Shown: positions 1-64,000 of the stretch, one piece after another
Numbering within the stretch: position 1 is the first letter of the stretch
How the letters are laid out: every line of letters starts with the position of its first letter
Assembly: GCF_048403405.1 (NCBI RefSeq)
Contig: NZ_CP183129.1
Source: Escherichia coli
GTDB taxonomy: Bacteria > Pseudomonadota > Gammaproteobacteria > Enterobacterales > Enterobacteriaceae
DNA length: 64,000 nt
Reading direction: 5' to 3' (one strand)
Position numbers and translations under genes: made by a program
The notes under the pieces: generated by a model
Told to the model about the DNA's origin: nothing
The model's database searches: none
The model's input: the letters and a program-made list of their open reading frames with translations, nothing else

Positions 1-9
1 CTTAATTTG

Positions 10-129
10 ATGCCTGGCAGTTCCCTACTCTCGCATGGGGAGACCCCACACTACCATCGGCGCTACGGCGTTTCACTTCTGAGTTCGGCATGGGGTCAGG
101 TGGGACCACCGCGCTAAGGCCGCCAGGCA
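10..129 (-). rRNA. rrfB: 5S ribosomal RNA (rrnB operon)
   Basis: Reverse complement matches the E. coli 5S sequence end to end (TGCCTGGCGGCC...CTGCCAGGCAT), 120 nt. Confidence 0.95.
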
Positions 130-221
130 AATTCTGTTTCATCAGACCGCTTCTGCGTTCTGAGTTAATCTGTATCAGGCTGAAAATCTTCTCTCATCCG
201 CCAAAACATCTTCGGCGTTGT

Positions 222-3125
<2,904 letters not shown>

Positions 3126-3318
3126 TCACAACCCGAAGATGTTTCTTTCGATTCATCATCGTGTTGCGAAAATTTGAGAGACTCACGAACAACTTTCGTT
3201 GTTCAGTGTTTCAATTTTCAGCTTGATCCAGATTTTTAAAGAGCAAATATCTCAAACGTCACCCGAAGATGAGTTTTGAGATATTAAGGCAGGTGACTTT
3301 CACTCACAAACCAGCAAG

Positions 3319-3394
3319 TGGCGTCCCCTAGGGGATTCGAACCCCTGTTACCGCCGTGAAAGGGCGGTGTCCTGGGCCTCTAGACGAAGGGGAC
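3319..3394 (-). tRNA. gltT: tRNA-Glu (UUC) in the 16S-23S spacer
   Basis: Reverse complement reads GTCCCCTTCGTCTAGAGGCCCAGGACACCGCCCTTTCACGGCGGTAACAGGGGTTCGAATCCCCTAGGGGACGCCA, the canonical E. coli tRNA-Glu with encoded CCA. Confidence 0.95.
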
Positions 3395-3479
3395 GTATCA
3401 GTCTGCTTCGCAAGACGCCTTGCTTTTCACTTTCTATCAGACAATCTGTGTGAGCACTGCAAAGAACGCTTCTTTAAGG

Positions 3480-5021
<1,542 letters not shown>

Positions 5022-5199
5022 AAAAGTTTGATGCTCAAAGAATTAAACTTCGTAATGAATTACGTGTTCACTCTTGAGACTTGGTATTCATTTTTCGTCT
5101 TGCGACGTTAAGAATCCGTATCTTCGAGTGCCCACACAGATTGTCTGATAAATTTTTAAAGAGCAGTGCCGCTTCGCTTTTTCTCAGCGGCGCGGGGTG

Positions 5200-5375
5200 T
5201 GCATAATACGCCTTCCCGCTACAGAGTCAAGCATTTTTTTGCTTTTCTCTGTTGAGATTCTCAGGAGAACCCCGCTGACCCGGCGACGTGTTTGCCGTTG
5301 TTCCGTGTCAGTGGTGGCGCATTATAGGGAGTTATTCCGGCCTGACAAGAGGAAATTTAAAATAATTTTCTGACC
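5200..5375 (-). promoter_or_regulatory. rrnB P1 and P2 promoters with UP element
   Basis: On the minus strand: P1 -35 TTGTCA (5343-5348) and -10 TATAAT (5321-5326) preceded by the A/T-rich UP element AGAAAATTATTTTAAATTTCCT; P2 -35 TTGACT (5225-5230) and -10 TATTAT (5203-5208). Matches the remembered rrnB promoter sequence. Confidence 0.85.
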
Positions 5376-5393
5376 GCGCAACATTCAACCAAA

Positions 5394-6263
5394 TCAGTCT
5401 AAAACTGCCAGTTTTTCGAGCGTTTCGAAGCCGTAACGCTGTAAAACGGGCAATAATTGTTCAGCTTCTGGCGTCATTGCCATACAAAAGGCAATATTCG
5501 CATCGGCAGATTTTGCATCCGGGGCTTCATGCTCTAGCAACCAGGCCGTTCGGCGAGCAATCGCTGCGCCAGAATCCACCAGCCGGGTTCCCTCTGGCAG
5601 CACCTGTAACAGTTCTTCTTGTAGTAGAGGGAAATGGGTACACCCCAGTACAACGGTATCTGGCGGCTCTTTCATTCTTAACCACGGACGCAAGATACGT
5701 TTTAGCGCATCCAGAGAAACATCTTCGCCATGCAGCTTCGCTTCAGCCAACTCAACCATCTCTGCCGAGCCCAGCATTTCTATCTGGCATTCATTAGCGA
5801 AACGCGCGATCAGCTCATGAGTATAAGAACGTTTAACTGTTCCGCGGGTTGCCAGTAATCCGACAATGCCATTTGCCGTCAGACGTGCAGCAGGTTTAAT
5901 CGCCGGCACGACACCAACAACCGGGAAGTCGAACTTTTCGCGTAATGCAGGAAGTGAAACGGTACTGGCAGTGTTGCAAGCGACCACAGCCAGCGCAAGG
6001 GGATAACGTTTTTGCACTGCGGTGATAATTGCCACCACTCGCTCAACAATAAACGCTTCGCTTTTTTCGCCATACGGGAAAGCGACGTTATCGAAAGCAT
6101 AAATGTAATGGAGATCCGGTAAGAGATGCCGGATCTCGTCATAGACCGACAACCCACCGACGCCGGAGTCAAACACCAGCACGGTGGGACGTGGTTCAGA
6201 AGGTGTAGCTGCCAGACAAGGTGTATTCCCGTCCTGCAGTTTGGTAGCCATAGACTGTCTCAT
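5394..6263 (-). CDS. murI: glutamate racemase
   Basis: 289-aa ORF with the MurI sequence (…[15 protein letters not shown]…); sits immediately upstream of the rrn operon as in K-12. Confidence 0.9.
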
Positions 6264-8039
6264 AATCTTTGTCGAACAGGTTGGCTATTTTACCACGAAC
6301 TGTCAGGTGAGAGGTGACCGGATACGCAACCGCAAGATCCCACAAGCTCACACCACCCATTTTAACGGTTTGATAAGGATAAGATGAGTAATCCTTATCA
6401 TAGCGAGTGCCTAAATACTGATAAGTAATACCCCAGTCGAAGTCATACAACTGCCAGTCGAGCTGGTATTTCACCTGCTGTTTAGCACGGCGTAACAACG
6501 GCGTGTCAGTAATCGCATTGCGCGCATCGACATAATCATAACTCACAGTATGCGTCAGTGGTCCGGTATCAAAATTGGCGGTCGCCTCGACGCCCTTAAT
6601 CCGCGCTTTCCCTTCGTTGTAATATTTCAGGGTGTGATCATCATAATCGATCAAATCACTGACATCGTTACGATATCCGGAAATACGCCAGTTCACCCCA
6701 GCGGTTAAGCCTTCAAACGCGCCTTCCCACTGTTTGCTTTTCTCAGGATTCAGATTCGGATTTCCGTAGAAACCATACAGTTGCCCAAGATTAGGTGCCT
6801 TGTACGACGTGCCATAAGAAGCGATAAAACGATAGCCTTCGATGAATTCCCAACCGGCACTCGTTTGCCAGGTTCCATGACGACCAAACTGTGAGTTATC
6901 GTCGCTGCGGGCTGCGCCTTCAAACGTAAAATCGCCGACTTGTTGCAGCCCAGTCAGATAGATGCCGGTATTACGTTGATCATATCCATCCTTAACATAA
7001 GCTGTGCCCGGTGCCGTGCTCTGCTTCTGCCAGTCAACGCCCGCACCAATATTACCGTGGCCAACGGTAACGTTATTTGCCCACTGGACGGTGTACTGCT
7101 TCATCTCATCCAGCGTCGCGGACGAATCATAACGGCCATAATGGGGATCGTAGTTGTAATCTTTGCTATGGCTATAGCTGGTAATGAGTTGTGATTTAAT
7201 CAGTTCACCGTTATAGCGCAGCCCGGCGTCCCAACTTTGGCTATAGAGTTTACGGGTATCGAGCAACGGTGAGCCGGGAGAATAATACGCGTCATAATTG
7301 GTACGGTTATCATAGCCATAGCCGCGCACAAAGCCGCTCCAGGCATCAGTAAAGTTATGCTCCAGCGCGCCATAAAGCGTTTTACTTAAAAAACCATCGT
7401 TATCTGTCTGCGCTTGCGTTCCGGTATTCCCATAGGCAACAACATCATAACCATGAGTATGGGCATAATCGCCCAACAGCGTTACCCGTGTCTTATCCCC
7501 CAGTTGTTGCTGCGTGGAGACATCATAGTTCTGATAACTATTGCTTCCCCACCCTGCTGAAATTTCCGTTCCGGGTTCATCGCGCGTCGTGATGATATTC
7601 ACCACCCCGCCTATTGCATCGGAACCATAAACAGCGGAGCGCGGTCCACGGATATATTCAATACCTGGACAAGCGCAATAGGGAACTGGCTAAGGTCGGC
7701 AGAACCACTCACTCCCGCCAGATTCAGGCGGACGCCATCAATTAACACCAGCACATGACTGGCATTTGTACCGCGAATAAAAATAGATGAGAGCTGACCT
7801 GAACCGCCGTTTTGGGTGATATCGACACCCGGAAGACGGCGCAGAACATCATTGACTGAGGTCGACTGCCAGCGGTCAATATCCTGACGCGTCACAACGG
7901 TGGTTGGTGCAAGCACAGTGCTGCGCGGCTGTTCAAAACGGTTAGCAGTAACAACGAGAGTATCCGGGCTGGTATCCTGTGCCCAAGCGGAAAAGGCTGT
8001 GACGGAAAACGCCGTCAGCAGCGAAGCTTTTTTAATCAT
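6196..8039 (-). pseudogene. btuB: vitamin B12/colicin/phage BF23 outer-membrane receptor BtuB, disrupted by a frameshift near 7660
   Basis: Two minus-strand ORFs in different frames (7611..8084, 157 aa; 6196..7605, 469 aa) together cover BtuB. The first ends …[27 protein letters not shown] where BtuB, as I recall it, continues …[34 protein letters not shown]…; the downstream frame encodes [32 protein letters not shown]…. True start is the internal MIKKASLL at 8039. Confidence 0.8.
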
Positions 8040-8044
8040 TGTAA

Positions 8045-8285
8045 AGCATCCACAATAGAAGAAGGATGCCGCAGGTTTCATCAATATTACGCGATGATGA
8101 GAACCAGATGCGACGTTAGCCGGCAGGTCTTCGGGCTTGGAGGGGTATCTAAGATACTAAGAGATGATGACTTCCCACCGGATGGCAGTGTCCGCATAAC
8201 GCAATCATCGCACCTTTCCTTACCGCTGCGCGTCAGCTCCAGATTTGCACTGGATTCCCTATTAACTCACAGGACCGGCGAGTGG
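8045..8285 (-). promoter_or_regulatory. cobalamin (B12) riboswitch in the btuB 5' leader
   Basis: Reverse complement of 8040-8290 matches the remembered btuB leader (…GCCGGUCCUGUGAGUUAAUAGGGAAUCCAGUGCGAAUCUGGAGCUGACGCGCAGCGGUAAGG…); the plus-strand ORF 8094..8333 here is spurious. Confidence 0.8.
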
Positions 8286-8407
8286 ATGCTACAGGTTGTA
8301 ACAAGTTACTGTCCAGACTTAGCTCACAAATAGGAATACATCAAGATCTGGACATCTGATGAGCAATCCCTACAATCGCCGCGTACTTTAATTTTTCAGG
8401 ATACATC

Positions 8408-9508
8408 ATGACCCCCGAACACCTTCCAACAGAACAGTATGAAGCGCAGTTAGCCGAAAAAGTGGTACGTTTGCAAAGTATGATGGCACCGTTTTCTAAC
8501 CTGGTTCCGGAAGTGTTTCGCTCGCCGGTCAGTCATTACCGGATGCGTGCGGAGTTCCGCATCTGGCACGATGGCGATGACCTGTATCACATCATTTTCG
8601 ATCAACAAACCAAAAGCCGCATCCGCGTGGATAGCTTCCCCGCCGCCAGTGAACTTATCAACCAGTTGATGACGGCGATGATTGCGGGTGTGCGTAATAA
8701 TCCCGTTCTGCGCCACAAGTTGTTCCAGATTGATTACCTCACCACGCTGAGTAATCAGGCGGTGGTTTCCCTGCTGTACCATAAGAAGCTGGATGATGAG
8801 TGGCGTCAGGAAGCGGAAGCCCTGCGCGATGCACTGCGAGCGCAGAATCTGAATGTGCATCTGATTGGTCGGGCAACGAAAACCAAAATCGCGCTGGACC
8901 AGGATTACATCGATGAACGTCTGCCAGTCGCAGGGAAAGAGATGATCTACCGTCAGGTAGAAAACAGCTTTACCCAGCCGAACGCGGCGATGAATATTCA
9001 GATGCTGGAATGGGCGCTGGACGTCACCAAAGGCTCAAAAGGCGATTTACTGGAGCTGTACTGCGGCAACGGTAACTTTTCATTAGCACTGGCGCGCAAT
9101 TTTGATCGGGTATTAGCCACCGAAATCGCTAAGCCGTCGGTCGCTGCCGCGCAATACAACATTGCCGCTAACCATATTGATAACGTACAAATTATTCGTA
9201 TGGCGGCAGAAGAATTTACTCAGGCGATGAATGGCGTACGCGAGTTTAACCGCCTGCAAGGGATCGATTTAAAGAGTTATCAGTGCGAAACCATTTTTGT
9301 CGACCCACCACGCAGCGGTCTGGACGGTGAAACCGAGAAAATGGTGCAGGCGTATCCACGTATTCTGTATATCTCCTGCAATCCGGAAACGTTATGCAAG
9401 AATCTGGAAACATTAAGTCAGACGCACAAGGTCGAACGTCTGGCTCTGTTTGATCAGTTCCCCTACACGCACCATATGGAATGCGGCGTATTACTGACCG
9501 CGAAGTAA
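8408..9508 (+). CDS. trmA: tRNA (uracil54-C5)-methyltransferase
   Basis: 366-aa [22 protein letters not shown]…; SAM-methyltransferase motifs; K-12 synteny. Confidence 0.9.
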
Positions 9509-9511
9509 AAT

Positions 9512-9540
9512 CCATGCCGGGTGCGCCAGCATCCGGCATG
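9512..9540. repeat. REP-like palindromic hairpin between convergent trmA and yijD
   Basis: ATGCCGGGTGCGCCAGCATCCGGCAT forms an inverted repeat of the GCCGGATGC REP type. Confidence 0.5.
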
Positions 9541-9547
9541 ATACCGA

Positions 9548-9907
9548 TTACTCAGCAACTTCCTGCTTACGGTTACGCATCTTCGCGCCAATCCAGAACA
9601 CCATAATGACGGACAGTACTGCCGGGAAGAAGTTAGAGCCGATATCCGGATATTCCGCACGAACTACCGTGCTGTACAGCAGTACGCCGAGAATAAAACA
9701 GGCAGCTGCCAGACCCGGCAAGCCTACCGGCATAGTGCGATTAAGATAACGTTGATGCAGGCAGTAAACCGTCAGCACCAGGGAAATAATCGGGAATACA
9801 GAAAATGGCACAATGGAGCTAAACAGCGCTGCGAAAGTACCATTAATCGATAAGCCAGCCACCAGCGCCAGCAGCAGCGTACCTCTATCTTGATTTGCTT
9901 GTTTCAT
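9548..9907 (-). CDS. yijD: inner membrane protein YijD
   Basis: 119-aa hydrophobic ORF directly downstream of fabR, as in K-12. Confidence 0.8.
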
Positions 9908-10554
9908 TACTCGTCCTTCACATTTCCCGGAATAATTGCGGTTTTCTCTTGTTCACGGCGATACCAGTAATAAGCCCCTTTCGAAATCATTCGCAGTTGC
10001 AGTACCAGTCGCTCTTCTAATTGCCGACGTTGTTCGACGCCGACGTCCAACGCCTCGGCACCCGCACTGAAGACAATCGTCACCATGGCTTCGGCTTGCG
10101 CTTCAGTAAACGCACGCGGCATATGGTTTTCGAGTTCCAGATAGTCCGCAAGTTCCGCAATGAAGTGCTGAATTTCACGCGCAACGGCAGCACGAAACGC
10201 AGCGGAGGTGCCGGAGCGTTCCCGCAATAATAACCGGAAGGCGTTAGGATTATTACCGATGAACTCCATAAATGTGGAGACCGAGGTGCGGATCACACTC
10301 CCGCCTTTGGCGATACGCTGACGCGCCTGGCGCATGAGTTGGCGTAGCATTAAACCGCTCTCATCAACCATGGTCAGACCCAGTTCGTCTACGTCGCGGA
10401 AATGCCGATAAAAAGAGGTGGGAGCAATGCCCGCTTCACGCGCCACTTCACGCAAACTCAGGCTGGCGAAGCTGCGTTCAGCACTTAATTGGCTAAATGC
10501 GGCTTCCACCAGCGAACGGCGGGTTTTTTCTTTTTGTTGCGCTCTTACGCCCAT
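9907..10554 (-). CDS. fabR: TetR-family repressor of unsaturated fatty acid synthesis FabR
   Basis: ORF 9907..10650; the FabR start is most likely the internal Met ([20 protein letters not shown]…), giving 215 aa; TetR-type HTH. Confidence 0.85.
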
Positions 10555-10888
10555 CACGATGTCTGAATCCTTGCCAAAAGTACTGCTGGCACTATACCAG
10601 AGAATGAACATACTGGATTGCTCCAGTGTTGTGAATGAACGGTAACGCAATAAAACATATTTACTGCAATTCTTTGGCCGGTTCTTTTACGTACAACGGA
10701 AACCTGCCGCTTAAACGGAGAGTATCGTCGATAAAAATCCAATAAAACGTTCAGGTCAAAAGTAAGAAACAGACAAAGCAAAGGCCGCTCACGATATAGC
10801 CAGATAAATGACGGGGATCAATTGGCTTACCCGCGATAAAATGTTACCATTCTGTTGTTTTTATGTATAAGAACAGGTAAGCCCTACC

Positions 10889-12289
10889 ATGCCACATTCC
10901 TACGATTACGATGCCATAGTAATAGGTTCCGGCCCCGGCGGCGAAGGCGCTGCAATGGGCCTGGTTAAGCAAGGTGCGCACGTCGCAGTTATCGAGCGTT
11001 ATCAAAATGTTGGCGGCGGTTGCACCCACTGGGGTACCATCCCGTCGAAAGCTCTCCGTCACGCCGTCAGCCGCATTATAGAATTTAATCAAAACCCACT
11101 ATACAGCGACCATTCGCGACTGCTCCGCTCTTCTTTTGCCGATATCCTTAACCATGCCGATAACGTGATTAATCAACAAACGCGCATGCGTCAGGGATTT
11201 TACGAACGTAATCACTGTGAAATATTGCAGGGAAACGCTCGCTTTGTTGACGAGCATACGCTGGCGCTGGATTGCCCGGACGGCAGCGTCGAAACACTAA
11301 CCGCTGAAAAATTTGTTATTGCCTGCGGCTCTCGTCCATATCATCCAACAGATGTTGATTTCACCCATCCACGCATTTACGACAGCGACTCAATTCTTAG
11401 CATGCACCACGAACCGCGCCATGTACTTATCTATGGTGCTGGAGTGATCGGCTGTGAATATGCGTCGATCTTCCGCGGTATGGATGTAAAAGTGGATCTG
11501 ATCAACACCCGCGATCGCCTGCTGGCATTTCTCGATCAAGAGATGTCAGATTCTCTCTCCTATCACTTCTGGAACAGTGGCGTAGTGATTCGTCACAACG
11601 AAGAGTACGAGAAGATCGAAGGCTGTGACGACGGTGTGATCATGCATCTGAAGTCGGGCAAAAAACTGAAAGCTGACTGTCTGCTCTATGCCAACGGTCG
11701 CACGGGTAATACCGATTCGCTGGCGTTACAGAACATTGGGTTGGAAACTGACAGTCGTGGACAGCTGAAGGTCAACAGCATGTATCAGACCGCGCAGCCG
11801 CACGTTTACGCGGTGGGCGACGTGATTGGTTATCCGAGTCTGGCGTCGGCAGCCTATGACCAGGGGCGCATTGCCGCGCAGGCGCTGGTGAAAGGTGAAG
11901 CCACCGCACATCTGATTGAAGATATCCCTACCGGCATTTACACCATCCCGGAAATCAGCTCTGTGGGCAAAACCGAACAGCAGCTGACCGCGATGAAAGT
12001 GCCATATGAAGTGGGCCGCGCCCAGTTCAAACATCTGGCACGCGCACAAATCGTCGGCATGAACGTGGGCACGCTGAAAATTTTGTTCCATCGGGAAACG
12101 AAAGAGATTCTGGGTATTCACTGCTTTGGTGAGCGCGCTGCCGAAATTATTCATATCGGTCAGGCGATTATGGAACAGAAAGGTGGCGGCAACACTATTG
12201 AGTACTTCGTCAACACCACCTTTAACTACCCGACGATGGCGGAAGCCTATCGGGTAGCTGCGTTAAACGGTTTAAACCGCCTTTTTTAA
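10889..12289 (+). CDS. sthA: soluble pyridine nucleotide transhydrogenase
   Basis: 466-aa [26 protein letters not shown]… with FAD/NAD-binding GxGxxG motifs; convergent with oxyR. Confidence 0.9.
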
Positions 12290-13189
12290 CACTTTATCGA
12301 AATGGCCATCCATTCTTGCGCGGATGGCCTCTGCCAGCTGCTCATAGCGGCTGCGCAGCGGTGAGCCAGGACGATAAACCAGCCCAATAGTGCGGCGTGG
12401 TTCCGGCTTAATGCACGGCAGATAAACAACCCCATCGCGTTTGCGCTCCGGCGGCACAGCCAGCGCTGGCAATAAAGTGATCCCGCTACCTGCCGCCACC
12501 ATGTTGCGCAGCGTCTCCAGGCTGGTCGCGCGGAAGTGTGTATCTTCATCCGCCCCGGCTTCAAAGCAGAAACCCATTGCCTGATCGCGCAAACAGTGAC
12601 CGTCTTCCAGCATCAGCAGTTTTTCCCCTGCCAGATCGGCCATCGGTACGCATTCGCGGTTCGCCCACGGGTGATCTTCATAGATAGCCAGCAACATTGG
12701 CTCATCAAACAACGGCACTTCAATGAATGCTTCGCTCTCTTTCACCAGCGCGAGGATCACGCAATCGAGTTTGCCGCTGTCCAGTTGCGCCAGTAACTGG
12801 TGGGTCTGTGCTTCATGCAGATACATTTCCAGCTTTGGAAAGGTCTGGTGCAGCATCGGGATAATATGCGGTAGCAGGTACGGTCCAACCGTGGGAATCA
12901 AACCAATATGCAGCGGCCCGGACATCGTCTCGCCCTGCTGGCTTGCCATCTCTTTAAGGACTTTCACCTCACGCAGTACGGTACGCGCCTGATCCACCAG
13001 CAGCATTCCCGCCTGGGTGAACAACACTTTACGGCTGGTCCGCTCCAGCAACATCACGCCCAACTCATCTTCCAGCTTACGAATTTGCCCGCTAAGCGTC
13101 GGCTGGCTAACGTGGCAGGAATCTGCCGCACGCCGAAAATGGCGGTGTTCAGCCAATGCCACCAGGTACTCAAGATCACGAATATTCAT
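12272..13189 (-). CDS. oxyR: LysR-family hydrogen-peroxide-responsive regulator OxyR
   Basis: ORF 12272..13219; the internal Met gives [44 protein letters not shown]… (305 aa). Confidence 0.9.
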
Positions 13190-13284
13190 TATCCATCCTC
13201 CATCGCCACGATAGTTCATGGCGATAGGTAGAATAGCAATGAACGATTATCCCTATCAAGCATTCTGACTGATAATTGCTCACA

Positions 13285-13394
13285 GAAACGGAGCGGCACC
13301 TCTTTTAACCCTTGAAGTCACTGCCCGTTTCGAGAGTTTCTCAACTCGAATAACTAAAGCCAACGTGAACTTTTGCGGATCTCCAGGATCCGCT
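13285..13394 (+). ncRNA. oxyS: OxyS small regulatory RNA
   Basis: Plus strand reads GAAACGGAGCGGCACCTCTTTTAACCCTTGAAGTCACTGCCCGTTTCGAGAGTTTCTCAACTCGAATAACTAAAGCCAACGTGAACTTTTGCGGATCTCCAGGATCCGC followed by a T-run; divergent from oxyR. Confidence 0.9.
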
Positions 13395-13455
13395 TTTTTT
13401 TGCCATAAAAAAGCCCGGCGATAAGCCAGGCTCAAATTTGTACATATAAATGTTC

Positions 13456-14829
13456 TTACCCCAACCGAGCCTGCGCAAAAGCAATCGCCTGCGCCACCTG
13501 CTGCGGTGAGACGCCGCCTTTTGCCGCACGCTTGTCGAGGCACGATTGTAGCGACAGAATCGGATAGACATCTTCGCCAATCACCTGACTGAATTTCTGC
13601 AACTCACTGAGCGGCAGATCTTCCAGCGGTTTGCCCTGACGAATGGCTTCCACCACCGCTTCACCAACAATATGGTGCGCCTCGCGGAACGGTACGCCTT
13701 TCGCCACCAGGTAATCCGCCAGTTCAGTGGCGTTGGCGTAACCCTGCTGAGCCGCTTCCTGGCAACGCGGACGTTTCACCTGAATGCCGTCCAGCACCAG
13801 CGCCGCCATATGCAGGCAGTCCAGCCAGGTATCGAGCGCGTCGAACAGACCTTCTTTGTCTTCCTGCATATCTTTGTTGTAAGCCAGCGGCAAACCTTTC
13901 AGCGTCATCATCATGCCGGTTAACGCGCCCTGCACCCGACCGCATTTACCGCGAATCAGCTCCAGCGCATCCGGGTTTTTCTTCTGCGGCATCAATGATG
14001 AACCGGAAGTCACGCGGTCAGAAAGCTCGACAAACCCCGCTTCGCCGGTGTTAAAGAAAATCAGATCTTCAGCAAAACGCGACAGATGCACCATGCCGAT
14101 AGCGGCAGCAGACAGCAGTTCCAGCACGTGGTCACGGTCAGAAACGCTGTCGAGACTGTTACGGGTCGCTGAGGCAAATCCCAGCCAGCCTGCTAATTGT
14201 TCACGGTCGATTTCATAGGCCGTTCCCGCCAGCGCGCCACAGCCTAGCGGGCTGACATCCAGACGCTTAAGTGCATCCTGCAAGCGGCTTTCATCACGCG
14301 CCAACATCTCAACATAGGCCAGGCACCAGTGCGCGAACGTCACCGGCTGGGCGCGTTGCAGGTGAGTGTAACCTGGCATCACCGCGTCCTGATTGTTTTG
14401 TGCGGTTTCCACCAGCGCCGATTGCAGCTGCCGGTTAGCCGTCAGCAACTCGCTAACGGTATCTTTGCACCACAGTTTCAGGTCAGTCGCTACCTGGTCA
14501 TTACGGCTACGCCCGGTATGCAGCTTTTTGCCTAACTGACCCACTTTGTCGATCAGTTTGCCTTCCACCCAGCTATGGATATCTTCGGCGTCGCTTTCGA
14601 GGATTTGTTGTGGCCTGGCGCGAACATCTTCCAGCAGCACGTTCAGCGCCTCTTCCAGTTGCGCCTGCTCTTCTGCGGTTAACACGCCGACCGTTACCAA
14701 GGCTTTGGACCAGGCCACAGAGCCAACAATATCCTGCTCCGCCAGACGGTAATCAAAGCGCAGTGAGTCGTTGAATTGTTTGAACCGTTGATCTGCTGCC
14801 TGGGTAAAACGCCCGCCCCAAAGTGCCAT
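13456..14829 (-). CDS. argH: argininosuccinate lyase
   Basis: 457-aa [37 protein letters not shown]…. Confidence 0.9.
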
Positions 14830-14889
14830 AACTCTGTTTCCTTATTTTGAAATTCAATGCCGGAAAGCTGCGCCTCCGGCCAACAAAAC

Positions 14890-15666
14890 TTAAGCTAAAA
14901 TCCGCGTACCCATCGGCATACCGTTAAACAGTGCCGGAAGCTGTTCCGCATGACGCCAGGAGGCGATATCCACCGGGCGGCCCAGCGTGCGCGCAGCATC
15001 CAGCGCCGCGTTCACTTTCACTATCATGCCGTCAGTAATAATGCCCTGCTCAATCAGTTGTTCTGCTTTCGCGGCGGTCATTTCGGCAATACGTTGCCCT
15101 TTGCCGTCGAGAATGCCGCTGACGTCGGAGAGCAAAATCAGATCCGCGCCCAGCGTTGCCGCCAGCGCCGTCGCTGCCTGGTCAGCATTGACGTTCATCA
15201 GTTGCCCTTCGTCTGTTACGCCAATGGAGCTGACCACCGGCAGATAACCGTTCTCCAGCAAGGTGTTGATAAGCTTAGGCGAACCTGGCTGCGCAAGTCC
15301 AACATGGCCTAACTCTTCATCAAGCTGGGTCACTTTGACGCTGTCGCCGTCACCGAGAAACAAACCTACGGCCGCAATCTGATGTTTCTTCGCCCATGCC
15401 AGCAGGGTTTTATTTGCCGTTCCCGCCAGTGCTCCGGTGATGATGTCAATCTGATCAGCAGGCGTCACCCGCAGGCCGTTTTTCTTTTTCACCGGCAGAT
15501 TCAGCCCTTTCATCAGCTCATCCACCACGCAACCGCCGCCGTGCACAATCACCAGCGGACGCTGATGTGACTCACGATAATTCACCAGTGCGCTAAACAG
15601 ACGTTCCAGCGCCTCTTCACTATCCAGCAGTACGCCGCCCAGTTTGATAATTAATGGATTCATCAT
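14890..15666 (-). CDS. argB: acetylglutamate kinase
   Basis: ORF 14890..15699; start most likely the internal [15 protein letters not shown] (258 aa). Confidence 0.85.
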
Positions 15667-15673
15667 TGCACCC

Positions 15674-16678
15674 TTAAATAAGAGACTGCGTTTCCGCATA
15701 GCCGAAACGTATATTGGCGCACTGTACCGCTTGTGCCGCCGCGCCTTTCAGTAAGTTGTCTTCGGTCGCCACAATAATCAGGTGTTCGCCCTGAACGGCA
15801 AACCCGATATCGCAAAATGGCAGCCCAACGACATTTTTCAGCGCCGGAACGCCTTTGTCATACAGCCGCACCAGCGGTTTATGGGCATACGCCTGCTGTA
15901 ACGCTTGCGCGACTTGCGCCTGGGTCACACCCGATTTCAGGCGGCAGGTAATGGTTTCGAGAATGCCGCGCGGGAAATTGCCCAGATGTGGGGTGAAGAT
16001 AACGTCAGCACCGAGGTGTGTGGCGATCTCTGGTTGATGGCGATGAGTAAAGACGCCATACGGTTGCAGGCTAACTTCACAAAAACTATTTGAAATCGCT
16101 GCCTTACGTCCCGCACCGCTCACGCCGCTGGTGGCGTTGATCACCGGCCACTGATTGAGGTCAAGAAGATCGGCATCAATCAACGGTTTCAGCGCCAGCT
16201 GTGCCGCCGTCGGATAACAGCCTGGCACGGCAATCAAGTTCGCTTCTTTTAATTTATTACCGCACCACTCGGCCAGACCGTAGGCTGCCTGTTCCAGCAG
16301 TTCCGGATACTGATGGGTAAAGCCGTAATATTTTTCATAGAAGGTGGCGTCGTTAACACGAAACGCGCCGGAAAGGTCGAACACCACGCAGCCCGCTTCA
16401 AGAAATTGCGGCGCTAAATCGTGGCTAACTTCATGGGCGGTGGCGAGAAACACCACGTCCACCCCTGGGCTAAACTCGCTGATATCCGACATCGGCTGCA
16501 ACGGCAGATCAACGATGCCTTTTAGCTGCGGATGCAAATCGGAGATTAACTTTCCCGCATCATTGCTTTGCGCTGAAACAGTCAAAGCGGTTATGTTCAT
16601 ATGCGGATGGCGATTTACATAGGTCACTAGCTCTGCGCCAGCGTAGCCGCTGGCACCCACAATCAGCGTATTCAACAT
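15674..16678 (-). CDS. argC: N-acetyl-gamma-glutamyl-phosphate reductase
   Basis: 334-aa [38 protein letters not shown]…. Confidence 0.9.
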
Positions 16679-16769
16679 CGGGGCTATTCACCTTCTTATG
16701 TCTGGTTGCCAGGTTAAACGTAAAACATTCACCTTACGGCTGGTGGGTTTTATTACGCTCAACGTTAGT

Positions 16770-16815
16770 GTATTTTTATTCATAAATACTGCATGAATAT
16801 TGATACTATCATGAC
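16770..16815. promoter_or_regulatory. ArgR operator (ARG boxes) in the divergent argE/argCBH control region
   Basis: A/T-rich TATTCATAAATACTGCATGAATATTGATA with TGAAT/ATTCA half-sites between divergent argC and argE; exact box boundaries not resolved. Confidence 0.5.
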
Positions 16816-16831
16816 CAGAGGTGTGTCAACA

Positions 16832-17983
16832 ATGAAAAACAAATTACCGCCATTTATCGAGATTTACCGTGCTCTGATTGCCACACCTTCAATAAGCGCC
16901 ACGGAAGAGGCACTCGATCAAAGCAATGCAGATTTAATCACTCTGCTGGCGGACTGGTTTAAAAATTTAGGCTTCAATGTGGAAGTGCAGCCTGTGCCAG
17001 GAACTCGCAACAAATTTAATATGCTGGCAAGTACCGGACAGGGGGCTGGCGGTTTGTTGCTGGCGGGGCATACCGATACGGTGCCATTTGATGACGGACG
17101 CTGGACGCGCGATCCGTTTACACTGACGGAGCATGACGGCAAGCTTTACGGCTTAGGCACCGCCGACATGAAAGGCTTTTTTGCGTTTATCCTTGATGCG
17201 CTACGCGAAGTCGACGTCACGAAACTGAAAAAACCGCTCTACATTCTGGCGACTGCCGATGAAGAAACCAGTATGGCCGGAGCGCGTTATTTTGCCGAAA
17301 CTACCGCCCTGCGCCCGGATTGCGCCATCATTGGCGAACCGACGTCACTACAACCAGTACGTGCACATAAAGGTCATATCTCTAACGCCATCCGTATTCA
17401 GGGCCAGTCGGGCCACTCCAGCGATCCAGCACGCGGAGTTAACGCTATCGAACTGATGCACGACGCCATCGGACATATTTTGCAATTGCGCGATAACCTG
17501 AAAGAACGTTATCACTACGAAGCGTTTACCGTGCCATACCCCACGCTCAACCTCGGGCATATTCACGGTGGCGATGCATCTAACCGTATTTGCGCTTGCT
17601 GTGAATTGCATATGGATATTCGTCCGCTACCGGGCATGACACTCAATGAACTTAATGGTTTGCTCAACGATGCATTGGCTCCGGTGAGCGAACGCTGGCC
17701 GGGTCGTCTGACGGTCGACGAGCTGCATCCGCCGATCCCTGGCTATGAATGCCCGCCAAATCATCAACTGGTTGAAGTAGTTGAGAAATTGCTCGGAGCA
17801 AAGACCGAAGTGGTGAATTACTGTACCGAAGCGCCGTTTATTCAAACGTTATGCCCGACGCTGGTTCTGGGGCCTGGCTCAATTAATCAGGCTCATCAAC
17901 CTGATGAATATCTGGAAACACGGTTTATCAAGCCCACCCGCGAACTGATCACCCAGGTAATTCACCATTTTTGCTGGCATTAA
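16832..17983 (+). CDS. argE: acetylornithine deacetylase
   Basis: ORF 16793..17983; start most likely the internal [23 protein letters not shown] (383 aa); M20 peptidase family. Confidence 0.85.
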
Positions 17984-18027
17984 AAAAGCAAATCAGGCTG
18001 ATGACAAAGCCATGCAAGTGCACGGAC

Positions 18028-18078
18028 AGTCCCCTCGTCCCTTCGGGGAGAGGGTTAGGGTGAGGGGAAAACCGTGCC
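18028..18078. repeat. GC-rich palindromic intergenic repeat, BoxC-like
   Basis: CCCCTCGTCCCTTCGGGGAGAGGGTTAGGGTGAGGGG; the same family recurs at 33585-33685. Confidence 0.5.
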
Positions 18079-18394
18079 CATACTGACCCGTAAGCGAGTT
18101 TGTCAGCAATCTCAAATGATGCCCAAATGGTAACTACAACTCATAACTCTTTGGTGTTACTTGAGGCGATTTTTTAACATTTCCATAAGTTACGCTTATT
18201 TAAAGCGTCGTGAATTTAATGGCGTAAATTCCTGCTATTTATTCGTTTGCTGAAGCGATTTCGCAGCATTTGACGTCACCGCTTTTACGTGGCTTTATAA
18301 AAGACGACGAAAAGCAAAGCCCGAGCATATTCGCGCCAATGCGACGTGAAGGATACAGGGCTATCAAACGATAAGATGGGGTGTCTGGGGTAAT

Positions 18395-21046
18395 ATGAAC
18401 GAACAATATTCCGCATTGCGTAGTAATGTCAGTATGCTCGGCAAAGTGCTGGGAGAAACCATCAAGGATGCGTTGGGAGAACACATTCTTGAACGCGTAG
18501 AAACTATCCGTAAGTTGTCGAAATCTTCACGCGCTGGCAATGATGCTAACCGCCAGGAGTTGCTCACCACCTTACAAAATTTGTCGAACGACGAGCTGCT
18601 GCCCGTTGCGCGTGCGTTTAGTCAGTTCCTGAACCTGGCCAACACCGCCGAGCAATACCACAGCATTTCGCCGAAAGGCGAAGCTGCCAGCAACCCGGAA
18701 GTGATCGCCCGCACCCTGCGTAAACTGAAAAACCAGCCGGAACTGAGCGAAGACACCATCAAAAAAGCAGTGGAATCGCTGTCGCTGGAACTGGTCCTCA
18801 CGGCTCACCCAACCGAAATTACCCGTCGTACACTGATCCACAAAATGGTGGAAGTGAACGCCTGTTTAAAACAGCTCGATAACAAAGATATCGCTGACTA
18901 CGAACACAACCAGCTGATGCGCCGCCTGCGCCAGTTGATCGCCCAGTCATGGCATACCGATGAAATCCGTAAGCTGCGTCCAAGCCCGGTAGATGAAGCC
19001 AAATGGGGCTTTGCCGTAGTAGAAAACAGCCTGTGGCAAGGCGTACCGAATTACCTGCGCGAACTGAACGAACAACTGGAAGAGAATCTCGGCTACAAAC
19101 TGCCCGTCGAATTTGTTCCGGTCCGTTTTACCTCGTGGATGGGCGGTGACCGCGACGGCAACCCGAACGTCACGGCCGATATCACCCGCCACGTCCTGCT
19201 GCTCAGCCGTTGGAAAGCCACCGATCTGTTCCTGAAAGATATTCAGGTGCTGGTTTCTGAACTGTCGATGGTTGAAGCAACCCCTGAACTGCTGGCGCTG
19301 GTCGGCGAAGAAGGTGCCGCAGAACCGTATCGCTATCTGATGAAAAACCTGCGTTCTCGCCTGATGGCGACACAGGCATGGCTGGAAGCGCGCCTGAAAG
19401 GCGAAGAACTGCCAAAACCAGAAGGCCTGCTGACACAAAACGAAGAACTGTGGGAACCGCTCTACGCTTGCTACCAGTCCCTTCAGGCATGTGGCATGGG
19501 TATTATCGCCAACGGCGATCTGCTCGACACTCTGCGTCGCGTGAAATGTTTCGGCGTACCGCTGGTCCGTATTGATATCCGCCAGGAGAGCACCCGCCAT
19601 ACCGAAGCATTGGGCGAGCTGACCCGCTATCTCGGCATCGGCGATTATGAAAGCTGGTCAGAGGCCGACAAACAGGCATTCCTGATCCGCGAACTGAACT
19701 CCAAACGTCCGCTTCTGCCGCGCAACTGGCAACCAAGCGCCGAAACGCGCGAAGTGCTCGATACCTGCCAGGTGATTGCCGAAGCACCGCAAGGCTCCAT
19801 TGCCGCCTACGTGATCTCGATGGCGAAAACGCCGTCCGACGTGCTGGCTGTCCACCTGCTGCTGAAAGAAGCGGGTATCGGGTTTGCAATGCCGGTTGCT
19901 CCGCTGTTTGAAACCCTCGATGACCTGAACAACGCCAACGATGTCATGACTCAGTTGCTGAATATCGACTGGTATCGCGGCCTGATTCAGGGCAAACAGA
20001 TGGTGATGATTGGCTATTCCGACTCAGCAAAAGATGCGGGCGTGATGGCAGCGTCCTGGGCGCAATATCAGGCACAAGATGCATTAATCAAAACCTGCGA
20101 AAAAGCGGGTATTGAGCTGACGTTGTTCCACGGTCGCGGCGGTTCCATTGGTCGCGGCGGCGCACCTGCTCATGCGGCGCTGCTGTCACAACCGCCAGGA
20201 AGCCTGAAAGGCGGCCTGCGCGTGACTGAACAGGGCGAGATGATCCGCTTTAAATATGGTCTGCCAGAAATCACCGTCAGCAGCCTGTCGCTGTACACCG
20301 GGGCGATTCTGGAAGCCAACCTGCTGCCACCACCTGAGCCGAAAGAGAGCTGGCGTCGCATTATGGATGAACTGTCAGTCATCTCCTGCGATCTCTACCG
20401 TGGCTACGTACGTGAAAACAAAGATTTTGTGCCTTACTTCCGCTCCGCTACGCCGGAACAGGAACTGGGCAAACTGCCGTTGGGTTCACGTCCGGCGAAA
20501 CGTCGCCCGACTGGCGGCGTCGAGTCGCTGCGCGCCATTCCGTGGATCTTCGCCTGGACGCAAAACCGCCTGATGCTCCCCGCCTGGCTGGGTGCAGGTA
20601 CGGCGCTGCAAAAAGTGGTCGAAGATGGCAAACAGAGCGAGCTGGAGGCTATGTGCCGCGATTGGCCATTCTTCTCGACGCGTCTCGGCATGCTGGAGAT
20701 GGTCTTCGCCAAAGCAGACCTGTGGCTGGCGGAATACTATGATCAACGTCTGGTAGACAAAGCACTGTGGCCGTTAGGTAAAGAGTTACGCAATCTGCAA
20801 GAAGAAGACATCAAAGTGGTGTTGGCGATTGCCAACGATTCCCATCTGATGGCCGATCTGCCGTGGATTGCAGAGTCTATTCAGCTACGGAATATTTACA
20901 CCGACCCGCTGAACGTATTGCAAGCCGAGTTGCTGCACCGCTCCCGCCAGGCAGAAAAAGAAGGCCAGGAACCGGATCCTCGCGTCGAGCAGGCGTTAAT
21001 GGTCACTATTGCCGGGATTGCGGCAGGTATGCGTAATACCGGCTAA
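18395..21046 (+). CDS. ppc: phosphoenolpyruvate carboxylase
   Basis: 883-aa [46 protein letters not shown]…. Confidence 0.95.
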
Positions 21047-21228
21047 TCTTCCTCTCCTGCAACCCCTCGTGCTTTTGCGCGAGGGTTTTCTGAAATACTT
21101 CTGTTCTAACACCCTCGTTTTCAATATATTTCTGTCTGCATTTTATTCAAATTCTGGATATCCCTTCAGATATCCTTAAGGAATTGTCGTTACATTCGGC
21201 GATATTTTTTTCAAGACAGGTTCTTACT

Positions 21229-22962
21229 ATGCATTCCACAGAAGTCCAGGCTAAACCCCTTTTTAGCTGGAAAGCCCTGGGTTGGGCACTGCTCTACTTT
21301 TGGTTTTTCTCTACTCTGCTACAGGCCATTATTTACATCAGTGGTTATAGTGGCACTAATGGCATTCGCGACTCGCTGTTATTCAGTTCGCTGTGGTTGA
21401 TCCCGGTATTCCTCTTTCCGAAGCGGATTAAAATTATTGCCGCAGTAATCGGCGTGGTGCTATGGGCGGCCTCTCTGGCGGCGCTGTGCTACTACGTCAT
21501 CTACGGTCAGGAGTTCTCGCAGAGCGTTCTGTTTGTGATGTTCGAAACCAACACCAACGAAGCCAGCGAGTATTTAAGCCAGTATTTCAGCCTGAAAATT
21601 GTGCTTATCGCGCTGGCCTATACGGCGGTGGCAGTTCTGCTGTGGACACGCCTGCGCCCGGTCTATATTCCAAAGCCGTGGCGTTATGTTGTCTCTTTTG
21701 CCCTACTTTATGGCTTGATTCTGCATCCGATCGCCATGAATACGTTTATCAAAAACAAGCCATTTGAGAAAACGTTGGATAACCTGGCATCGCGTATGGA
21801 GCCTGCCGCACCGTGGCAATTCCTGACCGGCTATTATCAGTATCGTCAGCAACTAAACTCGCTAACAAAGCTACTGAATGAAAATAATGCCTTGCCGCCG
21901 CTGGCGAATTTCAAAGATGAATCGGGTAACGAACCGCGCACTTTAGTGCTGGTGATTGGCGAGTCGACCCAGCGTGGACGCATGAGTCTGTACGGTTATC
22001 CGCGTGAAACCACGCCGGAGCTGGATGCGCTGCATAAAACCGATCCGAATCTGACCGTGTTTAATAACGTGGTGACGTCTCGTCCGTACACCATTGAAAT
22101 CCTGCAACAGGCGCTGACCTTTGCCAATGAAAAGAACCCGGATCTGTATCTGACGCAGCCGTCGCTGATGAACATGATGAAACAGGCGGGTTATAAAACC
22201 TTCTGGATCACCAACCAGCAGACGATGACCGCCCGCAATACCATGCTGACGGTATTTTCGCGCCAGACCGACAAGCAGTACTACATGAACCAGCAACGTA
22301 CGCAGAGTGCGCGTGAATACGACACCAACGTGCTGAAGCCGTTCCAGGAAGTGCTGAATGACCCTGCGCCGAAGAAACTGATCATCGTTCATCTGCTGGG
22401 TACGCATATCAAATACAAATACCGCTACCCGGAAAATCAGGGCAAGTTTGATGGCAATACCGATCATGTTCCGCCGGGATTAAACGCGGAAGAGCTGGAG
22501 TCATATAACGATTATGACAACGCTAACCTGTATAACGATCATGTGGTTGCCAGCCTGATTAAAGACTTTAAAGCAGCAGACCCGAACGGTTTCCTGGTTT
22601 ACTTCTCTGACCACGGTGAAGAGGTTTACGACACGCCGCCGCACAAAACTCAGGGGCGTAACGAAGACAACCCGACGCGTCATATGTACACCATTCCGTT
22701 CCTGCTGTGGACGTCGGAAAAATGGCAAGCGGCTCATCCGCGTGATTTCTCGCAGGATGTTGATCGTAAATACAGCCTTGCGGAACTGATCCACACCTGG
22801 TCAGATTTGGCGGGCTTATCTTACGACGGTTACGATCCAACCCGTTCAGTGGTGAATCCGCAGTTCAAAGAAACTACCCGCTGGATTGGTAACCCGTACA
22901 AGAAAAACGCGCTGATCGATTACGACACGCTGCCATATGGCGACCAGGTAGGTAATCAGTAA
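21229..22962 (+). CDS. eptC: phosphoethanolamine transferase EptC
   Basis: ORF 21184..22962; start most likely the internal MHSTEVQAKPLFSW (577 aa); N-terminal TM segments plus sulfatase-like domain. Confidence 0.85.
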   Translation: MHSTEVQAKPLFSWKALGWALLYFWFFSTLLQAIIYISGYSGTNGIRDSLLFSSLWLIPVFLFPKRIKIIAAVIGVVLWAASLAALCYYVIYGQEFSQSVLFVMFETNTNEASEYLSQYFSLKIVLIALAYTAVAVLLWTRLRPVYIPKPWRYVVSFALLYGLILHPIAMNTFIKNKPFEKTLDNLASRMEPAAPWQFLTGYYQYRQQLNSLTKLLNENNALPPLANFKDESGNEPRTLVLVIGESTQRGRMSLYGYPRETTPELDALHKTDPNLTVFNNVVTSRPYTIEILQQALTFANEKNPDLYLTQPSLMNMMKQAGYKTFWITNQQTMTARNTMLTVFSRQTDKQYYMNQQRTQSAREYDTNVLKPFQEVLNDPAPKKLIIVHLLGTHIKYKYRYPENQGKFDGNTDHVPPGLNAEELESYNDYDNANLYNDHVVASLIKDFKAADPNGFLVYFSDHGEEVYDTPPHKTQGRNEDNPTRHMYTIPFLLWTSEKWQAAHPRDFSQDVDRKYSLAELIHTWSDLAGLSYDGYDPTRSVVNPQFKETTRWIGNPYKKNALIDYDTLPYGDQVGNQ

Positions 22963-23034
22963 ATGACCTTTGTATCGCGTCTGGCGCTATTTGCCGGATG
23001 CGATACTGCCGCAATGTTTACATCGAACTCCCCT

Positions 23035-23066
23035 CAGGCCACACTTTTCAGGTGGCCTTTTTTAAT
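23035..23066 (+). terminator. rho-independent terminator after eptC
   Basis: AGGCCACACTTTTCAGGTGGCC hairpin followed by TTTTTT. Confidence 0.6.
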
Positions 23067-23110
23067 AATGCCAGTTACTGTTTTCCCGTCTACATACCTA
23101 AGGGAATAAC

Positions 23111-23962
23111 ATGTATCACGACGTCAGCTATCTGCTCTCCCGCCTGATCAACGGCCCGCTGTCCCTGCGCCAGATTTACTTTGCCAGCAGTAACGGCCCG
23201 GTGCCCGATCTTGCGTATCAGGTCGATTTTCCACGGCTGGAAATTGTGCTGGAAGGTGAGTTTGTTGATACCGGCGCTGGAGCAACGTTAGTTCCCGGCG
23301 ATGTGCTGTACGTTCCCGCTGGTGGCTGGAATTTTCCACAATGGCAAGCCCCCGCCACTACCTTTAGCGTGCTGTTTGGCAAACAGCAACTCGGCTTCAG
23401 CGTCGTGCAATGGGATGGCAAACAATATCAAAATCTGGCGAAGCAACACGTCGCCCGACGCGGCCCGCGCATAGGTTCTTTTCTGCTACAAACGCTCAAT
23501 GAAATGCAAATGCAGCCGCAGGAGCAGCAAACTGCAAGGCTTATCGTCGCCAGCCTGCTTAGCCACTGCCGCGATTTGCTCGGCAGCCAAATCCAGACCG
23601 CCTCACGCAGCCAGGCACTGTTCGAAGCTATTCGTGATTATATCGACGAACGCTATGCCTCCGCGCTTACCCGCGAATCTGTCGCACAGGCATTCTATAT
23701 TTCGCCAAATTACCTCTCGCACCTGTTTCAAAAAACGGGGGCCATTGGTTTTAACGAATACCTGAATCACACGCGACTGGAGCACGCTAAGACGTTATTG
23801 AAAGGCTATGACCTGAAGGTAAAAGAAGTGGCGCACGCCTGCGGCTTTGTCGACAGCAACTACTTCTGCCGTCTGTTTCGTAAAAATACCGAACGCTCGC
23901 CGTCGGAATATCGTCGGCAGTACCACAGCCAACTGACAGAAAAACCGACTACTCCAGAATAA
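23111..23962 (+). CDS. yijO: AraC-family transcriptional regulator YijO
   Basis: 283-aa ORF with a C-terminal AraC-type HTH (…YISPNYLSHLFQKTGAIGFNEYLNHTRLEHAKTLL…). Confidence 0.85.
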   Translation: MYHDVSYLLSRLINGPLSLRQIYFASSNGPVPDLAYQVDFPRLEIVLEGEFVDTGAGATLVPGDVLYVPAGGWNFPQWQAPATTFSVLFGKQQLGFSVVQWDGKQYQNLAKQHVARRGPRIGSFLLQTLNEMQMQPQEQQTARLIVASLLSHCRDLLGSQIQTASRSQALFEAIRDYIDERYASALTRESVAQAFYISPNYLSHLFQKTGAIGFNEYLNHTRLEHAKTLLKGYDLKVKEVAHACGFVDSNYFCRLFRKNTERSPSEYRRQYHSQLTEKPTTPE

Positions 23963-24290
23963 GATGGGTTTGCTGCGGCGCAGAAAGCACTTTGCGCACC
24001 GCGCTCATCACCCGCTGCGGCTCACGCAGGAAAGCGTAGATGCTGCATTGCACATAGCGGCAATGCTCAAATCGCTCAGCACCAGCAAGCTCGATATCCG
24101 TAATTAACAGCGCAACATCCGCCCGGCGGATATCCTCGTCCGCTAAACGATTCTCCGTTCCCAGCGCGCCCTGAGTTTCAATGCTGACGCCCCACTTCTC
24201 TAACAGGCACAACTTTTCCAGCCGTTCCGCCGCCATATAAGTATGCGCCACGCCACTGACGCAGGCGGTTACTGCCACCAGGTATGCCAT
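23949..24290 (-). CDS. frwD: PTS fructose-like EIIB component FrwD
   Basis: ORF 23949..24353; start most likely the internal MAYLVAVTACVSGVAHTYMAAE (113 aa); PTS IIB Cys motif. Confidence 0.85.
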   Translation of the reverse strand: MAYLVAVTACVSGVAHTYMAAERLEKLCLLEKWGVSIETQGALGTENRLADEDIRRADVALLITDIELAGAERFEHCRYVQCSIYAFLREPQRVMSAVRKVLSAPQQTHLILE

Positions 24291-24291
24291 T

Positions 24292-25170
24292 TTAACCTCC
24301 CACGGTAACCTGAAATCCGGCCCGTTCTGCCATTTCGCGCATCGTTGCCACATCAGCTGACGACGGCGCAGGCACCTCTTTCATCGACCATGTTTTCCCC
24401 AGCAGGCGGTATTTCGGTTCGCCGTACTGGTGAAACGGTAACAGATGGATCTGCCTGATATTCAGCGGGATCAGCACGTCCAGCGCCTGCTGCATATTCT
24501 CCCGGCTGAGCGTGAAACCAGGGATCAGCGGTAAACGCGGGATCACGTTGACGCCCTCACTCACCAGCAAACGCAAGTTCTCCAGCACGCGTGGCAGGTT
24601 CATCTTCACCACATCCCGCGCCTGAGTCGCGTCCATAATTTTTAAATCGAACAGCACTTCATCGCACAATTTCGCCAGTGGTAATAGCTTGCTGGCTGGT
24701 GCGTCTCCGGCAGTTTCAATGGCGCATGACACCCCCCACAGCCGAAGTCGCTGTAAAAAACGGGTAGCAAACTCCGCCTGCATTAACACTTCGCCGCCAG
24801 AAAGCGTGACGCCGCCGCCGGACGTGCGAAAGAAAATGTCATCTTTCATCACTTCCCGTTCCAGCGCGTCAAGGCTGATATCGCGACCAATCCGTTCAAA
24901 CGCACCGGAGGGGCATTCATCCGCATCACGCAAACATTTCGCACAGTGCAGACATTTCGCCTCTCTGCGCACCGTCTGGATTTTGCCGGAGATCGACTCC
25001 GGATTAGCACACCACGGGCAAAGATGCGGACAGCCTTTAAAAAAGACCACCGTACGAATGCCCTCGCCGTCATTCAGTGAATAACGCTGAATGTTGAAAA
25101 TGCGCGCCACATCATTGCGGCGCGTTTCCACAACGTTACAGCTGATGCGCTGTCCGGCGGATGATGTCAT
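24292..25170 (-). CDS. pflC: pyruvate formate-lyase 2 activating enzyme
   Basis: ORF 24292..25239; internal start gives 292 aa; radical-SAM CxxxCxxC (GCPHLCPWCANPES). Confidence 0.85.
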   Translation of the reverse strand: MTSSAGQRISCNVVETRRNDVARIFNIQRYSLNDGEGIRTVVFFKGCPHLCPWCANPESISGKIQTVRREAKCLHCAKCLRDADECPSGAFERIGRDISLDALEREVMKDDIFFRTSGGGVTLSGGEVLMQAEFATRFLQRLRLWGVSCAIETAGDAPASKLLPLAKLCDEVLFDLKIMDATQARDVVKMNLPRVLENLRLLVSEGVNVIPRLPLIPGFTLSRENMQQALDVLIPLNIRQIHLLPFHQYGEPKYRLLGKTWSMKEVPAPSSADVATMREMAERAGFQVTVGG

Positions 25171-27433
25171 CCTGGATCTCCTTCGACAATTCGACAAAGA
25201 AGGCGCTGTATCCGGCAACGCGCACCACCAGCCCGGCATAATCTTGTGGGCGCTGTTGCGCTTCCCGCAACGTGTCGGCGTTCACCACGTTAAACTGAAT
25301 GTGTTGTAACTTAAGCTGGGTAAATGCCCGTAAGAAGTCGGCCAGTTTGCGTAATCCCGCTTCACCTTCCAGGGTCGCCGGAGTGAATTTCACGTTCAGC
25401 AACGTACCGTTAGACAGCAGCGTATTATCGAGCTTACTGACTGACTTCAGTACCGCCGTTGGCCCTTGTGCGTCCTGGCCCAGCATGGGTGACAAGCCGC
25501 CGTCTGCCAGTTGTTCACCGGCAAAACGACCGTCTGGCGTCGCGCCAACCACCGATCCCAACGGGACGTGAGCAGAAACGGTATACGATCCCGGCGTGAA
25601 GTAGCCGCCGCGCGGGTTCTGGTATTTTTCCACTTCTTTGCAGTAGTGGCGTAACAGTTCGGCGCTGATGTTATCCACCTCGTCGATATCGTTACCGTAT
25701 TTCTCGAAGCGGTTAATTAAGCGAGCACGGACTTTTTCGCCTTCTGGCGTTGCGAAGTTGGCTTTTAATACCGACAGCAATTCGTCAAAACTTAAACGCT
25801 GTTGATCAAAAATCATCCCTTTCAACGCATGGAGAGAATCGCTCAGGTTGGCGATACCGATCCCCTGTACGCCGGAGAAGTTATAACGCGCGCCGCCATC
25901 GGTAATATCGCGACCTTTTTCCAGACAATCGCTGATAAAAGACGAGAGCAGCGGTACAGGTGCCCAGTCGCGATGGCCGATATCACAAATATTGCTGCCC
26001 TCTACCATCAGGGTGATGTAGTGGCTGATCTTGGCGCGGATCTGTTCCAGTAAACCTTCATAAGTCAGCGCAGCGTTGCCTTCATTTTCATGCAGGCAGA
26101 TTTCCATCACTTTCAGCAGGTTAAACATCGCGATGTCATGCAAGCCGTAGGTTCTGCCGGGAATAGATAATTCCACGCAGCCCACTACGGAATAGTCGCG
26201 CGCATCTTCCAGCGAAACGCCACGGTTGAGGAACGCTGGCACCACCACTTCATCGTTAAAGATTTGCGGAATACCGGTACCGAGGCGAATAGTTTCTGCG
26301 GTTTTCATCAGGAACGGCGTGTCGATCAAGGCGTTAGTGCGCACCCCCAGGTTCGGTTGCGGTAATTGCACACTTTGATAGGCGTCGAGACAGAGGAACG
26401 AAAGTACGTTCACCGCGCTACGTCCGTTCTCGGTTAACCCGCCGAGCAGTGCGGTATAGCCGGTCGGGAAACCGGCGAAATAACGCGCGCTACTGGTGGA
26501 GCGCAACAGCACGATGTCGTTGCATTTCACCCATAAAGATTCGAGCAGTTCTTTCAGGAACGCCGGATCTTCGCCCTGGGTTAATGATGCCTGATAGAAC
26601 GGCAACATATACTGGTCGAAGCGCCCTAAAGACAGAGAACTGGCGTTGGATTCGTATTGCAGAATGATGTTCATGTACCAGAATAACTGGCACGCCTGCC
26701 AGAACGTCTGCGGCTTATGTTCGGCGTTATGGCGGGAGATCTCCGCAATAGTCAGCAGTTCTTCGCGACGCTGGGCATCTGTGCAGTTTGCCGCCATCGT
26801 TTCCGCCAGTTCAGCGTAACGCAGAATGTGTTTCCGCGAGGCTTCCAGCAGTAACAGCGCTGCCTGATAAAAGTGATTCTCCGGCTGTTGCTGACAATGT
26901 TGCTGCATCTGTGCCACCAGCTCACCCAGCCCGTGATTCAGCAGGCGCGGGTAATCAATAATAATGTGCCCCTGGCCTTTATCCGTCTGGTTGATGCTGA
27001 AAATCTGCGTGCTGGTCGCGGCTTTTACTTCATCCGTCATCTGCCCGTTAATGAAATCTTTCATCGAACGTTTTTCCCAGTACGGGAACAACTCTTCGCG
27101 GTAGATACGTTTATCTTCTTCGCTGATAGCAAAGCGGTCCTGCGGACGCGTCGGGAATTGATCCAGCTCTTTCAGCAGCCAGTAAGGGTCCATTTCCGGC
27201 GACATAATTCCGGCGCGCGGTTTCACCGTACGGTTACCGGCAATCAGTTCTTCATCACGAATCGAAATTTCAACATGTTCAAGGATATGCGCTGTTGCTT
27301 TCGCCCGGCGCAATATCACCGGTTCGCCTTCGGTTTGCCGATGGCTGGCGGTATAAAGCAGCGCCCGCTCCAGCGAGATTTCACGGGTATTGGCAAACAG
27401 TGCAGTTTTGAGGCGAGAGATACGATTCGTCAT
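25136..27433 (-). CDS. pflD: formate acetyltransferase 2 (glycyl-radical enzyme)
   Basis: 765-aa ORF with the C-terminal glycyl-radical motif (RVAGYSAFFVEL). Confidence 0.9.
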   Translation of the reverse strand: MTNRISRLKTALFANTREISLERALLYTASHRQTEGEPVILRRAKATAHILEHVEISIRDEELIAGNRTVKPRAGIMSPEMDPYWLLKELDQFPTRPQDRFAISEEDKRIYREELFPYWEKRSMKDFINGQMTDEVKAATSTQIFSINQTDKGQGHIIIDYPRLLNHGLGELVAQMQQHCQQQPENHFYQAALLLLEASRKHILRYAELAETMAANCTDAQRREELLTIAEISRHNAEHKPQTFWQACQLFWYMNIILQYESNASSLSLGRFDQYMLPFYQASLTQGEDPAFLKELLESLWVKCNDIVLLRSTSSARYFAGFPTGYTALLGGLTENGRSAVNVLSFLCLDAYQSVQLPQPNLGVRTNALIDTPFLMKTAETIRLGTGIPQIFNDEVVVPAFLNRGVSLEDARDYSVVGCVELSIPGRTYGLHDIAMFNLLKVMEICLHENEGNAALTYEGLLEQIRAKISHYITLMVEGSNICDIGHRDWAPVPLLSSFISDCLEKGRDITDGGARYNFSGVQGIGIANLSDSLHALKGMIFDQQRLSFDELLSVLKANFATPEGEKVRARLINRFEKYGNDIDEVDNISAELLRHYCKEVEKYQNPRGGYFTPGSYTVSAHVPLGSVVGATPDGRFAGEQLADGGLSPMLGQDAQGPTAVLKSVSKLDNTLLSNGTLLNVKFTPATLEGEAGLRKLADFLRAFTQLKLQHIQFNVVNADTLREAQQRPQDYAGLVVRVAGYSAFFVELSKEIQDDIIRRTAHQL

Positions 27434-27483
27434 GAGGAACTCCTGTGGGAAAGCGAACCCGCCCTTACGGGCGGGATAAGAAC

Positions 27484-27804
27484 TTAAGCGGTTTGTGCCA
27501 GGTGAGCTTCAATTTTGCTCATAATGGCATCAGCGCGTTTTACCGCGTCGCTGATGTTGACGCGCACGATGGTCTTGCCAGCAAAACGCTCTTCAAACTT
27601 GATGCCGATATCTTTGGTCAGAATCACCATATCGGCGCTCGCCACGTCTTCCGCAGTCAGTTCATTTTCCAGACCAATCGAGCCCTGGGTTTCTACTTTC
27701 ACTTCCCAGCCTTTCGCTTTCGCGGCACTTTCCAGCGCCTCTGCCGCCATATAGGTATGGGCAACACCAGATGGACACGCGGTTACTGCAATAATTTTCG
27801 TCAT
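27484..27804 (-). CDS. frwB: PTS fructose-like EIIB component FrwB
   Basis: 106-aa ORF MTKIIAVTACPSGVAHTYMAAEALE…. Confidence 0.9.
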   Translation of the reverse strand: MTKIIAVTACPSGVAHTYMAAEALESAAKAKGWEVKVETQGSIGLENELTAEDVASADMVILTKDIGIKFEERFAGKTIVRVNISDAVKRADAIMSKIEAHLAQTA

Positions 27805-27818
27805 GGCTCGTTCCTCAA

Positions 27819-28898
27819 TTAATTAATTTCAAAATCCAAATCCAGGTCGTCTTCTTTTTCATCAGTCGAAGACCCATTTTTACGCGCCAGACTTTTCAGC
27901 ACGTTCACACAAACAGCCGTCACCACTGCTCCGACAGCTACTGCTGCGATATAACCCAGCTTGCCTTCAACCACCGGCAGCACAATCAGACCGCCCCAGC
28001 CTGCATAGCACTGCGCACCGACCAGCGCCGCAGTTACTGCACCACAAACTGAACCGACCATGATGGAAGGAATAACACGCAGCGGATCGGCAGCGGCGAA
28101 AGGAATCGCCCCTTCAGTAACCCCAACGCACCCCATCACCAACGCCGCCTTGCCGGTTTCGCGCTCTTCTGCGGAGAAATTTTTACGACCAATCAGCGTC
28201 GCCAGCCCCATCCCCAGCGGCGGGATACAAATACCCACGGCAGCAATGGCCACCACGGTATATACACCCTGAGCAACGCAAATCAGCATGAAGGCATAGG
28301 CCACTTTGTTAACCGGACCGCCCATATCGAACGCCAGCATCAGACCCATGATCACCGCCAGCATAACAATGCTGCCCTGCTGCATCCCCTGAAGCCACTG
28401 AGTCAGGCTGTTGGTCAATGCCCCCACAGGCTCGCCCAGCCCCCACATCATGATGCCTGCGGTAATCAGTGTGCCGACGATCGGAATGATGAAGATTGGC
28501 ATCACCGAGCGCAGAACTTTATGCACCGGAATTTTCTTCAGGTAATGCACCACGATGCCGCCAATAATCCCGGCGATCAGCGCACCAAAGAAGCCCGCAC
28601 CAAAGCTGTTGCCGACCCAGGCACCGATAGCGCACGGGGCCAGCGCAGAGCGTTCTGCAATGGAATAACCAATGTAAGCAGCGAGGAAAGGCACCATCAG
28701 CGTCAAACCTGCAACGCCGATATCAAACAGTTTTTTCAGATTCGGATCGGCTACGGCATCCGGCACTGCGCCTTTGCCATACAACATGACGGAAACCGCC
28801 AGCAAAATACCGCCCGATACCACGAAGGGAATCATGTGTGAAACGCCCGTCATTAAGTGCTGACGGGTATTTTTCAGGATCTGCACCAACTCATTCAT
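27819..28898 (-). CDS. frwC: PTS fructose-like EIIC component FrwC
   Basis: ORF 27819..28919, polytopic membrane protein; start probably the internal MNELVQILKN (359 aa). Confidence 0.85.
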   Translation of the reverse strand: MNELVQILKNTRQHLMTGVSHMIPFVVSGGILLAVSVMLYGKGAVPDAVADPNLKKLFDIGVAGLTLMVPFLAAYIGYSIAERSALAPCAIGAWVGNSFGAGFFGALIAGIIGGIVVHYLKKIPVHKVLRSVMPIFIIPIVGTLITAGIMMWGLGEPVGALTNSLTQWLQGMQQGSIVMLAVIMGLMLAFDMGGPVNKVAYAFMLICVAQGVYTVVAIAAVGICIPPLGMGLATLIGRKNFSAEERETGKAALVMGCVGVTEGAIPFAAADPLRVIPSIMVGSVCGAVTAALVGAQCYAGWGGLIVLPVVEGKLGYIAAVAVGAVVTAVCVNVLKSLARKNGSSTDEKEDDLDLDFEIN

Positions 28899-29206
28899 AA
28901 GCTGCTCCCGGGCTTGCAAAAGCCCATGTCCATATTTTTGATGGAGGAAACAATAGGCAATCGCAGGCGGAGCAAACAGTGGATAAAAAGGCCATTTACT
29001 GGACTTTTGTAATATCAGTACAAAAATGCGATCCGCCTCATAACTTGCGGCAACCCGGAAGCATGCCGCAAAACGGCGTCTTGTGAGACGCGTCGCAAAT
29101 TGACGGTTACATTACATTTGTCCAGCTTTTGGCAGATTTGTCACATGGCAGGCCGTTGCCGTGCGCTCTTATCCTGTAAACAGAAAACCGTACCGGGAGA
29201 GAGGCA

Positions 29207-31708
29207 ATGGCCCTGATTGTGGAATTTATTTGTGAGCTACCTAACGGCGTACATGCGCGCCCGGCAAGCCACGTTGAAACGCTGTGTAATACTTTTTCAT
29301 CACAAATTGAGTGGCATAACCTGCGCACTGACCGCAAGGGCAACGCCAAAAGCGCCCTTGCGCTGATTGGCACCGATACGCTGGTGGGCGATAACTGCCA
29401 GTTACTGATTTCCGGGGCCGACGAACAGGAAGCGCACCAGCGTTTAAGCCAATGGCTGCGCGATGAATTCCCCCACTGCGACGCACCGCTGGCGGAAGTA
29501 AAATCTGACGAACTGGAACCACTGCCGGTTTCACTGACCAATCTGAATCCGCGAATTATCCGCGCCCGCACCGTGTGCAGCGGTAGCGCAGGCGGCATTC
29601 TGACGCCGATCTCTTCTTTAGATCTCAATGCGCTGGGTAATCTTCCCGCTGCCAAAGGCGTTGATGCCGAACAATCCGCACTGGAAAACGGCCTGACGCT
29701 GGTACTGAAAAACATAGAGTTTCGTCTGCTGGATAGCGACGGTGCTACCAGCGCGATTCTGGAAGCGCACCGATCCCTGGCTGGCGATACTTCCCTGCGC
29801 GAACATTTACTGGCAGGCGTCAGCGAGGGATTAAGCTGTGCCGAAGCGATTGTCGCCAGTGCACACCACTTCTGCGAAGAGTTCGCCCGTTCCAGCAGCA
29901 GCTACCTGCAAGAACGCGCCCTGGACGTACGCGACGTCTGCTTCCAGTTACTCCAGCAAATCTACGGTGAGCAACGCTTCCCGGCACCGGGCAAACTGAC
30001 GCAGCCCGCCATTTGTATGGCTGATGAACTAACCCCCAGCCAGTTCCTCGAACTGGATAAAAATCACCTCAAAGGATTGTTGCTCAAAAGCGGCGGCACC
30101 ACCTCACATACCGTAATTCTTGCCCGTTCGTTCAACATTCCGACGCTGGTTGGTGTGGATATTGATGCCCTTACCCCGTGGCAACATCAAACGATTTATA
30201 TCGACGGCAACGCCGGAGCGATTGTGGTTGAGCCAGGGGAAGCCGTAGCCCGTTATTATCAGCAAGAAGCCCGCGTACAGGATGCCCTGCGTGAGCAACA
30301 GCGTGTCTGGCTGACCCAACAAGCCCGTACCGCTGATGGTATCCGCATTGAAATTGCTGCTAACATCGCTCACTCCGTGGAAGCGCAGGCCGCATTCGGC
30401 AATGGTGCGGAAGGAGTTGGTTTGTTCCGCACTGAAATGCTCTATATGGATCGCACCAGCGCACCGGGCGAAAGCGAGCTGTACAACATTTTTTGTCAGG
30501 CGCTGGAGTCCGCCAACGGACGCAGCATTATTGTGCGCACTATGGATATTGGCGGTGACAAACCCGTTGATTATCTGAACATTCCCGCAGAGGCAAACCC
30601 GTTCCTCGGTTATCGCGCCGTGCGTATTTATGAAGAGTACGCGTCGTTATTTACCACACAACTACGGTCGATTCTCCGTGCCTCCGCTCACGGCAGCCTG
30701 AAAATCATGATCCCGATGATCTCTTCAATGGAAGAGATCTTATGGGTGAAAGAAAAACTGGCGGAAGCCAAACAGCAACTGCGCAATGAACATATTCCGT
30801 TTGATGAGAAGATCCAGCTTGGCATCATGCTTGAAGTGCCGTCGGTGATGTTCATCATCGATCAATGCTGTGAAGAGATTGATTTCTTTAGTATTGGTAG
30901 TAATGACCTGACGCAATATCTGCTGGCAGTAGATCGCGATAACGCTAAGGTTACTCGTCACTACAACAGCCTGAATCCGGCATTCTTACGGGCGCTCGAT
31001 TACGCCGTGCAGGCGGTGCATCGCCAGGGCAAATGGATTGGTCTGTGCGGTGAACTGGGAGCGAAAGGTTCCGTGCTGCCGTTGCTGGTCGGTTTAGGGC
31101 TGGATGAGCTGAGCATGAGCGCACCATCAATTCCGGCGGCGAAAGCGCGGATGGCGCAACTTGATAGCCGCGAATGCCGCCAGTTGCTCAACCAGGCAAT
31201 GGCCTGCCGTACTTCGCTGGAAGTGGAACACCTGCTGGCGCAATTCCGCATGACCCAACAGGACGCGCCGCTGGTCACCGCCGAGTGCATCACGCTGGAA
31301 AGCGACTGGCGCAGCAAAGAAGAAGTGCTGAAAGGCATGACCGATAACCTGCTACTGGCGGGCCGCTGCCGCTATCCGCGTAAACTGGAAGCCGACTTGT
31401 GGGCACGCGAGGCCGTTTTCTCTACCGGTCTGGGCTTTAGTTTTGCCATTCCCCACAGCAAATCGGAACATATTGAGCAATCCACCATCAGCGTAGCGCG
31501 TCTGCAAGCGCCGGTGCGCTGGGGCGATGATGAAGCACAATTCATCATTATGTTAACCCTGAACAAACATGCTGCGGGCGATCAGCACATGCGCATTTTC
31601 TCGCGCCTCGCTCGCCGCATCATGCACGAAGAATTCCGTAACGCGCTGGTTAACGCCGCCTCTGCCGACGCTATCGCCAGCCTGCTGCAACATGAACTGG
31701 AACTGTAA
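29207..31708 (+). CDS. ptsA: multiphosphoryl PTS protein (HPr-EI-EIIA fusion)
   Basis: 833-aa ORF with an enzyme I PEP-utilising domain; divergent from frwC. Confidence 0.9.
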
Positions 31709-31719
31709 AAGGAAACATC

Positions 31720-32382
31720 ATGGAACTGTATCTGGACACCGCTAACGTCGCAGAAGTCGAACGTCTGGCACGTATATTCCCGATTGCCGGGGTGACAACT
31801 AACCCGAGCATTATCGCTGCCAGCAAGGAGTCCATCTGGGAAGTGCTGCCGCGCCTGCAAAAAGCGATCGGTGATGAGGGCATTCTGTTTGCTCAGACCA
31901 TGAGCCGTGATGCGCAGGGAATGGTGGAAGAAGCGAAGCGCCTGCGCGACACCATTCCGGGCATTGTGGTTAAAATCCCGGTGACTTCCGAAGGTCTGGC
32001 AGCAATTAAAATACTGAAAAAAGAGGGTATTACTACACTTGGCACCGCTGTATATAGCGCCGCACAAGGGTTATTAGCCGCACTGGCAGGGGCAAAATAC
32101 GTTGCTCCGTATGTTAACCGCGTAGATGCCCAGGGCGGAGACGGCATTCGTACGGTTCAGGAGCTGCAAGCGCTGTTAGAAATGCACGCACCAGAAAGCA
32201 TGGTGCTGGCGGCCAGCTTTAAAACGCCGCGTCAGGCGCTGGACTGTTTACTGGCAGGATGTGAATCCATCACCCTGCCCTTAGATGTAGCGCAACAAAT
32301 GCTCAACACCCCTGCGGTAGAGTCAGCTATAGAGAAGTTCGAACACGACTGGAATGCCGCATTTGGCACTACTCATCTCTAA
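31720..32382 (+). CDS. fsaB: fructose-6-phosphate aldolase 2
   Basis: 220-aa [36 protein letters not shown]… (transaldolase family). Confidence 0.9.
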
Positions 32383-32392
32383 AGGAGCAATT

Positions 32393-33496
32393 ATGGACCG
32401 CATTATTCAATCACCGGGTAAATACATCCAGGGTGCTGATGTGATTAATCGTCTGGGCGAATACCTGAAGCCGCTGGCAGAACGCTGGTTAGTGGTGGGT
32501 GACAAATTTGTTTTAGGTTTTGCTCAATCCACTGTCGAGAAAAGCTTTAAAGATGCTGGACTGGTAGTAGAAATTGCGCCGTTTGGCGGTGAATGTTCGC
32601 AAAATGAGATCGACCGTCTGCGTGGCATCGCGGAGACTGCGCAGTGTGGCGCAATTCTCGGTATCGGTGGCGGAAAAACTCTCGATACTGCCAAAGCACT
32701 GGCACATTTCATGGGTGTTCCGGTAGCGATCGCACCGACTATCGCCTCTACCGACGCACCGTGCAGCGCATTGTCTGTTATCTACACTGATGATGGTGAA
32801 TTTGACCGCTATCTGATGTTGCCAAATAACCCGAATATGGTCATTGTCGACACCAAAATCGTCGCTGGCGCACCTGCACGTCTGTTAGCGGCGGGTATCG
32901 GCGATGCGCTGGCAACCTGGTTTGAAGCGCGTGCCTGCTCTCGTAGCGGCGCGACTACCATGGCGGGTGGCAAGTGCACCCAGGCGGCGCTGGCACTGGC
33001 AGAACTGTGCTACAACACCCTGCTGGAAGAAGGCGAAAAAGCGATGCTTGCTGCCGAACAGCATGTAGTGACTCCGGCGCTGGAACGCGTGATTGAAGCG
33101 AACACCTATTTGAGCGGTGTTGGTTTTGAAAGCGGCGGACTGGCGGCGGCTCACGCGGTGCATAACGGCCTGACCGCTATCCCGGACGCGCATCACTATT
33201 ATCACGGTGAAAAAGTGGCATTCGGTACGCTGACGCAGCTGGTTCTGGAAAATGCGCCGGTTGAGGAAATCGAAACCGTAGCTGCACTTAGCCATGCGGT
33301 AGGTTTGCCAATAACTCTCGCTCAACTGGATATTAAAGAAGATGTCCCGGCGAAAATGCGAATTGTGGCAGAAGCGGCATGTGCAGAAGGTGAAACCATC
33401 CACAACATGCCTGGCGGCGCGACGCCAGATCAGGTTTACGCTGCACTGCTGGTAGCCGACCAGTACGGTCAGCGTTTCCTGCAAGAGTGGGAATAA
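32393..33496 (+). CDS. gldA: glycerol dehydrogenase
   Basis: ORF 32354..33496; start most likely the internal [24 protein letters not shown] (367 aa); Fe-ADH family. Confidence 0.9.
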
Positions 33497-33579
33497 CCTA
33501 CTCCAAACTCCCGGCTTGTCCGGGAGTTTGAGAGTGCAGGCAAAGTGGCTCACTCGTCACTGCGGGCATGTTTTTCCCC

Positions 33580-33690
33580 CTCGCCCTTTCAGGGAGAGGG
33601 TCGGAGTGAGGGTAAATATTCGCCCCGGAGCTGGCCTGTTCCCCTCACCCTAACCCTCTCCCCAAAGGGGAGAGGGGACTGTTCGAGCAC
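33580..33690. repeat. inverted pair of GC-rich BoxC-like palindromic repeats
   Basis: CCCCTCGCCCTTTCAGGGAGAGGGTCGGAGTGAGGGT and, in opposite orientation, CCCCTCACCCTAACCCTCTCCCCAAAGGGGAGAGGGG. Confidence 0.5.
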
Positions 33691-33826
33691 TTTTTATACG
33701 TTATCACCCGTCTGAAACTCCCACGTTGTTCAGGAATTTTTTATCCGCTTCTGGACATTTTCTCTACAGAACAATCGTTAGCCCGGAAGGTCGAATCTGT
33801 GACTCTTATTTTCACGGACGAACCAG

Positions 33827-34444
33827 ATGAAAGCTTCACTGGCGCTGGTCAGCCTGCTAACGGCATTTACCAGCCACTCCTTAAAATCTCCCGCCATTCC
33901 ACCAACCGTGGTACAAATTCAGGCCAACACCAACCTTGCCATCGCAGACGGTGCCAGACAGCAAATCGGCAGCACGCTATTTTACGATCCGGCGTATGTG
34001 CAGCTTACCTATCCTGGCGGTGATGTCCCGCGAGAACGCGGCGTATGTTCCGATGTGGTGATCCGCGCCTTGCGCAGCCAGAAGGTCGATTTGCAGAAAC
34101 TGGTTCACGAAGATATGGCGAAGAATTTTGCTGAGTACCCGCAAAAATGGCAGTTAAAGCGCCCGGACAGCAACATCGATCACCGTCGGGTGCCTAATCT
34201 GGAAACCTGGTTTAGCCGCCATGATAAAACACGCCCCACCAGCAAGAACCCCGGTGATTATCAAGCGGGCGATATTGTCTCCTGGCGATTAGATAACGGG
34301 CTGGCGCATATTGGGGTGGTGTCAGATGGCTTCGCCCGCGACGGTACGCCGCTGGTGATACATAACATTGGCGCAGGCGCGCAGGAAGAAGACGTGCTGT
34401 TTAGCTGGCGGATGGTGGGGCACTATCGGTATTTTGTTAAATAA
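33827..34444 (+). CDS. yijF: DUF1287-family protein YijF (signal peptide)
   Basis: 205-aa ORF MKASLALVSLLTAFTSHS…; K-12 synteny. Confidence 0.8.
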   Translation: MKASLALVSLLTAFTSHSLKSPAIPPTVVQIQANTNLAIADGARQQIGSTLFYDPAYVQLTYPGGDVPRERGVCSDVVIRALRSQKVDLQKLVHEDMAKNFAEYPQKWQLKRPDSNIDHRRVPNLETWFSRHDKTRPTSKNPGDYQAGDIVSWRLDNGLAHIGVVSDGFARDGTPLVIHNIGAGAQEEDVLFSWRMVGHYRYFVK

Positions 34445-34470
34445 GCGATCGCCCCACATGAAGAAAAAAT

Positions 34471-35376
34471 TCAGATGTTTTTTACACTGACAGCTTCTTT
34501 TTTCTTACGGCTCACCAGCGCCAGTGCCAGCACAATCAGCACAATACCGCTACCTTCAACGGCCCCCGGATTCTCACCGAGCAGCCACCAGGAAAAGAGT
34601 ACGCCGCAAACGGGAACGGCCAGTGTGCTTAAGCTGGCAATACTGGCAGGCAAGTTTTTCAGCACAAACAGCCATAAGCTCCACGCCAGCGCCGTCGCCA
34701 GAATCGCACTGTAGGCCAGCGCCCAGAACACGGTGGGCTGCCAGTCAATTTCACGTTGTGGCACCAGTAAAGCGACCGCACTCATCACCAGCGCCGCATA
34801 AAGCATCTGCCAGGATGTTAACGACAATAAATCCACGCGTGGATGGCGGGCGTATAGGCGTTTCGCGACAATCGCGCTCGCCCCCCAACTAACACCGGAG
34901 AGGATTGCCAGCAGGGCACTTTTCATCGAAGAGAAATCGAGTTGCCACGGCTGCAACACCAAAAATAAGCCGAAAGCGGCAATCAGTATCGCGAAATATT
35001 GCCCACGTCGCAGGCGTTCACCGAGAAACAACGCGGCGAAAATCACCACCCAGAACGGCATGGTATAGCTCAGGATCGCCACCTTCCCCGCTCCTCCGCT
35101 AACCAGCGCCCACTGCGCCAGGCCAACCATCCCACAGGTTTGTAACAGGGCAATGGCTAAGGTGTATTTAAACGGTGTCGGGCGCATTCCGCGACCACGT
35201 AATAAAAGGACAATGAATAAAACGAGAGCGCCGAAAATGCAGCGTAAGGCGGTGAAGTCGAAGGCACCGATGTAGCTGGTGACTTGCTTCATGAAAATCC
35301 AGCTATAACTCCAGATAAGTGTGAGCACAACCAGGCCACTGATTGCCAGTGGGTTGCTCTTTCCTGCGGCAGACAT
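34471..35376 (-). CDS. yijE: EamA/DMT-family transporter YijE
   Basis: ORF 34471..35409, polytopic; start probably an internal Met (about 301 aa). Confidence 0.8.
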
Positions 35377-35468
35377 GAGAGATCCAGTGTGTAGTTTTCC
35401 TGTGGACACTATACGCCGGTAAAGAAACTTCAGCGACTGCCATCAGGCAGTCGCTGAAGAAGGTCAGA

Positions 35469-37703
<2,235 letters not shown>

Positions 37704-37977
37704 TTATAATTGAATTAATCCACGGATGCGATAGTTGAGATCTTACATATTGTTGGTTAAAGAGATGTAGATCAAATTGATCGTAATTAAGCTTTTTTGA
37801 TTATGTCCGAATTCGGACAAATGCTTTATAAAAAAGGGTTTTAGCTTTATATCCTTCAAGTAATGAGGGAGAAAACAAGGCTGATAACCTTATTTTCCCG
37901 CCCTCATTTCGAGGCAGCATTTTGTGCTCTGTTTAAAATTTGTGATCACTGTGTGATTTTCACAAAAGGCACAATAC

Positions 37978-38871
<894 letters not shown>

Positions 38872-38925
38872 TTACCTCATCAATCGCTTGTAGTTATATG
38901 TTGTGTTGTGAACATCTATCCATTT

Positions 38926-38949
38926 AGACGTCCAGATGTAAAGATGAAG
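38926..38949. promoter_or_regulatory. MetJ operator (tandem met boxes) upstream of metF
   Basis: Three tandem 8-bp repeats AGACGTCC AGATGTAA AGATGAAG resembling the AGACGTCT met-box consensus. Confidence 0.75.
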
Positions 38950-39249
38950 GAAAAGCCGAGGGGCGTCAACCGAAAAATGACCAATGATGGTGAGGAAAAA
39001 TCAGGGAAGTTGAAAAAAACTCATCTTAATTAGAGGCGATAAAAGATTTCTCTATAGCGCAATCCACCTCGCACGTTTTGACTGATATTCTGACAACACA
39101 GCGACACCTGGGCTTATTCGAAAAACAACGTCCTGCCACCGGATGGTGATGCTAAGGCATCTGATTCGGCCTGCGCCCTCGCGTAGGCCGAATACTGGAT
39201 CTGCAAAATCAACTGGTAACAAACAGATGAATCAACTCAATACGTACTT

Positions 39250-40803
39250 TTACTTGATATCTTTCACGCGCATACCGTTGATCTGTTCATCCGTGATGGT
39301 GTTACCCGCTTTGAAGTAATCAACCACGGCGTGATAAACGTAATAACCGCCCGTTGTGTTACGCGCTTTCCCTTCGGTAAAGGCGGTAAAACCATCTCCA
39401 CCATCAGCAAGGAAACTCTGAGTAGCAATGTGGTAAATCGTCGCATCTTCAATGGGTTTGCCATTCAGAGTCAGCGTGATTACCCGCTGACCAACCGGCT
39501 TACTGCTGTCGTACTTCATTTCCAGGCCTTTCGATACCTGTAAAACGCCATTACTTAAACTTGCGCCGTGTTCCATCAAACTGCGTAATTGTTTACCCGT
39601 GAGATCCATCGTCACCAGTTCGTTGGGAAACGGGAAGGTACTGATGACGCCGCCCATCGTAATCGCCCCTGCGGGGATCTCATTGCGAATGCCGCCAGAG
39701 TTGGTTAACGCCAATTGGGTGTTTTTACCCGCCGCTACCAGTAAAGCATCAGCCGCCAGGTTCCCGAGGGAAGCCGATTCACCATAGGCACGTTTTAATT
39801 CAACCGGCGATTTCGCGACCGTTTGTTGCACCACTTCATCAAGCTTTTTATTCCAGCCGTCGATCACCTGTTTTGTTTGCGGATCGGGCTTCCACTCGTC
39901 GGCGTAAATGGTTTTAAGCTCGAAGTTTTTCACCGTAAAATCATGCGGCTTCTCTTTGTAGTCGAGAACCAGTTTGCCCACATCAATCCCGCCGCTGTCA
40001 GTGGAGAGGATGAGCGTATTGCCGACTTTAATCGGTTCCGGCGTACCCACATGCGCATGTCCGGTGATCAAAATATCCAGCCCTTTCACCTGACTTGCCG
40101 TCTGAATATCTTTATCCAGCGCGCGACGCACATCTGTGCCTCCCATACTGGACTGGCGGGCCGGAACACCTTCATGGATCAGGGCGACGGTCAAATCAAC
40201 CTTGCCTTTAAGTTCATCGATATAACGTTGTAGCCATTTAATTTCATCACGCGCTTCAATCCCCACTCGCGTTGCCGCAGATACCGTGTCATTAAAGGCA
40301 AATACACCGTGCAAACCTATAACGCCTATTTTCACGCCGTCTTTTTCGATGATGGTATATGGCTTATCCCAGAATGATTTACTGCTGTTCTGATAAAAAA
40401 CATTGCCCTGCACAATAGGGAATTTTGCCTGACTCAACTGTAATAATGTGTTGTCCCAGCCGTGGTCAAATTCATGGTTGCCTATCGTGACGGCATCAAA
40501 CGGCATAGTATTCATAATATCGATAATAGCCTTACCTTTGGTCAGGCTGCTGATATATGGCCCGGTAAAATAATCACCCGCATCAAAAAACCATGTCGCT
40601 TTATTTTTTGCTTTTTCTTGCTTAACCAGCGTAGTGATATTTGCCCAGCCGCCAATATCCCGTTTACCATCAGCGATCCACGGCACTTTATAAGGCTCGA
40701 CATGCGCATGGAGGTCGTTGGTATAAATGATGGTGACATCTTTGGCGCAAGCCCAAAACGGCAGTGTTAATGCGATACCCGCAGCAAGTATTTTAATTTT
40801 CAT
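39250..40803 (-). CDS. predicted secreted bifunctional metallophosphatase/5'-nucleotidase (UshA/CpdB family); strain-specific accessory gene
   Basis: 517-aa ORF with a signal peptide ([20 protein letters not shown]) and calcineurin-type metallophosphatase motifs (NDLHAH, GDYFTG, GNHEFD, GHAH) followed by a 5'-nucleotidase C-terminal-like domain. K-12, as I recall it, has no gene between metL and metF. Confidence 0.8.
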
Positions 40804-40935
40804 AAACAGTCCCTTTCAGTGAGATAAAGGATTGCTACATTACGTTCTGAAAGAGTTATTTATGTGAGAGTAATCACATCCACAGGGGAGCGTTGCCGGA
40901 CAAAATCAACGACCATGTGAAATCGTTGGTGATAT

Positions 40936-42066
40936 ATGTCGACTCTGTTTACGATTAATGCCTGCAAGTCGTTTGGTTGCCGTAATTTAGGGCAGCCAAC
41001 ATCTAAAGATTATAGCTGGCCCGACTATCGGCTGGGTTATCCGGCATTGCACTGTCGGGCATGTGGCAGTTACCCGCCGTTGTTTGACGAGCAACAATTT
41101 CGTGACTGGTTGTCAGTTCACTTATCTACTTTTGCAACAGAGAAAGGCCATTTTTGCCCGGTATGTTATGGCACAAAGACGATTTGTTATGGCCACAATC
41201 CACAGGGGTCGCAACGCATTCAATGTCGTAACTGCAAAAAAGTCTGGACACCTAAACAATATCAGAAAGAAATAACGCCTCCTGAAATAATCGAAACGGT
41301 TGCTCTTCTGGTGCCATTTCAGGGAGCCAGCAATGGGCAGAAACTGTATGTTTTAATCAGTTTTGATGCTCTTCGCGGTAATATTCTTCATCTTTCTACT
41401 AATTACACGCAGCATCAGGCTGGAGAAAGTCTGCATTATCGATACAGAGGGAATGCAGAACCAGAGTTACACGAGAGTAATATTGTACAACGCGTTGATA
41501 TGCGCGAAGCACAATTTCTACGCCGCAGTCAGTTTGATGAAATTCAGTATGGCAGCGCAGCGCTCAAACGCAATGCTAAAGGTGTTATTCTGCGTCCGGT
41601 TATCACTGCACACGGGCATTTCAGAGTACTGAATATTTTATTCCCTACAGTAAAAACACATGTAATTTCACACGAGTGTTTTTTAAGAGGTGCGATTATT
41701 ACGGCCTGGGCAGAACTGTTTCGCCAACAGCAAGGTGAGATTTGGTTTATTGAAGAGGAAATAGCTGACTATACCGATAATACGCCCTGGCGTTTTCAGG
41801 GAAAAACTTATCACGGCTGGTGGAAAAATCAGTGGCAACTCTGGGTTCAGGGCAAAAATCGTAAAATGGTATGTGCATTAACGGGCGGAAATATCAGCAA
41901 AGCTGAAATGCTCTCTTTAGCAACCAGCAGACATTTTATCGACTGGCTACATAAACAAGCAGTATTTACTCACAGCGCCCCGCTTTCCGCAGGGCGCGTT
42001 ACGCAAATACTGCTTTCTCTGGCTCAGGATTACAACAACTGCGCCAGGCGGTTAATATCCGACTGA
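40936..42066 (+). CDS. hypothetical protein with two N-terminal CxxC zinc ribbons, the second resembling the IS1 InsA zinc ribbon; strain-specific accessory gene
   Basis: 376-aa ORF; motifs CKSFGC…HCRACG and CPVCYGTKTICYGHNPQGSQRIQCRNCKKVWT (compare the InsA copy in this window, CPRCQSVQVYRHGQNPKRHDRFRGRDCHRVFQ). The remaining ~270 aa match nothing I recognise. The 3' end overlaps the metL stop convergently by 37 bp. Confidence 0.55.
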   Translation: MSTLFTINACKSFGCRNLGQPTSKDYSWPDYRLGYPALHCRACGSYPPLFDEQQFRDWLSVHLSTFATEKGHFCPVCYGTKTICYGHNPQGSQRIQCRNCKKVWTPKQYQKEITPPEIIETVALLVPFQGASNGQKLYVLISFDALRGNILHLSTNYTQHQAGESLHYRYRGNAEPELHESNIVQRVDMREAQFLRRSQFDEIQYGSAALKRNAKGVILRPVITAHGHFRVLNILFPTVKTHVISHECFLRGAIITAWAELFRQQQGEIWFIEEEIADYTDNTPWRFQGKTYHGWWKNQWQLWVQGKNRKMVCALTGGNISKAEMLSLATSRHFIDWLHKQAVFTHSAPLSAGRVTQILLSLAQDYNNCARRLISD

Positions 42067-44462
42067 ATCGCCCCTGCGGTGACGTCGCGCCCCGCGCCAG
42101 GCCCACGGATCACCAGAGGGTTATCGCGATACCAGCGGCTTTCGATGGCAAAGACGTTATCGCACGGCAGCAGTGATGCCAGCGGATGGTCTTCACGCAC
42201 CGCTTCCACGCCCACACGCGCTTTGCCATTGGCATCGAAACGCGCCACGTAGCGCAGCACCAGCCCCATTTCGCGGGCCGCTTCCAGCCGTTGCACCATC
42301 TGCTCGTTAAGTTCATCGCCGTTTTCAAAGAAATGGTCGATGCTACCACCTTCGCAATGGGCAGGCACCAGCGATTCCACGCGCACCTGATCTGGTTCGA
42401 TGTCGTAACCCGCTTCACGCGCCAGAATCACCAGCTTGCGCATCACGTCTTTGCCGGAAAGGTCATCACGCGGATCAGGCTCGGTTAAGCCCTGCTGCCA
42501 CGCCTGATCCACCAGCTCGGTAAACGGCACGCTACCGTCGAATTGCAGGAACAGCCAGGAGAGCGTGCCGGAGAAGATCCCACTGATCGACAAAATAGTA
42601 TCGCCGCTGTCGATCAGATCGCGCACGGTATGGTTGATCGGCAAGCCCGCACCGACGGTGGCGTTGTACAGCCAGTGACGCCCGGTTTTTTCGAAGGCGT
42701 CGTGGATCTGGCGATATTTATTGCTGTCGCTGGCTCCCGCCAGTTTGTTGGCGCTGATGACGTGGAAACCGTGGCTGGCAAAATCGAGATACTGATCAGC
42801 AAGCTGCTGGCTGGCGGTAACGTCCAACACCACTAAATCATCATACGGATGGGCGCGCATCCACAGGAACAGCGACTCTTCATCCTGCTCGACCGCTTCA
42901 TCGTTGAAGAAGGCTAACGCGCGGCTGGCGTCCAGCCCGTCATAACTCAACAGGCTACGGCGGCTGTCCACCACGCCTGCCAGCACAAATTCAAAGCCGG
43001 TACGCGCCGAGAGCGTGCTCTGCTCACGGGCGAACAGTTCCAGCCAGCGGGAACCGATATTGCCCTTGCCGAACAATACCAGGCCGATGCGTTTTTCTGC
43101 GCGGAAGACGGACTGATGCAGCCCCTGAATCAGGCTTTCGGTCGGTCCGGTGCGCAGTACTGCCACCAGGCTGATGCCGTCATCCGACTGCCAGGTAAAT
43201 TCGACCGGCTGGCCTTTCAGTTGCTGCCAGAAGCGGTGGCAATGCAGCGGGTTACGGGTTACGCCCGCCCCAACCATCGCCACCAGCGCCAGCCCCTGAC
43301 GCAGGCGCAGTTCGCCAGGTAATCCCGCTTCGTCGAGGATTTTCAGCGCACTGTCGGCCACTTCTGAGGTGTAGCAAAATTGCAGCAACTGGCGATCGTT
43401 ATGTACGCCAACCGCCAGTGGGCGCACCTGAGCACGTTTCAGGATCTGGTCGATCTCTTTATGCGCCAGTTTGAAATCCTGGCTGGTGGGCACCTGAAAC
43501 TCAATCAAGCAGACATCATCGTGGCTGGTGACAATACGCGCACCAGTACCGGAGGCCAGCACGCGTTCAATGCGCGTGGAACCTTGATCCGGCGTGTAGC
43601 TACAGCGCAGCTGCAGGTCAATTTCGCTGCCAGAAACCGGCTGTAAAGTACGGGCGTGAAGAACGGGAGCCGCCAGACGCGCCAGTTCGCTGGCCTCATC
43701 CAGACGCAGCAACGGCAGCAGGCAGGCATCTTTCACTTTACGCGGGTCGGCACTGTATACCCCGGCGACGTCGCTCCAGATGGTGACGCGAGAAACACCC
43801 GCCAGCGCACCGATTTGTGTCGCGGAATAGTCGGAACCGTTACGCCCCAGCAGCACCGTTTCACCGGCGTTGTTACGGCTGATAAACCCGGTCACCACCA
43901 GACGTTTGCCCGGATGTTGCACCAGTAGCTGTTGCAGCAACGGGTAAGAAAGCCCTTCATCAACCTGCGGTTGCGCAGCGCGTTCAGCGCGTAAAAACTC
44001 GCGGGCATCCAGCCAGGCCGCTGGCAGCCCTTGTTGATTAAGTACCGCAGACATCAGGCGCGCCGACCACACTTCGCCGTGGCCCACCACTTCCGCATAC
44101 ACCGCGTCGTTAATACCGCTGTCGAGCAGCGCCGCCAGGCGTTCCAGATCGCTGACAAAAGCGCTAATGAGGCTATCGGCTTCTTCGGCGGGTAACAGGC
44201 CGCTAATCAGATCGCACTGATAGCGACGCAGCGTTTGTTGAACCTGATGCGCAGAGAGACGATCGGTCTGGCTTAGTTTCAACCAGTTAATCAACTGGTT
44301 AGTGGTGCTACCGGCGGCGGAAACCACCATCATATCGTCAGGCTGAGAGTACTCCGCCATAATGCCCGCGACACGCAAATAACACTTCACATCAGCCAGA
44401 CTACTGCCACCAAATTTATGCAGTTGACGACCTTTCGCCCCTGCCTGCGCAATCACACTCAT
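42030..44462 (-). CDS. metL: bifunctional aspartokinase II / homoserine dehydrogenase II
   Basis: 810-aa ORF; metB-metL operon arrangement. Confidence 0.9.
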   Translation of the reverse strand: MSVIAQAGAKGRQLHKFGGSSLADVKCYLRVAGIMAEYSQPDDMMVVSAAGSTTNQLINWLKLSQTDRLSAHQVQQTLRRYQCDLISGLLPAEEADSLISAFVSDLERLAALLDSGINDAVYAEVVGHGEVWSARLMSAVLNQQGLPAAWLDAREFLRAERAAQPQVDEGLSYPLLQQLLVQHPGKRLVVTGFISRNNAGETVLLGRNGSDYSATQIGALAGVSRVTIWSDVAGVYSADPRKVKDACLLPLLRLDEASELARLAAPVLHARTLQPVSGSEIDLQLRCSYTPDQGSTRIERVLASGTGARIVTSHDDVCLIEFQVPTSQDFKLAHKEIDQILKRAQVRPLAVGVHNDRQLLQFCYTSEVADSALKILDEAGLPGELRLRQGLALVAMVGAGVTRNPLHCHRFWQQLKGQPVEFTWQSDDGISLVAVLRTGPTESLIQGLHQSVFRAEKRIGLVLFGKGNIGSRWLELFAREQSTLSARTGFEFVLAGVVDSRRSLLSYDGLDASRALAFFNDEAVEQDEESLFLWMRAHPYDDLVVLDVTASQQLADQYLDFASHGFHVISANKLAGASDSNKYRQIHDAFEKTGRHWLYNATVGAGLPINHTVRDLIDSGDTILSISGIFSGTLSWLFLQFDGSVPFTELVDQAWQQGLTEPDPRDDLSGKDVMRKLVILAREAGYDIEPDQVRVESLVPAHCEGGSIDHFFENGDELNEQMVQRLEAAREMGLVLRYVARFDANGKARVGVEAVREDHPLASLLPCDNVFAIESRWYRDNPLVIRGPGAGRDVTAGAIQSDINRLAQLL

Positions 44463-44464
44463 TT

Positions 44465-45625
44465 TTACCCCTTGTTTGCAGCCCGGAAGCCATTTTCCAG
44501 GTCGGCAATTAAATCTTCGCCATCTTCAATACCGGTGGAGATACGCAGCAGCGTCTCTGAGATCCCGGCGGCAGCACGCGCTTCTGGTGCCATGCCTGCA
44601 TGTGTCATGGTTGCGGCGTGAGAGATTAAACTTTCCACTCCCCCTAATGATTCCGCCAGCGTAAACAACGACAGCCCGCCCAGGAAACGACGCAGCGTCT
44701 GCTCATCGCCATCCAGTTCAAAACTCAACATTGCGCCAAAGCCTTTTTGCTGGCGCGCGGCAATTTCATGCCCCTGATTTTCCGGCAGCGACGGGTGATA
44801 CAGTTTTTTCACCAACGGCTGGGTTTGCAGATATTTCACAATCGCCTGCGCGTTGCGCTGGGCCAGCTCCATACGCGGCACCAGAGTTCGCAAACCGCGT
44901 AGCAGCAGATAGCTGTCAAACGCGCCGCCCGTCACGCCAATATTGTTTGCCCACCAGGCCAGTTCGGTGACAACGTCCGGATCTTTAGCAATCACCACGC
45001 CGGCCACCACGTCTGAGTGACCGTTCAGATATTTCGTGCATGAATGCAACACCAGATCGGCACCTAATGCCAGCGGATTTTGTAATGCCGGGCTTAAGAA
45101 GGTGTTATCCACCACACTCACCGCCCCGACTTCCCTTGCCAGATGGCAGATTTTCGCAATATCCACGACGCGTAACAATGGATTACTTGGGCTTTCTACC
45201 AGTATCAGTTTGGGGTTTTCTGCCAGCGCTGCCCGTAATGCCTGTTCATCGCCTTGATCAACAAACAACACGCGATAGCAACCGCGTTTCGCCAGGCTGT
45301 CGAACAGGCGATAGCTACCGCCGTAGCAGTCGTGCGGCGCAACCAGCAGATCGCCAGGTTTCAAAAAGACGGTCGTTACCAGGTGAATCGCGGACATGCC
45401 GGTATTAGTAAGTACGGCACCGGCACCGCCTTCCAGTTCTGCCAGCGCACGCTGAACCACATCGCGCGTTGGGTTGCCACGACGCGAGTAATCATGCGCG
45501 CGCGGTTCATTAAATCCGGTAAAGTTATAGGTGCTGGAAAGATGGATCGGTGGGACAACGCAACCATACTGTTCGTCGTCATTTAACCCGCTACGCACTG
45601 CGATGGTGGCCTGTTTACGCGTCAT
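44465..45625 (-). CDS. metB: cystathionine gamma-synthase
   Basis: ORF 44465..45802; internal start MTRKQATIAVRSGLNDDEQYG gives 386 aa; PLP enzyme. Confidence 0.9.
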   Translation of the reverse strand: MTRKQATIAVRSGLNDDEQYGCVVPPIHLSSTYNFTGFNEPRAHDYSRRGNPTRDVVQRALAELEGGAGAVLTNTGMSAIHLVTTVFLKPGDLLVAPHDCYGGSYRLFDSLAKRGCYRVLFVDQGDEQALRAALAENPKLILVESPSNPLLRVVDIAKICHLAREVGAVSVVDNTFLSPALQNPLALGADLVLHSCTKYLNGHSDVVAGVVIAKDPDVVTELAWWANNIGVTGGAFDSYLLLRGLRTLVPRMELAQRNAQAIVKYLQTQPLVKKLYHPSLPENQGHEIAARQQKGFGAMLSFELDGDEQTLRRFLGGLSLFTLAESLGGVESLISHAATMTHAGMAPEARAAAGISETLLRISTGIEDGEDLIADLENGFRAANKG

Positions 45626-45684
45626 GTGATGAAGTTCCCTGGGCTTGGTCGGTGAAATGTCAGGCACCAGAGTAAACATTGTGT

Positions 45685-45720
45685 TAATGGACGTCAATAC
45701 ATCTGGACATCTAAACTTCT
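45685..45720. promoter_or_regulatory. MetJ operator (met boxes) in the metB/metJ divergent control region
   Basis: TGGACGTCAATACATCTGGACATCTAAACTTCT contains tandem AGACGTCT-like 8-mers. Confidence 0.7.
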
Positions 45721-45901
45721 TTGCGTATAGATTGAGCAAATCCCAAATAGCCGTTAAAATTATATGCATTATCACGCCGACAGGTGCATTACACGATGTC
45801 ACGGTAACGCCTGTACGGTAAACTATGCGGGTTTACGGTCAGTACCCACATAAATTGTGTGGTCTGGTCTCAATTTATTGACGAAGAGGATTAAGTATCT
45901 C

Positions 45902-46219
45902 ATGGCTGAATGGAGCGGCGAATATATCAGCCCATACGCTGAGCACGGCAAGAAGAGTGAACAAGTCAAAAAGATTACGGTTTCCATTCCTCTTAAGGTG
46001 TTAAAAATCCTCACCGATGAACGCACGCGTCGTCAGGTGAACAACCTGCGTCACGCTACCAACAGCGAGCTGCTGTGCGAAGCGTTTCTGCATGCATTTA
46101 CCGGGCAACCTTTGCCGGATGATGCCGATCTGCGTAAAGAGCGCAGCGACGAAATCCCGGAAGCGGCAAAAGAGATCATGCGTGAGATGGGGATTAACCC
46201 GGAGACGTGGGAATACTAA
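45902..46219 (+). CDS. metJ: methionine repressor MetJ
   Basis: ORF 45857..46219; internal start [58 protein letters not shown] gives 105 aa. Confidence 0.9.
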
Positions 46220-46278
46220 AGCGGAAAAGAGCGGCGCGGAGTTAACCAGCCGCTTTTTTCATACATGGACGTTTAACG

Positions 46279-46887
46279 ATGAAAATCAGGCTACTGATCC
46301 TCAGCCTGCTGGTTTCTGTGCCTGCATTTGCCTGGCAACCACAAACCGGCGACATCATCTTTCAGATCTCTCGCTCATCGCAAAGTAAAGCGATCCAACT
46401 GGCGACCCATTCCGATTACAGCCACACCGGTATGCTGGTGATGCGTAACAAAAAGCCCTACGTTTTTGAAGCGGTCGGCCCGGTGAAATACACCCCGCTC
46501 AAGCAGTGGATTGCCCATGGTGAAAAGGGCAAATACGTTGTTCGCCGCGTTGAAGGCGGACTGAGTGTTAAACAACAGCAAAAACTGGCGCAAACGGCAA
46601 AACGTTATCTCGGCAAACCGTACGATTTCAGCTTCTCGTGGAGCGACGATCGCCAGTACTGTTCGGAAGTGGTGTGGAAGGTTTACCAGAATGCGCTGGG
46701 AATGCGCGTGGGCGAACAGCAGAAGCTGAAAGAGTTCGACCTGAGCAGCCCACAAGTTCAGGCAAAGCTCAAAGAACGTTACGGCAAGAATATTTCGCTT
46801 GAGGAAACGGTAGTTTCACCACAAGCCGTTTTCGATGCGCCACAACTCACCACGGTCGCCAAAGAGTGGCCGCTGTTTTCGTGGTAA
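46279..46887 (+). CDS. yiiX: YiiX (DUF830, permuted papain-fold hydrolase family)
   Basis: 202-aa ORF with signal peptide; K-12 synteny downstream of metJ. Confidence 0.8.
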   Translation: MKIRLLILSLLVSVPAFAWQPQTGDIIFQISRSSQSKAIQLATHSDYSHTGMLVMRNKKPYVFEAVGPVKYTPLKQWIAHGEKGKYVVRRVEGGLSVKQQQKLAQTAKRYLGKPYDFSFSWSDDRQYCSEVVWKVYQNALGMRVGEQQKLKEFDLSSPQVQAKLKERYGKNISLEETVVSPQAVFDAPQLTTVAKEWPLFSW

Positions 46888-46974
46888 TGGATGATGAAAA
46901 AAATAATTCCCGCCGTAGTCTGTTTGTTGCTTTGTAGTTGCACGACCTTTCCGCAAGCTGTCGCTCCGGTAAAC

Positions 46975-47738
46975 GGTGATGCCTCCAATTAGTTGAATTA
47001 AGGATATAATACTCGCTTTTAAGGTTGTTTCATGGTCACAGTTAACCTTCATTGTCCCCGTTGCCAGTCCGTTCAGGTTTACCGTCACGGGCAGAACCCC
47101 AAAAGACATGATCGATTCCGCGGCCGTGACTGTCACCGGGTATTTCAACTCAGTTACTGTTACGAGCCCCGTAAACCGGGAGTTAAAGACCAAATCGCTG
47201 AAATGGCTTTCAACGGTGCCGGGGTTCGCTATACTGCCCGTACGCTGAAAATCGGCATTAATACAGTCATCCGAACTTTAAAAAACTCTCGCCACGAAGA
47301 ATAACGTCATCCCCGGTCGCTCATGCTGATGTGGCACTCATCTGCGAACGTAGTCAGCAATGGAGCTTTGTCGGCAGTAAAGCGCGACAGCACTGGCTCT
47401 GGTACGTGTACAACACGAAAACTGGTGGTGTTCTGGCCTACACTTTTGGCCCCCGGACTGATGAAACCTGTCGTGAACTGCTGGCGCTGCTTACCCTTTT
47501 ACCATCGGCATGTTGACCACTGACGAATGGGGTAGTTACGCTAGAGAGTTACCAAAGGAGAAGCATCTGACTGGTAAGATTTTTACTCAGCACATTGAGC
47601 GTAACAATCTGACCCTGAGAACCCGAATCAAACGTCTGGCCCGCAGAACCATCTGTTTCTCGCGTTCTGTAGAACTTCATGAAAAAGTCATCGGTGCTTT
47701 TATCGAAAATATATGTTCTACTAATTGGAGTCATCACC
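46975..47738 (+). mobile_element. divergent IS1-family insertion sequence (about 764 bp)
   Basis: Terminal inverted repeats GGTGATGCCTCCAATTAG (46975) and CTAATTGGAGTCATCACC (ending 47738) resemble IS1 ends; the insA-like ORF (47032..47304) has the CPRC…C..C zinc ribbon; insB-like frames 47331..47516 and 47510..47824 are in different frames and one reads through the right IR. Confidence 0.75.
47032..47304 (+). CDS. insA: IS1-family InsA-like protein
   Basis: 90-aa ORF MVTVNLHCPRCQSVQVYRHGQNPKRHDRFRGRDCHRVFQ…NGAGVRYTARTLKIGINTVIRTLKN, clearly related to but divergent from K-12 InsA. Confidence 0.75.
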   Translation: MVTVNLHCPRCQSVQVYRHGQNPKRHDRFRGRDCHRVFQLSYCYEPRKPGVKDQIAEMAFNGAGVRYTARTLKIGINTVIRTLKNSRHEE

Positions 47739-47793
47739 CTTCTGATGAGCTTTCCTTGGATGATTACCAGACTGAATACACAGCCAAAGATTT

Positions 47794-48117
47794 TTACCTC
47801 ATTCTGCTCTTTTTTCTCAAATGACATATATTATATTTTACATCATATTCATAGGTATATGACATTCCCCCGCCCCCCATTATGTCATTGTGGGTTGATG
47901 TTGGGCTTTCATAAAAAAATACATCTTTTTTTGAACTAGCATTAATTATATTTACTTTATATATTAAAATATTTTCTCCATCTGGAAATATTTTAGCCAC
48001 ACAATATAAAGCAGCTAAATCCGAATTACTTAAAAATATATTGTCATCACTCATAACTCCAGCCATTAAATGACTGGAGACTAAAGCAAGGAAATAACAA
48101 CATTGTATTGCCTTCAT
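47794..48117 (-). CDS. putative immunity protein for the orphan Rhs C-terminal toxin
   Basis: Small AT-rich ORF starting one nucleotide after the orphan toxin stop (TAA-A-ATG, with GGGAG upstream); predicted start MKAIQCCYFLALVSSHLMAG is signal-peptide-like. Assigned by position only. Confidence 0.5.
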   Translation of the reverse strand: MKAIQCCYFLALVSSHLMAGVMSDDNIFLSNSDLAALYCVAKIFPDGENILIYKVNIINASSKKDVFFYESPTSTHNDIMGGGGMSYTYEYDVKYNICHLRKKSRMR

Positions 48118-48118
48118 T

Positions 48119-49378
48119 TTAATTACTCCCTTGCCTGATAATTGCAACTCCATTCCCTTTAGCTTTGGGATTATATTTTAGATAGGTGTTATTTGGTGTT
48201 CCCAAGTAACTACTGTATTCTTTTTTTCCCATTCCATTCATATAAGAATTCGTTAAATCTTTGCTTGAAAAATTTAGACTATCATAAACATCATTTTCTT
48301 TTGTTACTTTATTTCCTTTATCGTCAGAGTAAAAACCGTGAGTGTGATAATCACCTACTCTCTCTGAACCTTCAGGGCATTTTATATTTCGCAAGTCTAC
48401 ACTATCATTATCATTTGAACTTATCGGATTCATAGGGAAATATTCACCTTGCTTCTTACATATTAGTCCACCATATTCTTTATTCTTGTTAATTGATTCT
48501 CCATTACACATTGCCAATGCAAATATTCCAATATCATCTATATTTTTTGATTTAAATTCATATAATCCTAATGGATCCATGCCATTCACCGGGCTCAGCG
48601 GATATGTATACAGGTTCCATCCCCCCTTCAGCCCAATCGGATCCTGAGTGATATACCGCCCCTGCAGCGGGTCATAATAGCGGTGGCGGTTGTAATACAG
48701 GCCGGACTCCTCATCATACTGCTGACCCGGCAGGCGGATGAGCTGCTGCAGCTGATGCGGGTTCTCTTCATTCAGCTGGTTACCCCATTCATCGTATTCT
48801 GCGCACCATTCTGTTGCCCCTTCCGTGCTGACAAGCGCCAGCGGCAGGCCGCGATGGTCGCAGTGGTACAGGTGGATTTTTCGCGCCGGCGTGTACACCG
48901 GGTCCATCTGGTTTTGTATCTGCTCCACCGTCAGGCCGCACGATGCCAGCCAGCGGCGGCTTTCCTCGCTCACCCGGTCAGCCAGGATTTCACTTTCCAG
49001 CCGGTCGAGCATCTGCACCAGCACCGGCGGGAACACCACACTGCCACCGTCTTCACCGCCGGACTGCTGAAGCGCATCCGCCAGGCTGCGGCGCTGCGTT
49101 TTCGCCAGCTCACCGGTGGCAGTTTCAACTCTGATGAGTGGCGTGAAGCTCCCCGGCTGATAAACCGTCTGGATGCGGGTTCTGTCGTTCTGTATTGTGG
49201 TCAGCCGGTCGCCGTCCCAGCCGTACCAGGTCACTTCCGGTTTCCATGACAGCGACATCCAGCCCGTCAGGTCCCGTTCACGCCGCCATACCCGTTTTGC
49301 CACCCTGCGGCCCAGCAGGTCGTAAAGATAGCGACTTTCGACCAGCGGCTCTGCATATTGTGTCCGCGTGTAGTGCAC
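48119..49378 (-). CDS. orphan Rhs C-terminal module (core-end fragment plus alternative toxin tip)
   Basis: 419-aa ORF that begins inside rhs core sequence (…[30 protein letters not shown]…), passes the DPLGL demarcation and ends in an AT-rich unique tip (…[16 protein letters not shown]…). The track start is a GTG; core homology continues upstream to about 49620 with no ribosome-binding context. Confidence 0.85.
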
Positions 49379-49612
49379 CAGCCGGTGCCGGCTGTCGTAA
49401 TGGTACCGGTGAGTCCGCTCATCATCCGTGCGGATAACCCCTTCCGGGATGAGGTCGGTTTTCTCCGTCAGCCTGCCGTGACGGTCATACCGGTAAAGAT
49501 AGTGCGCGTCACGGGCGATACGGTTATCCGGCCATGCGCTGAGGGGGCTGTCCGGGTGCAGCTCCGGGTCGGGCAGGCGGTTGCCTGCCGGGTCCGTGGC
49601 ATACGGGATATC
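48612..49612. repeat. roughly 1 kb rhs core-end direct repeat (orphan copy)
   Basis: Near-identical to 52940..53940 (offset 4328 bp; only scattered mismatches by eye). Confidence 0.9.
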
Positions 49613-49654
49613 AATGCCCAGGTTACATATAATAATAAGAGCAATTAACTTAAT

Positions 49655-49981
49655 TTATTTGTTTATAATGCGCTTACTTAATACAAACCATTGAATATAC
49701 CCTCCTGACAGAAAATAAAGCCATATTATTATCGCCATAATATACTTACTATCAATCCTTACGCCAATAATGTCTGAAACAGTCCCTATAAATATTAGAG
49801 CAATAAAGAATACTATGCCTGTTGGAAAACAGATTACCATCATTCCATAAGACATGAGACTAATTAACTCGCTCACATCACGAGTGGAGTCTAATAGTGA
49901 AAGTCTATGCATGGAAAAGAATAGTATTAAAAGCGATAAAGCCAGCCATATAGCTCTGAATAAAAAAATAATATATTTCAT
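49655..49981 (-). CDS. small hypothetical membrane protein with three predicted TM helices
   Basis: 108-aa AT-rich ORF MKYIIFLFRAIWLALSLLILFF… inside the rhs island; function unknown. Confidence 0.45.
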   Translation of the reverse strand: MKYIIFLFRAIWLALSLLILFFSMHRLSLLDSTRDVSELISLMSYGMMVICFPTGIVFFIALIFIGTVSDIIGVRIDSKYIMAIIIWLYFLSGGYIQWFVLSKRIINK

Positions 49982-50085
49982 TACATCACTCCGGTGAATA
50001 CAAATCTAATAAAGCGTCCAATGTTATTTCCGGAGCACTTCATCTTACATGTTTCTAAAGAATCATTAGACCAGTCAGGGCAAGA

Positions 50086-51221
50086 TTACGAAAGCCCGCT
50101 CCCCGCAAGGACTGACGCGAGATAGTTTCTGTCCATGGCTGCTTTTCGCATCTTACGTCTTAACCCTGCCTTGAATACCTTATCATTCGTCAAAATATTA
50201 ATAGCAATGTGCCGTATCCCTGAAAATAATTCTGCTGCGTTTCCTCTTCTTATTTTGCAGTCGTCTTCATTCATTACCACGTCCAGACGCCAGTGCAGCT
50301 TATTCTCCACGTGCCAGTGGTTTCGGATTGCTGTGGCGAACTTCTCAGCGGTTAAATCAGCAGAGCTGATATAATATCTGACCGTCATTTCTGGCTCTTT
50401 CTTTTGTTCTGCTATTATTGACCGAAAGGAGACTGCCACGTATAATTTTTCAGTCCTTTCCATTCAAATGTAAAATCAATAAGTTCATCAGGGACATCGC
50501 AAACAATATGAAGACGGATTTCTTCTCTGCCGTGACTCTTTTCACTAATTGCGTAACTGTCATGCTCTGGATTAATTAATTCTTTCAGCGGAAATGTTTC
50601 CTCAAAGGCTTTATTCAGCCGCCCCTGGTTTCCTTTTACAGCGAATAAGTAATCACCACCCTGTTTTTGTATCTTCTCTGCAATATCTTTCTGGCAACCC
50701 ATCGCATCAGTTGTGATGATTTTCTCTTTAATATACAAAATGTTAAGAAGTTCAGGGATAGCTGTGATCTCATTAGATTTCTCATCCGTCCTGATCTGCC
50801 CCAGGACCAGAATGTGCATTGTTGAGAACGCACTAATGACATGAATCGCTCCCCTGCGGCGACTCTTGTCATAAGAATGCCGGAGTGTTTTTCCATCAAT
50901 TGCGATGACGTCTTTATCATCTGAAGTATGGCAATCTCGCATCCAGTTAATAAAGCACTCGTGAAATTTTGCAGGACTGATACAGGATACAACTCTGGCG
51001 ATGGTATCGTGAACAGGAATACCATTTTCAAAATCACCGTATTGTTTTAAAAAATCGAGATGTGTTTCCCCAAAATCCTCTATATCTTCCCAACCTTCTG
51101 CACCCGAAATAACGGCACAAATAGTCAACAGTAGAATATCCGATAATTTATGTTCCACTTTCCAGGCTTGTCTGTAATCGGGGATAATAGAAATATGCTC
51201 CATCAATTTTTTAAGTTCCAT
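50086..51221 (-). pseudogene. H-repeat-associated (ISAs1-family) transposase, split by a frameshift
   Basis: ORFs 50415..51221 (268 aa, [51 protein letters not shown]…) and 50086..50463 (125 aa, …[32 protein letters not shown]…) overlap in different frames and together resemble the roughly 378-aa K-12 H-rpt proteins. Confidence 0.7.
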
Positions 51222-51755
51222 TTTGTTCTCCTTAATTATGTAAGGAGTATTTGATCATGTATAAGCAATAAAAAACAGCTTTAGGTAATGAGGAATATCT
51301 CAATTTTCAAACATAAAATGCGAATTATTTAGTACAAAAAAGCAGCGTTACGTGATCTTTCCCTGGCATGTCATTAGATGAACCAGTTATACAACCCTCG
51401 GAACAGAATCGAGGTCCTAAAGACGGACCAAAAGCGTTTAAACAACTATGTATTGAAAATCCATTACGATTATAAGTTCCTGTATTAACTGACGGTACTA
51501 ATCGTATGCCGTCAGGTTTTCTATTGCTTGCTCCCGGGTCATTAACATTCCAACTCCATAGGCCTTGAGGTATTGGCCCTCTATTTATAAATGTGTACAA
51601 CGGGGATTATTTTTACATTGCATATTATTACCAGAAGCGACTGGAATACTAAGCACATCATAAAAATTATCATCACCTGGTATATCTGAAACACACGAAA
51701 GCATACCTAAAGTTATGCTGTATAAACAGGTGGCTAATCCCAAGGGGATCGATTC

Positions 51756-51925
51756 CAGAAATCGGGTTCAACGGATACTGATAAAAATTCCACCTACCTT
51801 CCAGCCCAATCGGAGCCTGAGTGTTATACCGCCCCTGCTGCGGTTAATGTTACCGATAATAGTTATAGTACAGCCCTGATTCATCATCATACTACTGCTG
51901 CGGCAGTCTGATGAATTATTGCTTT
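51756..51925. repeat. degenerate third copy of the rhs core-end segment
   Basis: CAACGGATACTGATAAAAATTCCACCTACCTTCCAGCCCAATCGGAGCCTGAGTGTTATACCGCCCCTG… aligns with the main core end at 52925-53090 with many substitutions and stops. Confidence 0.7.

Positions 51926-64000: not shown

Follow-up and report, generated by a model that had tools for sequence, protein, structure and literature searches.

The TonB-dependent transporter BtuB takes cobalamins across the outer membrane and doubles as the receptor for colicins E1-E9 and A, for phage BF23 and for other T5-like phages. Work on the loss of this receptor has shown that BtuB is needed for killing by colicin E2, with btuB frameshifts or large insertions present in 8/8 sequenced resistant clones (PMC12094771). 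Under phage selection btuB was the top hit among transposon insertions, and a btuB deletion that spared murI was viable and abolished infection (bioRxiv 10.1101/2025.12.01.691526). A nonsense mutation in btuB has been described in BL21(DE3) (PMC6150544). One survey found btuB to be intact in 2,558 of 2,601 complete genomes (98.4%) (PMC12094771). The present analysis concerns the btuB of a 64 kb stretch of Escherichia coli DNA (hereafter the window), in which the gene is one base shorter than in its closest relatives.

The btuB locus and its missing base

The order of the locus in the window, trmA - RF00174 riboswitch - btuB - murI - rrn operon, is collinear with that in annotated relatives, and the context by which btuB is recognised, conserved neighbours together with a cobalamin riboswitch leader, is present in full. 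The remnant of btuB occupies 6196-8039 on the minus strand and is 1,844 nt long, against 1,845 nt (614 codons plus a stop) in intact orthologues. Its leader contains the cobalamin riboswitch at 8105-8294 (minus strand), which matches Rfam RF00174 over its full length (1-189) with 87.3 bits, the gathering score being 31.5, and which is identical in alignment to the sequence of relatives; the promoter region is untouched by the deletion. Upstream lies trmA (8408-9508), which is divergently transcribed. On the other side is murI (5394-6251, minus strand, coordinates transferred from the annotation of a relative), which encodes the essential glutamate racemase, shares its first 56 nt with the 3' end of btuB and shows no sequence difference from relatives on alignment, and beyond it the rRNA operon 5S-23S-tRNA(Glu)-16S (12-5021). 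A sigma-70-like site at 6424-6397 within btuB is a consensus match only. The premature stop described below precedes the start codon of murI by 1.36 kb and would not be expected to be lethal, since disruptions of btuB are viable (bioRxiv 10.1101/2025.12.01.691526).

A sequence-only reading of the window had proposed that btuB is inactivated by a frameshift near 7660, and the break was found between 7665 and 7664. Base-by-base alignment with the intact btuB of TUM14771 and MS 69-1 gave a single difference in 2,251 bases, namely a C on the coding strand (G on the plus strand) that is missing at this point (ATTGCGCTTGTCCAG-GTATTGAATATATCC vs ...CCAGCGTATT...), the context on the coding strand being ...GCGCTTGTCCAG[C]GTATTGAATAT... 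The gene is otherwise identical to that of 4621, MS 69-1, OX030728 and TUM14771, and no compensating second indel was found in btuB on alignment to relatives. The difference from intact orthologues is deterministic and so raises no question of chance. The base was lost from codon 126 (CGT, Arg), the codon for Arg106 of the mature protein in the numbering of PDB 1NQE. A deletion of 1 nt in the codons for Q-R-V-E had been proposed; the deletion was borne out by the nucleotide alignment, whereas the peptide was not, for the region reads CAG[C]GTATTGAA and the clone encodes Q-R-I-E where K-12 has Q-R-V-E. Similarly the proposed location in the TonB-box/plug region holds for the plug only, the break lying 94-100 codons downstream of the TonB box.

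Both of the elements that precede the plug are intact. The signal peptide takes up codons 1-20 (7980-8039, minus strand), the mature protein of PDB 1NQE beginning at query residue 21, and codons 26-32 (7944-7964, minus strand) read directly as DTLVVTA, which from established knowledge of BtuB we take to be the TonB box. Direct reading also shows that the deleted C, within ...CCAG[C]GTAT..., is part of neither a homopolymer nor a repeat, and that neither a Dam nor a Dcm motif is present there in the intact sequence; loss of the base generates a new Dcm-type site, CCTGG, at 7664-7668. A mutation templated by a quasi-palindrome with the arms GTCCAG...GTGGAC was considered and rejected, as on inspection the complementarity of the arms is not improved by the deletion.

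Distribution and age of the allele

A query of 2,251 bases (6150-8400) found btuB in 5,425 of 5,426 complete E. coli genomes, with the best matches spanning 2,252 bases. When a 61-base query across the deletion junction was used 3,959 complete genomes matched, all of them with a gap and the best at 60/61; an ungapped match to the junction was found in none of the 5,426 genomes and no record matched at a level of at least 99%. The junction was also not found in a representative set of one genome per species or in a set of metagenome contigs, 76 of which contained the intact junction that served as a positive control. Neither the exact 142-aa product nor the exact 469-aa product of the interrupted gene is on record in a large protein/contig collection. 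The allele itself has no precedent in the collections searched, but the kind of lesion is fully known, indeed textbook. In the literature nothing was found under the accession of the nearest relative's genome, and a search on btuB, IS1 and phage resistance in clinical isolates gave no paper tied to the lineage of the window.

Four strains that belong to one tight clone with the window were compared with it over its whole length. Closest among the complete genomes is that of the clinical strain 4621 (blood, Houston), with 3 substitutions and 1 indel, followed by OX030728 (hospital, Spain; 14 substitutions, 1 indel), MS 69-1 (colon, USA; 28 substitutions, 2 indels) and TUM14771 (faeces, Japan; 32 substitutions, 1 indel). 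The substitutions relative to 4621, at window position 3 and at the 16S pair 4932/4943, are all in the rrn operon and the one indel is the btuB deletion; over 64 kb nothing else distinguishes the two in unique sequence. The remaining differences from members of the clone are mostly in the rrn operon or in an Rhs element, with isolated substitutions in unique sequence at 9481, 13250, 41420 (vs TUM14771), 57183 (vs MS 69-1) and 60913 (vs OX030728). The second indel of MS 69-1 is in a T-run at 48543, where MS 69-1 has one T fewer and the window agrees with TUM14771, 4621 and OX030728; the Rhs fragment of MS 69-1 at this point is annotated as 'frameshifted', and on this comparison MS 69-1 is the outlier at the T-run. 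Since btuB has acquired no second lesion and 4621 matches the window almost base for base across 64 kb, the best reading is that the null allele is very recent.

Several other features of the window were recorded in the course of these comparisons. The survey of complete genomes contained 465 (of 5,425) in which identity to the btuB region is only 80-90%, which indicates a divergent class of btuB alleles in the species. Positions 4932 and 4943 (minus strand) of the 16S rRNA gene are G and C in the window and T and A in all four closest genomes; on the rRNA strand the change is between AGCAGC-UU-GCUGCU and AUCAGC-UU-GCUGAU, a compensatory G-C / U-A swap in the V1 hairpin, and it likely reflects heterogeneity between rrn copies, gene conversion or the mixing of copies in assembly. 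The Rhs element (~47800-56633) encodes a core protein of 1,409 aa (52404-56633, minus strand), includes orphan Rhs tips as well as frameshifted ISAs1 and IS1H, and has a 1-kb internal repeat (48599-49609 and 52929-53939) that is 97.5% identical. Differences between clone members cluster within it, at 53719-54767 vs TUM14771 and at 55346-55647 vs MS 69-1, which suggests mosaic gene conversion. Two genes are present between metL and metF (39250-42066), where K-12 is not known to have any. One (39250-40803, minus strand) encodes a 517-aa UshA-like metallophosphatase/5'-nucleotidase, and the other (40936-42066, plus strand) a 376-aa hypothetical protein with a weak IS1-type zinc-finger match only (E 2e-4), its 3' end overlapping that of metL convergently by 37 nt. 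Neither gene was matched by the PADLOC defence models.

Origin of the deletion

Taken together the observations make it probable that the deletion is real, a spontaneous loss of 1 nt in codon 126 that would have given a fresh null allele of btuB. It is somewhat unlikely that such a real deletion arose, or was deliberately selected, in the laboratory (during storage, passage or a phage/colicin experiment) on a clinical isolate resembling 4621. Colicin or phage pressure readily yields null mutants of btuB in rich medium (PMC12094771; bioRxiv 10.1101/2025.12.01.691526), the near-identity of the window to 4621 is as for a derivative or sister isolate, and the genome of the window is absent from the RefSeq complete assemblies compared. 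However, the window contains no markers or scars and natural disruptions of btuB exist, an example being the btuB::IS1 of strain 405 from a wound. Moreover the closest relatives are human clinical or commensal isolates (blood, faeces and colon), so that a natural clone is indicated and the laboratory lesion suggested by the sequence-only reading is not. A laboratory history would in any case concern only the origin of the deletion, and the mechanism of the favoured explanation is compatible with it.

It is quite unlikely that the btuB of the organism is intact and that one base was dropped in consensus calling or polishing. Single-base indels are the commonest residual type of error in long-read assemblies, the allele is unique to one record, with independent confirmation absent from all collections searched, and the base is present in every close relative. 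Natural loss of btuB is also uncommon, the gene being intact in ~98% of complete E. coli genomes (PMC12094771). Set against this is the observation that the deletion is the only indel in 64 kb relative to 4621 and that there are no homopolymer indels in the window, which indicates a low-error assembly. The site itself, being outside any homopolymer or repeat, is not a typical context for long-read consensus errors, and a basecalling error at a homopolymer or a methylation motif was considered and rejected, as neither is present there in the intact sequence, although a CCTGG is made by the deletion itself. Finally, btuB is among the few genes in the window for which positive selection for loss is known (PMC12094771; bioRxiv 10.1101/2025.12.01.691526).

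If the deletion is real, as we consider probable, the resistance phenotype would bear on the choice of phage or bacteriocin therapy, and the allele would mark a very recent split from the near-identical blood isolate 4621 and could be useful in tracing evolution within the clone. It teaches nothing new about the mechanism of BtuB. Decidedly doubtful is the further suggestion that the allele represents adaptive loss of the receptor within a patient by an extraintestinal pathogenic clone. On that view the allele and the btuB::IS1 of strain 405 would both be signs that phages or colicins repeatedly exert pressure on BtuB while the bacteria colonise or infect people, even though the gene is generally conserved.

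Encoded products and known btuB alleles

Translation of 8039-7611 (minus strand) starts with MIKKAS and gives 142 aa, of which 125 are identical to BtuB and are followed by 17 out-of-frame residues and a TAG at 7613-7611. The neighbouring frame from 7665 runs on to the normal BtuB C-terminus, ...SGSYTF, at 6196. Both of the peptide strings quoted in the sequence-only reading are present, in the translations of 8039-7611 and, in the other frame, of 7665-7576 (minus strand). The list of open reading frames accordingly has a 5' ORF ending at 7611 and a 3' ORF of 469 aa at 6196-7605; the out-of-frame remainder as a whole (6196-7663, minus strand) comprises the end of the plug and the entire beta-barrel, its earliest start being a GTG at 7605, without a signal peptide. 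When the frame is repaired the protein matches the BtuB of PDB 1NQE over residues 21-614, and Pfam places the Plug at 41-146 and the beta-barrel at 190-588. The break at residue 126 is thus in the last fifth of the Plug, ahead of the barrel, and the N-terminal fragment stops short of the final ~20 residues of the plug, among them the conserved RGP...GG..N motif. A continuous ORF with signal peptide, TonB box, plug and 22-strand barrel is not present, there being a stop after 142 codons and a barrel that is out of frame. On the NCBIfam BtuB equivalog NF007926 (NF007926 / TIGR01779, curated equivalog cut-off 836 bits) the repaired ORF scores 1112.5 bits, the C-terminal fragment 805.8 bits, under the cut-off, and the N-terminal fragment 223.3 bits, far under it. 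As only the repaired ORF passes, the DNA is btuB, but no encoded product qualifies as BtuB. The gene has the features of a recent pseudogene, its frame being broken relative to the intact orthologues of its closest relatives with neither a recoding signal nor a compensating indel.

That functional BtuB is still made by ribosomal -1 frameshifting, by reinitiation or from a separately made plug and barrel is scarcely credible: some reinitiation is conceivable, the TAG being 5 nt upstream of the in-frame GTG 7605 after a G-rich stretch, but the product from this codon has no signal peptide with which to reach the outer membrane, the plug of the N-terminal fragment is incomplete, and the two frames are open together for only 79 nt (7692-7613), a zone in which no slippery heptamer (X XXY YYZ) was found. 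Programmed -1 frameshifting was rejected on the last of these observations, and reinitiation at GTG 7605 and split plug-barrel assembly on the missing signal peptide and incomplete plug. From the known architecture of TonB-dependent transporters we infer that a restart product with neither signal peptide nor plug could not become an outer-membrane receptor. Judged on its sequence as given, btuB encodes no functional BtuB.

The consequences that follow from a null allele can be set out in order. Translation would begin normally under the intact cobalamin riboswitch and would run through the signal peptide and the TonB box into the plug, of which some four fifths would be made, before 17 wrong residues and the stop. 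With no beta-barrel there would be no BtuB at the outer membrane, high-affinity uptake of cobalamin would presumably be lost, and the cell would be expected to become resistant to the BtuB-dependent colicins E1-E9 and A and to BtuB-dependent phages, that is BF23 and other T5-like siphoviruses. Any strain carrying the allele is therefore predicted to resist E-group colicins and BtuB-dependent phages and to fail to scavenge nanomolar B12. It is also predicted to rely for methionine synthesis on MetE rather than MetH (metE and metH are both located outside the window) and to be impaired at low B12 in cobalamin-dependent pathways, e.g. ethanolamine use. The loss phenotypes anticipated by the sequence-only reading agree with such predictions, with established knowledge of BtuB and with published work (PMC12094771; bioRxiv 10.1101/2025.12.01.691526).

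Comparison with K-12 shows the same locus order, and the repaired protein of the window aligns with the mature protein of the crystal structure (PDB 1NQE) from one end to the other, whereas the window as it stands has one base missing in codon 126 and only 125 native residues. The BtuB of the clone differs from that of K-12 at 8 residues (I127V, T325I, N330S, S341T, A343T, A347G, K350E and N431D). Six of the eight fall in a stretch of 26 residues, precursor residues 325-350, which may form a surface loop subject to diversifying selection.

A btuB allele 99.9% identical to that of the window has been disrupted independently, and naturally, in the related clinical strain 405 (wound, Houston), in which the gene carries an IS1 in two assemblies (NZ_CM132947 / NZ_CM132945). 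The IS1 is at a different position in btuB from the deletion described here and the chromosomal background differs from that of the window. In strain 405 (NZ_CM132947.1; 20362-22983 and 756-3375) btuB is split by IS1 into plug and barrel pseudogenes, and an IS1-flanked blaCMY-42 module is present in pflD. The window is not a sibling of this strain, as the alleles of 405 differ and the insertion of blaCMY-42 in pflD is absent from the window.

The laboratory mutants of btuB selected with colicin E2 or with BtuB-dependent phages, which carry frameshifts or IS insertions, share with the window the gene, the class of lesion and the loss of the receptor (PMC12094771; bioRxiv 10.1101/2025.12.01.691526), but the background of the window is that of a natural human-associated clone. 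The btuB of BL21(DE3) likewise has a point lesion that leaves a truncated, non-functional BtuB in a locus that is otherwise intact (PMC6150544). The two alleles differ in that the one in BL21(DE3) is a nonsense substitution in the B lineage, whereas that of the window has lost 1 nt and belongs to a clinical lineage unrelated to B.

Follow-up and report, generated by a model that had tools for sequence, protein, structure and literature searches.

The GC-rich palindromic units in the window (the whole 64-kb stretch of E. coli DNA analyzed here), an inverted pair between gldA and yijF and a solo copy past argE, are as judged by their sequence almost certainly members of the E. coli BoxC / PIT / TMECO repeat family, and what had been sighted is a repeat family already known. 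The explanation that seems best to us overall, which we hold at a probability of about one half, joins this family identity to two further readings, namely that the repeats would be passenger DNA in intergenic cassette sites just past gene 3' ends, with nothing dedicated to gldA, yijF or argE, and that a DUF559 nuclease of the YcjD type would act on the folded units. DUF559 genes and BoxC-type units are physically associated, and we are highly confident of this association. The function and origin of BoxC have been an open question since 1992, as has the function of DUF559, and the association links both questions.

BoxC units and the composite around the pair

The family is reportedly the subject of papers by Bergler in 1992, by Bachellier in 1996 and by Hoyne and Maher in 2000 and 2002. 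The element named TMECO by Holder et al. (2015, PMC4666352) is the one earlier called BoxC and then PIT; K-12 holds 23 copies of types A (second loop TTA) and B (second loop CCG) at 18 loci, five of its sites pairing one unit of each type head against head in opposite directions, and 63 TMECO loci are treated in all (PMC4666352). Most E. coli have about 20-30 copies. BoxC has also been listed as a 56-bp family of ~32 copies (Petrillo et al., 2008), and Salmonella is reported to be without TMECO. The features of the two loci in the window are as follows.

17986-18148, no strand: variable argE-ppc segment with the solo unit, replaced elsewhere by a BIME of 2 or 6 REPs with the same boundaries
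18032-18067, + strand: solo BoxC/TMECO unit, type A, CCCTCGTCC-CTTC-GGGGAGAGGG-TTA-GGGTGAGGGG, with 1 mismatch to the consensus
33504-33530, + strand: context, perfect 11-bp hairpin 8 nt past the gldA stop, at the left border of the variable segment and present in both alleles
33527-33717, no strand: whole composite BoxC element, made of left arm, B unit, spacer, inverted A unit and right arm
33578-33613, + strand: BoxC/TMECO unit, type-B-like, CCCTCGCCC-TTTCA-GGGAGAGGG-TCG-GAGTGAGGG-T
33614-33641, no strand: composite spacer of 28 nt, AAATATTCGCCCCGGAGCTGGCCTGTTC, kept between copies
33642-33677, - strand: BoxC/TMECO unit, type A (second loop TTA), CCCTCTCCCC-TTT-GGGGAGAGGG-TTA-GGGTGAGGGG
33715-33739, + strand: context, the gldA hairpin repeated directly in degenerate form (76%) with a T-run behind it, at the right border and present in both alleles

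The first-pass annotation had described two GC-rich units in opposite orientation between gldA and yijF and a single unit after argE within 18028..18078, all sharing one motif and resembling BoxC, and each part of this description is borne out. Searching the window for the shared motif (GGGGAGAGGGTNRGGGTGAGGG) with up to 3 mismatches returns exactly three places, 18045-18066 (+), 33591-33612 (+, 2 mismatches) and 33642-33663 (-), while 0 are expected by chance from 100 dinucleotide-preserving shuffles. The inverted repeat between gldA and yijF pairs 33577-33615 with 33639-33677 (39 nt, 79% complementary, 23 nt apart). A scan of the 64-kb window with the TMECO consensus 5'-CCCTCNCCC-N3-6-GGGNGAGGG-N3-GGGNGAGGG-3', which admits one mismatched stem pair, gives 33578-33612 (+, 1 mismatch), 33642-33676 (-, 0 mismatches) and 18032-18066 (+, 1 mismatch), and no further TMECO copies in the window.

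All three units are intergenic. The pair lies between the open reading frames of gldA (32354-33496) and yijF (33827-34444), both on the + strand, and this gene context agrees with the 601 bases around the pair being 100% identical to several complete E. coli genomes annotated gldA and yijF. The solo unit starts 49 nt past the argE stop codon (17981-17983), upstream of ppc, and is bracketed by a 6-bp inverted repeat, GCACGG at 18020-18025 and CCGTGC at 18072-18077.

Each unit is 36 nt long, consists of one C-rich block and two G-rich blocks, and can fold as a hairpin; an isolated single strand may also adopt the intrastrand purine-motif triplex that others have shown in vitro. As written in the window, 33578-33613 (+) reads CCCTCGCCCTTTCAGGGAGAGGGTCGGAGTGAGGGT and 18032-18067 (+) reads CCCTCGTCCCTTCGGGGAGAGGGTTAGGGTGAGGGG, and the strand opposite to the window reads CCCTCTCCCCTTTGGGGAGAGGGTTAGGGTGAGGGG from 33677 to 33642. 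The unit at 33578 has TCG as its second loop, lies two edits from K-12 TMECO #10, retains the usual G.A mismatch in its hairpin, and owes its one mismatch to the consensus to its third block, which is GAG for GGG; this change should, on the sequence, weaken the third strand of a triplex. The unit on the - strand has a perfect hairpin and no mismatch to the consensus, and K-12 TMECOs #7, #11 and #15 each differ from it by one edit. The B-like(+) and A(-) units of the pair are separated by a 28-nt gap, as in the K-12 pairs 10+11 and 12+13.

Further copies of the element are found genome-wide. The 178-bp segment that holds the pair has a median of 17 matching places per E. coli genome (range 1-31), with 14-18 places in the four genomes listed with the composite allele at gldA-yijF (98.9-100% identity), and its matches at other loci span positions 10-163 of the query at 85-89% identity. 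Neither a lack of copies genome-wide nor a lack of stable predicted structure, the two outcomes that had been set against the first-pass reading, is what we find. The assignment to BoxC follows from the consensus match, the distance of one or two edits from K-12 copies, the intergenic position, the many copies per genome and the inverted A+B pair with its ~28-nt gap. The window copies share with the published BoxC/PIT/TMECO elements the consensus, the A and B loop types, the inverted A+B arrangement with a ~28-nt gap, the intergenic location, a copy number of ~20 per genome and strain variability, whereas the published K-12 TMECO list includes neither gldA-yijF nor argE-ppc.

When the window pair with its flanks is aligned to four K-12 pairs (ygfF-gcvP, alx-sstT, fepB-entC and hrpB-mrcB), the two units appear as the core of a composite element of ~180 bp with conserved arms and a 28-nt spacer. 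By blastn, the ygfF-gcvP copy of K-12 aligns with window positions 33527-33717 over 191 nt (84.8% identity) and the alx-sstT copy with positions 33572-33728 over 158 nt (84.2%), and conservation outside the units is clearest with these two copies. The spacers of the ygfF-gcvP, alx-sstT and fepB-entC pairs are 27-28 nt long and similar in sequence to that of the window, whereas the hrpB-mrcB pair has a different spacer of 17 nt. The composite reading is favored because the 191-nt homology to another locus coincides with the boundaries of the segment that differs from the K-12 allele (33532-33709). A MITE would have terminal inverted repeats and a target-site duplication; here the two arms are not inverted copies of each other, and T(T/C)TGA stands at both borders, a sequence that the ygfF-gcvP copy has as well and that may belong to the element.

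Past argE stands a single type-A unit that keeps a portion of the composite's 5' flank. It has ~30 nt of 5' flank in common with the A half of the composite (GTGCNCGNACAGTC adjoining the C-block), the unit near ycjD having been compared for the same flank as well, and this common flank fits the 56-bp definition of BoxC. The accessible portions of the published accounts treat a unit of 34-37 nt (56 bp for BoxC), and the ~180-bp composite, the alternation with BIMEs and the gene link described below are absent from those portions.

Alternative alleles at gldA-yijF and argE-ppc

Both loci are presence/absence cassette polymorphisms. The composite occupies gldA-yijF in 640 of 5,426 complete E. coli genomes; the K-12 (BIME) allele is found in 4,590, and ~195 have other alleles, including an IS621 insertion and a rearranged allele. 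The K-12 interval we take to be two REP sequences, as identified by the REP consensus, and the K-12 allele sequence has a median of 22 matching places per genome, which is consistent with REP. The composite and K-12 alleles diverge at 33531/33532 and rejoin at 33709/33710, which means that it is exactly the composite that is exchanged. At argE-ppc the segment with the solo unit is present in 284 of the 5,426 genomes, and the other alleles hold BIMEs made up of either two REPs or, in K-12 for instance, six. At both loci the commonest alternative, in every other allele read, is a REP or BIME between the same breakpoints.

Since BoxC segments and BIMEs stand as alternative alleles with identical breakpoints, the sites behave as exchangeable cassettes. 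Homologous recombination of the flanking genes probably spreads the alleles, and ancient insertions reshuffled by recombination could explain their frequencies. Among the alleles read, no empty (repeat-free) site was found at gldA-yijF or argE-ppc, and none at ygfF-gcvP, where genomes that lack the composite lack ygfF too; the alleles therefore give no reading of insertion boundaries, of target duplications or of recent movement. Cassette-like intergenic sites of this kind at gene 3' ends are useful for strain typing and for studying the turnover of intergenic repeats.

The REP alleles of K-12 do not align with the window segments. An assignment of the window segments themselves to REP/BIME was considered and rejected, as they do not match the REP (PU) palindrome consensus. 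At argE-ppc, window positions 18111-18126 (CTCAAATGATGCCCAA) resemble an inter-REP motif of the K-12 BIME. The ~180-bp composite, the presence/absence polymorphism at both loci and the REP/BIME alternative alleles had gone unremarked in the first-pass annotation.

The variability of these sites also bears on the proposal of Holder et al. that the repeat is a host-level non-B-DNA element with no cognate enzyme, in which a triplex, H-DNA or cruciform would stall replication or stimulate recombination and be kept or tolerated as a generator of variability. Isolated K-12 strands form an intrastrand purine-motif triplex in vitro (by CD and NMR) with a Tm of 70-82 C, the polymerase stops on TMECO in primer extension, and TMECO loci vary more than control sites do (PMC4666352), and both window loci are hypervariable, as this proposal would have it. 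In vivo footprinting, however, gives no support for a stable triplex (PMC4666352), and the proposal leaves unexplained both the conserved arms and spacer of the composite and the units that abut DUF559 genes in unrelated genomes at different chromosomal sites. We regard this account as unlikely and prefer the reading of the window repeats as passenger cassettes connected with a nuclease.

Predicted folding and a possible RNA role

The first-pass annotation had further suggested that the pair could form a long hairpin acting as a terminator or mRNA stabiliser. The hairpin is upheld as a prediction, since RNA from 33570-33700 is predicted to fold into one long imperfect hairpin of ~100 nt (-63.7 kcal/mol, z = -5.06), with none of 200 shuffles as stable, and the solo region 18020-18080 is predicted to fold at -31.8 kcal/mol (z = -2.96). 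A role of the pair as terminator or mRNA stabiliser is not supported.

In its most explicit form such a role would be that of a 3'-UTR RNA element, with read-through from gldA folding the pair into this ~100-nt hairpin, which would then terminate transcription or block 3'-to-5' exonucleases. The strength of the predicted hairpin speaks for it, as does its place on the sense strand downstream of gldA, and the solo unit likewise follows a stop codon, that of argE, at 49 nt. REP sequences have documented roles in mRNA stabilisation and 3'-end protection, and the alternative allele at both loci holds REPs, a member of this mRNA-stabilising class. Resemblance to Rho-independent terminators and 3' stabilising hairpins consists in a GC-rich hairpin past a stop codon, and it goes no further, since the stem of the pair is imperfect, ~100 nt long and not adjoined by a U-tract, units occur in both orientations, and the published assays were negative. 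No T-run directly follows the pair hairpin, the nearest (33691-33695) beginning 13 nt downstream of the stem, and in a promoter/terminator consensus scan neither the pair nor the solo-type hairpin comes up as terminator-like and no promoter falls at the units. The left arm does contain one weak 5-bp stem with a T-run (33553-33566), which is not conserved in the other copies.

Comparison among copies points the same way. By eye, no covariation or compensatory change is seen between B and A units across five composite copies, and only 2 of the 5 form a pair at the column that decides pairing (G/T in the C-block of B vs. A/C in the A unit). Scanning 33300-33900 against Rfam 15 at E <= 10 gives no match above the gathering score, the best being a miRNA-precursor model that scores 28.5 bits where its gathering score is 83, which is generic hairpin noise. 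The pairs of K-12 occur in all gene contexts, including between the divergent genes fepB and entC, and gldA already has its own perfect 11-bp hairpin upstream, at 33504-33530. Units stand in both orientations, and no strand bias relative to the genes is reported (PMC4666352). As far as the cited account extends, PIT elements have neither promoter nor terminator activity (Hoyne and Maher, cited in PMC4666352). The missing T-run, the lack of covariation, the lack of an Rfam family and the published negative promoter and terminator assays together argue against a dedicated RNA role, and we consider the 3'-UTR element very unlikely; protection of the 3' end of the gldA transcript, as REPs can give, is possible.

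DUF559 nuclease genes beside BoxC-type units

A strict consensus scan of one genome per species, which indicates breadth and is not a census, lists matches from four genomes, and among the matches listed are Mitsuaria chitosanitabida (more than 100 stretches), a Methylomirabilota MAG, Ca. Contendobacter and one unclassified MAG; E. coli is not among the matches listed. Two Mitsuaria loci have a (+) and a (-) unit 399 bp apart, and the interval is a 139-aa open reading frame for a DUF559 protein (Pfam E = 2e-38) with the domains Pfam DUF559 and MTES_1575 (PD-(D/E)XK). The (+) unit stands ~25 nt before the ATG of these genes and the (-) unit lies over the stop codon.

E. coli has one DUF559 gene, ycjD, beside fabI (envM), and the ycjD-fabI site is reportedly where BoxC was first noticed. 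In K-12, ycjD ends (...RRSPSP*) inside a partial inverted unit(-), with TMECO #9 (+) ~165-170 nt downstream, and the version in strain SCU-313, which codes for the full-length 121-aa form also typical of ST69, runs on for another 12 nt (...SPSPQPSP*) and carries a complete unit with 0 mismatches over its stop codon, the first 23 nt of which are identical to those of the window unit at 33578. In a set of 120 YcjD homologues, the ending ...PSPRPSP*, which corresponds to a type-B unit read as its reverse complement, is shared by nearly all members from other genera of enterobacteria (Enterobacter, Klebsiella, Kluyvera, Lelliottia, Leclercia, Phytobacter, Franconibacter and Scandinavium).

To avoid ascertainment, seven further loci were picked by the protein and never by the repeat; by one tally six of these yielded DNA, and seven are tabulated here (L134 and L136-L141).

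L134: Enterobacter asburiae, gene between yggW and yggN and not at sapF-fabI; B(-) overlaps the stop and A(+) follows after 11 nt
L136, L138 and L139: a metagenomic contig each; a (+) unit at the start or ahead of it and a (-) unit overlapping the stop, with varying block sequences
L137: Enterobacteriaceae bacterium BIT-l23; fused palindromic unit directly past the stop
L140: metagenomic contig, gene with glcD on one side and glcE on the other; units placed as in L136, L138 and L139
L141: 'tail-less' homologue from a metagenomic contig; the gene is flanked on either side by a (-)(+) composite

Every protein-picked locus with DNA has units at the DUF559 gene or no more than 60 bp from it. A generic three-block detector finds 16 units in the 46.8 kb of these loci, all 16 of them within 168 bp of the gene, a zone that makes up 12% of the sequence (product of the per-locus fractions, 7e-8). 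Altogether, units stand between or against DUF559 genes at 10 of the 10 loci read as DNA (Proteobacteria and metagenomic contigs); those of the enterobacterial genes are on the 3' side only, as a (-)(+) pair. The encoded proteins bear the same mark, as peptides that a unit would encode occur in the N- or C-terminal extensions of 77 of 118 diverse short DUF559 representatives and in the domain core of 2 of the 118, with a conservative pattern for such peptides (PSPxPSPxxGEG, PHPNPLP, LTPTLSRxRER, GEGWGEG and ERVRVR). By tblastn the 64-kb window itself holds no DUF559 gene; relics of such a gene in the 28-nt spacer and the arms, looked for by eye, were dropped as a candidate because these stretches are so short. 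No link of DUF559 or YcjD to repeats was found in the non-subscription literature searched.

The association suggests that BoxC is the non-autonomous partner of a nuclease gene. We give close to an even chance to BoxC units being the cis elements of a system analogous to REPIN/RAYT, with a YcjD-type DUF559 nuclease as partner, an idea favored by the shared topology and the RAYT parallel. A DUF559 gene typically sits between two inverted units whose G-rich ends face the gene, and the gene-less B(+)-28 nt-A(-) composites of E. coli have the same topology as unit(+)-gene-unit(-). The nuclease may recognise the folded unit, as a hairpin or as a triplex with the conserved mismatch, in single-stranded or extruded DNA. 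A nick made there may lead to copying, gene conversion or rearrangement nearby, and the instability reported around BoxC repeats would then be explained as well. Dispersed solo and paired copies, those of the window included, would then be non-autonomous derivatives of a DUF559 system. The association is what we observe, whereas recognition, cleavage and copying by the DUF559 protein are what we infer from it; that the nuclease acts on folded units and so gives rise to the copies without a gene, keeps them up or reshuffles them, the gldA-yijF composite among them, we put at slightly less than an even chance.

REP/BIME repeats and REPINs with their RAYT (TnpA_REP) genes offer the closest parallel, as short GC-rich intergenic hairpin repeats that form inverted doublets with a fixed spacer, lie at gene 3' ends and are polymorphic. 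A RAYT is a low-copy gene between inverted units of the dispersed kind, and for DUF559 loci this holds at 10 of 10. Unlike REP, the BoxC unit has no GTAG/CGTC-tagged palindrome, and its third block gives it triplex potential; unlike a RAYT, the associated gene encodes a Vsr-like PD-(D/E)XK nuclease (DUF559) and not an HUH Y1 (IS200/IS605-like) transposase. By analogy, then, the DUF559-BoxC system is at most an analogue of REPIN/RAYT and not a member.

A causal order opposite to the one we propose is conceivable, in that DUF559 genes may be selfish homing-type nuclease genes that insert into existing BoxC pairs, with the repeats spreading by other means and the nuclease neither making nor maintaining them. 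IS621 and IS1397, which insert into REP/BIME, provide a parallel. The gene sits exactly at the spacer position of a (+)(-) pair, is found at different chromosomal sites and even inside an operon (glcD-glcE), and in E. coli ycjD is itself a presence/absence gene that some lineages lack while retaining BoxC copies, all of which speaks for this order. An actively homing gene would nevertheless be unlike what is seen, where copies are few and diverged (three Mitsuaria copies at 78% and 68% identity, a single copy in E. coli); in enterobacteria the units flank the gene on its 3' side only, and the origin of the repeats is left unexplained. We consider this order quite unlikely and retain the nuclease as the proposed partner of the repeats.

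Counter to that proposal, ycjD is missing from 38% of E. coli genomes, with eefRABCD at the site, the window holds no DUF559 gene, no empty site was found at gldA-yijF, argE-ppc or ygfF-gcvP, enterobacterial units are confined to the 3' side, and the TMECO motif has no association with transposons, phages or plasmids and no stable triplex in vivo (PMC4666352). Strains of O157:H7 are without ycjD and retain BoxC copies, which means that any dependence is not immediate. BoxC-poor E. coli genomes, with 1-3 places, also exist.

If true, the proposal would describe a widespread and hitherto undescribed repeat-plus-nuclease system, a second counterpart of REP/RAYT that works by another mechanism. 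A protein family of more than 24,000 clusters would gain a function and a 30-year-old orphan repeat a candidate enzyme, so that BoxC would no longer be orphan DNA, and it may explain the origin of BoxC.

The DUF559 family comprises 24,680 clusters in a search of 1.84 billion representative proteins. At least 98% of its sequences keep the catalytic-type residues (D49, E60-x-D62, H66, D73 and R76), none of which is missing from YcjD. A YcjD profile detects Vsr at E = 1e-5, with a Vsr-like PD-(D/E)XK fold (PMC1189080), and YcjD shares this fold and superfamily with Vsr and Vsr-like endonucleases and keeps the D...ExD...H motif. Unlike Vsr, which works on T:G mismatches in duplex DNA and whose genes have a link to cytosine methyltransferases, the YcjD-type genes seen in this analysis go with repeat units, and gene calling gave no methyltransferase at the protein-picked DUF559 loci. 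The one DUF559 protein studied in vivo, VsrA of Caulobacter, which has a DUF559 domain, causes DNA damage there and is linked to a cytosine methyltransferase motif and not to repeats (PMC12907096). The only solved DUF559 relative is 3HRL, a structural-genomics entry.

DUF559 genes and BoxC-type units

At all loci read, BoxC/TMECO-type units either flank a gene of the YcjD type (DUF559, a Vsr-like nuclease family) or contain the end of that gene. These loci, fetched from outside the window, belong to E. coli, Enterobacter and Mitsuaria genomes and to five metagenomic contigs. They occupy different chromosomal sites, and we found no publication on the association between the gene and the units.

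DUF559 genes with their units, by fetched locus
L048, 5881-6360
L049, 1113-1592
L131 (E. coli), 2206-2761
L133 (E. coli), 280-862
L134 (Enterobacter asburiae), 4001-4420
L136 (metagenomic contig), 3974-4390
L137 (Enterobacteriaceae bacterium BIT-l23), 3001-3383
L138 (metagenomic contig), 2958-3499
L139 (metagenomic contig), 887-1314
L140 (metagenomic contig), ~2950-3384
L141 (metagenomic contig), 1-604

In the sapF-fabI region (L131, L132 and L133), ycjD and its units are carried by 3,375 of 5,426 E. coli genomes, with a degenerate duplicate of the ycjD 3' end and a decayed unit lying downstream of the gene. Genomes without ycjD have, on the reading of O157:H7, a TetR-family regulator gene upstream of fabI; a 2026 paper assigns this gene to the eefRABCD efflux operon. 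On a single metagenomic contig (L140, 3001-3372), the DUF559 gene with two units sits between glcD and glcE in an apparent glycolate oxidase operon, which is the sort of site expected for a selfish insertion.

TMECO consensus outside E. coli

A scan of genome contigs for sequences that fit the E. coli TMECO consensus without mismatch gave loci L005-L124, and the figures here are those among the matches listed. Mitsuaria chitosanitabida is rich in such matches: the loci sampled, 0.9 Mb in all, contain at least 172 units, mainly as (-)(+) pairs with variable gaps. The matches listed for a Methylomirabilota MAG form (+)(-) pairs approximately 30 nt apart, an orientation and spacing shared by the BoxC pairs of E. 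coli, and this occurrence is well beyond the Proteobacteria range reported in 2015.

Alternative alleles at BoxC sites in E. coli

Of the K-12 composites, the one most similar to that of the window adjoins the gcvP terminator hairpin (L125, 939-1128). Both this ygfF-gcvP composite and the entire ygfF gene are absent from E2348/69 and O157:H7 (L143 and L144, the two such genomes read), where a REP after bglA stands in their place, and the K-12 allele over this stretch is lacking in about 2,400 of 5,426 genomes.

At gldA-yijF, the variable segment is bracketed, in BoxC composite and BIME alleles alike, by a direct repeat of the gldA hairpin (window positions):
33505-33529, left-hand copy, 25 nt
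33715-33739, right-hand copy, 76% identical, degenerate and followed by a T-run
The right-hand copy could represent the original terminator, with the duplication dating from the first invasion of the site. REP sequences are a known target of IS621 (IS110 family), and E. coli 99_0849 (L003) carries a copy of this element upstream of yijF, where other strains have the BIME allele. Strain 7_12_15B (L002) has a rearranged spacer allele with extra REPs, and gldA is missing upstream.

Within the BoxC-bearing argE-ppc segment, CTCAAATGATGCCCAA (18111-18126) closely resembles CTCAAACGATGCCCAA, the inter-REP motif of the six-REP BIME that K-12 has at this site, and this likeness suggests that a BIME was formerly present here in the window as well. 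The solo unit is itself enclosed by a 6-bp inverted repeat, which lengthens its predicted hairpin:
18020-18025, GCACGG, the 5' part, which belongs to a flank conserved beside type-A units (GTGCNCGNACAGTC)
18072-18077, CCGTGC

Follow-up and report, generated by a model that had tools for sequence, protein, structure and literature searches.

A short metL–metF module of Escherichia coli pairs a periplasmic 5'-nucleotidase with an IS1-like zinc-ribbon protein that may be its regulator

The DNA between metF and metL in the window, a stretch of 64,000 nucleotides from Escherichia coli (NZ_CP183129.1), is best explained as a short allele of a nucleotide- and nucleoside-scavenging module that is old and polymorphic in the Enterobacteriaceae. 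It carries two divergent genes, one for a periplasmic 5'-nucleotidase and one for a 376-aa zinc-ribbon protein, which seems IS1-like in architecture and fold but without the hallmarks of a transposase. We propose that the latter arose by exaptation of an IS1-type transposase and would now serve the module as its pathway-specific transcription factor, and we give this explanation as a whole a probability of about 0.5.

The metL–metF segment and its distribution

In the window, metF (37978–38868) and metL (42030–44462), both on the minus strand, are separated by a spacer of 3,161 bp (38869–42029). The corresponding spacer in K-12 measures 348 bp and contains, in the derivative MC4100, just one 44-aa "hypothetical" call, which bears out a sequence-only reading that had set about 3.16 kb here against a few hundred bp for K-12. 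Alignment to the K-12 spacer placed the additional segment between ~39018–39020 on the left and, on the right, precisely the metL stop codon (42030). Together with the genome distribution, this delineates a segment missing in K-12 (39019–42029), with ~3.0 kb here in place of ~190 bp of K-12 sequence. It contains two genes only, the nucleotidase gene (39250–40803, minus strand, 517 aa) and the zinc-ribbon gene (40936–42066, plus strand, 376 aa), diverging from a 132 bp gap (40804–40935). Both ORFs, their strands and coordinates and the gap were reproduced as first read, and the pair is missing in K-12. At its end, the zinc-ribbon ORF runs convergently into the 3′ end of metL, with an overlap of 37 nt.

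The G+C content of the segment is moderately low (0.43–0.52 vs 0.58–0.61 in metL). We found no integrase, tRNA target or flanking direct repeats at the segment as in a classical genomic island or integrated element, and no insertion scars or mobility genes at the locus that would define an "indel" event. An Rfam scan of 38700–42300 gave no match. The inverted-repeat search and reading of the sequence detected a REP-like, G+C-rich hairpin (39164–39193; arms of 13 nt) beyond the 3′ end of the nucleotidase gene, probably a transcript end or REP element. The same search yielded an imperfect 27-nt inverted repeat (41957–42015) that lies within the 3′ end of the zinc-ribbon gene, immediately past the metL stop codon, and is likely the metL terminator. 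An apparent IS1 terminal repeat at 39145–39166 (GGTGATGCT…CTGATT) was rejected; it is part of the REP-like hairpin and has no inverted partner, and matches to the pattern are at chance level.

The gene pair is present in 1,842 of 5,426 complete E. coli genomes (~34%) and also in many Enterobacteriaceae. Two forms can be distinguished, the two-gene short form of the window (~22% of the complete E. coli genomes) and a five-gene long form (~12%) with two further nucleotidases and the channel Tsx. The E. coli alleles are mosaic, and the window version is a short, mosaic derivative of the larger five-gene module. In Enterobacter and Klebsiella the module lies at other chromosomal sites with the 132-bp spacing unchanged, and some genomes have it twice.

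Searching the literature for the locus, c4894–c4898, the PDB codes and a domesticated IS1 regulator yielded a single relevant paper, which describes the long form in BEN2908 as "GR 31 (metL..metF)" of ExPEC/APEC strains (PMC12928451). There, nucleoside processing and uptake via a Tsx-like protein and three UshA-like ORFs is proposed (PMC12928451). GR 31 as presented there occupies the same chromosomal slot and has the same nucleotidase gene as the window, whose short form lacks Tsx and two of the nucleotidases; the zinc-ribbon gene is not among the ORFs tabulated in the passages retrieved (PMC12928451). The islet and the nucleotidase themselves are ordinary and already on record. The expectation that something undescribed would be found here held for the zinc-ribbon protein, which is uncharacterised, but not for the islet, which is common and whose long form is published.

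The nucleotidase and the zinc-ribbon protein

For the 517-aa protein, a signal peptide is predicted with cleavage after A20, before KD, and the five metallophosphoesterase motifs DxH, GD, GNHE, H and GHxH can be read from the sequence. NCBIfam 5'-nucleotidase families matched with E-values of 1e-54 to 1e-44, all under the equivalog cut-offs, and the domains PF00149 and PF02872 were found on a 91%-identical orthologue. The E. coli chain of PDB entries 3IVD/3IVE is ~98% identical over residues 19–517; since the match begins at residue 19, the leader is absent from the crystallised chain. Motifs, NCBIfam and the PDB match thus agree with the initial assignment as a signal-peptide metallophosphatase/5'-nucleotidase. 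The two-domain architecture and the metal-binding motifs are common to UshA/CD73-type 5'-nucleotidases. UshA of K-12 is, however, distant (E = 2e-23, matching only the N-terminal domain of UshA PDB chains), and the UshA equivalog model NF007109 gave 152 bits against a cut-off of 600. As shown by these comparisons, the protein is a predicted exported, two-domain 5'-nucleotidase-family enzyme from a paralogue family distinct from UshA; in long-form strains it belongs to a set of three paralogues.

The possibility that both genes would turn out to be well characterised did not hold, as the nucleotidase has a crystal structure through the ~98% identical chain, but the 376-aa protein, annotated as "hypothetical" or "cytoplasmic protein", is uncharacterised. 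The dN/dS ratio is 0.015–0.055 for the nucleotidase and 0.10–0.16 for the zinc-ribbon gene, 3–7 times that of its neighbour, with a reading frame that is intact across genera with saturated dS. Both genes are under purifying selection and are therefore real genes rather than chance ORFs.

ORF analysis, family searches and a predicted structure model (AlphaFold) divide the 376-aa protein into four parts, all encoded on the plus strand. Zinc ribbon 1 (C10, C15, C40, C43; 40963–41064), a family-specific N-terminal module with the motif NxCKxxxCxN…LGY…CxxCG, is conserved at 91–94% among 47 family members. Zinc ribbon 2 (C74, C77, C97, C100; 41155–41235) is of the IS1 InsA type; C74 is kept in 77% of the 47 members and the remaining seven zinc-ribbon Cys in 91–100%. 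An RNase H-like core without a conserved DDE triad follows (residues ~118–314; 41287–41877). Model secondary structure and family alignment then delimit a C-terminal helical bundle (residues ~320–375; 41893–42063), and the last ~9 residues, overlapping metL, are unconserved. In the model, the core shows the β1-β2-β3-α-β4-α-β5-α mixed sheet and the structural similarity that define the RNase H-like (DDE transposase/integrase) fold, which is also that of EndoV, NurA and PIWI nucleases. Within it, R197 and H228 are invariant in the family and P221, H246, E247, W296 and W300 nearly so.

Searches of Pfam, NCBIfam, PHROGs and PADLOC with the 376-aa protein returned nothing above threshold, neither of the two proteins matched a PADLOC anti-phage model at E ≤ 0.1, and no Pfam or NCBIfam match to a LacI-type or DeoR-type domain was found in the window protein or the 47 family members. 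There was no sequence match in the PDB; a PDB search with the family profile returned only C2H2 zinc-finger proteins, uninformative matches between Cys-rich repeats. A literature search found no experiment or published data on this protein. The view of an uncharacterised double zinc-ribbon protein was hence confirmed by two four-Cys clusters and the lack of a family above threshold, and the structure and profile comparisons added the RNase H-like fold and the InsA-type ribbon.

Family searches gave the 376-aa protein only sub-threshold matches, to zinc domains of IS1/IS1595 type, at the second ribbon. Residues 74–123 match NF050000/NF033558 below cut-off and residues 74–105 weakly match PF03811, with an IS1 model score of 21.4 bits against a cut-off of 100. 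The family profile aligned to E. coli InsA over this ribbon with an HHalign probability of 96.7% (E = 3.7e-10), and Pfam Zn_ribbon_InsA was detected in 6–16 of the 47 members. Distant members match the IS1 transposase model NF033558 at positions 1–81/87, corresponding to zinc ribbon plus helix-turn-helix. InsA of IS1 is itself a DNA-binding repressor. The helix-turn-helix after ribbon 2 is missing in the E. coli/Enterobacteriaceae subfamily, leaving a gap of ~45–60 residues in the diverse family alignment, and residues 98–117 of the window protein are coil in the predicted model where distant relatives have this motif. DNA binding by the E. coli subfamily would therefore need the zinc ribbons or the C-terminal helices.

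Mapping the DDE positions by the secondary-structure order of the predicted model, we found that neither strand 1 (T121) nor the position after strand 4 (P221, 96%) has a conserved acidic residue. At position 123 the family consensus has Ser and the window protein Ala; column 247 is the only one that is always D/E across the family. The core showed no detectable relation to IS1 InsB (HHalign probability 0.2%; local alignment z = 1.5). A homology seen by eye (QKLYVLISFDALRG vs QRWLFYAYDSLRK, HVIS vs HVIS) lacks statistical support and stands only as a hint. Terminal inverted repeats and target duplications were absent around the gene and the islet, and the gene occurs as one copy per module with conserved synteny.

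The IS1 InsA/InsAB' fusion transposase has the same order of zinc ribbon, (helix-turn-helix) and RNase H-like core. The family of the window protein differs in its additional N-terminal zinc ribbon, and the window protein in lacking the helix-turn-helix, detectable InsB similarity, a conserved DDE triad and inverted repeats while being single-copy, syntenic and under purifying selection. The suggestion of a domesticated mobile-element remnant is thus supported by the IS1-type ribbon and the fold, but similarity between core and InsB went undetected, and the exaptation itself is an inference.

The control region, gene neighbourhoods and proposed role

The 132-bp spacer (40804–40935) was studied in alignments of 5 and of 34 loci. 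Its near-constant length and several sequence blocks are kept across ~30 species of several genera, a footprint conservation in line with the shared control region anticipated for the divergent pair. One conserved block, TTACGTTCTGAAAG (40840–40853), contains a TTCNGAA palindrome and is paired with TTTCAG at 40814–40819. Of 54 loci, 34 have an exact copy, in every case at the equivalent position. The block is a candidate element of nucleotidase gene control, either an operator or part of the core promoter. In the long form, the second intergenic region has a CRP-like site followed by TTTCTGAAC, which is similar to TTACGTTCTGAAAG.

A perfect CRP consensus core, TGTGA-N6-TCACA (40863–40878, centre 40870.5), is the sole such site in the window, with 0.06 expected. 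The nucleotidase ATG is 67.5 bp and the ATG of the zinc-ribbon gene 65.5 bp away from its centre. All 34 aligned loci have the TCACA half-site unchanged; the other is mostly TGTGA, elsewhere TGCGA or TGGGG. The conserved CAAAAT (40901–40906, plus strand) within the footprint block CAAAATCA is a putative −10 hexamer of the zinc-ribbon gene, and by its spacing a CRP site at −41.5 would fit it, with a start site near 40912. A sigma-70 scan of the spacer gave no convincing promoter, and the promoter assignments are therefore based on geometry only.

The predicted start site and the 5′ leader of the zinc-ribbon gene are covered by an inverted repeat, CAACGA-N10-TCGTTG (40907–40930), containing the invariant block AAATCGTTGGT; this repeat is a candidate autoregulatory operator. 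An operator common to E. coli and the distant homologues was not supported. An unbiased 6-mer count mainly returned the CRP half-site, and AACGA(T), with 16 observed against 7 expected occurrences upstream of distant homologues (1 in 1,000 shuffles), was chosen post hoc and is absent from one locus, so it serves as a lead only. In several genera the zinc-ribbon gene begins with ATATTG in place of ATG; this implies initiation at TTG and suggests that translation is low, as would be usual for a regulator.

Close relatives, taken from a profile scan of a genome collection that sampled mostly such relatives, have a divergent nucleotidase in 36 of 37 loci, or in all 36 with upstream flank, the one exception lying at a contig end. 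Their modules often add further nucleotidases and a Tsx channel. Distant clusters (19–30% identity) adjoin nupC, nupG, deo, tsx or 5'-nucleotidase genes in 8 of 9 cases; P0151 and P0172, with no contig on record, were left out. The neighbours are NupC and PNP; a 5'-nucleotidase; DeoB, PNP and NupG; Tsx and a 5'-nucleotidase; PNP; PNP-DeoB-NupC in Motilimonas; and NupC-DeoC-DeoB-PNP-Tsx-DeoA. For one distant homologue, P0146, no nucleoside gene was seen within 7 kb upstream. The zinc-ribbon gene almost always forms a transcription unit of its own, often divergent, outside the operon. The neighbourhood is thus conserved as a nucleotidase in close relatives and as nucleoside genes in distant ones, and this position beside scavenging genes in many gammaproteobacteria makes the protein probably their regulator.

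In the mechanism that we propose, the nucleotidase would remove phosphate from periplasmic nucleotides, giving nucleosides that can be taken up, and cAMP-CRP at the central site would probably bring both divergent promoters under catabolite control. The zinc-ribbon protein would probably bind CAACGA-N10-TCGTTG over its own start site, or TTACGTTCTGAAAG by the nucleotidase promoter, and its former catalytic pocket (R197, H228, H246, E247) would probably serve to sense a nucleoside or nucleotide. An earlier suggestion of nucleotide scavenging with its regulator agrees with the nucleoside-utilisation neighbours; the regulator half of it is inferred, and the E. coli protein has no helix-turn-helix. 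This suggestion and the domesticated remnant had been offered as alternatives, and both seem true at once. Extended to the family, we tentatively consider, at somewhat less than even odds, an unrecognised class of nucleoside-responsive transcription factors derived from IS1 and catalytically dead. They would act with CRP on 5'-nucleotidase/Tsx, nupC/nupG and deo-type operons, using the former active-site pocket as ligand sensor. Such a class would combine two zinc ribbons and an RNase H-like core, some members also having an InsA-type helix-turn-helix, and would extend over Gammaproteobacteria (Enterobacterales, Vibrionales, Alteromonadales).

Three other readings were weighed. Invariant His, Glu and Arg, which count against a regulator, could equally mark an enzyme active site, and the protein might be a cytoplasmic nuclease, oligonucleotidase or nucleoside-modifying enzyme with a re-tooled RNase H-like site (H228/H246/E247/R197/D201), working in the salvage pathway instead of controlling it. 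The fold shared with EndoV, NurA and PIWI nucleases and the missing helix-turn-helix in the E. coli subfamily point this way, and linkage to the pathway is as compatible with an enzyme as with a regulator. However, strand 1 and the stretch after strand 4 have T/S and P where acidic residues would be canonical, an InsA-type DNA-binding module of zinc ribbon and helix-turn-helix is kept in most family members, the gene is nearly always its own unit with an operator-like conserved spacer, and it evolves with a dN/dS several times that of the neighbouring enzyme. We consider an enzyme unlikely, though it is the strongest competitor. Less likely again is an accessory factor that does not bind DNA, such as a zinc-dependent sensor or partner of CytR, DeoR, CRP or a transporter. 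The lack of the helix-turn-helix in E. coli would suit it, protein contacts could be made by a large conserved surface rich in Trp (W295, W296, W300), and the strong CRP site suggests DNA binding by other factors; but the conserved palindromic blocks besides that site need a binding protein, distant relatives keep the InsA-type module, and no partner gene is consistently co-located.

Least probable, in our judgement a slim chance, is a decaying or still-mobile IS1-family transposase with nucleotidase and Tsx as passenger cargo linked by co-mobilisation. The IS1-like N-terminus and transposase-like fold, the differing chromosomal sites between genera, the two copies in some genomes, the mosaic E. 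coli alleles and the database label "IS1 family transposase" on relatives speak for it. Against it are the absent inverted repeats and target duplications, the lack of a conserved DDE and the 21 vs 100 bits on the IS1 model, the single copy per module, and a frame kept intact at dN/dS ~0.1 over saturated dS. Moreover, the nucleoside genes next to relatives at 19–30% identity vary (nupC, nupG, deo) and their contexts are unrelated, a pattern for which hitch-hiking cannot account.

If the regulator reading is true, it would supply a control layer so far missing from nucleotide and nucleoside scavenging in extraintestinal pathogenic E. coli, Klebsiella, Citrobacter, Enterobacter and Vibrio, and many database entries as "IS1 family transposase" or "cytoplasmic protein" would need correction. 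If the protein is an enzyme instead, nucleoside salvage would gain a new activity with an RNase H fold. The natural presence/absence polymorphism in E. coli, with K-12 lacking the module, makes the regulator idea directly testable in clinical lineages.

Comparison with known regulators

In E. coli K-12, CytR/DeoR and CRP control deo, udp, cdd, tsx, nupC and nupG. The module described here resembles that system in its target classes (Tsx, NupC/NupG, Deo enzymes, nucleotidases) and in the consensus CRP site of its control region, and the logic of a pathway-specific factor combined with catabolite control would match. In contrast to CytR and DeoR, the zinc-ribbon protein has no LacI-family or DeoR-family domain, but an RNase H-like fold.

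Transposases exapted as regulators include the eukaryotic FHY3/FAR1 and the bacterial TnpB-derived TldR. To our knowledge, DDE-type transposases as host regulators are well known in eukaryotes, with very few bacterial examples. As far as the searched literature shows, the linkage of such a protein to nucleoside catabolism is new. If true, it would provide a clean bacterial case, an IS1-like protein, single-copy and maintained by selection, that is tied to one pathway across several orders. As in FHY3/FAR1 and TldR, a transposase-type DNA-binding module and a nuclease-fold core are kept while catalytic residues are lost, and the gene is fixed beside host genes, with a role in transcription control that here is proposed. 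The ancestry differs, being IS1-like rather than Mutator or TnpB, and no guide RNA is involved.

The metF–metL islet and its forms in E. coli

Between metF (37978-38868, minus strand) and metL (42030-44462, minus strand) the window has 3,161 bp, compared with 348 bp in a K-12 derivative, which bears out the short K-12 spacing given in the sequence-only reading. The six-frame ORF list places two divergent genes in this interval, 132 bp apart. One encodes a 517-aa 5'-nucleotidase (39250-40803, minus strand) and the other a 376-aa protein with two zinc ribbons (40936-42066, plus strand), so that every checkable detail of the earlier gene layout (coordinates, strands, gap) was right. E. coli GN02461 is 100% identical to the window, and its RefSeq annotation there shows exactly these two genes, named 'bifunctional metallophosphatase/5'-nucleotidase' and 'hypothetical protein'. 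In the K-12 alignments that had been proposed, the extra DNA starts at about 39018-39020 on the left and ends on the right precisely at the stop codon of metL; the final 37 nt of the zinc-ribbon gene overlap metL convergently. No integrase, tRNA gene or flanking repeats were found at the islet in the ORF list and an inverted-repeat search.

A 14-nt direct repeat has one copy over the metF start codon (TGAAAAAAGCTCAT, 38855-38868), while the other falls precisely on the extra DNA's left boundary (TGAAAAAAACTCAT, 39011-39024); it may be due to chance or be a recombination scar. An imperfect 27-nt inverted repeat (41957-42015), just 3' of the metL stop and within the last coding stretch of the zinc-ribbon gene, probably acts as terminator for metL and is common to the two convergent genes. 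A REP-like element (39134-39193; GCCACCGGATGGTGATGC… plus the hairpin ATTCGGCCTGCGC/GCGTAGGCCGAAT) separates the stop codon of the nucleotidase gene from the region upstream of metF. Its first 9 nt equal the start of an IS1 end, an assignment we rejected as there is no partner.

Among family models the nucleotidase matches those for 5'-nucleotidase, CpdB and SoxB (best E 4e-54), with every score far below the equivalog cut-offs (UshA, 152 vs 600 bits). Its residues 19-517 are about 98% identical to PDB 3IVD/3IVE, named 'Nucleotidase', which we take to be structural-genomics entries for CFT073 c4898 with uridine and cytidine bound; a literature search found no paper on them. The crystallised chain begins matching at residue 19, which fits a leader cleaved between ACA and KD. 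With a dN/dS of 0.015-0.055 the gene is under purifying selection. It encodes an unremarkable enzyme from a known family for which no physiological substrates have been published: the proposed class of secreted 5'-nucleotidase holds on the family models and the PDB match.

The suggested survey of other E. coli genomes found the zinc-ribbon gene in 1,842 of 5,426 complete genomes, always in one place; two of the 1,843 matches are on plasmids instead of chromosomes. The allele type of the window (at least 90% nucleotide identity) occurs in about 1,175 genomes and a diverged allele (60-90%) in about 667. The latter accompanies a five-gene long form, metL, tsx-like, 5'-nucleotidase, 5'-nucleotidase, zinc-ribbon gene, 5'-nucleotidase, metF, present in 659-761 genomes including UTI89. 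A 2026 paper lists this form as 'GR 31 metL..metF' and proposes that its Tsx-like and three UshA-like ORFs serve nucleoside processing and uptake; in the available passages of that paper the zinc-ribbon gene is not among the GR 31 ORFs (PMC12928451). The islet and the nucleotidase are already known.

Compared with a long-form strain, the window shows about 97% nucleotide identity over metF, the nucleotidase gene and the spacer between the two genes. Identity then drops within the zinc-ribbon gene, whose 3' half is 61-79% identical; the stretches compared here are window 40900-42066 and 5100-6261 of the long-form locus L003. Between the two forms dS is 1.19 for the zinc-ribbon gene and 0.16 for the nucleotidase gene. 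Together, drop and dS contrast locate an old breakpoint, of recombination or of allele replacement, inside the zinc-ribbon gene and make the two-gene form a recombinant, reduced derivative of the larger module and no fresh insertion.

An IS1-like family of zinc-ribbon proteins

That no function could be assigned to the 376-aa protein from the sequence agrees with our searches: there was no significant match in Pfam, PADLOC or a PDB sequence search, neither Pfam nor NCBIfam has a model of the family, and no study was found in the searchable literature. Residues 74-123 match IS1/IS1595 zinc-binding models of NCBIfam and PHROGs, at sub-threshold level only. Close relatives, labelled 'cytoplasmic protein', are 58-98% identical and occur in Escherichia, Citrobacter, Enterobacter, Klebsiella, Kluyvera, Pluralibacter, Phytobacter, Kosakonia, Salmonella arizonae, Rahnella and others. 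A profile run exhaustively against 1.8 billion cluster representatives found only 137 proteins; some 45 of these are full-length relatives (400-570 aa, 19-40% identity). A second, remoter set of 'putative cytoplasmic proteins' with the same fold (AFDB Q8Z9N7, G5PXM9, A0A828N132; 24-26% identity, 300-420 aa) occurs in Salmonella and E. coli.

Over an alignment of 47 family members C97, C100, R197 and H228 are invariant, and C10, C15, C40, C43, C77, G86, R94, G148, N156, Y168, P221, H246, W296, W300 and N367 nearly so. The IS1 transposase model is matched by family members over its positions 1-81/87 (E down to 1e-9), and the family profile aligns with the zinc ribbon and helix-turn-helix of E. 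coli IS1 InsA (HHalign probability 96.7%, E 3.7e-10). Distant members have about 45-60 additional residues behind the second zinc ribbon; the window's subfamily lacks the InsA-type helix-turn-helix segment.

Structure prediction, also suggested earlier, gave a very confident AlphaFold2 model with the 47-sequence alignment (pLDDT 94.6, pTM 0.93). It consists of two small β-ribbons with a long helix (52-70) between them, a core (118-263), a four-stranded β unit (268-314) and a C-terminal helical bundle. The β1-β2-β3-α-β4-α-β5-α order of the core identifies it as RNase H-like. An InsA-type N-terminus combined with such a core is the layout of an IS1 fusion transposase; similarity of the core to InsB was not demonstrable by HHalign or local alignment. 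The DDE residues are lost: the expected spots of two catalytic Asp, placed by the model's secondary-structure order on strand 1 and in the turn after strand 4, are non-acidic, with T121 and, at position 123, Ser in the family consensus and Ala in the window protein on the strand, and P221 (96%) in the turn. Column 247 is the only always-acidic column of the alignment.

Control region and genomic neighbourhood

The spacer (40804-40935) had been read as a shared control region, and across 34 loci its length and four blocks are indeed conserved. These are TTACGTTCTGAAAG (40840-40853), a perfect CRP core TGTGA-N6-TCACA (40863-40878; the sole copy in the window, 0.06 expected), CAAAATCA (40901-40908) and AAATCGTTGGT (40920-40930), the last forming with 40907-40912 the inverted repeat CAACGA-N10-TCGTTG. 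The distances from the centre of the CRP site to the two start codons are 67.5 and 65.5 bp. A simple promoter scan of the spacer gave nothing useful. Were CRP to act from −41.5 on the zinc-ribbon gene, CAAAAT would be the −10 hexamer and transcription would start near 40912, within the inverted repeat; an inverted repeat over the transcription start is a typical autoregulatory operator position. In the long form, the second intergenic region carries a CRP-like site and, after it, TTTCTGAAC, which is similar to the first block. The regulatory regions of distant homologues contain CRP-type sites too, and the half-site AACGA(T), noticed post hoc, is enriched there.

In one distant homologue (L056/L057) the spacer to a divergent NupC-Deo-Tsx operon (6183-7000) measures 818 bp, unusually long for a bacterial control region, and is AT-rich with several AACGAT copies. 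Eight loci from Enterobacter, Klebsiella, Silvania and Rahnella (L006, L009, L020, L022, L024, L040, L041, L044) have ATATTG in place of the zinc-ribbon ATG; translation would need a TTG start, which suggests that it is kept weak on purpose.

The proposed check of gene neighbourhoods covered 37 close-relative loci from a one-genome-per-species collection. In 36 the zinc-ribbon gene has the nucleotidase gene about 132-145 bp upstream in divergent orientation, and the lone exception sits at a contig end. Many of the loci have one to three more nucleotidase paralogues and a Tsx channel. The pair likewise lies between metL and metF in Citrobacter, and at unrelated chromosomal sites, with the 132-bp spacing unchanged, in Enterobacter hormaechei and a Klebsiella species. 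Among distant relatives (19-30% identity), neighbours are NupC and a nucleoside phosphorylase; a 5'-nucleotidase with NupC nearby; DeoB, a phosphorylase and a NupG-type symporter; Tsx and a 5'-nucleotidase; a phosphorylase; phosphorylase-DeoB-NupC in Motilimonas; or a complete NupC-DeoC-DeoB-phosphorylase-Tsx-DeoA operon. Such a neighbour is present in eight of nine distant clusters, and the contig of the ninth ends 1 kb downstream. Because nucleoside and nucleotide genes of these kinds make up well under 1% of a genome, hitch-hiking cannot explain this linkage across orders, which indicates that the family is functionally tied to nucleoside and nucleotide scavenging.

Some genomes hold two paralogous modules: E. 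coli SCPM-O-B-8794 (L016, L023), Citrobacter sp. wls619 (L034, L043) and Escherichia sp. MOD1-EC7003 (L017, L042). One is the two-gene metL–metF type; the other lies elsewhere with up to four nucleotidase genes and Tsx, its zinc-ribbon protein being about 70-75% identical to the first. The zinc-ribbon match starts only at residue 126 in Salmonella enterica subsp. arizonae (L046), the nucleotidase match is partial in Kluyvera genomosp. 3 (L045), and AFDB contains many 200-260-aa fragments from Salmonella. In some lineages the module appears to be undergoing decay.

Role of the zinc-ribbon protein

On the best-supported account an IS1-like protein has been exapted as a pathway-specific regulator: together with CRP, the zinc-ribbon protein would control a module for nucleotide and nucleoside scavenging whose enzyme here is the periplasmic 5'-nucleotidase. 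Such a protein would bind DNA at an operator of its own, respond to a ligand and either activate or repress. Of the two alternatives offered by the sequence-only reading, a regulator of scavenging is favoured by linkage and spacer, and a mobile-element remnant seems right as to IS1-like ancestry. Judged from its sequence, the protein is not a working transposase: the DDE residues are lost, and neither the gene nor the islet is flanked by terminal inverted repeats. The gene also has an intact frame, one copy per module and a dN/dS of 0.10-0.16 between genera, at saturated synonymous sites, and is under purifying selection. A live or decaying insertion sequence, to which the InsA-type N-terminus might point, is therefore quite improbable.

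The main weakness of the regulator account is the missing helix-turn-helix in the E. coli subfamily, and for this reason we give some weight to two other roles. The protein could itself be an enzyme of the pathway, which we consider unlikely, or act through a protein partner, which seems less likely still; the conserved spacer and inverted repeat fit the regulator better. As far as can be told, transposase ancestry combined with strict nucleoside-pathway linkage is undescribed. Domesticated transposases acting as regulators offer the nearest likeness to the zinc-ribbon protein, and the layout is that of a standard divergent regulator-operon pair.

Follow-up and report, generated by a model that had tools for sequence, protein, structure and literature searches.

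The Locus Between metF and metL

The 64-kb window of Escherichia coli DNA that was analysed contains a gene of 376 codons, ORF376 (40936..42066, plus strand), which starts with ATG and, in the ORF listing, is one unbroken frame without the two-frame layout of a programmed -1 frameshift. On one side, ORF376 is convergent with metL (42030..44462, minus strand). On the other side, it diverges from a gene (39250..40803, minus strand) coding for a periplasmic UshA-like metallophosphatase/5'-nucleotidase of 517 amino acids, which was assigned by NCBIfam matches. The two genes are separated by an intergenic region of 132 bp (40804..40935). The ORF376 protein is identical to WP_000105523.1 from strain GN02461. 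ORF376 and its relatives are annotated as 'hypothetical' or 'cytoplasmic protein', and some relatives as 'IS1 family transposase'. No Pfam domain was found in 253 homologues, and no published work on the protein was found in the full-text literature by locus tags and by topic. Searches of Pfam, PHROG, PADLOC and PDB sequences, with the single protein or a close-family profile, gave weak zinc-ribbon matches and otherwise none of significance; among the PADLOC anti-phage defence models, no family matched at E ≤ 1.

The gene is carried by 1838 of the 5426 E. coli genomes, a species in which the locus is an insertion/deletion polymorphism. A median of one and a maximum of two places were counted per genome, and 1873 of the 1875 places are chromosomal. 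In a genome scan that covers the close family, the broad alignments having no stretch conserved enough, the metF-metL site holds the gene in at least nine genera in all, represented by Escherichia, Pseudocitrobacter, Citrobacter, Klebsiella, Kosakonia, Phytobacter, Superficieibacter, Kluyvera and Salmonella arizonae. Full-length orthologues of 58–93% identity occur in many genera. Purifying selection was indicated by Nei-Gojobori dN/dS ratios of 0.085–0.13 for inter-genus pairs, with saturated dS, and the closest pair gave 0.25. ORF376 is a genuine, conserved, single-copy gene, and the alternative considered with the original prediction, a pseudogene or annotation artefact, is contradicted by these orthologues and ratios.

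The 3' ends of ORF376 and metL overlap by 37 bp (42030..42066), as had been noted from the sequence. It had also been proposed that the last codons lie in conserved backbone, and a comparison with the empty metL-metF site agrees, since it places the junction at ATTACAAC (42029/42030). The final 11 codons (Y366 to D376) and the stop codon are thus antisense metL. The same overlap was identified in Pseudocitrobacter, E. whittamii and another Escherichia species. Elsewhere in the family, the tail past Y366-N367 is not conserved, so that the accidental antisense-metL tail takes the place of no more than a C-terminal extension that varies in any case.

ORF376 lies on an insert of approximately 3.0 kb between metF and metL (39024..42028), which was delimited by alignment with locus L019 and against K-12-type empty sites. 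Its G+C content is 0.43–0.51, compared to 0.56–0.60 for metL. The island at this site is strain-variable and is present in about one-third of the complete E. coli genomes. An expanded metL-metF island of ExPEC-type strains has been described as GR 31, without mention of ORF376 (PMC12928451). TACAA microhomology is present at the short-island junction, and the short E. coli island may have arisen by deletion of the long one. The tight abutment of ORF376 and metL in other genera implies that the short form may be ancestral. The expected lack of IS1-type inverted repeats was borne out: none flank ORF376, and a scan of the whole window for IS1-type ends, allowing up to 3 mismatches, found none. 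The gene is also not multicopy at variable positions, occupying the same site beside the same neighbour in many genera.

Two Zinc Ribbons and the Relationship to IS1 InsA

An InsA-type zinc-ribbon pattern with preceding cysteine pairs had been recognised, and both are present. Zinc ribbon 1 (40963..41064, plus strand) consists of C10-x4-C15 and C40-x2-C43. Its columns hold cysteine in 67–68 of 79 family members, the remainder being gaps and one leucine at C15. It is also found ('NFCKN..C.NFG') in the IS-like relatives P0239, P0252, P0254 and P0263, which with 570–613 amino acids and 18–21% identity to ORF376 are the most distant members. Zinc ribbon 2 (41155..41247, plus strand; C74, C77, C97, C100 and W104) is of the InsA type by NCBIfam, Pfam and hhalign matches, and residues 74–105 read CPVCYGTKTICYGHNPQGSQRIQCRNCKKVWT. 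All eight cysteines of ORF376 are kept wherever they are aligned in the 79 members, down to approximately 18% identity, with few substitutions at C15, C74 and C77. This near-invariance implies that the cysteine pattern is not due to chance.

With ORF376 alone as query, the matches were 21.3 bits for NCBIfam IS1_IS1595_Zn (cut-off 28) and a sub-threshold E of 0.11 for Pfam Zn_ribbon_InsA. The score for the NCBIfam equivalog transpos_IS1 (NF033558) was 21.4 bits, where the cut-off is 100. The family profile aligned to IS1 InsA by hhalign with a probability of 96.9% and an E of 1.8e-10, and Zn_ribbon_InsA matched 8 of 59 family members at E ≤ 1e-3. By these comparisons, the InsA-type zinc ribbon is real at the level of the family and sub-threshold for the single protein; the proposed InsA relationship holds in the former sense and not in the latter. 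The IS1 InsA+InsB sequence in this hhalign comparison serves as a representative of the family. The window itself carries an IS1H-like copy, to which this representative is only 39–46% identical.

In the hhalign alignment, the InsA-type helix-turn-helix is deleted in the ORF376 subfamily, which is gapped in columns that its relatives fill. An insert of about 60 residues after the zinc ribbon is present only in distant family members of the alignment. With the helix-turn-helix lost, DNA recognition by the ORF376 subfamily would need the zinc ribbons or the core.

An RNase-H-like Core Without the Catalytic Triad

Residues 118–263 approximately (41287..41724, plus strand) are predicted to form an RNase-H-like, DDE-type core. 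An AF2 model built on an alignment with distant representatives reached a pLDDT of 94.7 and a pTM of 0.94; these representatives were needed, since AlphaFold with 20 close homologues only gave a pLDDT of 39. The comparison of the model to the PDB by Foldseek gave weak matches with low TM-scores (PIWI, EndoV, NurA and MuA; best E 3e-4), which support the RNase-H superfamily for ORF376 and no specific family. In the hhalign comparison of IS1 with the family profile, the InsA part alone was aligned and the core was left unaligned to InsB, so that IS1 is not singled out from other DDE families as the source of the core.

It had been stated that ORF376 shows neither a DDE triad nor a recognisable transposase domain. 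The first part stands: V122, V222 and E247 align where the IS-like relatives carry D, D/E and E/D, a mapping based on a MAFFT alignment at approximately 20% identity and on predicted secondary structure. The second part has to be revised, since a transposase-type domain is recognisable by fold and the missing triad reflects substitution within it, not absence of the domain. At least one triad carboxylate is missing in 70 of 75 aligned family members. With two of the three carboxylates lost and E247 alone left, ORF376 is predicted to be a catalytically dead homologue of IS1-related transposases. Around the former catalytic site, histidine and glutamate residues are conserved (H226, H228, H242, H246 and E247), with H228 present in at least 90% of the sequences.

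The C-terminal half contains a Trp-rich, four-stranded β-meander (residues 268–314; 41737..41877, plus strand), with strands assigned by DSSP on the model to residues 268–275, 286–293, 298–305 and 308–314. It includes W285, W295, W296, W300 and W303, and the Trp-rich stretch pointed out in the original prediction was located in it, WRFQGKTYHGWWKNQWQLWVQGK at residues 285–307. W296 and W300 are conserved in at least 90% of 59–79 sequences. A predicted helical region follows (residues 320–375; 41893..42060, plus strand), with helices at 320–325, 329–339, 342–345 and 352–375. In this region, the family-conserved part of the protein ends at Y366-N367, and N367 is kept in at least 90% of the sequences.

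Genes Neighbouring ORF376 and Its Relatives

The most informative feature, absent from the original prediction, is the invariant pairing of ORF376 with a 5'-nucleotidase gene, together with the consistent linkage of the family to genes for nucleotide and nucleoside scavenging. The neighbourhoods were sampled at 35 close loci and 8 distant ones (seven gene clusters and the short L008 contig), and the relatives with scavenging-gene neighbours span 21–40% identity to ORF376. The 5'-nucleotidase gene is divergent from ORF376 in all 34 assessable loci, with a spacer of about 132–145 bp, and its product is 87–99% identical across genera. Some other ORF376 loci contain a Tsx channel and extra 5'-nucleotidases. 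Among the homologues of 21–27% identity, one adjoins the deo operon (deoABCD) with add, TatD and a Bmp-type ABC transporter, and others adjoin a nucleoside phosphorylase gene or 5'-nucleotidases. A further one is found with a porin, an AphA-like phosphatase and a class II phosphodiesterase, and another, a paralogue, with Tsx and a sulfatase. At four distant loci, the homologue follows an enzyme gene in the same direction, at a distance of 12–110 bp. Across the clusters of the family, no other gene for a regulator recurs in every case.

A role of ORF376 as a Tat-type export chaperone of the periplasmic hydrolases was considered and rejected: the signal peptide of the nucleotidase has no twin-arginine motif, and distant relatives adjoin cytoplasmic deo/udp-type genes.

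The Divergent Control Region

The intergenic region is approximately 85% identical across genera in an alignment of five genera and was compared in 37 distinct versions. It contains a perfect TGTGA-N6-TCACA (40863..40878), conserved or near-conserved in all genera, which from the known consensus we take to be a candidate CRP core. Its centre is located 65.5 nt from the ATG of ORF376 and 67.5 nt from that of the 5'-nucleotidase gene. CRP-like sites were also identified upstream of distant ORF376 homologues.

Directly 5' of the ORF376 start, an inverted repeat CAACGA-N10-TCGTTG (40907..40928) is a candidate operator or 5'-UTR hairpin. Its 3' arm AAATCGTTGGT is unchanged in 36 close-family loci and differs in L008, where the homologue of 40% identity has an analogous repeat of other sequence before its start. 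The 5' arm is variable, often by A>G changes, and also occurs as CACCGA, CATCGA and CAACAA. Since the 5' arm changes are uncompensated and many are A>G, G.U pairs in an RNA would fit better than a DNA palindrome. A second inverted repeat, CTTTCAG-N27-CTGAAAG (40813..40853), overlaps the ribosome-binding region of the 5'-nucleotidase gene, and both of its arms are conserved across genera. A strict RNA hairpin before the ORF376 start was demoted to a minor rival, the covariation being mixed.

Comparison to Known Systems

With InsA/InsAB' of IS1, ORF376 shares the InsA-type Cys4 zinc ribbon, followed in most family members by an InsA-like helix-turn-helix, and the downstream RNase-H-like DDE-type core. 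It differs by its single frame without the -1 frameshift, by the extra N-terminal zinc ribbon, by the V/V/E triad and the deleted helix-turn-helix, and by the added Trp-rich β-meander and helical C-terminus. In contrast to IS1, it has no terminal repeats, is present in single copy and has a fixed synteny.

The four IS-like relatives have the same two zinc ribbons, core motifs and C-terminal YN motif as ORF376. However, as the outgroup, they keep an acidic residue at each of the three triad positions, and they are larger by long insertions, by the helix-turn-helix and by a '...TPA.R.GL...' tail at the C-terminus. One of them, P0263, is enclosed with a 68-amino-acid ORF by 35-nt inverted repeats that are 91% complementary, and it recurs on contigs of approximately 2.2 kb, like a multicopy IS.

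Domesticated transposases acting as DNA-binding factors have been described with the eukaryotic PGBD1 and the bacterial, TnpB-derived TldR (PMC9538788, PMC10705468). The likeness to ORF376 is that of a transposon nuclease minus catalysis and mobility, at a fixed locus and under purifying selection. PGBD1 and TldR put their nucleic-acid-binding modules to new use in controlling host genes, as we infer for ORF376. The superfamily of ORF376 is IS1-like DDE instead of piggyBac or TnpB, and no guide RNA is evident.

The classical regulators of E. coli nucleoside catabolism and of the tsx genes are CytR and DeoR, together with cAMP-CRP. ORF376 resembles them in its association with tsx-like, deo, udp/deoD-type and nucleotidase genes and in the CRP site of the promoter region. 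However, no LacI-type or DeoR-type domain was found by Pfam or NCBIfam in ORF376 or in 59 relatives, and its fold and origin are wholly different.

Origin and Proposed Role

The descent of ORF376 from a transposase is well supported by the InsA homology, the predicted DDE-type fold and the IS-like relatives with terminal inverted repeats and an acidic triad. ORF376 also looks domesticated, being present in single copy without terminal repeats, in fixed synteny and with a dN/dS of about 0.1, which together with the family-profile match to InsA is in line with the transposase-derived protein first suspected. As a whole, the reading that ORF376 is a domesticated IS1-related DDE transposase serving as a regulator of nucleotide scavenging is judged slightly on the probable side, the origin being its well-supported part. 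The host role is deduced from the gene neighbourhood, by guilt by association.

According to this reading, an IS1-related DDE transposase has been retained by the host with its two zinc ribbons, the RNase-H-like core and the C-terminal helical region, and has lost its mobility along with two catalytic carboxylates, the InsA-type helix-turn-helix and the terminal inverted repeats. The gene is genetically coupled to the harvest of extracellular nucleotides, here through the divergent 5'-nucleotidase and elsewhere through extra 5'-nucleotidases and Tsx. InsA of IS1 binds the end of its own element and represses the promoter there. In the most likely mechanism, which follows this model, the ORF376 protein would bind the conserved repeats in the 132-bp divergent region and, with cAMP-CRP at the central TGTGA-N6-TCACA, would govern how strongly its own gene and the nucleotidase operon are transcribed. 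A nucleoside or nucleotide may be the ligand for which the dead active-site pocket is a sensor. Nucleic-acid binding, the regulatory role, the involvement of CRP and ligand sensing are all proposals.

A more far-reaching version is tentative and rather doubtful. It would make the family an unrecognised class of transcription factors of Enterobacterales and Vibrionaceae, derived from an IS1-like DDE transposase. Here, a nucleoside or nucleotide would signal through the dead pocket, the ribbons would bind an operator resembling a fossil transposon end, and with cAMP-CRP the protein would switch on scavenging by 5'-nucleotidases, Tsx or porins and deo/udp-type enzymes.

Alternative Explanations

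An unlikely alternative that still deserves weight is that the transposase-derived protein is not a regulator, its old active site now being a catalytic or a metal- or ligand-binding site of a cytoplasmic accessory enzyme whose substrates would be nucleosides, nucleotides or nucleic-acid fragments taken up by the cell. The neighbouring genes serve a single metabolic pathway (deoABCD, add, nucleoside phosphorylase, 5'-nucleotidases, TatD), and the placement closely downstream of an enzyme gene at the four distant loci is operon-like. The loss of the helix-turn-helix, the conservation of H228, H242, H246 and E247, and the richness of the RNase-H superfamily in nucleases like PIWI, EndoV and NurA would also fit. 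However, valine at two of the three metal-binding carboxylates is unfavourable for two-metal catalysis of the RNase-H type, both zinc ribbons, of a DNA-binding type, are strictly retained, and a divergent layout over a conserved control region is typical of regulators. The paralogue in a sulfatase cluster argues against a single fixed substrate.

Less probable still is a post-transcriptional regulator, in which ribbons and core would bind 5'-UTR hairpins at the ribosome-binding regions of the mRNAs of ORF376 and the nucleotidase and would control their translation or stability. The two inverted repeats abut both start codons, several of the A>G changes in the 5' arm are compatible with G.U pairs, the L008 homologue has an equally placed repeat of another sequence, and RNase-H-fold proteins often bind RNA or RNA-DNA hybrids. 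However, CACCGA, CATCGA and CAACAA disrupt the pairing, no Rfam family matched in the intergenic region, and no comparable leader is present at the co-directional distant homologues. In addition, DNA binding is the ancestral activity of InsA.

A still-mobile element, or a recently decayed IS without host function, would account for the InsA-type ribbon, the transposase-type fold, the 'IS1 family transposase' label of some relatives and the presence/absence polymorphism in E. coli. It is very improbable and largely refuted by the single chromosomal copy without terminal inverted repeats or IS1 ends, by the identical site and neighbour in at least nine genera, by the dN/dS of about 0.1 at saturated dS, and by the two lost triad residues and the low transpos_IS1 score. 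A non-functional ORF, pseudogene or artefact running into metL is the least credible explanation, since the unconserved antisense tail, which swaps only a variable extension, and the functional annotation found nowhere are set against full-length orthologues under strong purifying selection and a confidently predicted fold.

Implications

An IS1-related protein appears to have been maintained over long periods in the Enterobacteriaceae, with paralogous branches in the Vibrionaceae. Its active site is disabled. To our knowledge, DDE transposases that a host has retained to fulfil a dedicated function in the cell are familiar from eukaryotes and rarely documented in bacteria. The labels 'cytoplasmic protein' and 'IS1 family transposase' both misdescribe what the sequence supports. 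If the domesticated transposase is a regulator, the control of nucleoside use by CRP, CytR and DeoR would gain a new layer that stems from a transposon, and this regulator would explain the control of the strain-variable metL-metF island.

The ORF376 Gene and Its Junction with metL

As originally described, ORF376 (40936..42066, + strand) is an open reading frame of 376 codons with an ATG start, and its coordinates confirm a convergent overlap of 37 bp with metL (42030..44462, - strand). The gene order in the E. coli window is metB, metL, ORF376 (+), the gene for a 517-aa 5'-nucleotidase (39250..40803, -), metF and katG. The region is identical in strain GN02461, where the ORF is named 'hypothetical protein'. 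ORF376 DNA was found in 1838 of 5426 complete E. coli genomes, with a median of one and a maximum of two copies per genome, and 1873 of the 1875 places are chromosomal. A protein search identified 253 homologues in Escherichia, Citrobacter, Klebsiella, Enterobacter, Kluyvera, Pluralibacter and Pseudocitrobacter; none of them has a Pfam domain, and where named at all they are called 'cytoplasmic protein'. For the Klebsiella and Enterobacter orthologues (loci L005 and L006, position 9001 in both), the called start is ATA (Ile) in the locus DNA, although the database protein begins with M. Between genera, a dN/dS of 0.085-0.13 (Nei-Gojobori) was obtained, with synonymous sites saturated or nearly so, and on this basis a pseudogene or chance ORF was ruled out.

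Comparison with an empty metF-metL site placed the insert at about 39024..42028, with the backbone resuming at ATTACAAC, the metL stop codon. The last codons of ORF376 indeed lie in metL backbone: from Y366 through D376 and the stop, the frame runs antisense to metL. The fusion is probably without cost, because the family-conserved sequence ends at Y366-N367 and the tails beyond it vary among the other members ('ESLTPSC' in the other E. coli allele, REP-derived sequence in Citrobacter). An identical metL overlap was identified in Pseudocitrobacter, E. whittamii and another Escherichia species, and near-abutment in Klebsiella, Kosakonia and Phytobacter. The second E. coli allele (B2/ExPEC type) has 78% protein identity to ORF376 and is separated from metL by a tsx-like gene and two additional 5'-nucleotidase genes; its island corresponds to GR 31 of PMC12928451. 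Both E. coli island forms have the microhomology TACAA at the junction. In K-12-type strains the empty spacer measures about 350 bp, about 190 bp of which is replaced by the island, and contains REP-like sequence and an annotated 44-aa hypothetical ORF (L019 2227-2361). A 27-nt imperfect inverted repeat (41957-42015; 78% complementary, GC-rich centre) lies inside the ORF376 3' end and, on the minus strand, shortly past the metL stop. It might be the metL terminator, but a T-run is lacking, and part of the repeat codes for the family-conserved 'SAxLSAGRV' segment.

Zinc Ribbons and Predicted Fold

The InsA-like cysteine pattern was recovered at residues 74-105 (CPVCYGTKTICYGHNPQGSQRIQCRNCKKVWT), preceded by the extra pairs C10-x4-C15 and C40-x2-C43. 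The assignment to an InsA zinc ribbon is well founded for the family and sub-threshold for the single protein. ORF376 alone scored below threshold with NCBIfam IS1_IS1595_Zn (21.3 bits, cut-off 28) and transpos_IS1 (21.4 bits, cut-off 100) and gave an E of 0.11 with Pfam Zn_ribbon_InsA, which is matched by 8 of 59 relatives at E<=1e-3 (best 1.4e-7). A profile of 79 family sequences, however, aligned with IS1 InsA in hhalign over 81 columns (probability 96.9%, E 1.8e-10), the IS1 sequence standing for the family in general and not for a verified record. The resemblance in sequence is therefore solid at the family level. At the columns of the eight ligands, all aligned sequences have Cys, apart from a few substitutions at C15, C74 and C77. 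The InsA helix-turn-helix lies within the aligned columns and is present in most relatives; ORF376 and its close relatives are gapped exactly there.

A close-family profile matched 144 of 1.84 billion representative proteins, about 50 of them full-length (370-613 aa, 18-40% identity). With these distant relatives in the alignment, the AlphaFold model reached a pLDDT of 94.7 and a pTM of 0.94, compared to a pLDDT of 39 before. The predicted core consists of b1 (118-127), b2 (136-144), b3 (150-155), a1 (183-196), b4 (217-219), a2 (221-235), b5 (241-244) and a4 (248-263), which in the model is the order of an RNase-H-like topology. C-terminal to this core, the model has a Trp-rich meander of four strands (268-314) and then helices (320-375); the Trp-rich stretch noted earlier was located at residues 285-307. 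Foldseek gave weak matches in the PDB, with solely RNase-H-superfamily proteins at the top ranks, and recovered the family from AFDB50 in Enterobacterales and Vibrionaceae, labelled 'cytoplasmic protein', 'InsA N-terminal zinc ribbon domain-containing protein' or 'IS1 family transposase'.

Loss of the Catalytic Triad

In the broad family alignment A3, acidic residues occupy three positions in five of the most distant relatives (P0239, P0247, P0252, P0254 and P0263), four of 570-613 aa and P0247 of 468 aa. The positions are in b1 ('TDRQEY'), just after b4 ('H.EYT' or 'HEDYT') and at the start of a4 ('DQES' or 'DQDS'), which are those expected of a DDE triad in an RNase-H-like fold. Among 75 sequences aligned at all three, only these five have a fully acidic triad, and the third position is acidic in 73. 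Inverted repeats of 35 nt, 91% complementary and 2174 nt apart, enclose P0263 together with a downstream 68-aa ORF, and P0263 recurs on contigs of about 2.2 kb in several samples, as expected of a multicopy insertion sequence. The acidic relatives of 570-613 aa (L016 503-2744, L017 24-2267) score 33-41 bits with transpos_IS1 (cut-off 100) and look like an undescribed IS1-related insertion sequence group.

In ORF376, alignment and predicted secondary structure place V122, V222 (in the family motif RPV) and E247 at these positions, so that the original failure to place a DDE triad was correct. The search of its flanks likewise gave neither inverted repeats nor an IS1-type end. Since two of the three triad residues are lost and such ends are lacking, ORF376 is, as far as sequence and model indicate, a transposase descendant with a disabled active site. 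With the low dN/dS, this agrees with the domesticated origin proposed at the outset. Elsewhere in the window, an IS1H-like element with disrupted transposase frames (47032-47704) adjoins yiiX and an RHS element; in GN02461 it is annotated 'IS1-like element IS1H family transposase, frameshifted'.

Association with Scavenging Genes

In a scan of the close family with one genome per species (35 loci), a divergent 5'-nucleotidase gene was identified at about 132-145 bp in all 34 loci with the upstream side present. The metF-metL location is shared by 23 of the 35, in at least nine genera; the others lie elsewhere and carry extra nucleotidases and tsx. Across genera the nucleotidase is more conserved (87-99% identity) than ORF376 (58-93%). 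In the B2-type strain L002, the orthologue of the UshA-like nucleotidase of 39250-40803 (-) has an internal stop; the strain also has intact copies of tsx and of two additional nucleotidase genes. Two paralogous loci per genome occur in an E. coli, an Escherichia sp. and a Citrobacter sp. (L022+L029, L023+L048, L040+L049), one at metF-metL and one elsewhere with tsx and extra nucleotidases.

Similar neighbours were found for distant members (21-40% identity). P0123 is divergent from a 5'-nucleotidase, P0140 from a porin, AphA-like acid phosphatase and class II phosphodiesterase, and P0152 from transaldolase, add and deoCABD, with TatD and a Bmp-type ABC transporter as flanks. P0165 and P0162 directly follow a 5'-nucleotidase in the same orientation, P0207 directly follows a PNP/UDP-family nucleoside phosphorylase, and P0154 ends a Tsx, sulfatase and anSME cluster. 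Chance is a very unlikely source of this link across such deep divergence. The link points to a function in the scavenging of nucleotides and nucleosides.

Across genera, the 132-bp spacer (40804-40935) keeps about 85% identity and so exceeds the protein in conservation. It contains a perfect CRP core TGTGAgagtaaTCACA (TGTGA-N6-TCACA, 40863-40878), about equidistant from both start codons and kept across genera. Two inverted repeats, CTTTCAG-N27-CTGAAAG (40813-40853) in the nucleotidase ribosome-binding region and CAACGA-N10-TCGTTG (40907-40928) abutting the ORF376 start and overlapping its ribosome-binding region, are candidate operators or 5'-UTR hairpins. In 36 close-family loci the 3' arm of the latter, AAATCGTTGGT, is invariant and the 5' arm variable, often A>G. 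In L008, the homologue with 40% identity, a CRP-like site (-74) and a repeat occupy the same positions but differ in sequence. Two other divergent homologues are also preceded by CRP-like sites (L009 -87, L055 -117). An Rfam search of the control region matched no family.

Possible Function of ORF376

ORF376 very probably encodes an IS1-related transposase that has been domesticated, is catalytically dead and is linked to genes for nucleotide scavenging. That it regulates the adjacent genes has about an even chance: by analogy with InsA, the conserved repeats of the divergent control region would be its binding sites, and it would act together with cAMP-CRP; the dead pocket might be a ligand sensor. 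Against regulation stand the absence of the helix-turn-helix from its subfamily, the ambiguous covariation at the repeat, and conserved His and Glu residues. These residues could mark a new enzymatic site and speak for an accessory role in the scavenging pathway, as a new enzyme or a ligand-binding protein, which we consider unlikely. An RNA-binding post-transcriptional regulator, to which the possible 5'-UTR hairpins are relevant, is less probable still. A residual mobile element, given the dead triad and repeat-free flanks, is highly improbable, and a non-functional ORF, given the dN/dS, even more so.

Many domesticated transposases are known from eukaryotes. In the full-text literature, no paper on the ORF376 protein was found, and the island is mentioned once, without the ORF. 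A domesticated transposase already known in bacteria is TldR (PMC10705468), which is TnpB-derived, whereas ORF376 is of DDE, IS1-like origin. A domesticated transposase of this origin, fixed beside scavenging operons in Enterobacterales and Vibrionaceae, would be new.

Follow-up and report, generated by a model that had tools for sequence, protein, structure and literature searches.

The window analysed here, a stretch of 64,000 nucleotides of Escherichia coli DNA, carries metJ and yiiX upstream of an insertion sequence (IS) of the IS1 family, IS1H, beyond which an Rhs element extends towards rpmE. The yiiX-rpmE interval of E. coli exists as three alleles. In the K-12 type, 13 bp lie between the yiiX stop codon and the rpmE terminator. 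The BL21 type has an intact 624-bp gene encoding a TIGR02117-family lipoprotein (positions 8120–8743 of the BL21 segment L002), which is found in 288 of the 5426 complete E. coli genomes (~5%). In the window type, the first ~27 codons of this lipoprotein gene (from 46891 or 46894 to 46974) are followed by IS1H and then by a 9-kb Rhs element on the minus strand. The features of the locus are as follows, with the basis of each assignment in parentheses.

46891..46974, plus strand: 5' remnant of the TIGR02117-family lipoprotein gene, ~27 codons with signal peptide and lipobox (BL21 homology ends exactly at 46974).
46975..47738, plus strand: IS1H element, 764 bp, inactivated copy (100% identity to RefSeq-labelled IS1H copies).
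46975..46997, plus strand: left terminal inverted repeat (IRL), GGTGATGCCTCCAATTAGTTGAA (21/23 complementary to the right repeat; alignable to the termini of IS1A, IS1N and the intact relatives).
47032..47304, plus strand: insA ORF, 90 aa, open, with the third zinc-finger Cys changed to Gly (Pfam and alignment).
47280..47286, plus strand: A6C programmed −1 ribosomal frameshift motif, AAAAAAC (frame switch in homology to IS1A InsAB').
47352..47357, plus strand: AGT CAG (Ser-Gln) replacing GAT GAG (Asp-Glu) of the DEQW block (alignment).
47494..47496, plus strand: run of three C against four in the intact relatives, a 1-bp deletion that leaves the DDE domain partly in frame +3 and partly in frame +2 (alignment to the 766-bp relatives).
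47706..47709, plus strand: run of four A against five in the relatives, a 1-bp deletion by which the in-frame TAA is lost (alignment to the relatives).
47716..47738, plus strand: right terminal inverted repeat (IRR) (the insB TAA stop lies inside IRR in the intact relatives).
47739..56745, minus strand: Rhs element of the yiiX-rpmE locus, comprising dsORF-f3 (47794–48117), an orphan Rhs C-terminal fragment, a ybfB-like gene, a frameshifted ISAs1/H-rpt, a sel1-repeat gene and the 1409-aa Rhs core ORF (52404–56633) (identical locus as annotated in strain MS 69-1, and ORFs).

Compared with the BL21-type and K-12-type alleles, IS1H stands at the left margin of a 9.8-kb Rhs island (46975–56745) that replaces BL21 positions 8201–8750, in agreement with the first-pass annotation, which had placed an IS1-family element at an island edge. 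On the yiiX 3' side, BL21 homology continues up to 46974, and both island-free alleles become alignable again at the rpmE terminator, from 56746 (BL21) and 56739 (K-12). The lipoprotein gene, intact in just the ~5% of genomes given above, is truncated by IS1H. What is left of it opens a 33-aa ORF (46891–46992) with a signal peptide and lipobox (LLLCSC), which ends at a TAG within the left repeat of the IS.

The Rhs element belongs to a catalogued locus. Jackson et al. (2009) placed an Rhs locus between yiiX and priA (their locus 11; PMC2935791), and Archer et al. (2011) reported one IS1H in E. coli W, and an Rhs element at b3936-b3937 (their locus 10; PMC3032704). As far as the two papers describe these loci, the window Rhs has the same position, core ORF, orphan tips with dsORF-f3, and H-rpt/ISAs1, whereas the IS1H boundary and the truncated lipoprotein gene seen in the window are absent from their descriptions of the Rhs locus. 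A further report, on RhsF/RhsFI (PMC7618764), deals with another locus (ECs0604, S-loop 44) and has no bearing on the yiiX-rpmE Rhs. IS1H, being named, already flagged as a pseudogene in RefSeq and situated in a catalogued Rhs locus, is thus already known; the present analysis adds precisely which lesions it carries, that it truncates a lipoprotein gene, and how frequent it is in the population.

The element starts at 46975 with GGTGATGCC and ends at 47738 with GTCATCACC, exactly the span given in the first-pass annotation and a length of 764 bp; its first bases are GGTGATGCCTCC and its last bases GGAGTCATCACC. The 23-bp inverted repeats match at 21 of 23 positions, which, together with the length, fits the IS1 family (repeats of ~23 bp starting GGTGATG or GGTAATG, and a total of ~768 bp). 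IS1H occurs once in the window. When the 5426 complete E. coli genomes were searched by megablast, a 100% identical 764-bp copy was found in 6 genomes, and at least 80% of the element was present in 2400. RefSeq labels the identical copies, which occupy the same yiiX-Rhs position, as "IS1-like element IS1H family transposase", frameshifted, and over the 764 bp nothing distinguishes the window copy from them. It is this RefSeq/PGAP label, the ISfinder isoform name as NCBI PGAP uses it, that we adopt here, and the window copy appears to represent the locus type of IS1H itself.

IS1-like inverted repeats and InsA had been described as recognisable but clearly diverged from K-12 IS1, and both points hold. 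IS1A of E. coli K-12, the canonical IS1 (768 bp), shares with the window copy the family organisation, the Pfam domains, the terminal GGTGATGC and the A6C motif, but the two differ strongly in sequence, with 52% nucleotide identity to the IS1A of MG1655 and 36–46% amino-acid identity per segment. This distance is due to a different isoform lineage (IS1H/IS1N) and not to decay: judged by its sequence, the element is a separate isoform, IS1H, rather than a decayed K-12 IS1. When plasmids were searched by tblastn with the window protein, repaired as described below, the closest intact relatives were 766-bp elements from Salmonella enterica (plasmid pSA20083530.1; 93% amino-acid identity) and Escherichia marmotae (plasmid pEM148; 92%). 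IS1N, which has many copies in Shigella dysenteriae, Klebsiella and others, follows at ~86% (85.5–86%). These relatives have inverted repeats, insA, A6C and insB' in common with the window copy. In the plasmid relatives and the IS1N copies alike, the transposase frame is interrupted solely by the programmed frameshift, so that InsAB' is uninterrupted and ends at a TAA inside IRR, whereas the window copy is two bases short. The E. marmotae relative also has an 8-bp target duplication, which the window copy lacks.

The insA ORF of IS1H is open, and its product has the two-part structure of InsA, with an N-terminal zinc ribbon (Pfam Zn_ribbon_InsA, E 3.7e-19) and a C-terminal helix-turn-helix (HTH_Tnp_IS1, E 1.4e-28), by matches to PF03811 (E 3.7e-19) and PF12759 (E 1.4e-28), both on 47032–47304. 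One zinc-ligand Cys is mutated. This is the third Cys of the zinc finger, which has become Gly (C31G; GGC at 47122–47124), so that the window reads RFRGRDC where IS1N and both intact plasmid relatives read RFRCRDC and IS1A has LCSHC in the same columns. The slippery site is preserved: the A6C motif lies in the context TTAAAAAAC, with its run of A at 47280–47285, and a tblastn comparison with IS1A InsAB' switches there from the InsA frame, +1, to frame +3, the canonical −1 change.

Downstream of insA, in the −1 frame, lies an IS1-type DDE domain, but it is broken. DDE_Tnp_IS1 (PF03400) matches two separate ORF pieces, with E values of 8.9e-26 and 6.8e-32, which cover positions 1–55 and 61–127 of the 131-position profile. 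With the InsA domains, these matches show that the likeness to IS1 is not accidental. The tblastn comparison with IS1A InsAB' shows a second frame switch, from +3 to +2, at element position ~521, where there is no programmed signal. The cause is the missing base in the C run at 47494–47496, since adding one C to this run restores LLALLTPFTIGMLTTDEW. The second deletion, in the A run near the right end, accounts for the insB-like frame that had been reported to run through the right inverted repeat: because the loss of a single base from the run of five A removes the TAA inside the repeat, the ORF (47510–47824; 104 aa) crosses the repeat and is read through to 47824. It should not be called a gene in annotation. 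With both deletions repaired, a 231-aa protein is obtained whose C-terminus, IEKYMFY followed by the stop codon, is as in the intact relatives.

The repaired protein would still differ from other IS1 transposases at conserved positions, invariance being judged across four of them, namely IS1A, IS1N and the two intact plasmid copies. The DEQW block, found unchanged in IS1A, IS1N and both plasmid copies, is SQQW in the window, and TQRIE to TQHIE and WYAY to WYVY are further changes at positions invariant in all four. The Asp lost from DEQW is putatively the first catalytic Asp of the DDE triad, a role that we presume from its conservation and from the general layout of DDE transposases. End binding by InsA and InsAB' needs the zinc finger and the helix-turn-helix, and catalysis by InsAB' needs the DDE triad (PMC12903888). 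An autonomous IS1 has an unbroken InsAB' in which the zinc-finger and DDE residues are conserved, while in the window InsAB' is broken by two non-programmed 1-bp deletions and carries substitutions at invariant residues. On the evidence of these reading frames, IS1H retains its terminal repeats and A6C but is no longer able to make transposase.

It could be argued that this is an active or recent IS1 variant, with features that look odd and are normal for the isoform, in view of its A6C motif, its insA ORF and its good terminal repeats. The intact relatives make this exceedingly improbable: at 766 bp, they have the uninterrupted InsAB' and the TAA in the right repeat, and it is the window copy that is missing two bases and the conserved residues. 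RefSeq flags the identical copies as a frameshifted pseudogene, and the same lesions and junctions are found in other strains at this locus, as shown next.

The comparison covered six copies at this locus, from the window, O157:H7 strain 7636, NDM1, SMN013SH2, FDAARGOS_497 and an E. coli-like MAG contig. All are 764 bp long, and both deletions, the Cys-to-Gly change and SQQW are present in 6/6. The right junction, from the IS to dsORF-f3, is identical in 2162 of the 5426 complete E. coli genomes (~40%), and all sampled genomes of the truncated class share one left breakpoint, exact to the base, within the lipoprotein gene. Divergence between lineages is 0.1–1.6% in the IS and 0.2–1.3% in the right flank. 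Domestication of InsA was considered and rejected: variable sites are no less dense in insA (10/273) than in the remaining element with its dead insB (15/491), and pN/pS, at ~0.44, does not lie significantly below 1 (p = 0.25). The common lesions, the identical junctions and insA substitutions that are not detectably non-neutral show that IS1H was dead before the carrier E. coli lineages diverged; from then on it has been passed down as a passive sequence that drifts along with the Rhs island. The earlier suggestion of an old, degenerate boundary marker in place of a recent active insertion is therefore upheld, both by the broken InsAB' without direct repeats and by the lesions common to all six copies, O157:H7 included. 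IS1H stably marks the yiiX-rpmE Rhs allele across lineages, in ~40% of complete E. coli genomes.

A simple IS1 insertion leaves a direct duplication of 8–9 bp, and none is found here. The 9-bp flanks, CCGGTAAAC (46966–46974) on the left and CTTCTGATG (47739–47747) on the right, match at neither 8 nor 9 bp, just as the first-pass annotation had it. Duplication is a property of the insertion event and not of the element. For example, the E. marmotae relative is surrounded by an 8-bp duplication, TGGTAAGT, the mark of a simple IS1-family insertion, and an IS1F nested inside IS1H in strain L3452210II has one of the same length, CGCAGAAC. IS1H has no target duplication because its flanks are unrelated DNA that were never neighbours, the start of a lipoprotein gene on one side and the distal end of an Rhs element on the other. 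The locus is a clean example of an IS that may lack a target duplication without the IS call being wrong.

Searches for an earlier state of the locus gave results consistent with this. An empty site, represented by the left 200 bp joined to the right 200 bp, was contiguous in 0 of the 5426 complete E. coli genomes, which leaves no pre-insertion site by which a duplication could be defined. The right flank alone without the IS was seen in 0 of 60 E. coli rows sampled down the ranking of the junction query, as each of these either crossed the junction or matched the IS end alone; an IS-free right flank, if it exists, is rare. An exact scan of 100,044 species-representative genomes with a 24-nt word from the right flank, a method that misses diverged homologues, found no ancestral state elsewhere. 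No genome in a pre-deletion state, with Rhs and an intact TIGR02117 gene or with the right flank free of the IS, was found among the genomes searched.

The sole match in the 24-nt scan has the same arrangement as the window. It is a 2240-bp contig, SFGN01000258.1, from a MAG labelled 'Lachnospiraceae bacterium', which is 98% identical to and collinear with window positions 46474–48713 (yiiX, IS1H and dsORF-f3). The contig is almost certainly a contaminant from E. coli that was binned with a Firmicutes MAG.

The best explanation, to which we give a probability of about 80%, is that IS1H is a fixed, non-autonomous element whose target duplication was lost through an IS1-type adjacent deletion. 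Under this scheme, an Rhs element would first have come to lie between the TIGR02117-family lipoprotein gene and rpmE, and IS1H would then have inserted nearby. An adjacent deletion of the IS1 type, that is, intramolecular transposition from one end of the IS, would have cut away ~543 bp from the 3' side of the lipoprotein gene, along with any DNA in between, leaving one IS copy flush against the new junction. The missing duplication most likely reflects such an IS-associated deletion, although the step itself and the order of events are inferred. Deletions that directly abut a terminus of IS1H do arise here: five genomes, described below, have one at its opposite end.

The main alternative is homologous recombination between two directly repeated copies of IS1H, the first situated in the TIGR02117 gene and the second downstream of dsORF-f3. 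The intervening DNA would be lost, and a single hybrid copy would keep a flank from each. It predicts the same end state, a single IS with unrelated flanks and no duplication, and the genomes identical to the window do hold only one IS1H. We nevertheless consider it unlikely, given that IS1H, of which E. coli chromosomes otherwise have essentially one copy, would have to have inserted twice independently, and that no genome with two flanking copies was seen. Nor can it explain the flush deletion at the other end of IS1H in the five genomes, where no partner copy is visible.

Another idea is that IS1H was the vehicle that brought in the Rhs island, by replicon fusion or one-ended transposition, and now marks the integration junction. 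The position of the IS exactly at the island edge, and the 0/60 count for an IS-free right flank given above, would fit such a role. The far end of the island argues otherwise, as no second IS1H or IS1 repeat remnant was found at 56700–56746, and the far junction is the same rpmE-terminator boundary as in the two island-free alleles. Rhs elements also lie at other E. coli loci without such an IS, and the spread of Rhs, in the part of Jackson et al. that deals with it, is described without one (PMC2935791). We regard this explanation as very improbable and retain the adjacent deletion as the preferred reading.

The IS1H edge has been rearranged further in several strains. The five genomes with the flush deletion form a cattle-associated group, the SMN013SH2 type (L013 2185–2344), in which 871 bp are missing next to the right terminus of IS1H. 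Window position 47738 is there joined to 48610; dsORF-f3 and the orphan Rhs toxin tip are gone, while the left junction is kept. The deletion ends at the boundary between Rhs core and tip (DPxGL...GGWNLY). Since the inactivating lesions are shared, the 871-bp deletion postdates inactivation, which suggests either that a transposase acted in trans or that the endpoint is a coincidence. By extension, the ends of the dead IS1H might be used in trans by other IS1-family transposases, with adjacent deletions pruning the array of orphan Rhs toxin and immunity genes; this we put forward tentatively, as a possibility on the doubtful side.

Three other strains show events of related kinds. In MSB1_9D (L017 1225–1330), an intact IS1A has corA on one side and on the other abuts rhsB, at the point that corresponds to the SMN013SH2 junction. 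This hints at a target or deletion hot spot for IS1 inside Rhs cores, at the boundary of core and tip. In L3452210II (L014 2175–2945), the IS1F mentioned above is nested in IS1H at a point corresponding to about window position 47649; other IS1 elements are able to insert into the IS1H relic. In EC42405 (L016 1209–2500), this edge has been rearranged in another way: a frameshifted ISAs1 (H-rpt), homologous to window positions 50076–51365, has taken the place of the lipoprotein remnant and of ~530 bp at the left of IS1H.

Other parts of the window also differ from reference strains. Just upstream of the island, the 3' half of yiiX (46686–46866) has 21 mismatches to O157:H7 in ~180 bp (~12%), against ~1% in the adjacent IS and Rhs flank, and looks like a recombination patch that ends just before the yiiX stop codon. 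Between metF and metL, the window has a 3-kb insertion (39019–42028) relative to BL21. It encodes a 517-aa protein on the minus strand that resembles a 5'-nucleotidase/metallophosphoesterase lipoprotein, and positions 40936–42066 would encode a 376-aa Cys-rich protein with several CxxC pairs.

Follow-up and report, generated by a model that had tools for sequence, protein, structure and literature searches.

The window, the whole 64,000-nucleotide stretch of Escherichia coli contig NZ_CP183129.1 that was analyzed (assembly GCF_048403405.1), carries a known Rhs element as an insert in a K-12-like rpmE-yiiX neighborhood (Table 1). The feature under study is a displaced, start-less Rhs toxin end followed by its antidote gene, an arrangement that is well documented, common and already known. 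The sequence-only reading had called it an orphan rhs-CT/immunity module, which is correct; RefSeq annotates the same fragment as 'RHS repeat-associated core domain-containing protein; incomplete; missing N-terminus', next to the RHS element protein dsORF-f3.

Table 1. Features of the Rhs element, in window coordinates
Feature	Position	Strand	Basis or remark
IS1 transposase genes, bounding the element on the yiiX side	47032..47724	+	same IS1 in every arrangement type
Immunity candidate dsORF-f3, 107 aa	47794..48117	-	RefSeq name 'RHS element protein dsORF-f3'; signal-peptide-like N-terminus
Orphan toxin tip, 147 aa plus TAA	48119..48562	-	DUF4329 / Tox-JAB-2 (JAMM-type) domain
Downstream repeat copy (orphan rhs core fragment)	48596..49609	-	97.5% identity; Pfam RHS; open frame
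ybfB, RhsC-tip immunity gene, 108-aa multi-pass membrane protein	49655..49981	-	RefSeq; K-12 match
K-12 RhsC-type tip remnant, last ~100 nt	49982..50085	-	K-12 rhsC match
ISAs1-family (H-repeat) transposase gene, frameshifted	50086..51221	-	95% identical to K-12 RhsC-linked H-repeats
Degenerate short rhs fragment (yibS/yibW-like)	51366..51914	-	stops in all frames; RefSeq pseudogene, internal stop
Main-tip immunity gene, Sel1-repeat / YibG-like protein with signal peptide	51925..52392	-	RefSeq; K-12 match
Main rhs 3′ end and tip, K-12 yibJ-type	53100..52404	-	K-12 match
Full-length (main) rhs gene, 1409 aa	52404..56633	-	ORF; RefSeq 'RHS element core protein'
Upstream repeat copy	52926..53939	-	inside the full-length rhs gene; alignment to 48596..49609

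Much of the element has counterparts in K-12, whose elements belong to the same RhsA-B-C-type core subfamily. Positions 53100..51366 are 98.2% identical to yibJ-yibG-yibS-yibW; within this stretch the main tip, which gave no match in Pfam, and its immunity gene are ~98% identical to yibJ-yibG of the RhsA element, although yibJ is an orphan in K-12 and the same tip sits on the full-length gene in the window. Positions 50082..48588 are 97.1% identical over 1496 nt to the K-12 segment running from the rhsC 3′ end through ybfB to ybfO. The 5′ boundary of the orphan with ybfB is the K-12 ybfB-ybfO junction base for base, as in ybfO-ybfC of the RhsC element; beyond it, the ybfO core fragment of K-12 leads into the ybfO/ybfC tip, whereas the window fragment leads into the DUF4329 tip and dsORF-f3. 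These comparisons show the window element to be a composite of RhsA-type and RhsC-type components.

The RefSeq name dsORF-f3 follows the RhsF nomenclature of the Hill laboratory. RhsF is reportedly absent from K-12 and rearranged from RhsA and RhsC components, and the window locus may be the published RhsF element. The 'RhsF/RhsFI' of a 2025 NAR paper was rejected as the window locus, being ECs0604, which lies in a different island; it relates by analogy only.

The orphan frame and the direct repeat

The orphan rhs frame (49624..48119, minus strand) is open throughout, bounded by the in-frame ybfB stop (49657..49655) and the TAA at 48121..48119. Internal stops or frameshifts in the tip, which had been named as grounds for refuting the earlier reading, are absent, and translation runs cleanly to the TAA. 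Core homology breaks off sharply at 49609/49610, with AT-rich unrelated DNA beyond, and no ATG, GTG or TTG start lies upstream of GTG 49378 in the frame; as had been proposed, the orphan begins inside core sequence without a start context. It contains neither a translation start nor a PAAR domain or Rhs shell and bears the RefSeq flag 'missing N-terminus'. Pfam RHS (PF03527) was detected in the core fragment (E 1e-13), which ends in the PxxxxDPxGL demarcation motif (48601..48563), where similarity to the main gene stops.

BLASTN within the window aligned 48596-49609 with 52926-53939 as a direct repeat of 97.5% identity over 1015 columns; the copies, also aligned base by base, show 23 mismatches and, toward the 3′ end, two compensating 1-nt gaps. 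The near-identical ~1 kb of the sequence-only reading (48612..49612 versus 52940..53940) was thus confirmed, with ends off by at most ~15 nt. A third core-end copy, of 150-180 nt and 75-78% identity, lies at 51735-51914. An assembly duplication artefact has a negligible probability as the source of the duplicated kilobase: the only point in its favor is how alike the copies are, whereas they differ at 23 sites, are flanked by different annotated genes, and recur in the same structure in 214 independent complete genomes that come from many laboratories. The 23 differences and the 214 genomes already refute it.

Arrangement types and origin of the orphan

The tip and dsORF-f3 were found in 2170 of 5426 complete E. 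coli genomes, dsORF-f3 invariably accompanying the tip (2164 genomes). Three arrangement types occur at the one rpmE-yiiX locus, and every type ends in tip, dsORF-f3 and IS1. Type A carries the tip fused to full-length rhs (SE11, O157:H7, 7/2 and TUM1886); the tip was on a full-length gene at this locus in ~1866 of the 5426 genomes. Type B is rhs with an RhsC tip, then ybfB and the orphan (MINF_9A), and type C is the window arrangement, also present in B1.H1.39. Types B and C together, with the tip as an orphan behind ybfB, account for 214 genomes, six of which are 100% identical to the window.

This distribution can be arranged as successive tip displacement. The ancestral state would be a full-length rhs bearing the DUF4329 tip, with dsORF-f3 and then IS1 behind it. 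A K-12 RhsC-type cassette, consisting of a core 3′ segment, the RhsC tip, ybfB and the ybfO core start, would have recombined into the rhs core, and its arrival would have shunted the resident DUF4329 tip downstream, behind a core fragment of ~1 kb. The 1015-nt repeat would then be the footprint of insertion by homologous recombination. A second import would have given the main gene its yibJ/yibG-type tip, and the ISAs1 copy would have truncated the RhsC-type tip. Both a circular-intermediate model of Rhs tip insertion (Jackson et al., 2009) and a C-terminal displacement model, in which the rpmE-yiiX locus is listed as position 11 (PMC2935791), have been published.

The reverse direction, deletion from an orphan-bearing locus back to the fused form, was also considered. 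TUM1886 (type A) and B1.H1.39 (type C) share 8.8 kb of right flank, repeat copy included, at 99.92% identity, and their differences form clustered tracts inside the core. Such clustering appears to fit a single import better than deletion, and TUM1886, the best candidate for a deletion derivative, was rejected as one on this ground. The population data likewise seem better explained by acquisition, in which the fused form would be ancestral and the orphan the product of displacement, than by switching back.

The fused, once-displaced and twice-displaced forms at one locus, sharing an IS1 marker, make a clean natural series that fits the published circular-intermediate model. The orphan tip of one strain is the deployed tip of another in both directions, for DUF4329 here and for yibJ in K-12. 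Orphan cdiA-CT/cdiI modules (Poole et al., 2011, PMC3150448) are alike in being displaced toxin-end/immunity pairs that lie downstream and retain upstream homology, but are delivered by two-partner secretion and demarcated by VENN instead of PxxxxDPxGL. Orphan rhs-CT/rhsI modules are covered in the same paper. Taken as one explanation, covering inferred origin, present role and toxin mechanism, we hold it very probable that the feature is a displaced orphan rhs-CT/rhsI cassette at rpmE-yiiX.

Recombination and the present role of the orphan

Without a start codon, a PAAR domain or the Rhs shell, the orphan tip would be silent for delivery. The tip, catalytically intact by its sequence, may nevertheless rejoin a delivery gene if a RecA-type crossover takes place at any point of the repeat, and the retained immunity gene would protect against the ~35% of E. 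coli that deploy the DUF4329 tip. As a substrate for recombination the repeat is plausible, and the reverse deletion could proceed through it. Each of 20 simulated crossovers between main and orphan copies yielded an open 1394-aa fusion with the orphan immunity gene kept, and the fused architecture is natural at the same locus, as the type A genomes attest. The earlier description of the module as set up for tip switching therefore holds for the substrate and the in-frame crossovers, but 'set up for' states a capability only.

The two copies are separated by 4.3 kb, which include two further displaced layers and ISAs1. Of 981 sites, 10-21 distinguish the main and orphan copies of one genome and 25-46 distinguish copies of different lineages, and the main copy of B1.H1.39 is a mosaic that carries window orphan-type variants over ~600 nt and then switches. 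Mosaic or homogenized repeat alleles thus show that sequence passes between the copies. Searches with two synthetic main/orphan fusions recovered no genome that was clearly derived from a window-type locus by recent deletion; the best-matching fused loci were 98.5% identical to the window-based recombinant and 99.5% identical to the B1.H1.39-based recombinant.

The reverse reaction between main and orphan genes was shown experimentally in Salmonella Typhimurium LT2 (STM0291/STM0292; PMC3967940), where a full-length rhs is likewise followed by a start-less core-3′-end fragment with a different tip and an immunity gene. There too a direct repeat allows recombination into an expressed fusion, an outcome demonstrated in LT2 and inferred for the window. 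In LT2 the repeat spans 522 bp at 95% identity and that of the window is longer and more similar (1015 nt at 97.5%), but the LT2 locus belongs to another rhs clade with other toxins, and the window copies are set 4.3 kb apart by their additional layers. A simple deletion would also lose the immunity gene of the current main toxin; the same cost has been noted in Salmonella, where prior duplication was invoked (PMC3967940).

Selection might instead maintain dsORF-f3 alone, the toxin fragment being a decaying passenger that is never re-deployed. We regard an immunity-only relic of this kind as possible, although we doubt it. In its favor, full-length Rhs deploys the tip in ~1866 of 5426 genomes, which makes immunity valuable; the orphan lacks a start codon, and the synthetic fusion queries retrieved no deletion derivative. 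The MINF_9A orphan moreover bears H73Y in the catalytic HxH together with C62S, so orphan tips can decay. Set against this, the orphan frame of ~500 codons is intact in all three of the orphan-bearing lineages examined, the window tip differs from the alleles on full-length genes at 2 of 147 residues with every catalytic residue kept, and the repeat alleles bear the marks of exchange between copies.

Internal expression as a toxin-antitoxin-like module, from a promoter in the core and an internal start and with action inside the producing cell, is improbable. It has precedents: Salmonella rhs-CTs, both main and orphan, use internal promoters 89 nt upstream of PxxxxDPxGL and a CTG start (PMC7043789), and in EHEC, promoters lie within the rhs genes, upstream of the sequence for the autoprotease site (PMC7618764). 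The window offers an in-frame ATG at 48580 (M of NGMDPLGL) with GGTGA (48590..48586) at 5-nt spacing; a start there would yield a tip-only protein. These precedents, however, are from other rhs clades with other toxin families, and a promoter/terminator scan of 47600-50200 was not above background (8 promoter-like sites versus 5.7 expected from shuffled sequence), which makes the scan uninformative. Should the target be periplasmic, a signal-less tip made in the cytoplasm would also fail to reach it.

The DUF4329 tip and its immunity candidate

The tip had been described as a domain that could not be placed. Homology and structure searches assign it to Pfam DUF4329 (PF14220), of the Tox-JAB-2 family, with E 4.2e-16 for the tip alone and 6.4e-15 within the whole orphan. 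The catalytic JAMM motif is complete (E29, H73-T-H75 and S99-x-x-D102), and its positions are conserved among 144 representative sequences (E in 136, H73 in 139, H75 in 143, S in 137 and D in 138, the rest mostly gaps). The predicted structure is a confident JAB/MPN (deaminase-like) fold, and JAMM isopeptidases were the top structural matches of the model. NCBIfam HMMs gave zero matches for the tip, the immunity protein, ybfB and the main tip, and PDB sequence searches with the tip, the immunity protein and the immunity alignment returned chance-level matches only. Cys35 and Cys62 occur together in 24 sequences, singly in one and not at all in 113; this co-variation suggests a disulfide.

The Pfam match, the E...H[ST]H...S..D motif, the C-terminal position on Rhs and the JAB fold agree with the published Tox-JAB-2 family (PMC3482391). 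The window pair departs from that family in its partner, as Imm-NTF2-2 (PF15631) is the Tox-JAB-2 partner there (Zhang et al., 2012), with no match to dsORF-f3, and in the co-varying cysteine pair, an extra feature of the enterobacterial DUF4329 subgroup. Comparison by hhalign of the dsORF-f3-like alignment with a bona fide member of Imm-NTF2-2 gave a probability of 0.07%. Pfam was blank for dsORF-f3 even at E<=10, and a single-sequence AF2 model reached a pLDDT of 37, too low for use, for a family with almost zero sequence diversity.

The ATG of dsORF-f3 (48117) lies one base past the toxin stop, with GGGAG upstream at an 8-nt spacer. Its N-terminus is hydrophobic (MKAIQCCYFLALVSSHLMAG) and contains a signal-peptide-like segment (MKAIQCCYFLALVSSHLMA|G). 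The signal-like N-terminus noticed earlier is therefore real, and the property is conserved in Enterobacter and Salmonella homologues, which adjoin tips 71% and 54% identical, respectively, and have divergent yet hydrophobic N-termini. Among small ORFs adjoining diverse DUF4329 toxins, 8 of 9 had signal-like N-termini and one did not, as judged by heuristic reading of the sequences. The dsORF-f3 group and the immunity candidates of distant DUF4329 toxins aligned with an hhalign probability of only 53%, so the signal peptides that they share are read as parallel and do not establish homology.

Because the immunity protein appears to be exported, the toxin would most likely act in the target cell's periplasm, as a JAMM-type zinc hydrolase. 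We propose, tentatively and at less than even confidence, that DUF4329 Rhs tips are periplasmic JAMM zinc (iso)peptidases that would cleave an envelope amide bond and be countered by exported immunity proteins, and are not RNases; candidate targets would be, for example, the peptidoglycan cross-link or the Lpp-peptidoglycan link. The proposal draws on the 8 of 9 signal or lipoprotein N-termini, the co-varying cysteine pair and the isopeptidase structural neighbors. A published survey found Salmonella DUF4329-Rhs immunity proteins to be free of TM segments or signal peptides (PMC10469887); this survey and the one ORF in nine with no signal segment count against a periplasmic target.

As regards mechanism only, the T6SS literature would make the tip a cytoplasm-acting RNase or nuclease, which we consider rather unlikely. 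A nuclease role was proposed for Tox-JAB-2 by analogy with RadC (Zhang et al., 2012, PMC3482391), and later T6SS papers repeat 'RNase' for DUF4329 toxins, but the literature searched contained no experimental report of DUF4329 metal-dependent hydrolase activity, substrate or RNase action. The best structural matches are JAMM isopeptidases, most of the adjoining immunity candidates have N-termini of signal-peptide or lipoprotein type, and the cysteine pair hints at a disulfide, all of which tell against it. The predominance of putative signal-peptide-bearing immunity genes beside DUF4329 toxins argues for a periplasmic target, in opposition to the 'RNase' label, and is a modestly new lead.

As a genome feature the orphan matters little, being one more Rhs C-terminal displacement, annotated by RefSeq and present in hundreds of genomes. 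The functional lead is more useful: the widespread Tox-JAB-2 family is called 'RNase' in T6SS papers, with no supporting experiment in those searched, and its apparently exported partners suggest that its target may lie in the periplasm.

Structure of the Rhs element between rpmE and yiiX

The window lies in the E. coli chromosome, with the order metL, metB, metJ, yiiX, IS1, Rhs element (minus strand), rpmE, priA and cytR; the yiiX-priA site is E. coli rhs position 11 (Jackson et al., 2009, PMC2935791). Strain TUM14771 has an identical locus, for which RefSeq annotates the same parts, naming the start-less rhs fragment (the orphan) 'RHS repeat-associated core domain-containing protein, incomplete, missing N-terminus' and the ORF after its tip 'RHS element protein dsORF-f3'. 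Neither this type of orphan rhs cassette nor its locus is new, and the structure is already annotated.

Components of the Rhs element in window coordinates
Feature	Coordinates	Strand
Full-length rhs gene (main), 1409 aa	52404..56633	-
Sel1/YibG-like ORF with signal peptide	52392..51925	-
Short rhs fragment, degenerate	~51914..51366	-
ISAs1 (H-repeat) transposase gene, frameshifted	51221..50086	-
Remnant of another tip, last ~100 nt	50085..49982	-
ybfB	49981..49655	-
Orphan rhs fragment	49624..48119	-
dsORF-f3, 107-aa ORF	48117..47794	-
IS1	47724..47032	

BLASTN and a global alignment gave direct repeats at 48596-49609 and 52926-53939. Over 1015 aligned columns they share 97.5% identity; the differences are 23 mismatches and, at the extreme end, a pair of 1-nt gaps that offset each other. 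This agrees with the ~1 kb of near-identical sequence that the sequence-only reading had described in the two genes. Duplication by misassembly was ruled out by the 23 sites that distinguish the copies and by the occurrence of the ybfB-fragment-tip arrangement in 214 complete genomes. Upstream, beyond 49609, the orphan copy passes into unrelated AT-rich DNA. Between the ybfB stop and TAA 48121..48119 its reading frame is open, with none of the stops and frameshifts that had been named as a risk, and contains no canonical start ahead of GTG 49378; the orphan does begin inside core sequence and lacks a start context. A 13-residue motif (48601..48563) precedes the 147-aa tip. The earlier description was thus correct, both in recognising an orphan Rhs toxin/immunity cassette and in taking its repeat as a competent substrate for recombination.

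An in-frame ATG at 48580, two codons ahead of DPLGL and preceded by GGTGA at 5-nt spacing, could give a tip-only product like those reported for Salmonella orphans, which are expressed from internal promoters (PMC7043789). A promoter scan around the window orphan gave background level only. The ybfB stop codon (49655-49657) is in frame with the orphan, so that one readthrough would join both; this is probably coincidence, because the same junction occurs in K-12 ybfB-ybfO. A strong intrinsic terminator, aaaaaagcgccgcacggcgcttttttt (56748-56780), lies between rpmE and the rhs start, which is 120 nt downstream, so transcription of rpmE does not simply continue into rhs. Upstream of rpmE is an L31 leader (Rfam RF03157; 57012-57064). 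Other Rfam matches (12-5021, 8105-8294, 13285-13394 and 61676-61733) were an rrn operon (5S, 23S, tRNA, 16S), a cobalamin riboswitch, OxyS and a ClpQY promoter element, all expected for this chromosomal region. Relative to SE11, two extra genes lie between metL and metF (~39250-42066), encoding a 376-aa 'cytoplasmic protein' (opposite strand, overlapping the metL 3′ end) and a bifunctional metallophosphatase/5′-nucleotidase.

Distribution and origin of the orphan

Of 5426 complete E. coli genomes, 2170 carried the tip and dsORF-f3 at ≥95% nucleotide identity. Three arrangements were recognised. In type A (SE11, O157:H7, 7/2, NMBU-W10C18, TUM1886 and strain 405), the full-length rhs at rpmE-yiiX bears the DUF4329 tip directly, and dsORF-f3 and the same IS1 come next; in 1866 genomes a single match spanned a synthetic main/orphan fusion query. 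In type B (MINF_9A), where the tip is once displaced, a full-length gene with a K-12 RhsC-type tip is followed by ybfB and then the orphan. Type C, twice displaced, comprises the window, TUM14771 and B1.H1.39; the combined count for types B and C is 214 genomes. The 'RhsF' of the Hill laboratory (Zhao and Hill, 1995) is reportedly a reshuffle of RhsA and RhsC components, and the name that RefSeq gives to dsORF-f3 is in line with this.

Positions 50082..48588, which run from the tip remnant through ybfB and the junction across the entire core fragment, are collinear with K-12 rhsC 3′ end-ybfB-ybfO (97.1%, 1496 nt). The 30 nt that directly precede the homology boundary match ybfO but none of the full-length cores. 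The truncated 5′ end was therefore not made at this locus; it appears to have arrived with an RhsC-type cassette. The main tip, its Sel1/YibG-like immunity gene and the degenerate fragment (51366-53100, -) share 98.2% identity with K-12 yibJ-yibG-yibS-yibW, so the present main tip, which had no Pfam match, is an orphan tip in K-12. The simplest history would run from type A to B to C, with a circle carrying a foreign tip entering the resident core and displacing the resident tip downstream. This fits the model of Jackson et al. (2009, PMC2935791), in which main/orphan core recombination in a donor excises a circle that integrates via a crossover in the recipient core. The resident tip is thereby shunted downstream, preceded by a core fragment whose length is exactly that of the repeat in the donor.

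Recombination within the repeat

Main and orphan copies differ at 10-21 of 981 sites in the same genome and at 25-46 between lineages. The B1.H1.39 main copy carries window-orphan-specific variants from ~53913 to 53312 (window main-copy coordinates) and then window main-type variants, which places breakpoints inside the repeat kilobase in natural populations; this mosaic does not distinguish intragenomic conversion from imports with different crossover points. The last ~15 core codons before DPLGL (48563-48625) occur in two 13-letter forms joined to one tip, one in the window, SE11 and O157, the other, RhsC-like, in 7/2 and B1.H1.39, indicating that crossovers also occur right at the core/tip boundary. 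All 20 of 20 simulated main/orphan crossovers gave an open 1394-aa fusion, and the repeat exceeds in both length and identity the one that recombines in Salmonella LT2 (522 bp, 95%; Koskiniemi et al., 2014, PMC3967940).

Searches with synthetic fusion queries found no fused locus necessarily derived from a window-type locus. TUM1886 (type A) and B1.H1.39 (type C) are 99.92% identical over an 8.8-kb right flank and differ in clustered tracts in the core, a pattern that a single import would explain better than deletion. Plain deletion between the repeats would also lose the YibG-like immunity gene; the cost of such loss led Koskiniemi et al. (PMC3967940) to propose duplication before recombination.

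The DUF4329 toxin and its immunity candidate

The orphan tip, which the sequence-only reading could not place, matched Pfam DUF4329 (E 4e-16), named Tox-JAB-2 and characterized by the motif E, H[ST]H, S, D (Zhang et al., 2012, PMC3482391). Scanning 1.84 billion representative proteins yielded 376 relatives, many of them C-terminal domains of large Rhs, VgrG or other carriers. E29, H73, H75, S99 and D102 were invariant or nearly so among 144 aligned relatives, and all are kept in the window orphan, whose 147-residue tip is separated by two substitutions (K26E, A140T) from the alleles that full-length genes carry. Cys35 and Cys62 were both present in 24 sequences, singly in 1 and absent from 113, the pattern of a putative disulfide. 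The once-displaced MINF_9A locus (L005, 8452-9948) has a frameshifted ybfB and an orphan tip with C62S and with H73Y in the catalytic HxH, and decay thus occurs in the orphan position.

dsORF-f3 starts one base past the toxin stop and has a GGGAG Shine-Dalgarno sequence ahead of it; its N-terminal segment is hydrophobic and signal-like, as had been noted. It had no match in Pfam, NCBIfam or PDB, a single-sequence structure prediction gave no usable model, and it bore no resemblance to Imm-NTF2-2, which Zhang et al. (2012, PMC3482391) reported as the immunity family of Tox-JAB-2. The gene contains homopolymer runs (A7, T8 and G6CG5; 47850-47930), and many database entries are truncated or frameshifted variants. 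The copy in O157:H7 ATCC 43888 (L003, 8474-8796) carries a frameshift according to its annotation, although the full-length Rhs upstream of it, which bears the DUF4329 tip, is intact.

Homologues in Enterobacter and Salmonella immediately follow tips of 71% and 54% identity, with conserved mature parts and N-termini that have diverged yet are hydrophobic and signal-like. Six distant DUF4329 toxins were sampled, comprising full-length Rhs of 1526 and 1555 aa, an Rhs of 1386 aa, a VgrG fusion and two shorter proteins. By heuristic reading of N-termini, five of them adjoin a small ORF with a signal or lipoprotein signal, in one case only once the called ORF was extended upstream; a Pfam Imm-NTF2-2 protein adjoining one such toxin likewise has a signal. 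Imm65, the Tox-JAB-1 partner, is a lipoprotein (Zhang et al., 2012, PMC3482391). However, a Salmonella SPI-6 survey described DUF4329-Rhs immunity proteins that have neither TM segments nor signal peptides (PMC10469887), which counts against a periplasmic site. A periplasmic target is a reasonable but tentative reading, of less than even probability; it would imply that the toxin is a peptidase and not an RNase. The three immunity-type genes of the element are all envelope-directed (dsORF-f3 by its signal-like N-terminus, YbfB as a multi-pass membrane protein and the YibG-like protein by a clear signal peptide), which suggests that all three stacked tips may have envelope targets. Only the biochemistry of the DUF4329 toxin family, and where its members act, could repay work.

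Follow-up and report, generated by a model that had tools for sequence, protein, structure and literature searches.

The 64,000 nucleotides of Escherichia coli DNA analysed here (contig NZ_CP183129.1; the whole stretch is referred to as the window) include an rhs island in which a short AT-rich open reading frame for a hydrophobic protein lies beside an H-repeat. The question raised by this locus is what such a frame represents. It could be an immunity gene cut off from the Rhs toxin with which it belongs, a helper of that toxin, a passenger of the H-repeat, a membrane protein gene unrelated to Rhs, or no gene at all, and even a genuine immunity gene could by now be a silent relic.

The open reading frame is ybfB

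The frame lies on the minus strand and extends over 108 codons from an ATG at 49981 to a TAA at 49655. The preliminary description introduced it as an AT-rich 108-aa frame lying between the orphan rhs fragment and the H-repeat, and in length, position and composition this is exactly what is found: the fragment extends over 48119..49624, the H-repeat/ISAs1 element over 50076..51369, and the GC content of the frame is 31.5% compared with about 63% in the adjoining rhs core DNA. The features of the locus that are relevant to its interpretation are the following.

49655..49981, minus strand: ybfB coding sequence, 108 aa plus stop (open reading frame listing; protein identical to K-12 YbfB)
49989..49992, minus strand: Shine-Dalgarno sequence GGAG, 7 nt 5' of the ybfB ATG and within the end of the toxin frame (sequence reading; same in K-12)
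49981..50082, minus strand: 3' stub left of an rhsC-type toxin tip, with its final 33 codons (...QDWSNDSLETCKMKCSGNNIGRFIRFVFTGVM) and stop (K-12 rhsC/ybfB alignment, tblastn, blastn)
50076..51369, minus strand: H-repeat/ISAs1 element with a frameshifted transposase, open reading frames 50415..51221 and 50086..50463 (Pfam, NCBIfam, blastn)
51325..51890, minus strand: truncated orphan rhs module, consisting of a core end (about 51727..51890) and a Tlde1-like tip frame running into the insertion sequence (tblastn, Pfam)
48119..49624, minus strand: orphan rhs fragment directly downstream of ybfB, core end plus DUF4329 tip (NCBIfam, Pfam)
47794..48117, minus strand: dsORF-f3, a small frame past the orphan DUF4329 tip and the presumed immunity gene of that tip, followed by IS1 (RefSeq name, open reading frame listing)

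The frame had also been described as unannotated. With respect to public annotation this is wrong, because the gene is labelled in RefSeq genomes: megablast matched the window DNA in 2693 of the 5426 complete RefSeq E. coli genomes (at least 99% identity in 2659), every match carries the label "ybfB: protein YbfB" (WP_000873944.1), and among the matches is a strain that agrees with the window both in this DNA (100% identity) and in the arrangement of the locus. The other half of the complete genomes lack the gene. The window protein agrees with K-12 YbfB (WP_000873944.1) in 108 of 108 residues, and the two alleles are separated by two substitutions within the gene, both silent at the protein level. 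The likeness to the K-12 gene (b0702), whose uncharacterised product is listed as a "predicted inner membrane protein" and which lies downstream of rhsC, extends beyond the identical 108 aa to 99.4% identity of the DNA, the ribosome-binding site, the overlap of stop and start codons and the orphan rhs core that follows. The surroundings differ, in that K-12 ybfB accompanies rhsC at the ybfA-rhsC locus whereas the window copy is found in the rhs island between rpmE and yiiX, where the toxin is reduced to a 33-codon stub. The frame in the window is a real, already known and annotated gene, ybfB.

The preliminary description allowed that a frame neither conserved in any other genome nor expressed would be spurious, a product of AT-rich composition. 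This is contradicted by both statistics and conservation. When the 361-bp AT-rich stretch was shuffled, an open frame of at least 108 aa appeared in 43 of 20000 shuffles (0.2%). A word-based homology search found close relatives of YbfB in E. coli, Shigella and Salmonella, down to 53% identity, and an exhaustive profile search extended the family to 83 representatives (50% clustering, E<=1e-3), most of them 105-130 aa long. Between E. coli and Salmonella the dN/dS of ybfB is 0.26, and deeper pairs that allowed estimates gave 0.23-0.30; ybfB is under purifying selection. In an alignment of 29 family members the residues W12, P53, W87, Q97 and W98 are invariant, and the C-terminus carries a conserved G-Y-x-Q-W-F motif followed by a basic tail. 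Searches of Pfam and NCBIfam with YbfB assigned it to no family, a scan of the 29 members returned scattered noise alone, and a fold search with the YbfB model was uninformative.

The protein is strongly hydrophobic (GRAVY 1.22), and its Kyte-Doolittle profile has three hydrophobic peaks, at residues 4-22, 47-65 and 83-101, as had been noticed earlier. The accompanying term "three-helix" is probably an undercount. An AlphaFold2 model built from the family alignment (pLDDT 94) has four helices, at residues 2-29, 33-50, 54-72 and 79-107, the middle hydrophobic block being split at the invariant Pro53, where the invariant motif FP(x)G forms the break between helices 2 and 3. The orientation of a membrane protein can be predicted from the positive-inside rule. 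Among the 29 members the N-terminal region contains on average 2.3 and the C-terminal tail 4.5 lysines and arginines per sequence, while the two connecting loops are net acidic and the turn at residues 51-53 is uncharged. Basic tails combined with acidic loops favour an even number of membrane passes, and the charge counts thus favour a topology in which both ends are cytoplasmic and four passes are joined by two short periplasmic loops.

Remains of the toxin tip and the H-repeat

In K-12, rhsC (4808..9001 of the locus) shares one base with ybfB (9001..9327) in the sequence TAATG, which puts ybfB where an Rhs immunity gene is classically found, and the same stop/start overlap of tip and ybfB is kept in the window. 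Upstream of the ybfB ATG the window differs from K-12 by one substitution across the stub, after which the similarity breaks at the end of the H-repeat. By blastn, the segment 50082..48588, comprising the stub, ybfB and the core part of the orphan rhs, corresponds to positions 8900-10394 of the K-12 locus with 97% identity; tblastn identifies the stub as residues 151-188 of the RhsC toxin tip (RhsC-CT). An HMM of RhsC-CT had no match anywhere in the window, where only the 33 codons remain. As it lacks both the invariant His and almost the entire fold, the stub is inactive as a toxin.

The element at the break point is well defined. From 51369 to 50076 it is 95% identical to the K-12 H-repeat ybfL over 1295 bp (blastn), its frames match DDE_Tnp_1_assoc and DDE_Tnp_1 in Pfam and transpos_ISAs1 in NCBIfam (3e-87 and 1.4e-29), it is co-oriented with ybfB, and the toxin tip breaks off at its end. 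The H-repeat/ISAs1 element replaced all of the toxin tip except the last 33 codons. The earlier suggestion that an immunity protein had been severed from its cognate tip by the H-repeat agrees with this structure, in which the final 102 bp of the tip still adjoin ybfB and stop at the edge of the H-repeat. Beyond the element lies the other truncated module, with a tblastn core-end match at 51843..51727 and a weak Pfam match to Tlde1_dom (E=0.0034). As the element is flanked by two different truncated tips, it marks a deletion or recombination joint and not a simple insertion.

The alternative offered earlier, that the frame is cargo of the H-repeat, and its companion, that it is a chance frame in AT-rich DNA, have something to recommend them, namely that ybfB adjoins the element and that its GC content differs from that of its flanks. 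We give these two readings next to no credence. Homology to the element stops at 50076, outside ybfB, so that ybfB is not part of the insertion sequence (51369..50076) and therefore not its cargo; ybfB is instead contiguous with DNA of the rhsC locus and, in the 2534 genomes with an intact junction of rhsC tip and ybfB, it is rhsC and not an insertion sequence that lies directly upstream. In K-12 the H-repeat is located further downstream in the rhsC locus, again with ybfB outside it. As for a chance frame, the rarity of such frames among the shuffles, the dN/dS ratio and the conserved family speak against it.

On the downstream side, the fragment at 48119..49624 matches positions 991-1261 of the NCBIfam model RHS_core and, in Pfam, RHS and DUF4329 (E=2e-15); its core part is homologous to K-12 ybfO/rhsO, and homology to the K-12 locus reaches 48588. 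Gene order in strain CFSAN061763, whose DNA is 100% identical, is that of the window: rpmE, a full-length rhs, a Sel1-like gene, an rhs pseudogene, a frameshifted ISAs1, a partial "hypothetical protein", ybfB, the rhs fragment, dsORF-f3, IS1, yiiX and metJ. In its annotation the stub is the partial hypothetical protein, the module at 51325..51890 is the pseudogene, and dsORF-f3 bears the RefSeq product name "RHS element protein dsORF-f3". An Rfam scan of 47000..53000 gave no match. As a decaying rhs island the locus is typical. It resembles the orphan rhs-CT/rhsI modules described previously (Poole et al. 2011, PMC3150448; a review of the Salmonella T6SS, PMC12288458), in which displaced tips and immunity genes lie 3' of a full-length rhs with mobile elements nearby; the usual orphan module, however, retains a whole tip with its immunity gene, whereas in the window the catalytic part of the tip is gone at the boundary of the insertion sequence and the putative immunity gene stands alone.

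The arrangement is not confined to one strain. The junction of ISAs1, stub and ybfB seen in the window occurs in 148 genomes. The toxin-specific part of the tip was found in 2548 genomes and ybfB in 2693; these aggregate counts fit a total loss of the toxin in the 148 genomes with the ISAs1 junction. In strain ML35 an IS5-family element breaks the same tip independently, and ybfB is intact.

YbfB as the partner of RhsC-type tips

Homologues of the RhsC tip, which comprises about 150 aa past the DPxGL motif, were found down to 44% identity. The loci examined include two Salmonella module types and loci from Enterobacter cloacae, Buttiauxella and a JGI metagenome, as well as two loci reached via distant YbfB-like proteins; further loci come from Citrobacter youngae and five metagenome-assembled genomes (Gammaproteobacteria, Burkholderiales, Nitrospirae and an unclassified bacterium), and another three were reached via remoter YbfB-like proteins. 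A scan of genome contigs with the toxin alignment and strict peptide patterns yielded 6 loci. Two YbfB-like contexts are left out of the tally, one having no DNA (P0108) and the other no upstream sequence (L020). In 16 of 16 distinct assessable loci, HMMs detected a YbfB-family frame 2-230 bp 3' of the toxin domain and on the same strand, in a sample whose loci are not independent because they were found via homology to the toxin or to YbfB. Homologues next to RhsC-type tips, a neighbourhood of the kind that the preliminary description had proposed to search, are thus present in every one of these loci; wherever the context could be assessed, the tip is without exception followed by a YbfB-family partner.

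The two proteins also diverge together. Pairwise divergence of toxin and partner is correlated over 14 pairs (Mantel r=0.45, permutation p about 4e-4), a signal to which the common descent of linked genes contributes. The YbfB-type partner is the faster to diverge, with a mean identity of 26% compared with 46% for the toxin. In both respects the gene behaves as RhsI immunity genes do: it lies directly 3' of the tip on the same strand, with the stub still attached in the window, and the partner varies with the toxin while diverging faster than it. Synteny, co-divergence and retention as an orphan together constitute the signature of a cognate immunity gene. We consider it likely that the frame, ybfB, encodes the cognate immunity protein of RhsC-CT and was left as an intact orphan when the H-repeat/ISAs1 element replaced the tip. 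That YbfB neutralises RhsC-CT is what synteny and co-divergence point to.

Strict synteny and co-divergence establish a partnership, not its direction, and on these grounds YbfB could also be an accessory membrane partner required for maturation, export or action of the toxin instead of an antidote. We regard this as improbable. The small open reading frame that directly follows an Rhs or CDI tip has been an immunity gene wherever tested (PMC3150448; PMC12994826), and the faster evolution of the partner is what immunity proteins display. Moreover, ybfB is kept after loss of the toxin in the 148 genomes and in ML35, and a helper role makes little sense for a gene that persists where the toxin is absent.

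A housekeeping function unrelated to Rhs, such as osmotic regulation in association with the neighbouring kdpFABC, has been proposed from the gene neighbourhood in K-12 alone (PMC9976479). The synteny led us to reject the osmotic role deduced from kdp proximity, and any housekeeping role of this type seems to us very improbable: the window ybfB lies between rpmE and yiiX/metJ, far from kdp and with the rhsC stub attached, half of E. coli do without the gene, and in other genera the YbfB-type gene always follows a toxin domain.

Among publications that mention ybfB we found no functional study of the E. coli gene or of RhsC-CT. Many of the mentions concern an unrelated ybfB of Tn7 and integrons. 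The E. coli gene is a match in a C. elegans diet screen (PMC12706066), and a SELEX study of minor sigma factors, which lists ybfB as a "predicted inner membrane protein", reports a peak inside rhsC upstream of the gene (PMC5493296).

The putative toxin and the possible role of a presumed orphan antidote

The preliminary description pointed to membrane-acting toxins as frequent counterparts of small polytopic membrane proteins in such loci. RhsC-CT, about 125-150 aa long and rich in cysteine, has an invariant His and, about 88 residues on, an invariant Cys in the sequence NCQDW. In an alignment of 17 toxin sequences these are His30 (YHQYLC) and Cys118 (NCQ[DE]W), accompanied by a CGGQD motif and eight more invariant or near-invariant Cys. 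The AlphaFold2 model of the domain (pLDDT 75, pTM 0.71) has as structural relatives, with scores in brackets, E. coli YiiX (7.1), PLAAT4 (6.2), Aichivirus 2A (6.2), TseH (5.9), a Bacillus cereus cysteine peptidase (5.8), a PPPDE desumoylase (5.3) and CLN5 (5.2). The model thus resembles the papain-like fold with His before Cys by which permuted NlpC/P60 proteins are recognised, and the order of the two residues together with the "NC" motif fits this superfamily. The moderate fold match and the analogy with characterised toxins suggest that RhsC-CT may be a permuted NlpC/P60 enzyme acting on the acyl chains of membrane lipids, and the many conserved Cys point to disulfide bonds and thereby to a periplasmic site of action.

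Other searches gave no comparable signal. Pfam returned no relevant family (E<=10) for RhsC-CT or for any of the 17 members of the toxin family, and no profile match places the domain in the named families Tox-Act1/DUF4105, TseH/DUF6695, LRAT or YiiX/Peptidase_C92. The toxin profile, run as an HMM against PDB sequences, had no match, TseH included; a Foldseek search of the model against the PDB found nothing significant; and single-sequence hhalign comparisons of the toxin profile with YiiX (sequence from the locus) and with PLAAT3 stayed below 1% probability. The best local alignment to PLAAT3, itself not significant, pairs NCQD with NCEH. The earlier guess of a membrane-acting toxin consequently finds support in the fold match and the analogy but not in the Foldseek, HMM and hhalign searches. 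The name Tox-HDC, used by Zhang et al. 2012 for a toxin family on RHS proteins with H, D and C residues, was considered for RhsC-CT and rejected, as no Pfam match supports it. Neither RhsC, ybfB, LRAT nor YiiX is mentioned in the first 300,000 characters of Zhang et al. 2012 (PMC3482391).

The analogy comes from Salmonella, where Tox-Act1 is a permuted NlpC/P60 phospholipase that acts on phosphatidylglycerol and phosphatidylethanolamine, kills only from the periplasm and needs its His and Cys, and where the gene directly downstream encodes Imm-Act1, a small integral membrane protein with two transmembrane helices that neutralises it (Nicastro et al., PLoS Biol 2026; PMC12994826). On present evidence this pair appears to be the closest characterised analogue of RhsC-CT and YbfB, yet not the same family. 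The likeness consists of the permuted NlpC/P60-type fold with His before Cys and of shared structural relatives, the RhsC-CT model matching the same YiiX, PLAAT/LRAT and TseH. [quoted passage not shown] The termini of Imm-Act1 (MTNKFWIR... and ...LILLAFKKIR, fragments derived from primers only) are also unlike those of YbfB, and this limited comparison of helix number and primer-deduced termini places YbfB outside the Imm-Act1 family. RhsC and YbfB were not found in the accessible part of the supplementary tables of PMC12994826, and a chimeric query of the primer-derived Tox-Act1 and Imm-Act1 peptides matched no candidate. TseH, a Vibrio cholerae T6SS effector (PDB 6v98), differs likewise in being stand-alone and has no sequence similarity to RhsC-CT detectable by the HMM search of PDB sequences.

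These considerations suggest the following scheme. In most E. coli, ybfB would be translationally coupled to rhsC and would shield the producer and its kin. RhsC-CT would act on the inner membrane from the periplasmic side, and YbfB, with its ends in the cytoplasm and its two acidic loops in the periplasm, would bind and block the toxin at the membrane surface. In the window, the orphan ybfB would be transcribed by read-through from the co-oriented insertion sequence, and ybfB by itself would shield a strain from the carriers of RhsC-CT, roughly half of E. coli.

The alternative for this last step is that the orphan is an intact but silent relic, untranscribed, of no benefit and awaiting decay. 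Several observations are in its favour. The rhsC promoter is lost together with almost the whole upstream rhsC sequence, including most of the putative internal promoter region of rhsC indicated by the SELEX peak (PMC5493296). Upstream of ybfB we found no credible sigma-70 promoter; the sole nearby match overlaps the start codon, and nothing exceeds shuffle expectation. Frameshifts have made pseudogenes of the ISAs1 transposase and IS1 nearby, a sign that the island is in decay, and two silent substitutions relative to K-12 do not suffice to demonstrate selection after the orphaning of the gene. We nevertheless judge the silent relic to be a real but unlikely possibility. The ISAs1 junction persists with an intact ybfB in 148 complete genomes, the separate IS5 disruption in ML35 also spared the gene, and retained orphan immunity genes are well described (PMC12288458; PMC10539506). 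Read-through is possible because the ribosome-binding site is intact, ybfB is co-oriented with the frames of the insertion sequence, and no terminator-like hairpin was found in 49400..50400, a segment that includes the 104-bp gap between the transposase frames and ybfB.

Returning to YbfB as the antidote of RhsC-CT, we offer the full proposal tentatively, as one that we can readily imagine to be right without quite expecting it to be. RhsC-CT and YbfB may form an unnamed, Pfam-less toxin-immunity family extending from Enterobacterales to Burkholderiales and Nitrospirae metagenome-assembled genomes, in which a disulfide-rich permuted NlpC/P60 toxin would attack lipids or lipoproteins in the periplasm and a four-helix membrane protein would neutralise it, the ybfB genes orphaned by insertion sequences being kept as stand-alone protection from a toxin found in about half of E. 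coli, including K-12.

For genome annotation the result is an ordinary one, as the gene is a known gene. What the analysis adds is a specific and cheaply testable hypothesis for two K-12 genes without assigned function, namely that they encode a lipid-targeting permuted NlpC/P60 toxin and its immunity protein. If this is true, common laboratory hosts of E. coli are already immune to the RhsC-CT family; ybfB is present in K-12 and its laboratory relatives, and the toxicity of the family may therefore be hidden in standard assays. An immunity gene that outlives its toxin would then be documented at the population scale, by 148 genomes and a separate IS5 event, and the survival of ybfB as an orphan would bear on how orphan immunity genes shape competition among E. 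coli in the gut.

Truncated tips flanking the H-repeat element

In window 50076..51890, two unlike truncated Rhs tips flank the H-repeat/ISAs1 insertion sequence, one being the stub of RhsC-CT, the C-terminal toxin tip of RhsC, and the other, on the opposite flank, a Tlde1-like ORF. Because these two tips differ, the element marks a joint left by deletion or by IS-by-IS recombination and not a simple insertion.

Rhs-related features of the window
47794..48117, dsORF-f3, located after the DUF4329 tip and followed by a frameshifted IS1
48119..49624, orphan rhs fragment downstream of ybfB, with a DUF4329 tip (Pfam, E=2e-15)
51325..51600, Tlde1-like tip ORF with a weak match to Pfam Tlde1_dom, preceded by a short rhs core piece
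51925..52392, Sel1/TPR-like protein of 155 aa, after the full-length rhs
52404..56633, full-length rhs with a C-terminal tip of ~165 aa

Other rhs genes of the window

The orphan rhs fragment is a case of tip displacement. Its core is 97% identical to K-12 ybfO/rhsO, and despite this common core the K-12 locus carries the ybfO tip and ybfC where the window has the DUF4329 tip and dsORF-f3. The full-length rhs and the Sel1/TPR-like gene downstream of it together span 51925..56633; the tip of this rhs has no match in Pfam, and the Sel1/TPR-like protein is presumed to be its immunity protein.

RhsC-CT and YbfB-like modules in other loci

Salmonella very often carries orphan tips of the RhsC-CT-like kind, some clusters being found on at least 1000 contigs, and a single Salmonella enterica rhs array (AAINLG010000045.1) contains two RhsC-CT/YbfB-like modules, at 4083..4777 and 8773..9413. 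The toxin domain is N-terminally truncated in one module and complete in the other, where the YbfB-like gene is cut off by the contig end. In Enterobacter cloacae (NPNK01000002.1, 1..1371) a further tip, which weakly matches PLA2G12 (phospholipase A2), lies upstream of an RhsC-CT-like orphan module, and an ankyrin-repeat protein comes after this tip; the two would apparently be the array's second toxin-immunity module directed at lipids. A distant RhsC-CT-like tip occurs on a contig of Logan SRR29757258 (3..1319). Toxin and YbfB-like partner are both of variant architecture here, the N-terminal part of the tip protein consisting of repeated ~100-aa domains (YVIADAVMI...) and the partner, of 183 aa, having an additional N-terminal hydrophobic extension.

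Toxin loss with ybfB kept in ML35

In E. coli ML35 (NZ_CP025747.1, 5750..7001) the RhsC toxin tip is broken at the native rhsC locus by the IS5-family element ISKpn26, and ybfB, the putative immunity gene, is undamaged. ML35 is a second, independent instance in which the toxin was lost and the immunity gene kept.

Follow-up and report, generated by a model that had tools for sequence, protein, structure and literature searches.

A frameshifted ISEc1 (H-repeat) transposase pseudogene within an Rhs element of Escherichia coli

Main Finding

Within a stretch of Escherichia coli DNA of 64,000 nucleotides (contig NZ_CP183129.1 of assembly GCF_048403405.1, referred to here as the window), two overlapping open reading frames (ORFs) are almost certainly the two parts of a single transposase gene, belonging to a copy of ISEc1, an H-repeat of the ISAs1 family, and put out of action by deletion of a single G, in an allele that is inherited vertically. 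The lost G causes the encoded protein to end after residue 258 and 10 aberrant residues. An earlier, sequence-only reading of this DNA had offered three explanations for the split gene, namely a pseudogene, a sequencing error, and a frameshift-dependent gene. The first of these stands; the second is contradicted by 145 genomes, and the third is not supported, as frameshifting signals are lacking. The allele is already known: the RefSeq (PGAP) annotation describes the gene as "ISAs1 family transposase, frameshifted," and the copy is catalogued in the literature, having been listed as ISEc1 for strain 28Eco12 in a paper published in 2019 (PMC6963479).

Two Reading Frames from One Transposase

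The ORF list places on the minus strand a 268-aa ORF (ORF1) and a 125-aa ORF (ORF2), each beginning with ATG, which lie in different frames and share the 49 nt from 50415 to 50463 (Table 1), in agreement with the overlap noted in the sequence-only reading. Comparison with NCBIfam models demonstrates that ORF1 covers positions 1-233 (E 3e-87, 292.8 bits) and ORF2 positions 241-314 (E 1.4e-29, 103.3 bits) of NF033564, the 314-position model of the ISAs1 family transposase, with both scores exceeding its curated cut-off of 70 bits; the family model describes one continuous protein. Similarly, Pfam matches above the gathering scores assign DDE_Tnp_1_assoc and positions 3-116 of DDE_Tnp_1 to ORF1, and positions 139-200 of DDE_Tnp_1 to ORF2. 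The upstream fragment therefore holds the DDE_Tnp_1_assoc domain and the first part of the DDE domain, and the downstream fragment holds the last part of the DDE domain. Because the two ORFs fit consecutive parts of one family, the observation is real and the resemblance extends far beyond chance, and the earlier proposal that the pair represents one H-rpt transposase is borne out by both sets of models as well as by the yhhI alignment described below.

The sequence AAGGAG is found 7 nt 5' of the ORF1 ATG, and intact yhhI has exactly the same sequence throughout this start region. The first five residues of ORF2 (MERTE) are upstream codons read out of frame, and inspection of the sequence ahead of its ATG revealed no Shine-Dalgarno-like sequence, which makes independent translation of the downstream fragment unlikely.

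Table 1. Coordinates of the ISEc1 copy, its parts, and its neighbors, in positions of the window
Feature	Position	Strand	Content or basis
ISEc1 / H-repeat IS (ISAs1 family), 1290 bp	50076..51365	-	Homology limits and coordinates in PMC6963479
N-terminal transposase fragment (ORF1)	50415..51221	-	Residues 1-258 authentic, then 10 out-of-frame residues and stop
C-terminal transposase fragment (ORF2)	50086..50463	-	ORF residues 6-125 equal intact-protein residues 259-378
Inactivating 1-nt deletion site	50446..50450	-	Coding strand CTGAAAAATT; CTGAAGAAATT in all other aligned copies
Terminal inverted repeat, transposase-start end	51353..51365	-	CAGGGAAAGATCA, read on the minus strand
Terminal inverted repeat, transposase-stop end	50076..50088	+	CAGGGCAAGATTA, read on the plus strand
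Full rhs gene	52404-56633	-	ORF list and PGAP
sel1-repeat gene	51925-52392	-	ORF list and PGAP
Upstream flank: degraded Rhs core end interrupted by in-frame stops, then IS-cut toxin tip	51366..51900	-	
Downstream flank: last ~94 nt of K-12 rhsC-type toxin tip, N-terminal part missing	49981..50075	-	
ybfB, intact; small gene after rhsC in K-12	49655..49981	-	Alignment with K-12 rhsC 3' end

A One-Base Deletion Separates the Frames

Alignment with K-12 yhhI, the check that the sequence-only reading had recommended, located the indel: DNA identity is approximately 96% throughout the element, and the single 1-nt gap in the alignment lies inside the ORF overlap, where GGGCTGAAGAAATTATGC in K-12 yhhI corresponds to GGACTGAA-AAATTATAC in the window. 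Specifically, a G has been lost from CTGAAGAAATT, turning AAGAAA into a run of five A residues (T5 on the plus strand, 50446-50450). The homopolymer that had been suspected at this site is thus present, but it was created by the deletion itself (AAGAAA to AAAAA). All four of the other copies aligned, namely K-12 yhhI, K-12 ybfL, and two paralogues in 28Eco12, retain CTGAAGAAATT, and since they agree in this the window allele represents the derived state. An intact, single 378-aa ORF is found in three of the four (yhhI and both 28Eco12 copies), and 28Eco12, itself a carrier of this insertion, thus holds intact 1137-nt ISEc1 transposase genes elsewhere in its genome.

With one base put back, the ORF spans 378 aa and its product aligns with YhhI along the full length, without gaps, at 97% identity; residues 259-378, the last 120 of this protein, stand in the -1 frame of the window allele. 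It is the 1-nt deletion that deprives the window copy of the uninterrupted 378-aa ORF characteristic of ISEc1, and, judged from its sequence, the copy is a defective member of the ISAs1 family and not a different kind of element. The DDE triad, assigned by motif, would consist of D109, D172, and E306. As the Pfam DDE domain is divided between the two ORFs, the split parts D109 and D172 from E306, and on the basis of these motifs neither fragment is predicted to catalyze transposition. The element is a fossil, and its mobilization, if possible at all, would depend on transposase provided in trans from intact copies of ISEc1 elsewhere in the genome.

A separate feature of this region is a near-consensus sigma-70-like site on the plus strand (50418-50446), recognized by consensus match, in which TTGACC and TATAAT are separated by 17 nt and 11 of 12 positions fit. 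The promoter-like site is antisense to the transposase and ends at the T5 run, and its TATAAT stems from a substitution private to the window copy among the five copies aligned, the others reading CATAAT.

Signals of Programmed Frameshifting

Two overlapping ORFs could also constitute a functional gene if programmed -1 ribosomal frameshifting or transcriptional slippage fused their products, as occurs in the IS1 and IS3 families. The downstream frame required for such a fusion is indeed -1, the direction used by IS1 and IS3 elements, and the G AAA AAT sequence at the site of the deletion partly resembles A AAA AAC/G motifs. A scan of the overlap and its edges, however, found that none of 19 in-frame heptamers conforms to X XXY YYZ, the nearest being GAAAAAT, so that the 49-nt overlap contains no slippery heptamer. 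Nor was a stimulatory RNA structure seen in the 96 nt downstream, for which the folding energy of -16.1 kcal/mol is close to the mean of shuffled sequences (-15.5 kcal/mol; z = -0.20). Further arguments against recoding are that the two-ORF layout is unique to the window allele, yhhI and the two paralogues of the carrier genome being single ORFs, that the NF033564 model is continuous, and that the A5 run arose from the deletion itself. This run is shorter than those known to support transcriptional slippage, and the ISAs1 family is not known to use programmed frameshifting. A gene that depends on frameshifting is accordingly most improbable, although weak spontaneous -1 slippage may occur at G AAA AAT.

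An Inherited Allele Shared by Many Genomes

The frameshifted allele is widely represented among complete genomes. A search with a 1351-nt query around the gene gave perfect (100%) identity in eight complete genomes and an identity of 99% or more in 144 records, and an 81-mer spanning the deletion is found in identical form in 145 complete-genome records, with the corresponding repaired 82-mer found in none of the complete genomes searched. Additionally, junction-spanning queries demonstrated that each junction between the IS and its flanks is covered in 148 complete E. coli genomes. The carriers derive from humans, dogs, cattle, gulls, chickens, a mollusc, and surface water, and include the ST38 strains 28Eco12 and 266917_2 (PMC6963479). 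Essentially all complete E. coli genomes with this insertion between rpmE and yiiX/metJ have the deletion. Since the frameshifted 81-mer occurs in 145 independently assembled genomes and the repaired form in none, the deletion is a real, inherited allele and not a sequencing error; it is by this agreement with other assemblies that the allele in the window was validated.

It might nevertheless be argued that the gene is intact in the organism and that the missing base reflects an error of sequencing or assembly, given that an A5/T5 run is the type of site at which long-read assemblies err and that the assembly of strain SCU-109 differs in run length at this very site. Several observations render this explanation scarcely credible. 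Firstly, the identical 81-mer has been obtained by many laboratories from many hosts and countries. Secondly, the ancestral sequence is AAGAAA and not a longer homopolymer, such that a miscount would not yield the window allele. Thirdly, SCU-109 is a noisy assembly that reads T6 rather than the ancestral TTTCTT. This strain, the only one with a gapless near-match to the repaired 82-mer, was considered as a possible carrier of an undamaged allele at this locus and was rejected as assembly noise: besides the T6 run, its assembly contains 34 gap positions relative to the window over approximately 9 kb, and those displayed within the IS fall in homopolymer runs.

In the SCU-109 assembly (NZ_CP051733.1, 48048-60129), which is designated "complete," the annotation shows the IS as four fragments, and the gaps divide not only the IS but also the rhs fragments and a small partial CDS beside ybfB into spurious pieces. 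It should not serve as evidence for alternative alleles. TUM14771 differs from the window over the 9.2 kb from 47500 to 56700 by 23 substitutions and no gaps.

Element Boundaries and the Rhs Locus

Homology to the yhhI element begins and ends at the limits given in Table 1, with an ambiguity of about 2 nt at each end, and the homology of the "empty" K-12 flanks stops at the same points. The first matching bases are (GC)CAGGGAAAGATCA and the last TAATCTTGCCCTG(A). The 13-bp terminal inverted repeats CAGGGAAAGATCA and CAGGGCAAGATTA are imperfect, agreeing at 11 of 13 positions, and the one at the stop end overlaps the stop codon of the transposase. Elements of the ISAs1 family measure approximately 1.2-1.5 kb, a range into which 1290 bp falls, and generate target-site duplications of approximately 8-10 bp. 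The corresponding copy in 28Eco12, ISEc1 5069737..5071026, maps to the same limits by genome match and is reported with 8-bp flanks, AGACCAGT and GCATGTCA, that differ from each other; two other full-length ISEc1 copies of that strain are 1291 bp long (PMC6963479). The difference between 1290 and 1291 bp agrees with the loss of one base.

The element resides in an Rhs element located between rpmE/priA and yiiX/metJ. Along the minus strand the order is a full rhs gene, a sel1-repeat gene, a degraded core end with its tip, the IS, a tip remnant, and ybfB, beyond which lie an orphan rhs fragment with dsORF-f3 and then a copy of IS1H. The IS is therefore found among fragments of core ends and toxin tips that lie downstream from a full rhs gene, the setting of an Rhs accessory component, and the earlier placement of an H-repeat (ISAs1-family) transposase within an rhs element is supported by the family models, the yhhI alignment, and the PGAP context alike.

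The two flanks of the IS are both incomplete. The degraded core end upstream reads QQ*YDDESGLYYNYYR*H*..., and PGAP describes this flank as [quoted passage not shown] Its toxin tip gives a weak, sub-threshold match to a Tlde1 domain and is truncated by the IS at position 98 of the 120 in the profile. The flank is homologous to the K-12 region downstream of rhsA/yibG, where the counterpart tip runs uninterrupted into a frameshifted immunity pseudogene of the Imm57 type. The downstream flank, which aligns with the 3' end of K-12 rhsC, is described by PGAP as "hypothetical protein, incomplete, missing N-terminus."

Other features of the neighborhood also merit mention. A second orphan fragment, comprising an Rhs core end and toxin, lies on the minus strand at 48119-49378 and beyond, and over about 1 kb shares approximately 97% identity with the core end of the main rhs gene; it is followed by the small gene "dsORF-f3" at 47794-48117. 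The IS1H copy, approximately 3 kb from the ISEc1 copy, is flagged by PGAP as frameshifted, which is the normal programmed-frameshift layout of IS1.

A Probable Rearrangement at the Insertion Sequence

No target-site duplication adjoins the ends of the element, the flanks being AGACCAGT on one side and GCATGTCA on the other, and the two flanks are different truncated toxin tips, one from the region corresponding to that downstream of rhsA in K-12 and the other from the K-12 rhsC tip. Unrelated flanking tips and a missing target-site duplication together suggest an IS-associated rearrangement after insertion. From the sequence, the most economical reading would be either a deletion beside the IS or recombination of one ISEc1 copy with another: following its insertion, the IS would have taken part in one of these events, and the array of orphan tips would thereby have been reshuffled. 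Such an event would add one more case of IS-associated reshuffling in Rhs orphan-tip arrays, a known theme.

The 8-mer TCTAATGA flanks the IS on both sides at a distance of 5 nt (50063-50070 and 51371-51378), and a shared ACTGGT stands just beside it, within ACTGGTTCATCTAATGA upstream and ACTGGTCTAATGA downstream. This repeat was considered as a target duplication and rejected, as the "empty" K-12 sequences place both of its copies in native toxin tips. It could be due to chance, or could be microhomology that served in the rearrangement by which the two tips were joined.

Potential Role of the Truncated Product

Truncated transposase derivatives act as inhibitors or regulators in other IS elements, and it is conceivable that the 268-aa product, expressed from an intact promoter and Shine-Dalgarno sequence, serves as a DNA-binding inhibitor or regulator of intact ISEc1 copies. 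Such a role would be in keeping with the start region, AAGGAG included, that ORF1 shares with intact yhhI, with its retention of the whole N-terminal DDE_Tnp_1_assoc domain, with the presence of intact ISEc1 copies in the same genomes, and with the persistence of the allele in at least 145 genomes. Persistence, however, is equally expected of a neutral fossil in a clonal lineage, and the carriers, being more than 99.9% identical, provide no power to test selection. Moreover, transposition of H-rpt has not been observed (PMC3032704), which leaves little to regulate. A regulatory function of the truncated protein is for these reasons very unlikely, and it is just as doubtful that either this product, with its DNA-binding domain and incomplete catalytic core, or trace -1 slippage at G AAA AAT modulates the intact ISEc1 copies in the genome. 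If such modulation were true, it would help to explain the apparent immobility of the H-repeats of E. coli.

Consequences for Annotation

The fossil reading of this ISEc1 copy bears chiefly on annotation: a single pseudogene feature, "ISEc1 transposase, frameshifted," should replace the two ORFs, which should be counted neither as two genes nor as a candidate for recoding. Beyond annotation the finding matters very little. The deletion and the two junctions can be used as a lineage marker for the approximately 148 complete E. coli genomes with this Rhs arrangement.

Comparison with Known Systems

Literature searches for a family-level description of ISAs1 yielded incidental mentions only. The transposases of the IS1 and IS3 families, which employ programmed -1 frameshifting, likewise consist of a pair of overlapping ORFs, the downstream ORF being in the -1 frame. 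Unlike these, the window ORFs have no slippery heptamer, no stimulatory structure, and no two-ORF layout conserved within the family.

Close relatives are the ISEc1/H-repeat (H-rpt) elements associated with Rhs elements in E. coli, of which K-12 yhhI (H-rptB) and ydcC are examples. The window element has the same terminal sequences as the yhhI element in addition to the DNA identity described above and, as is the case for ISEc1/H-rpt of Rhs elements, occupies the downstream tip region within an Rhs element. In contrast to these elements, its transposase is split and the element is 1290 rather than 1291 bp long, and the site that it occupies, an Rhs element between rpmE and yiiX/metJ, is absent from K-12.

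Decay is also seen in ybfL, ybfQ, and ybfD, which lie downstream of rhsC in K-12, are annotated there as pseudogenes or inactive transposase, and are likewise decayed H-repeats inside an Rhs element. These were inactivated by other lesions, and ybfL retains the ancestral CTGAAGAAATT. Decayed H-repeats are common, and the Rhs element is the classical habitat of ISEc1.
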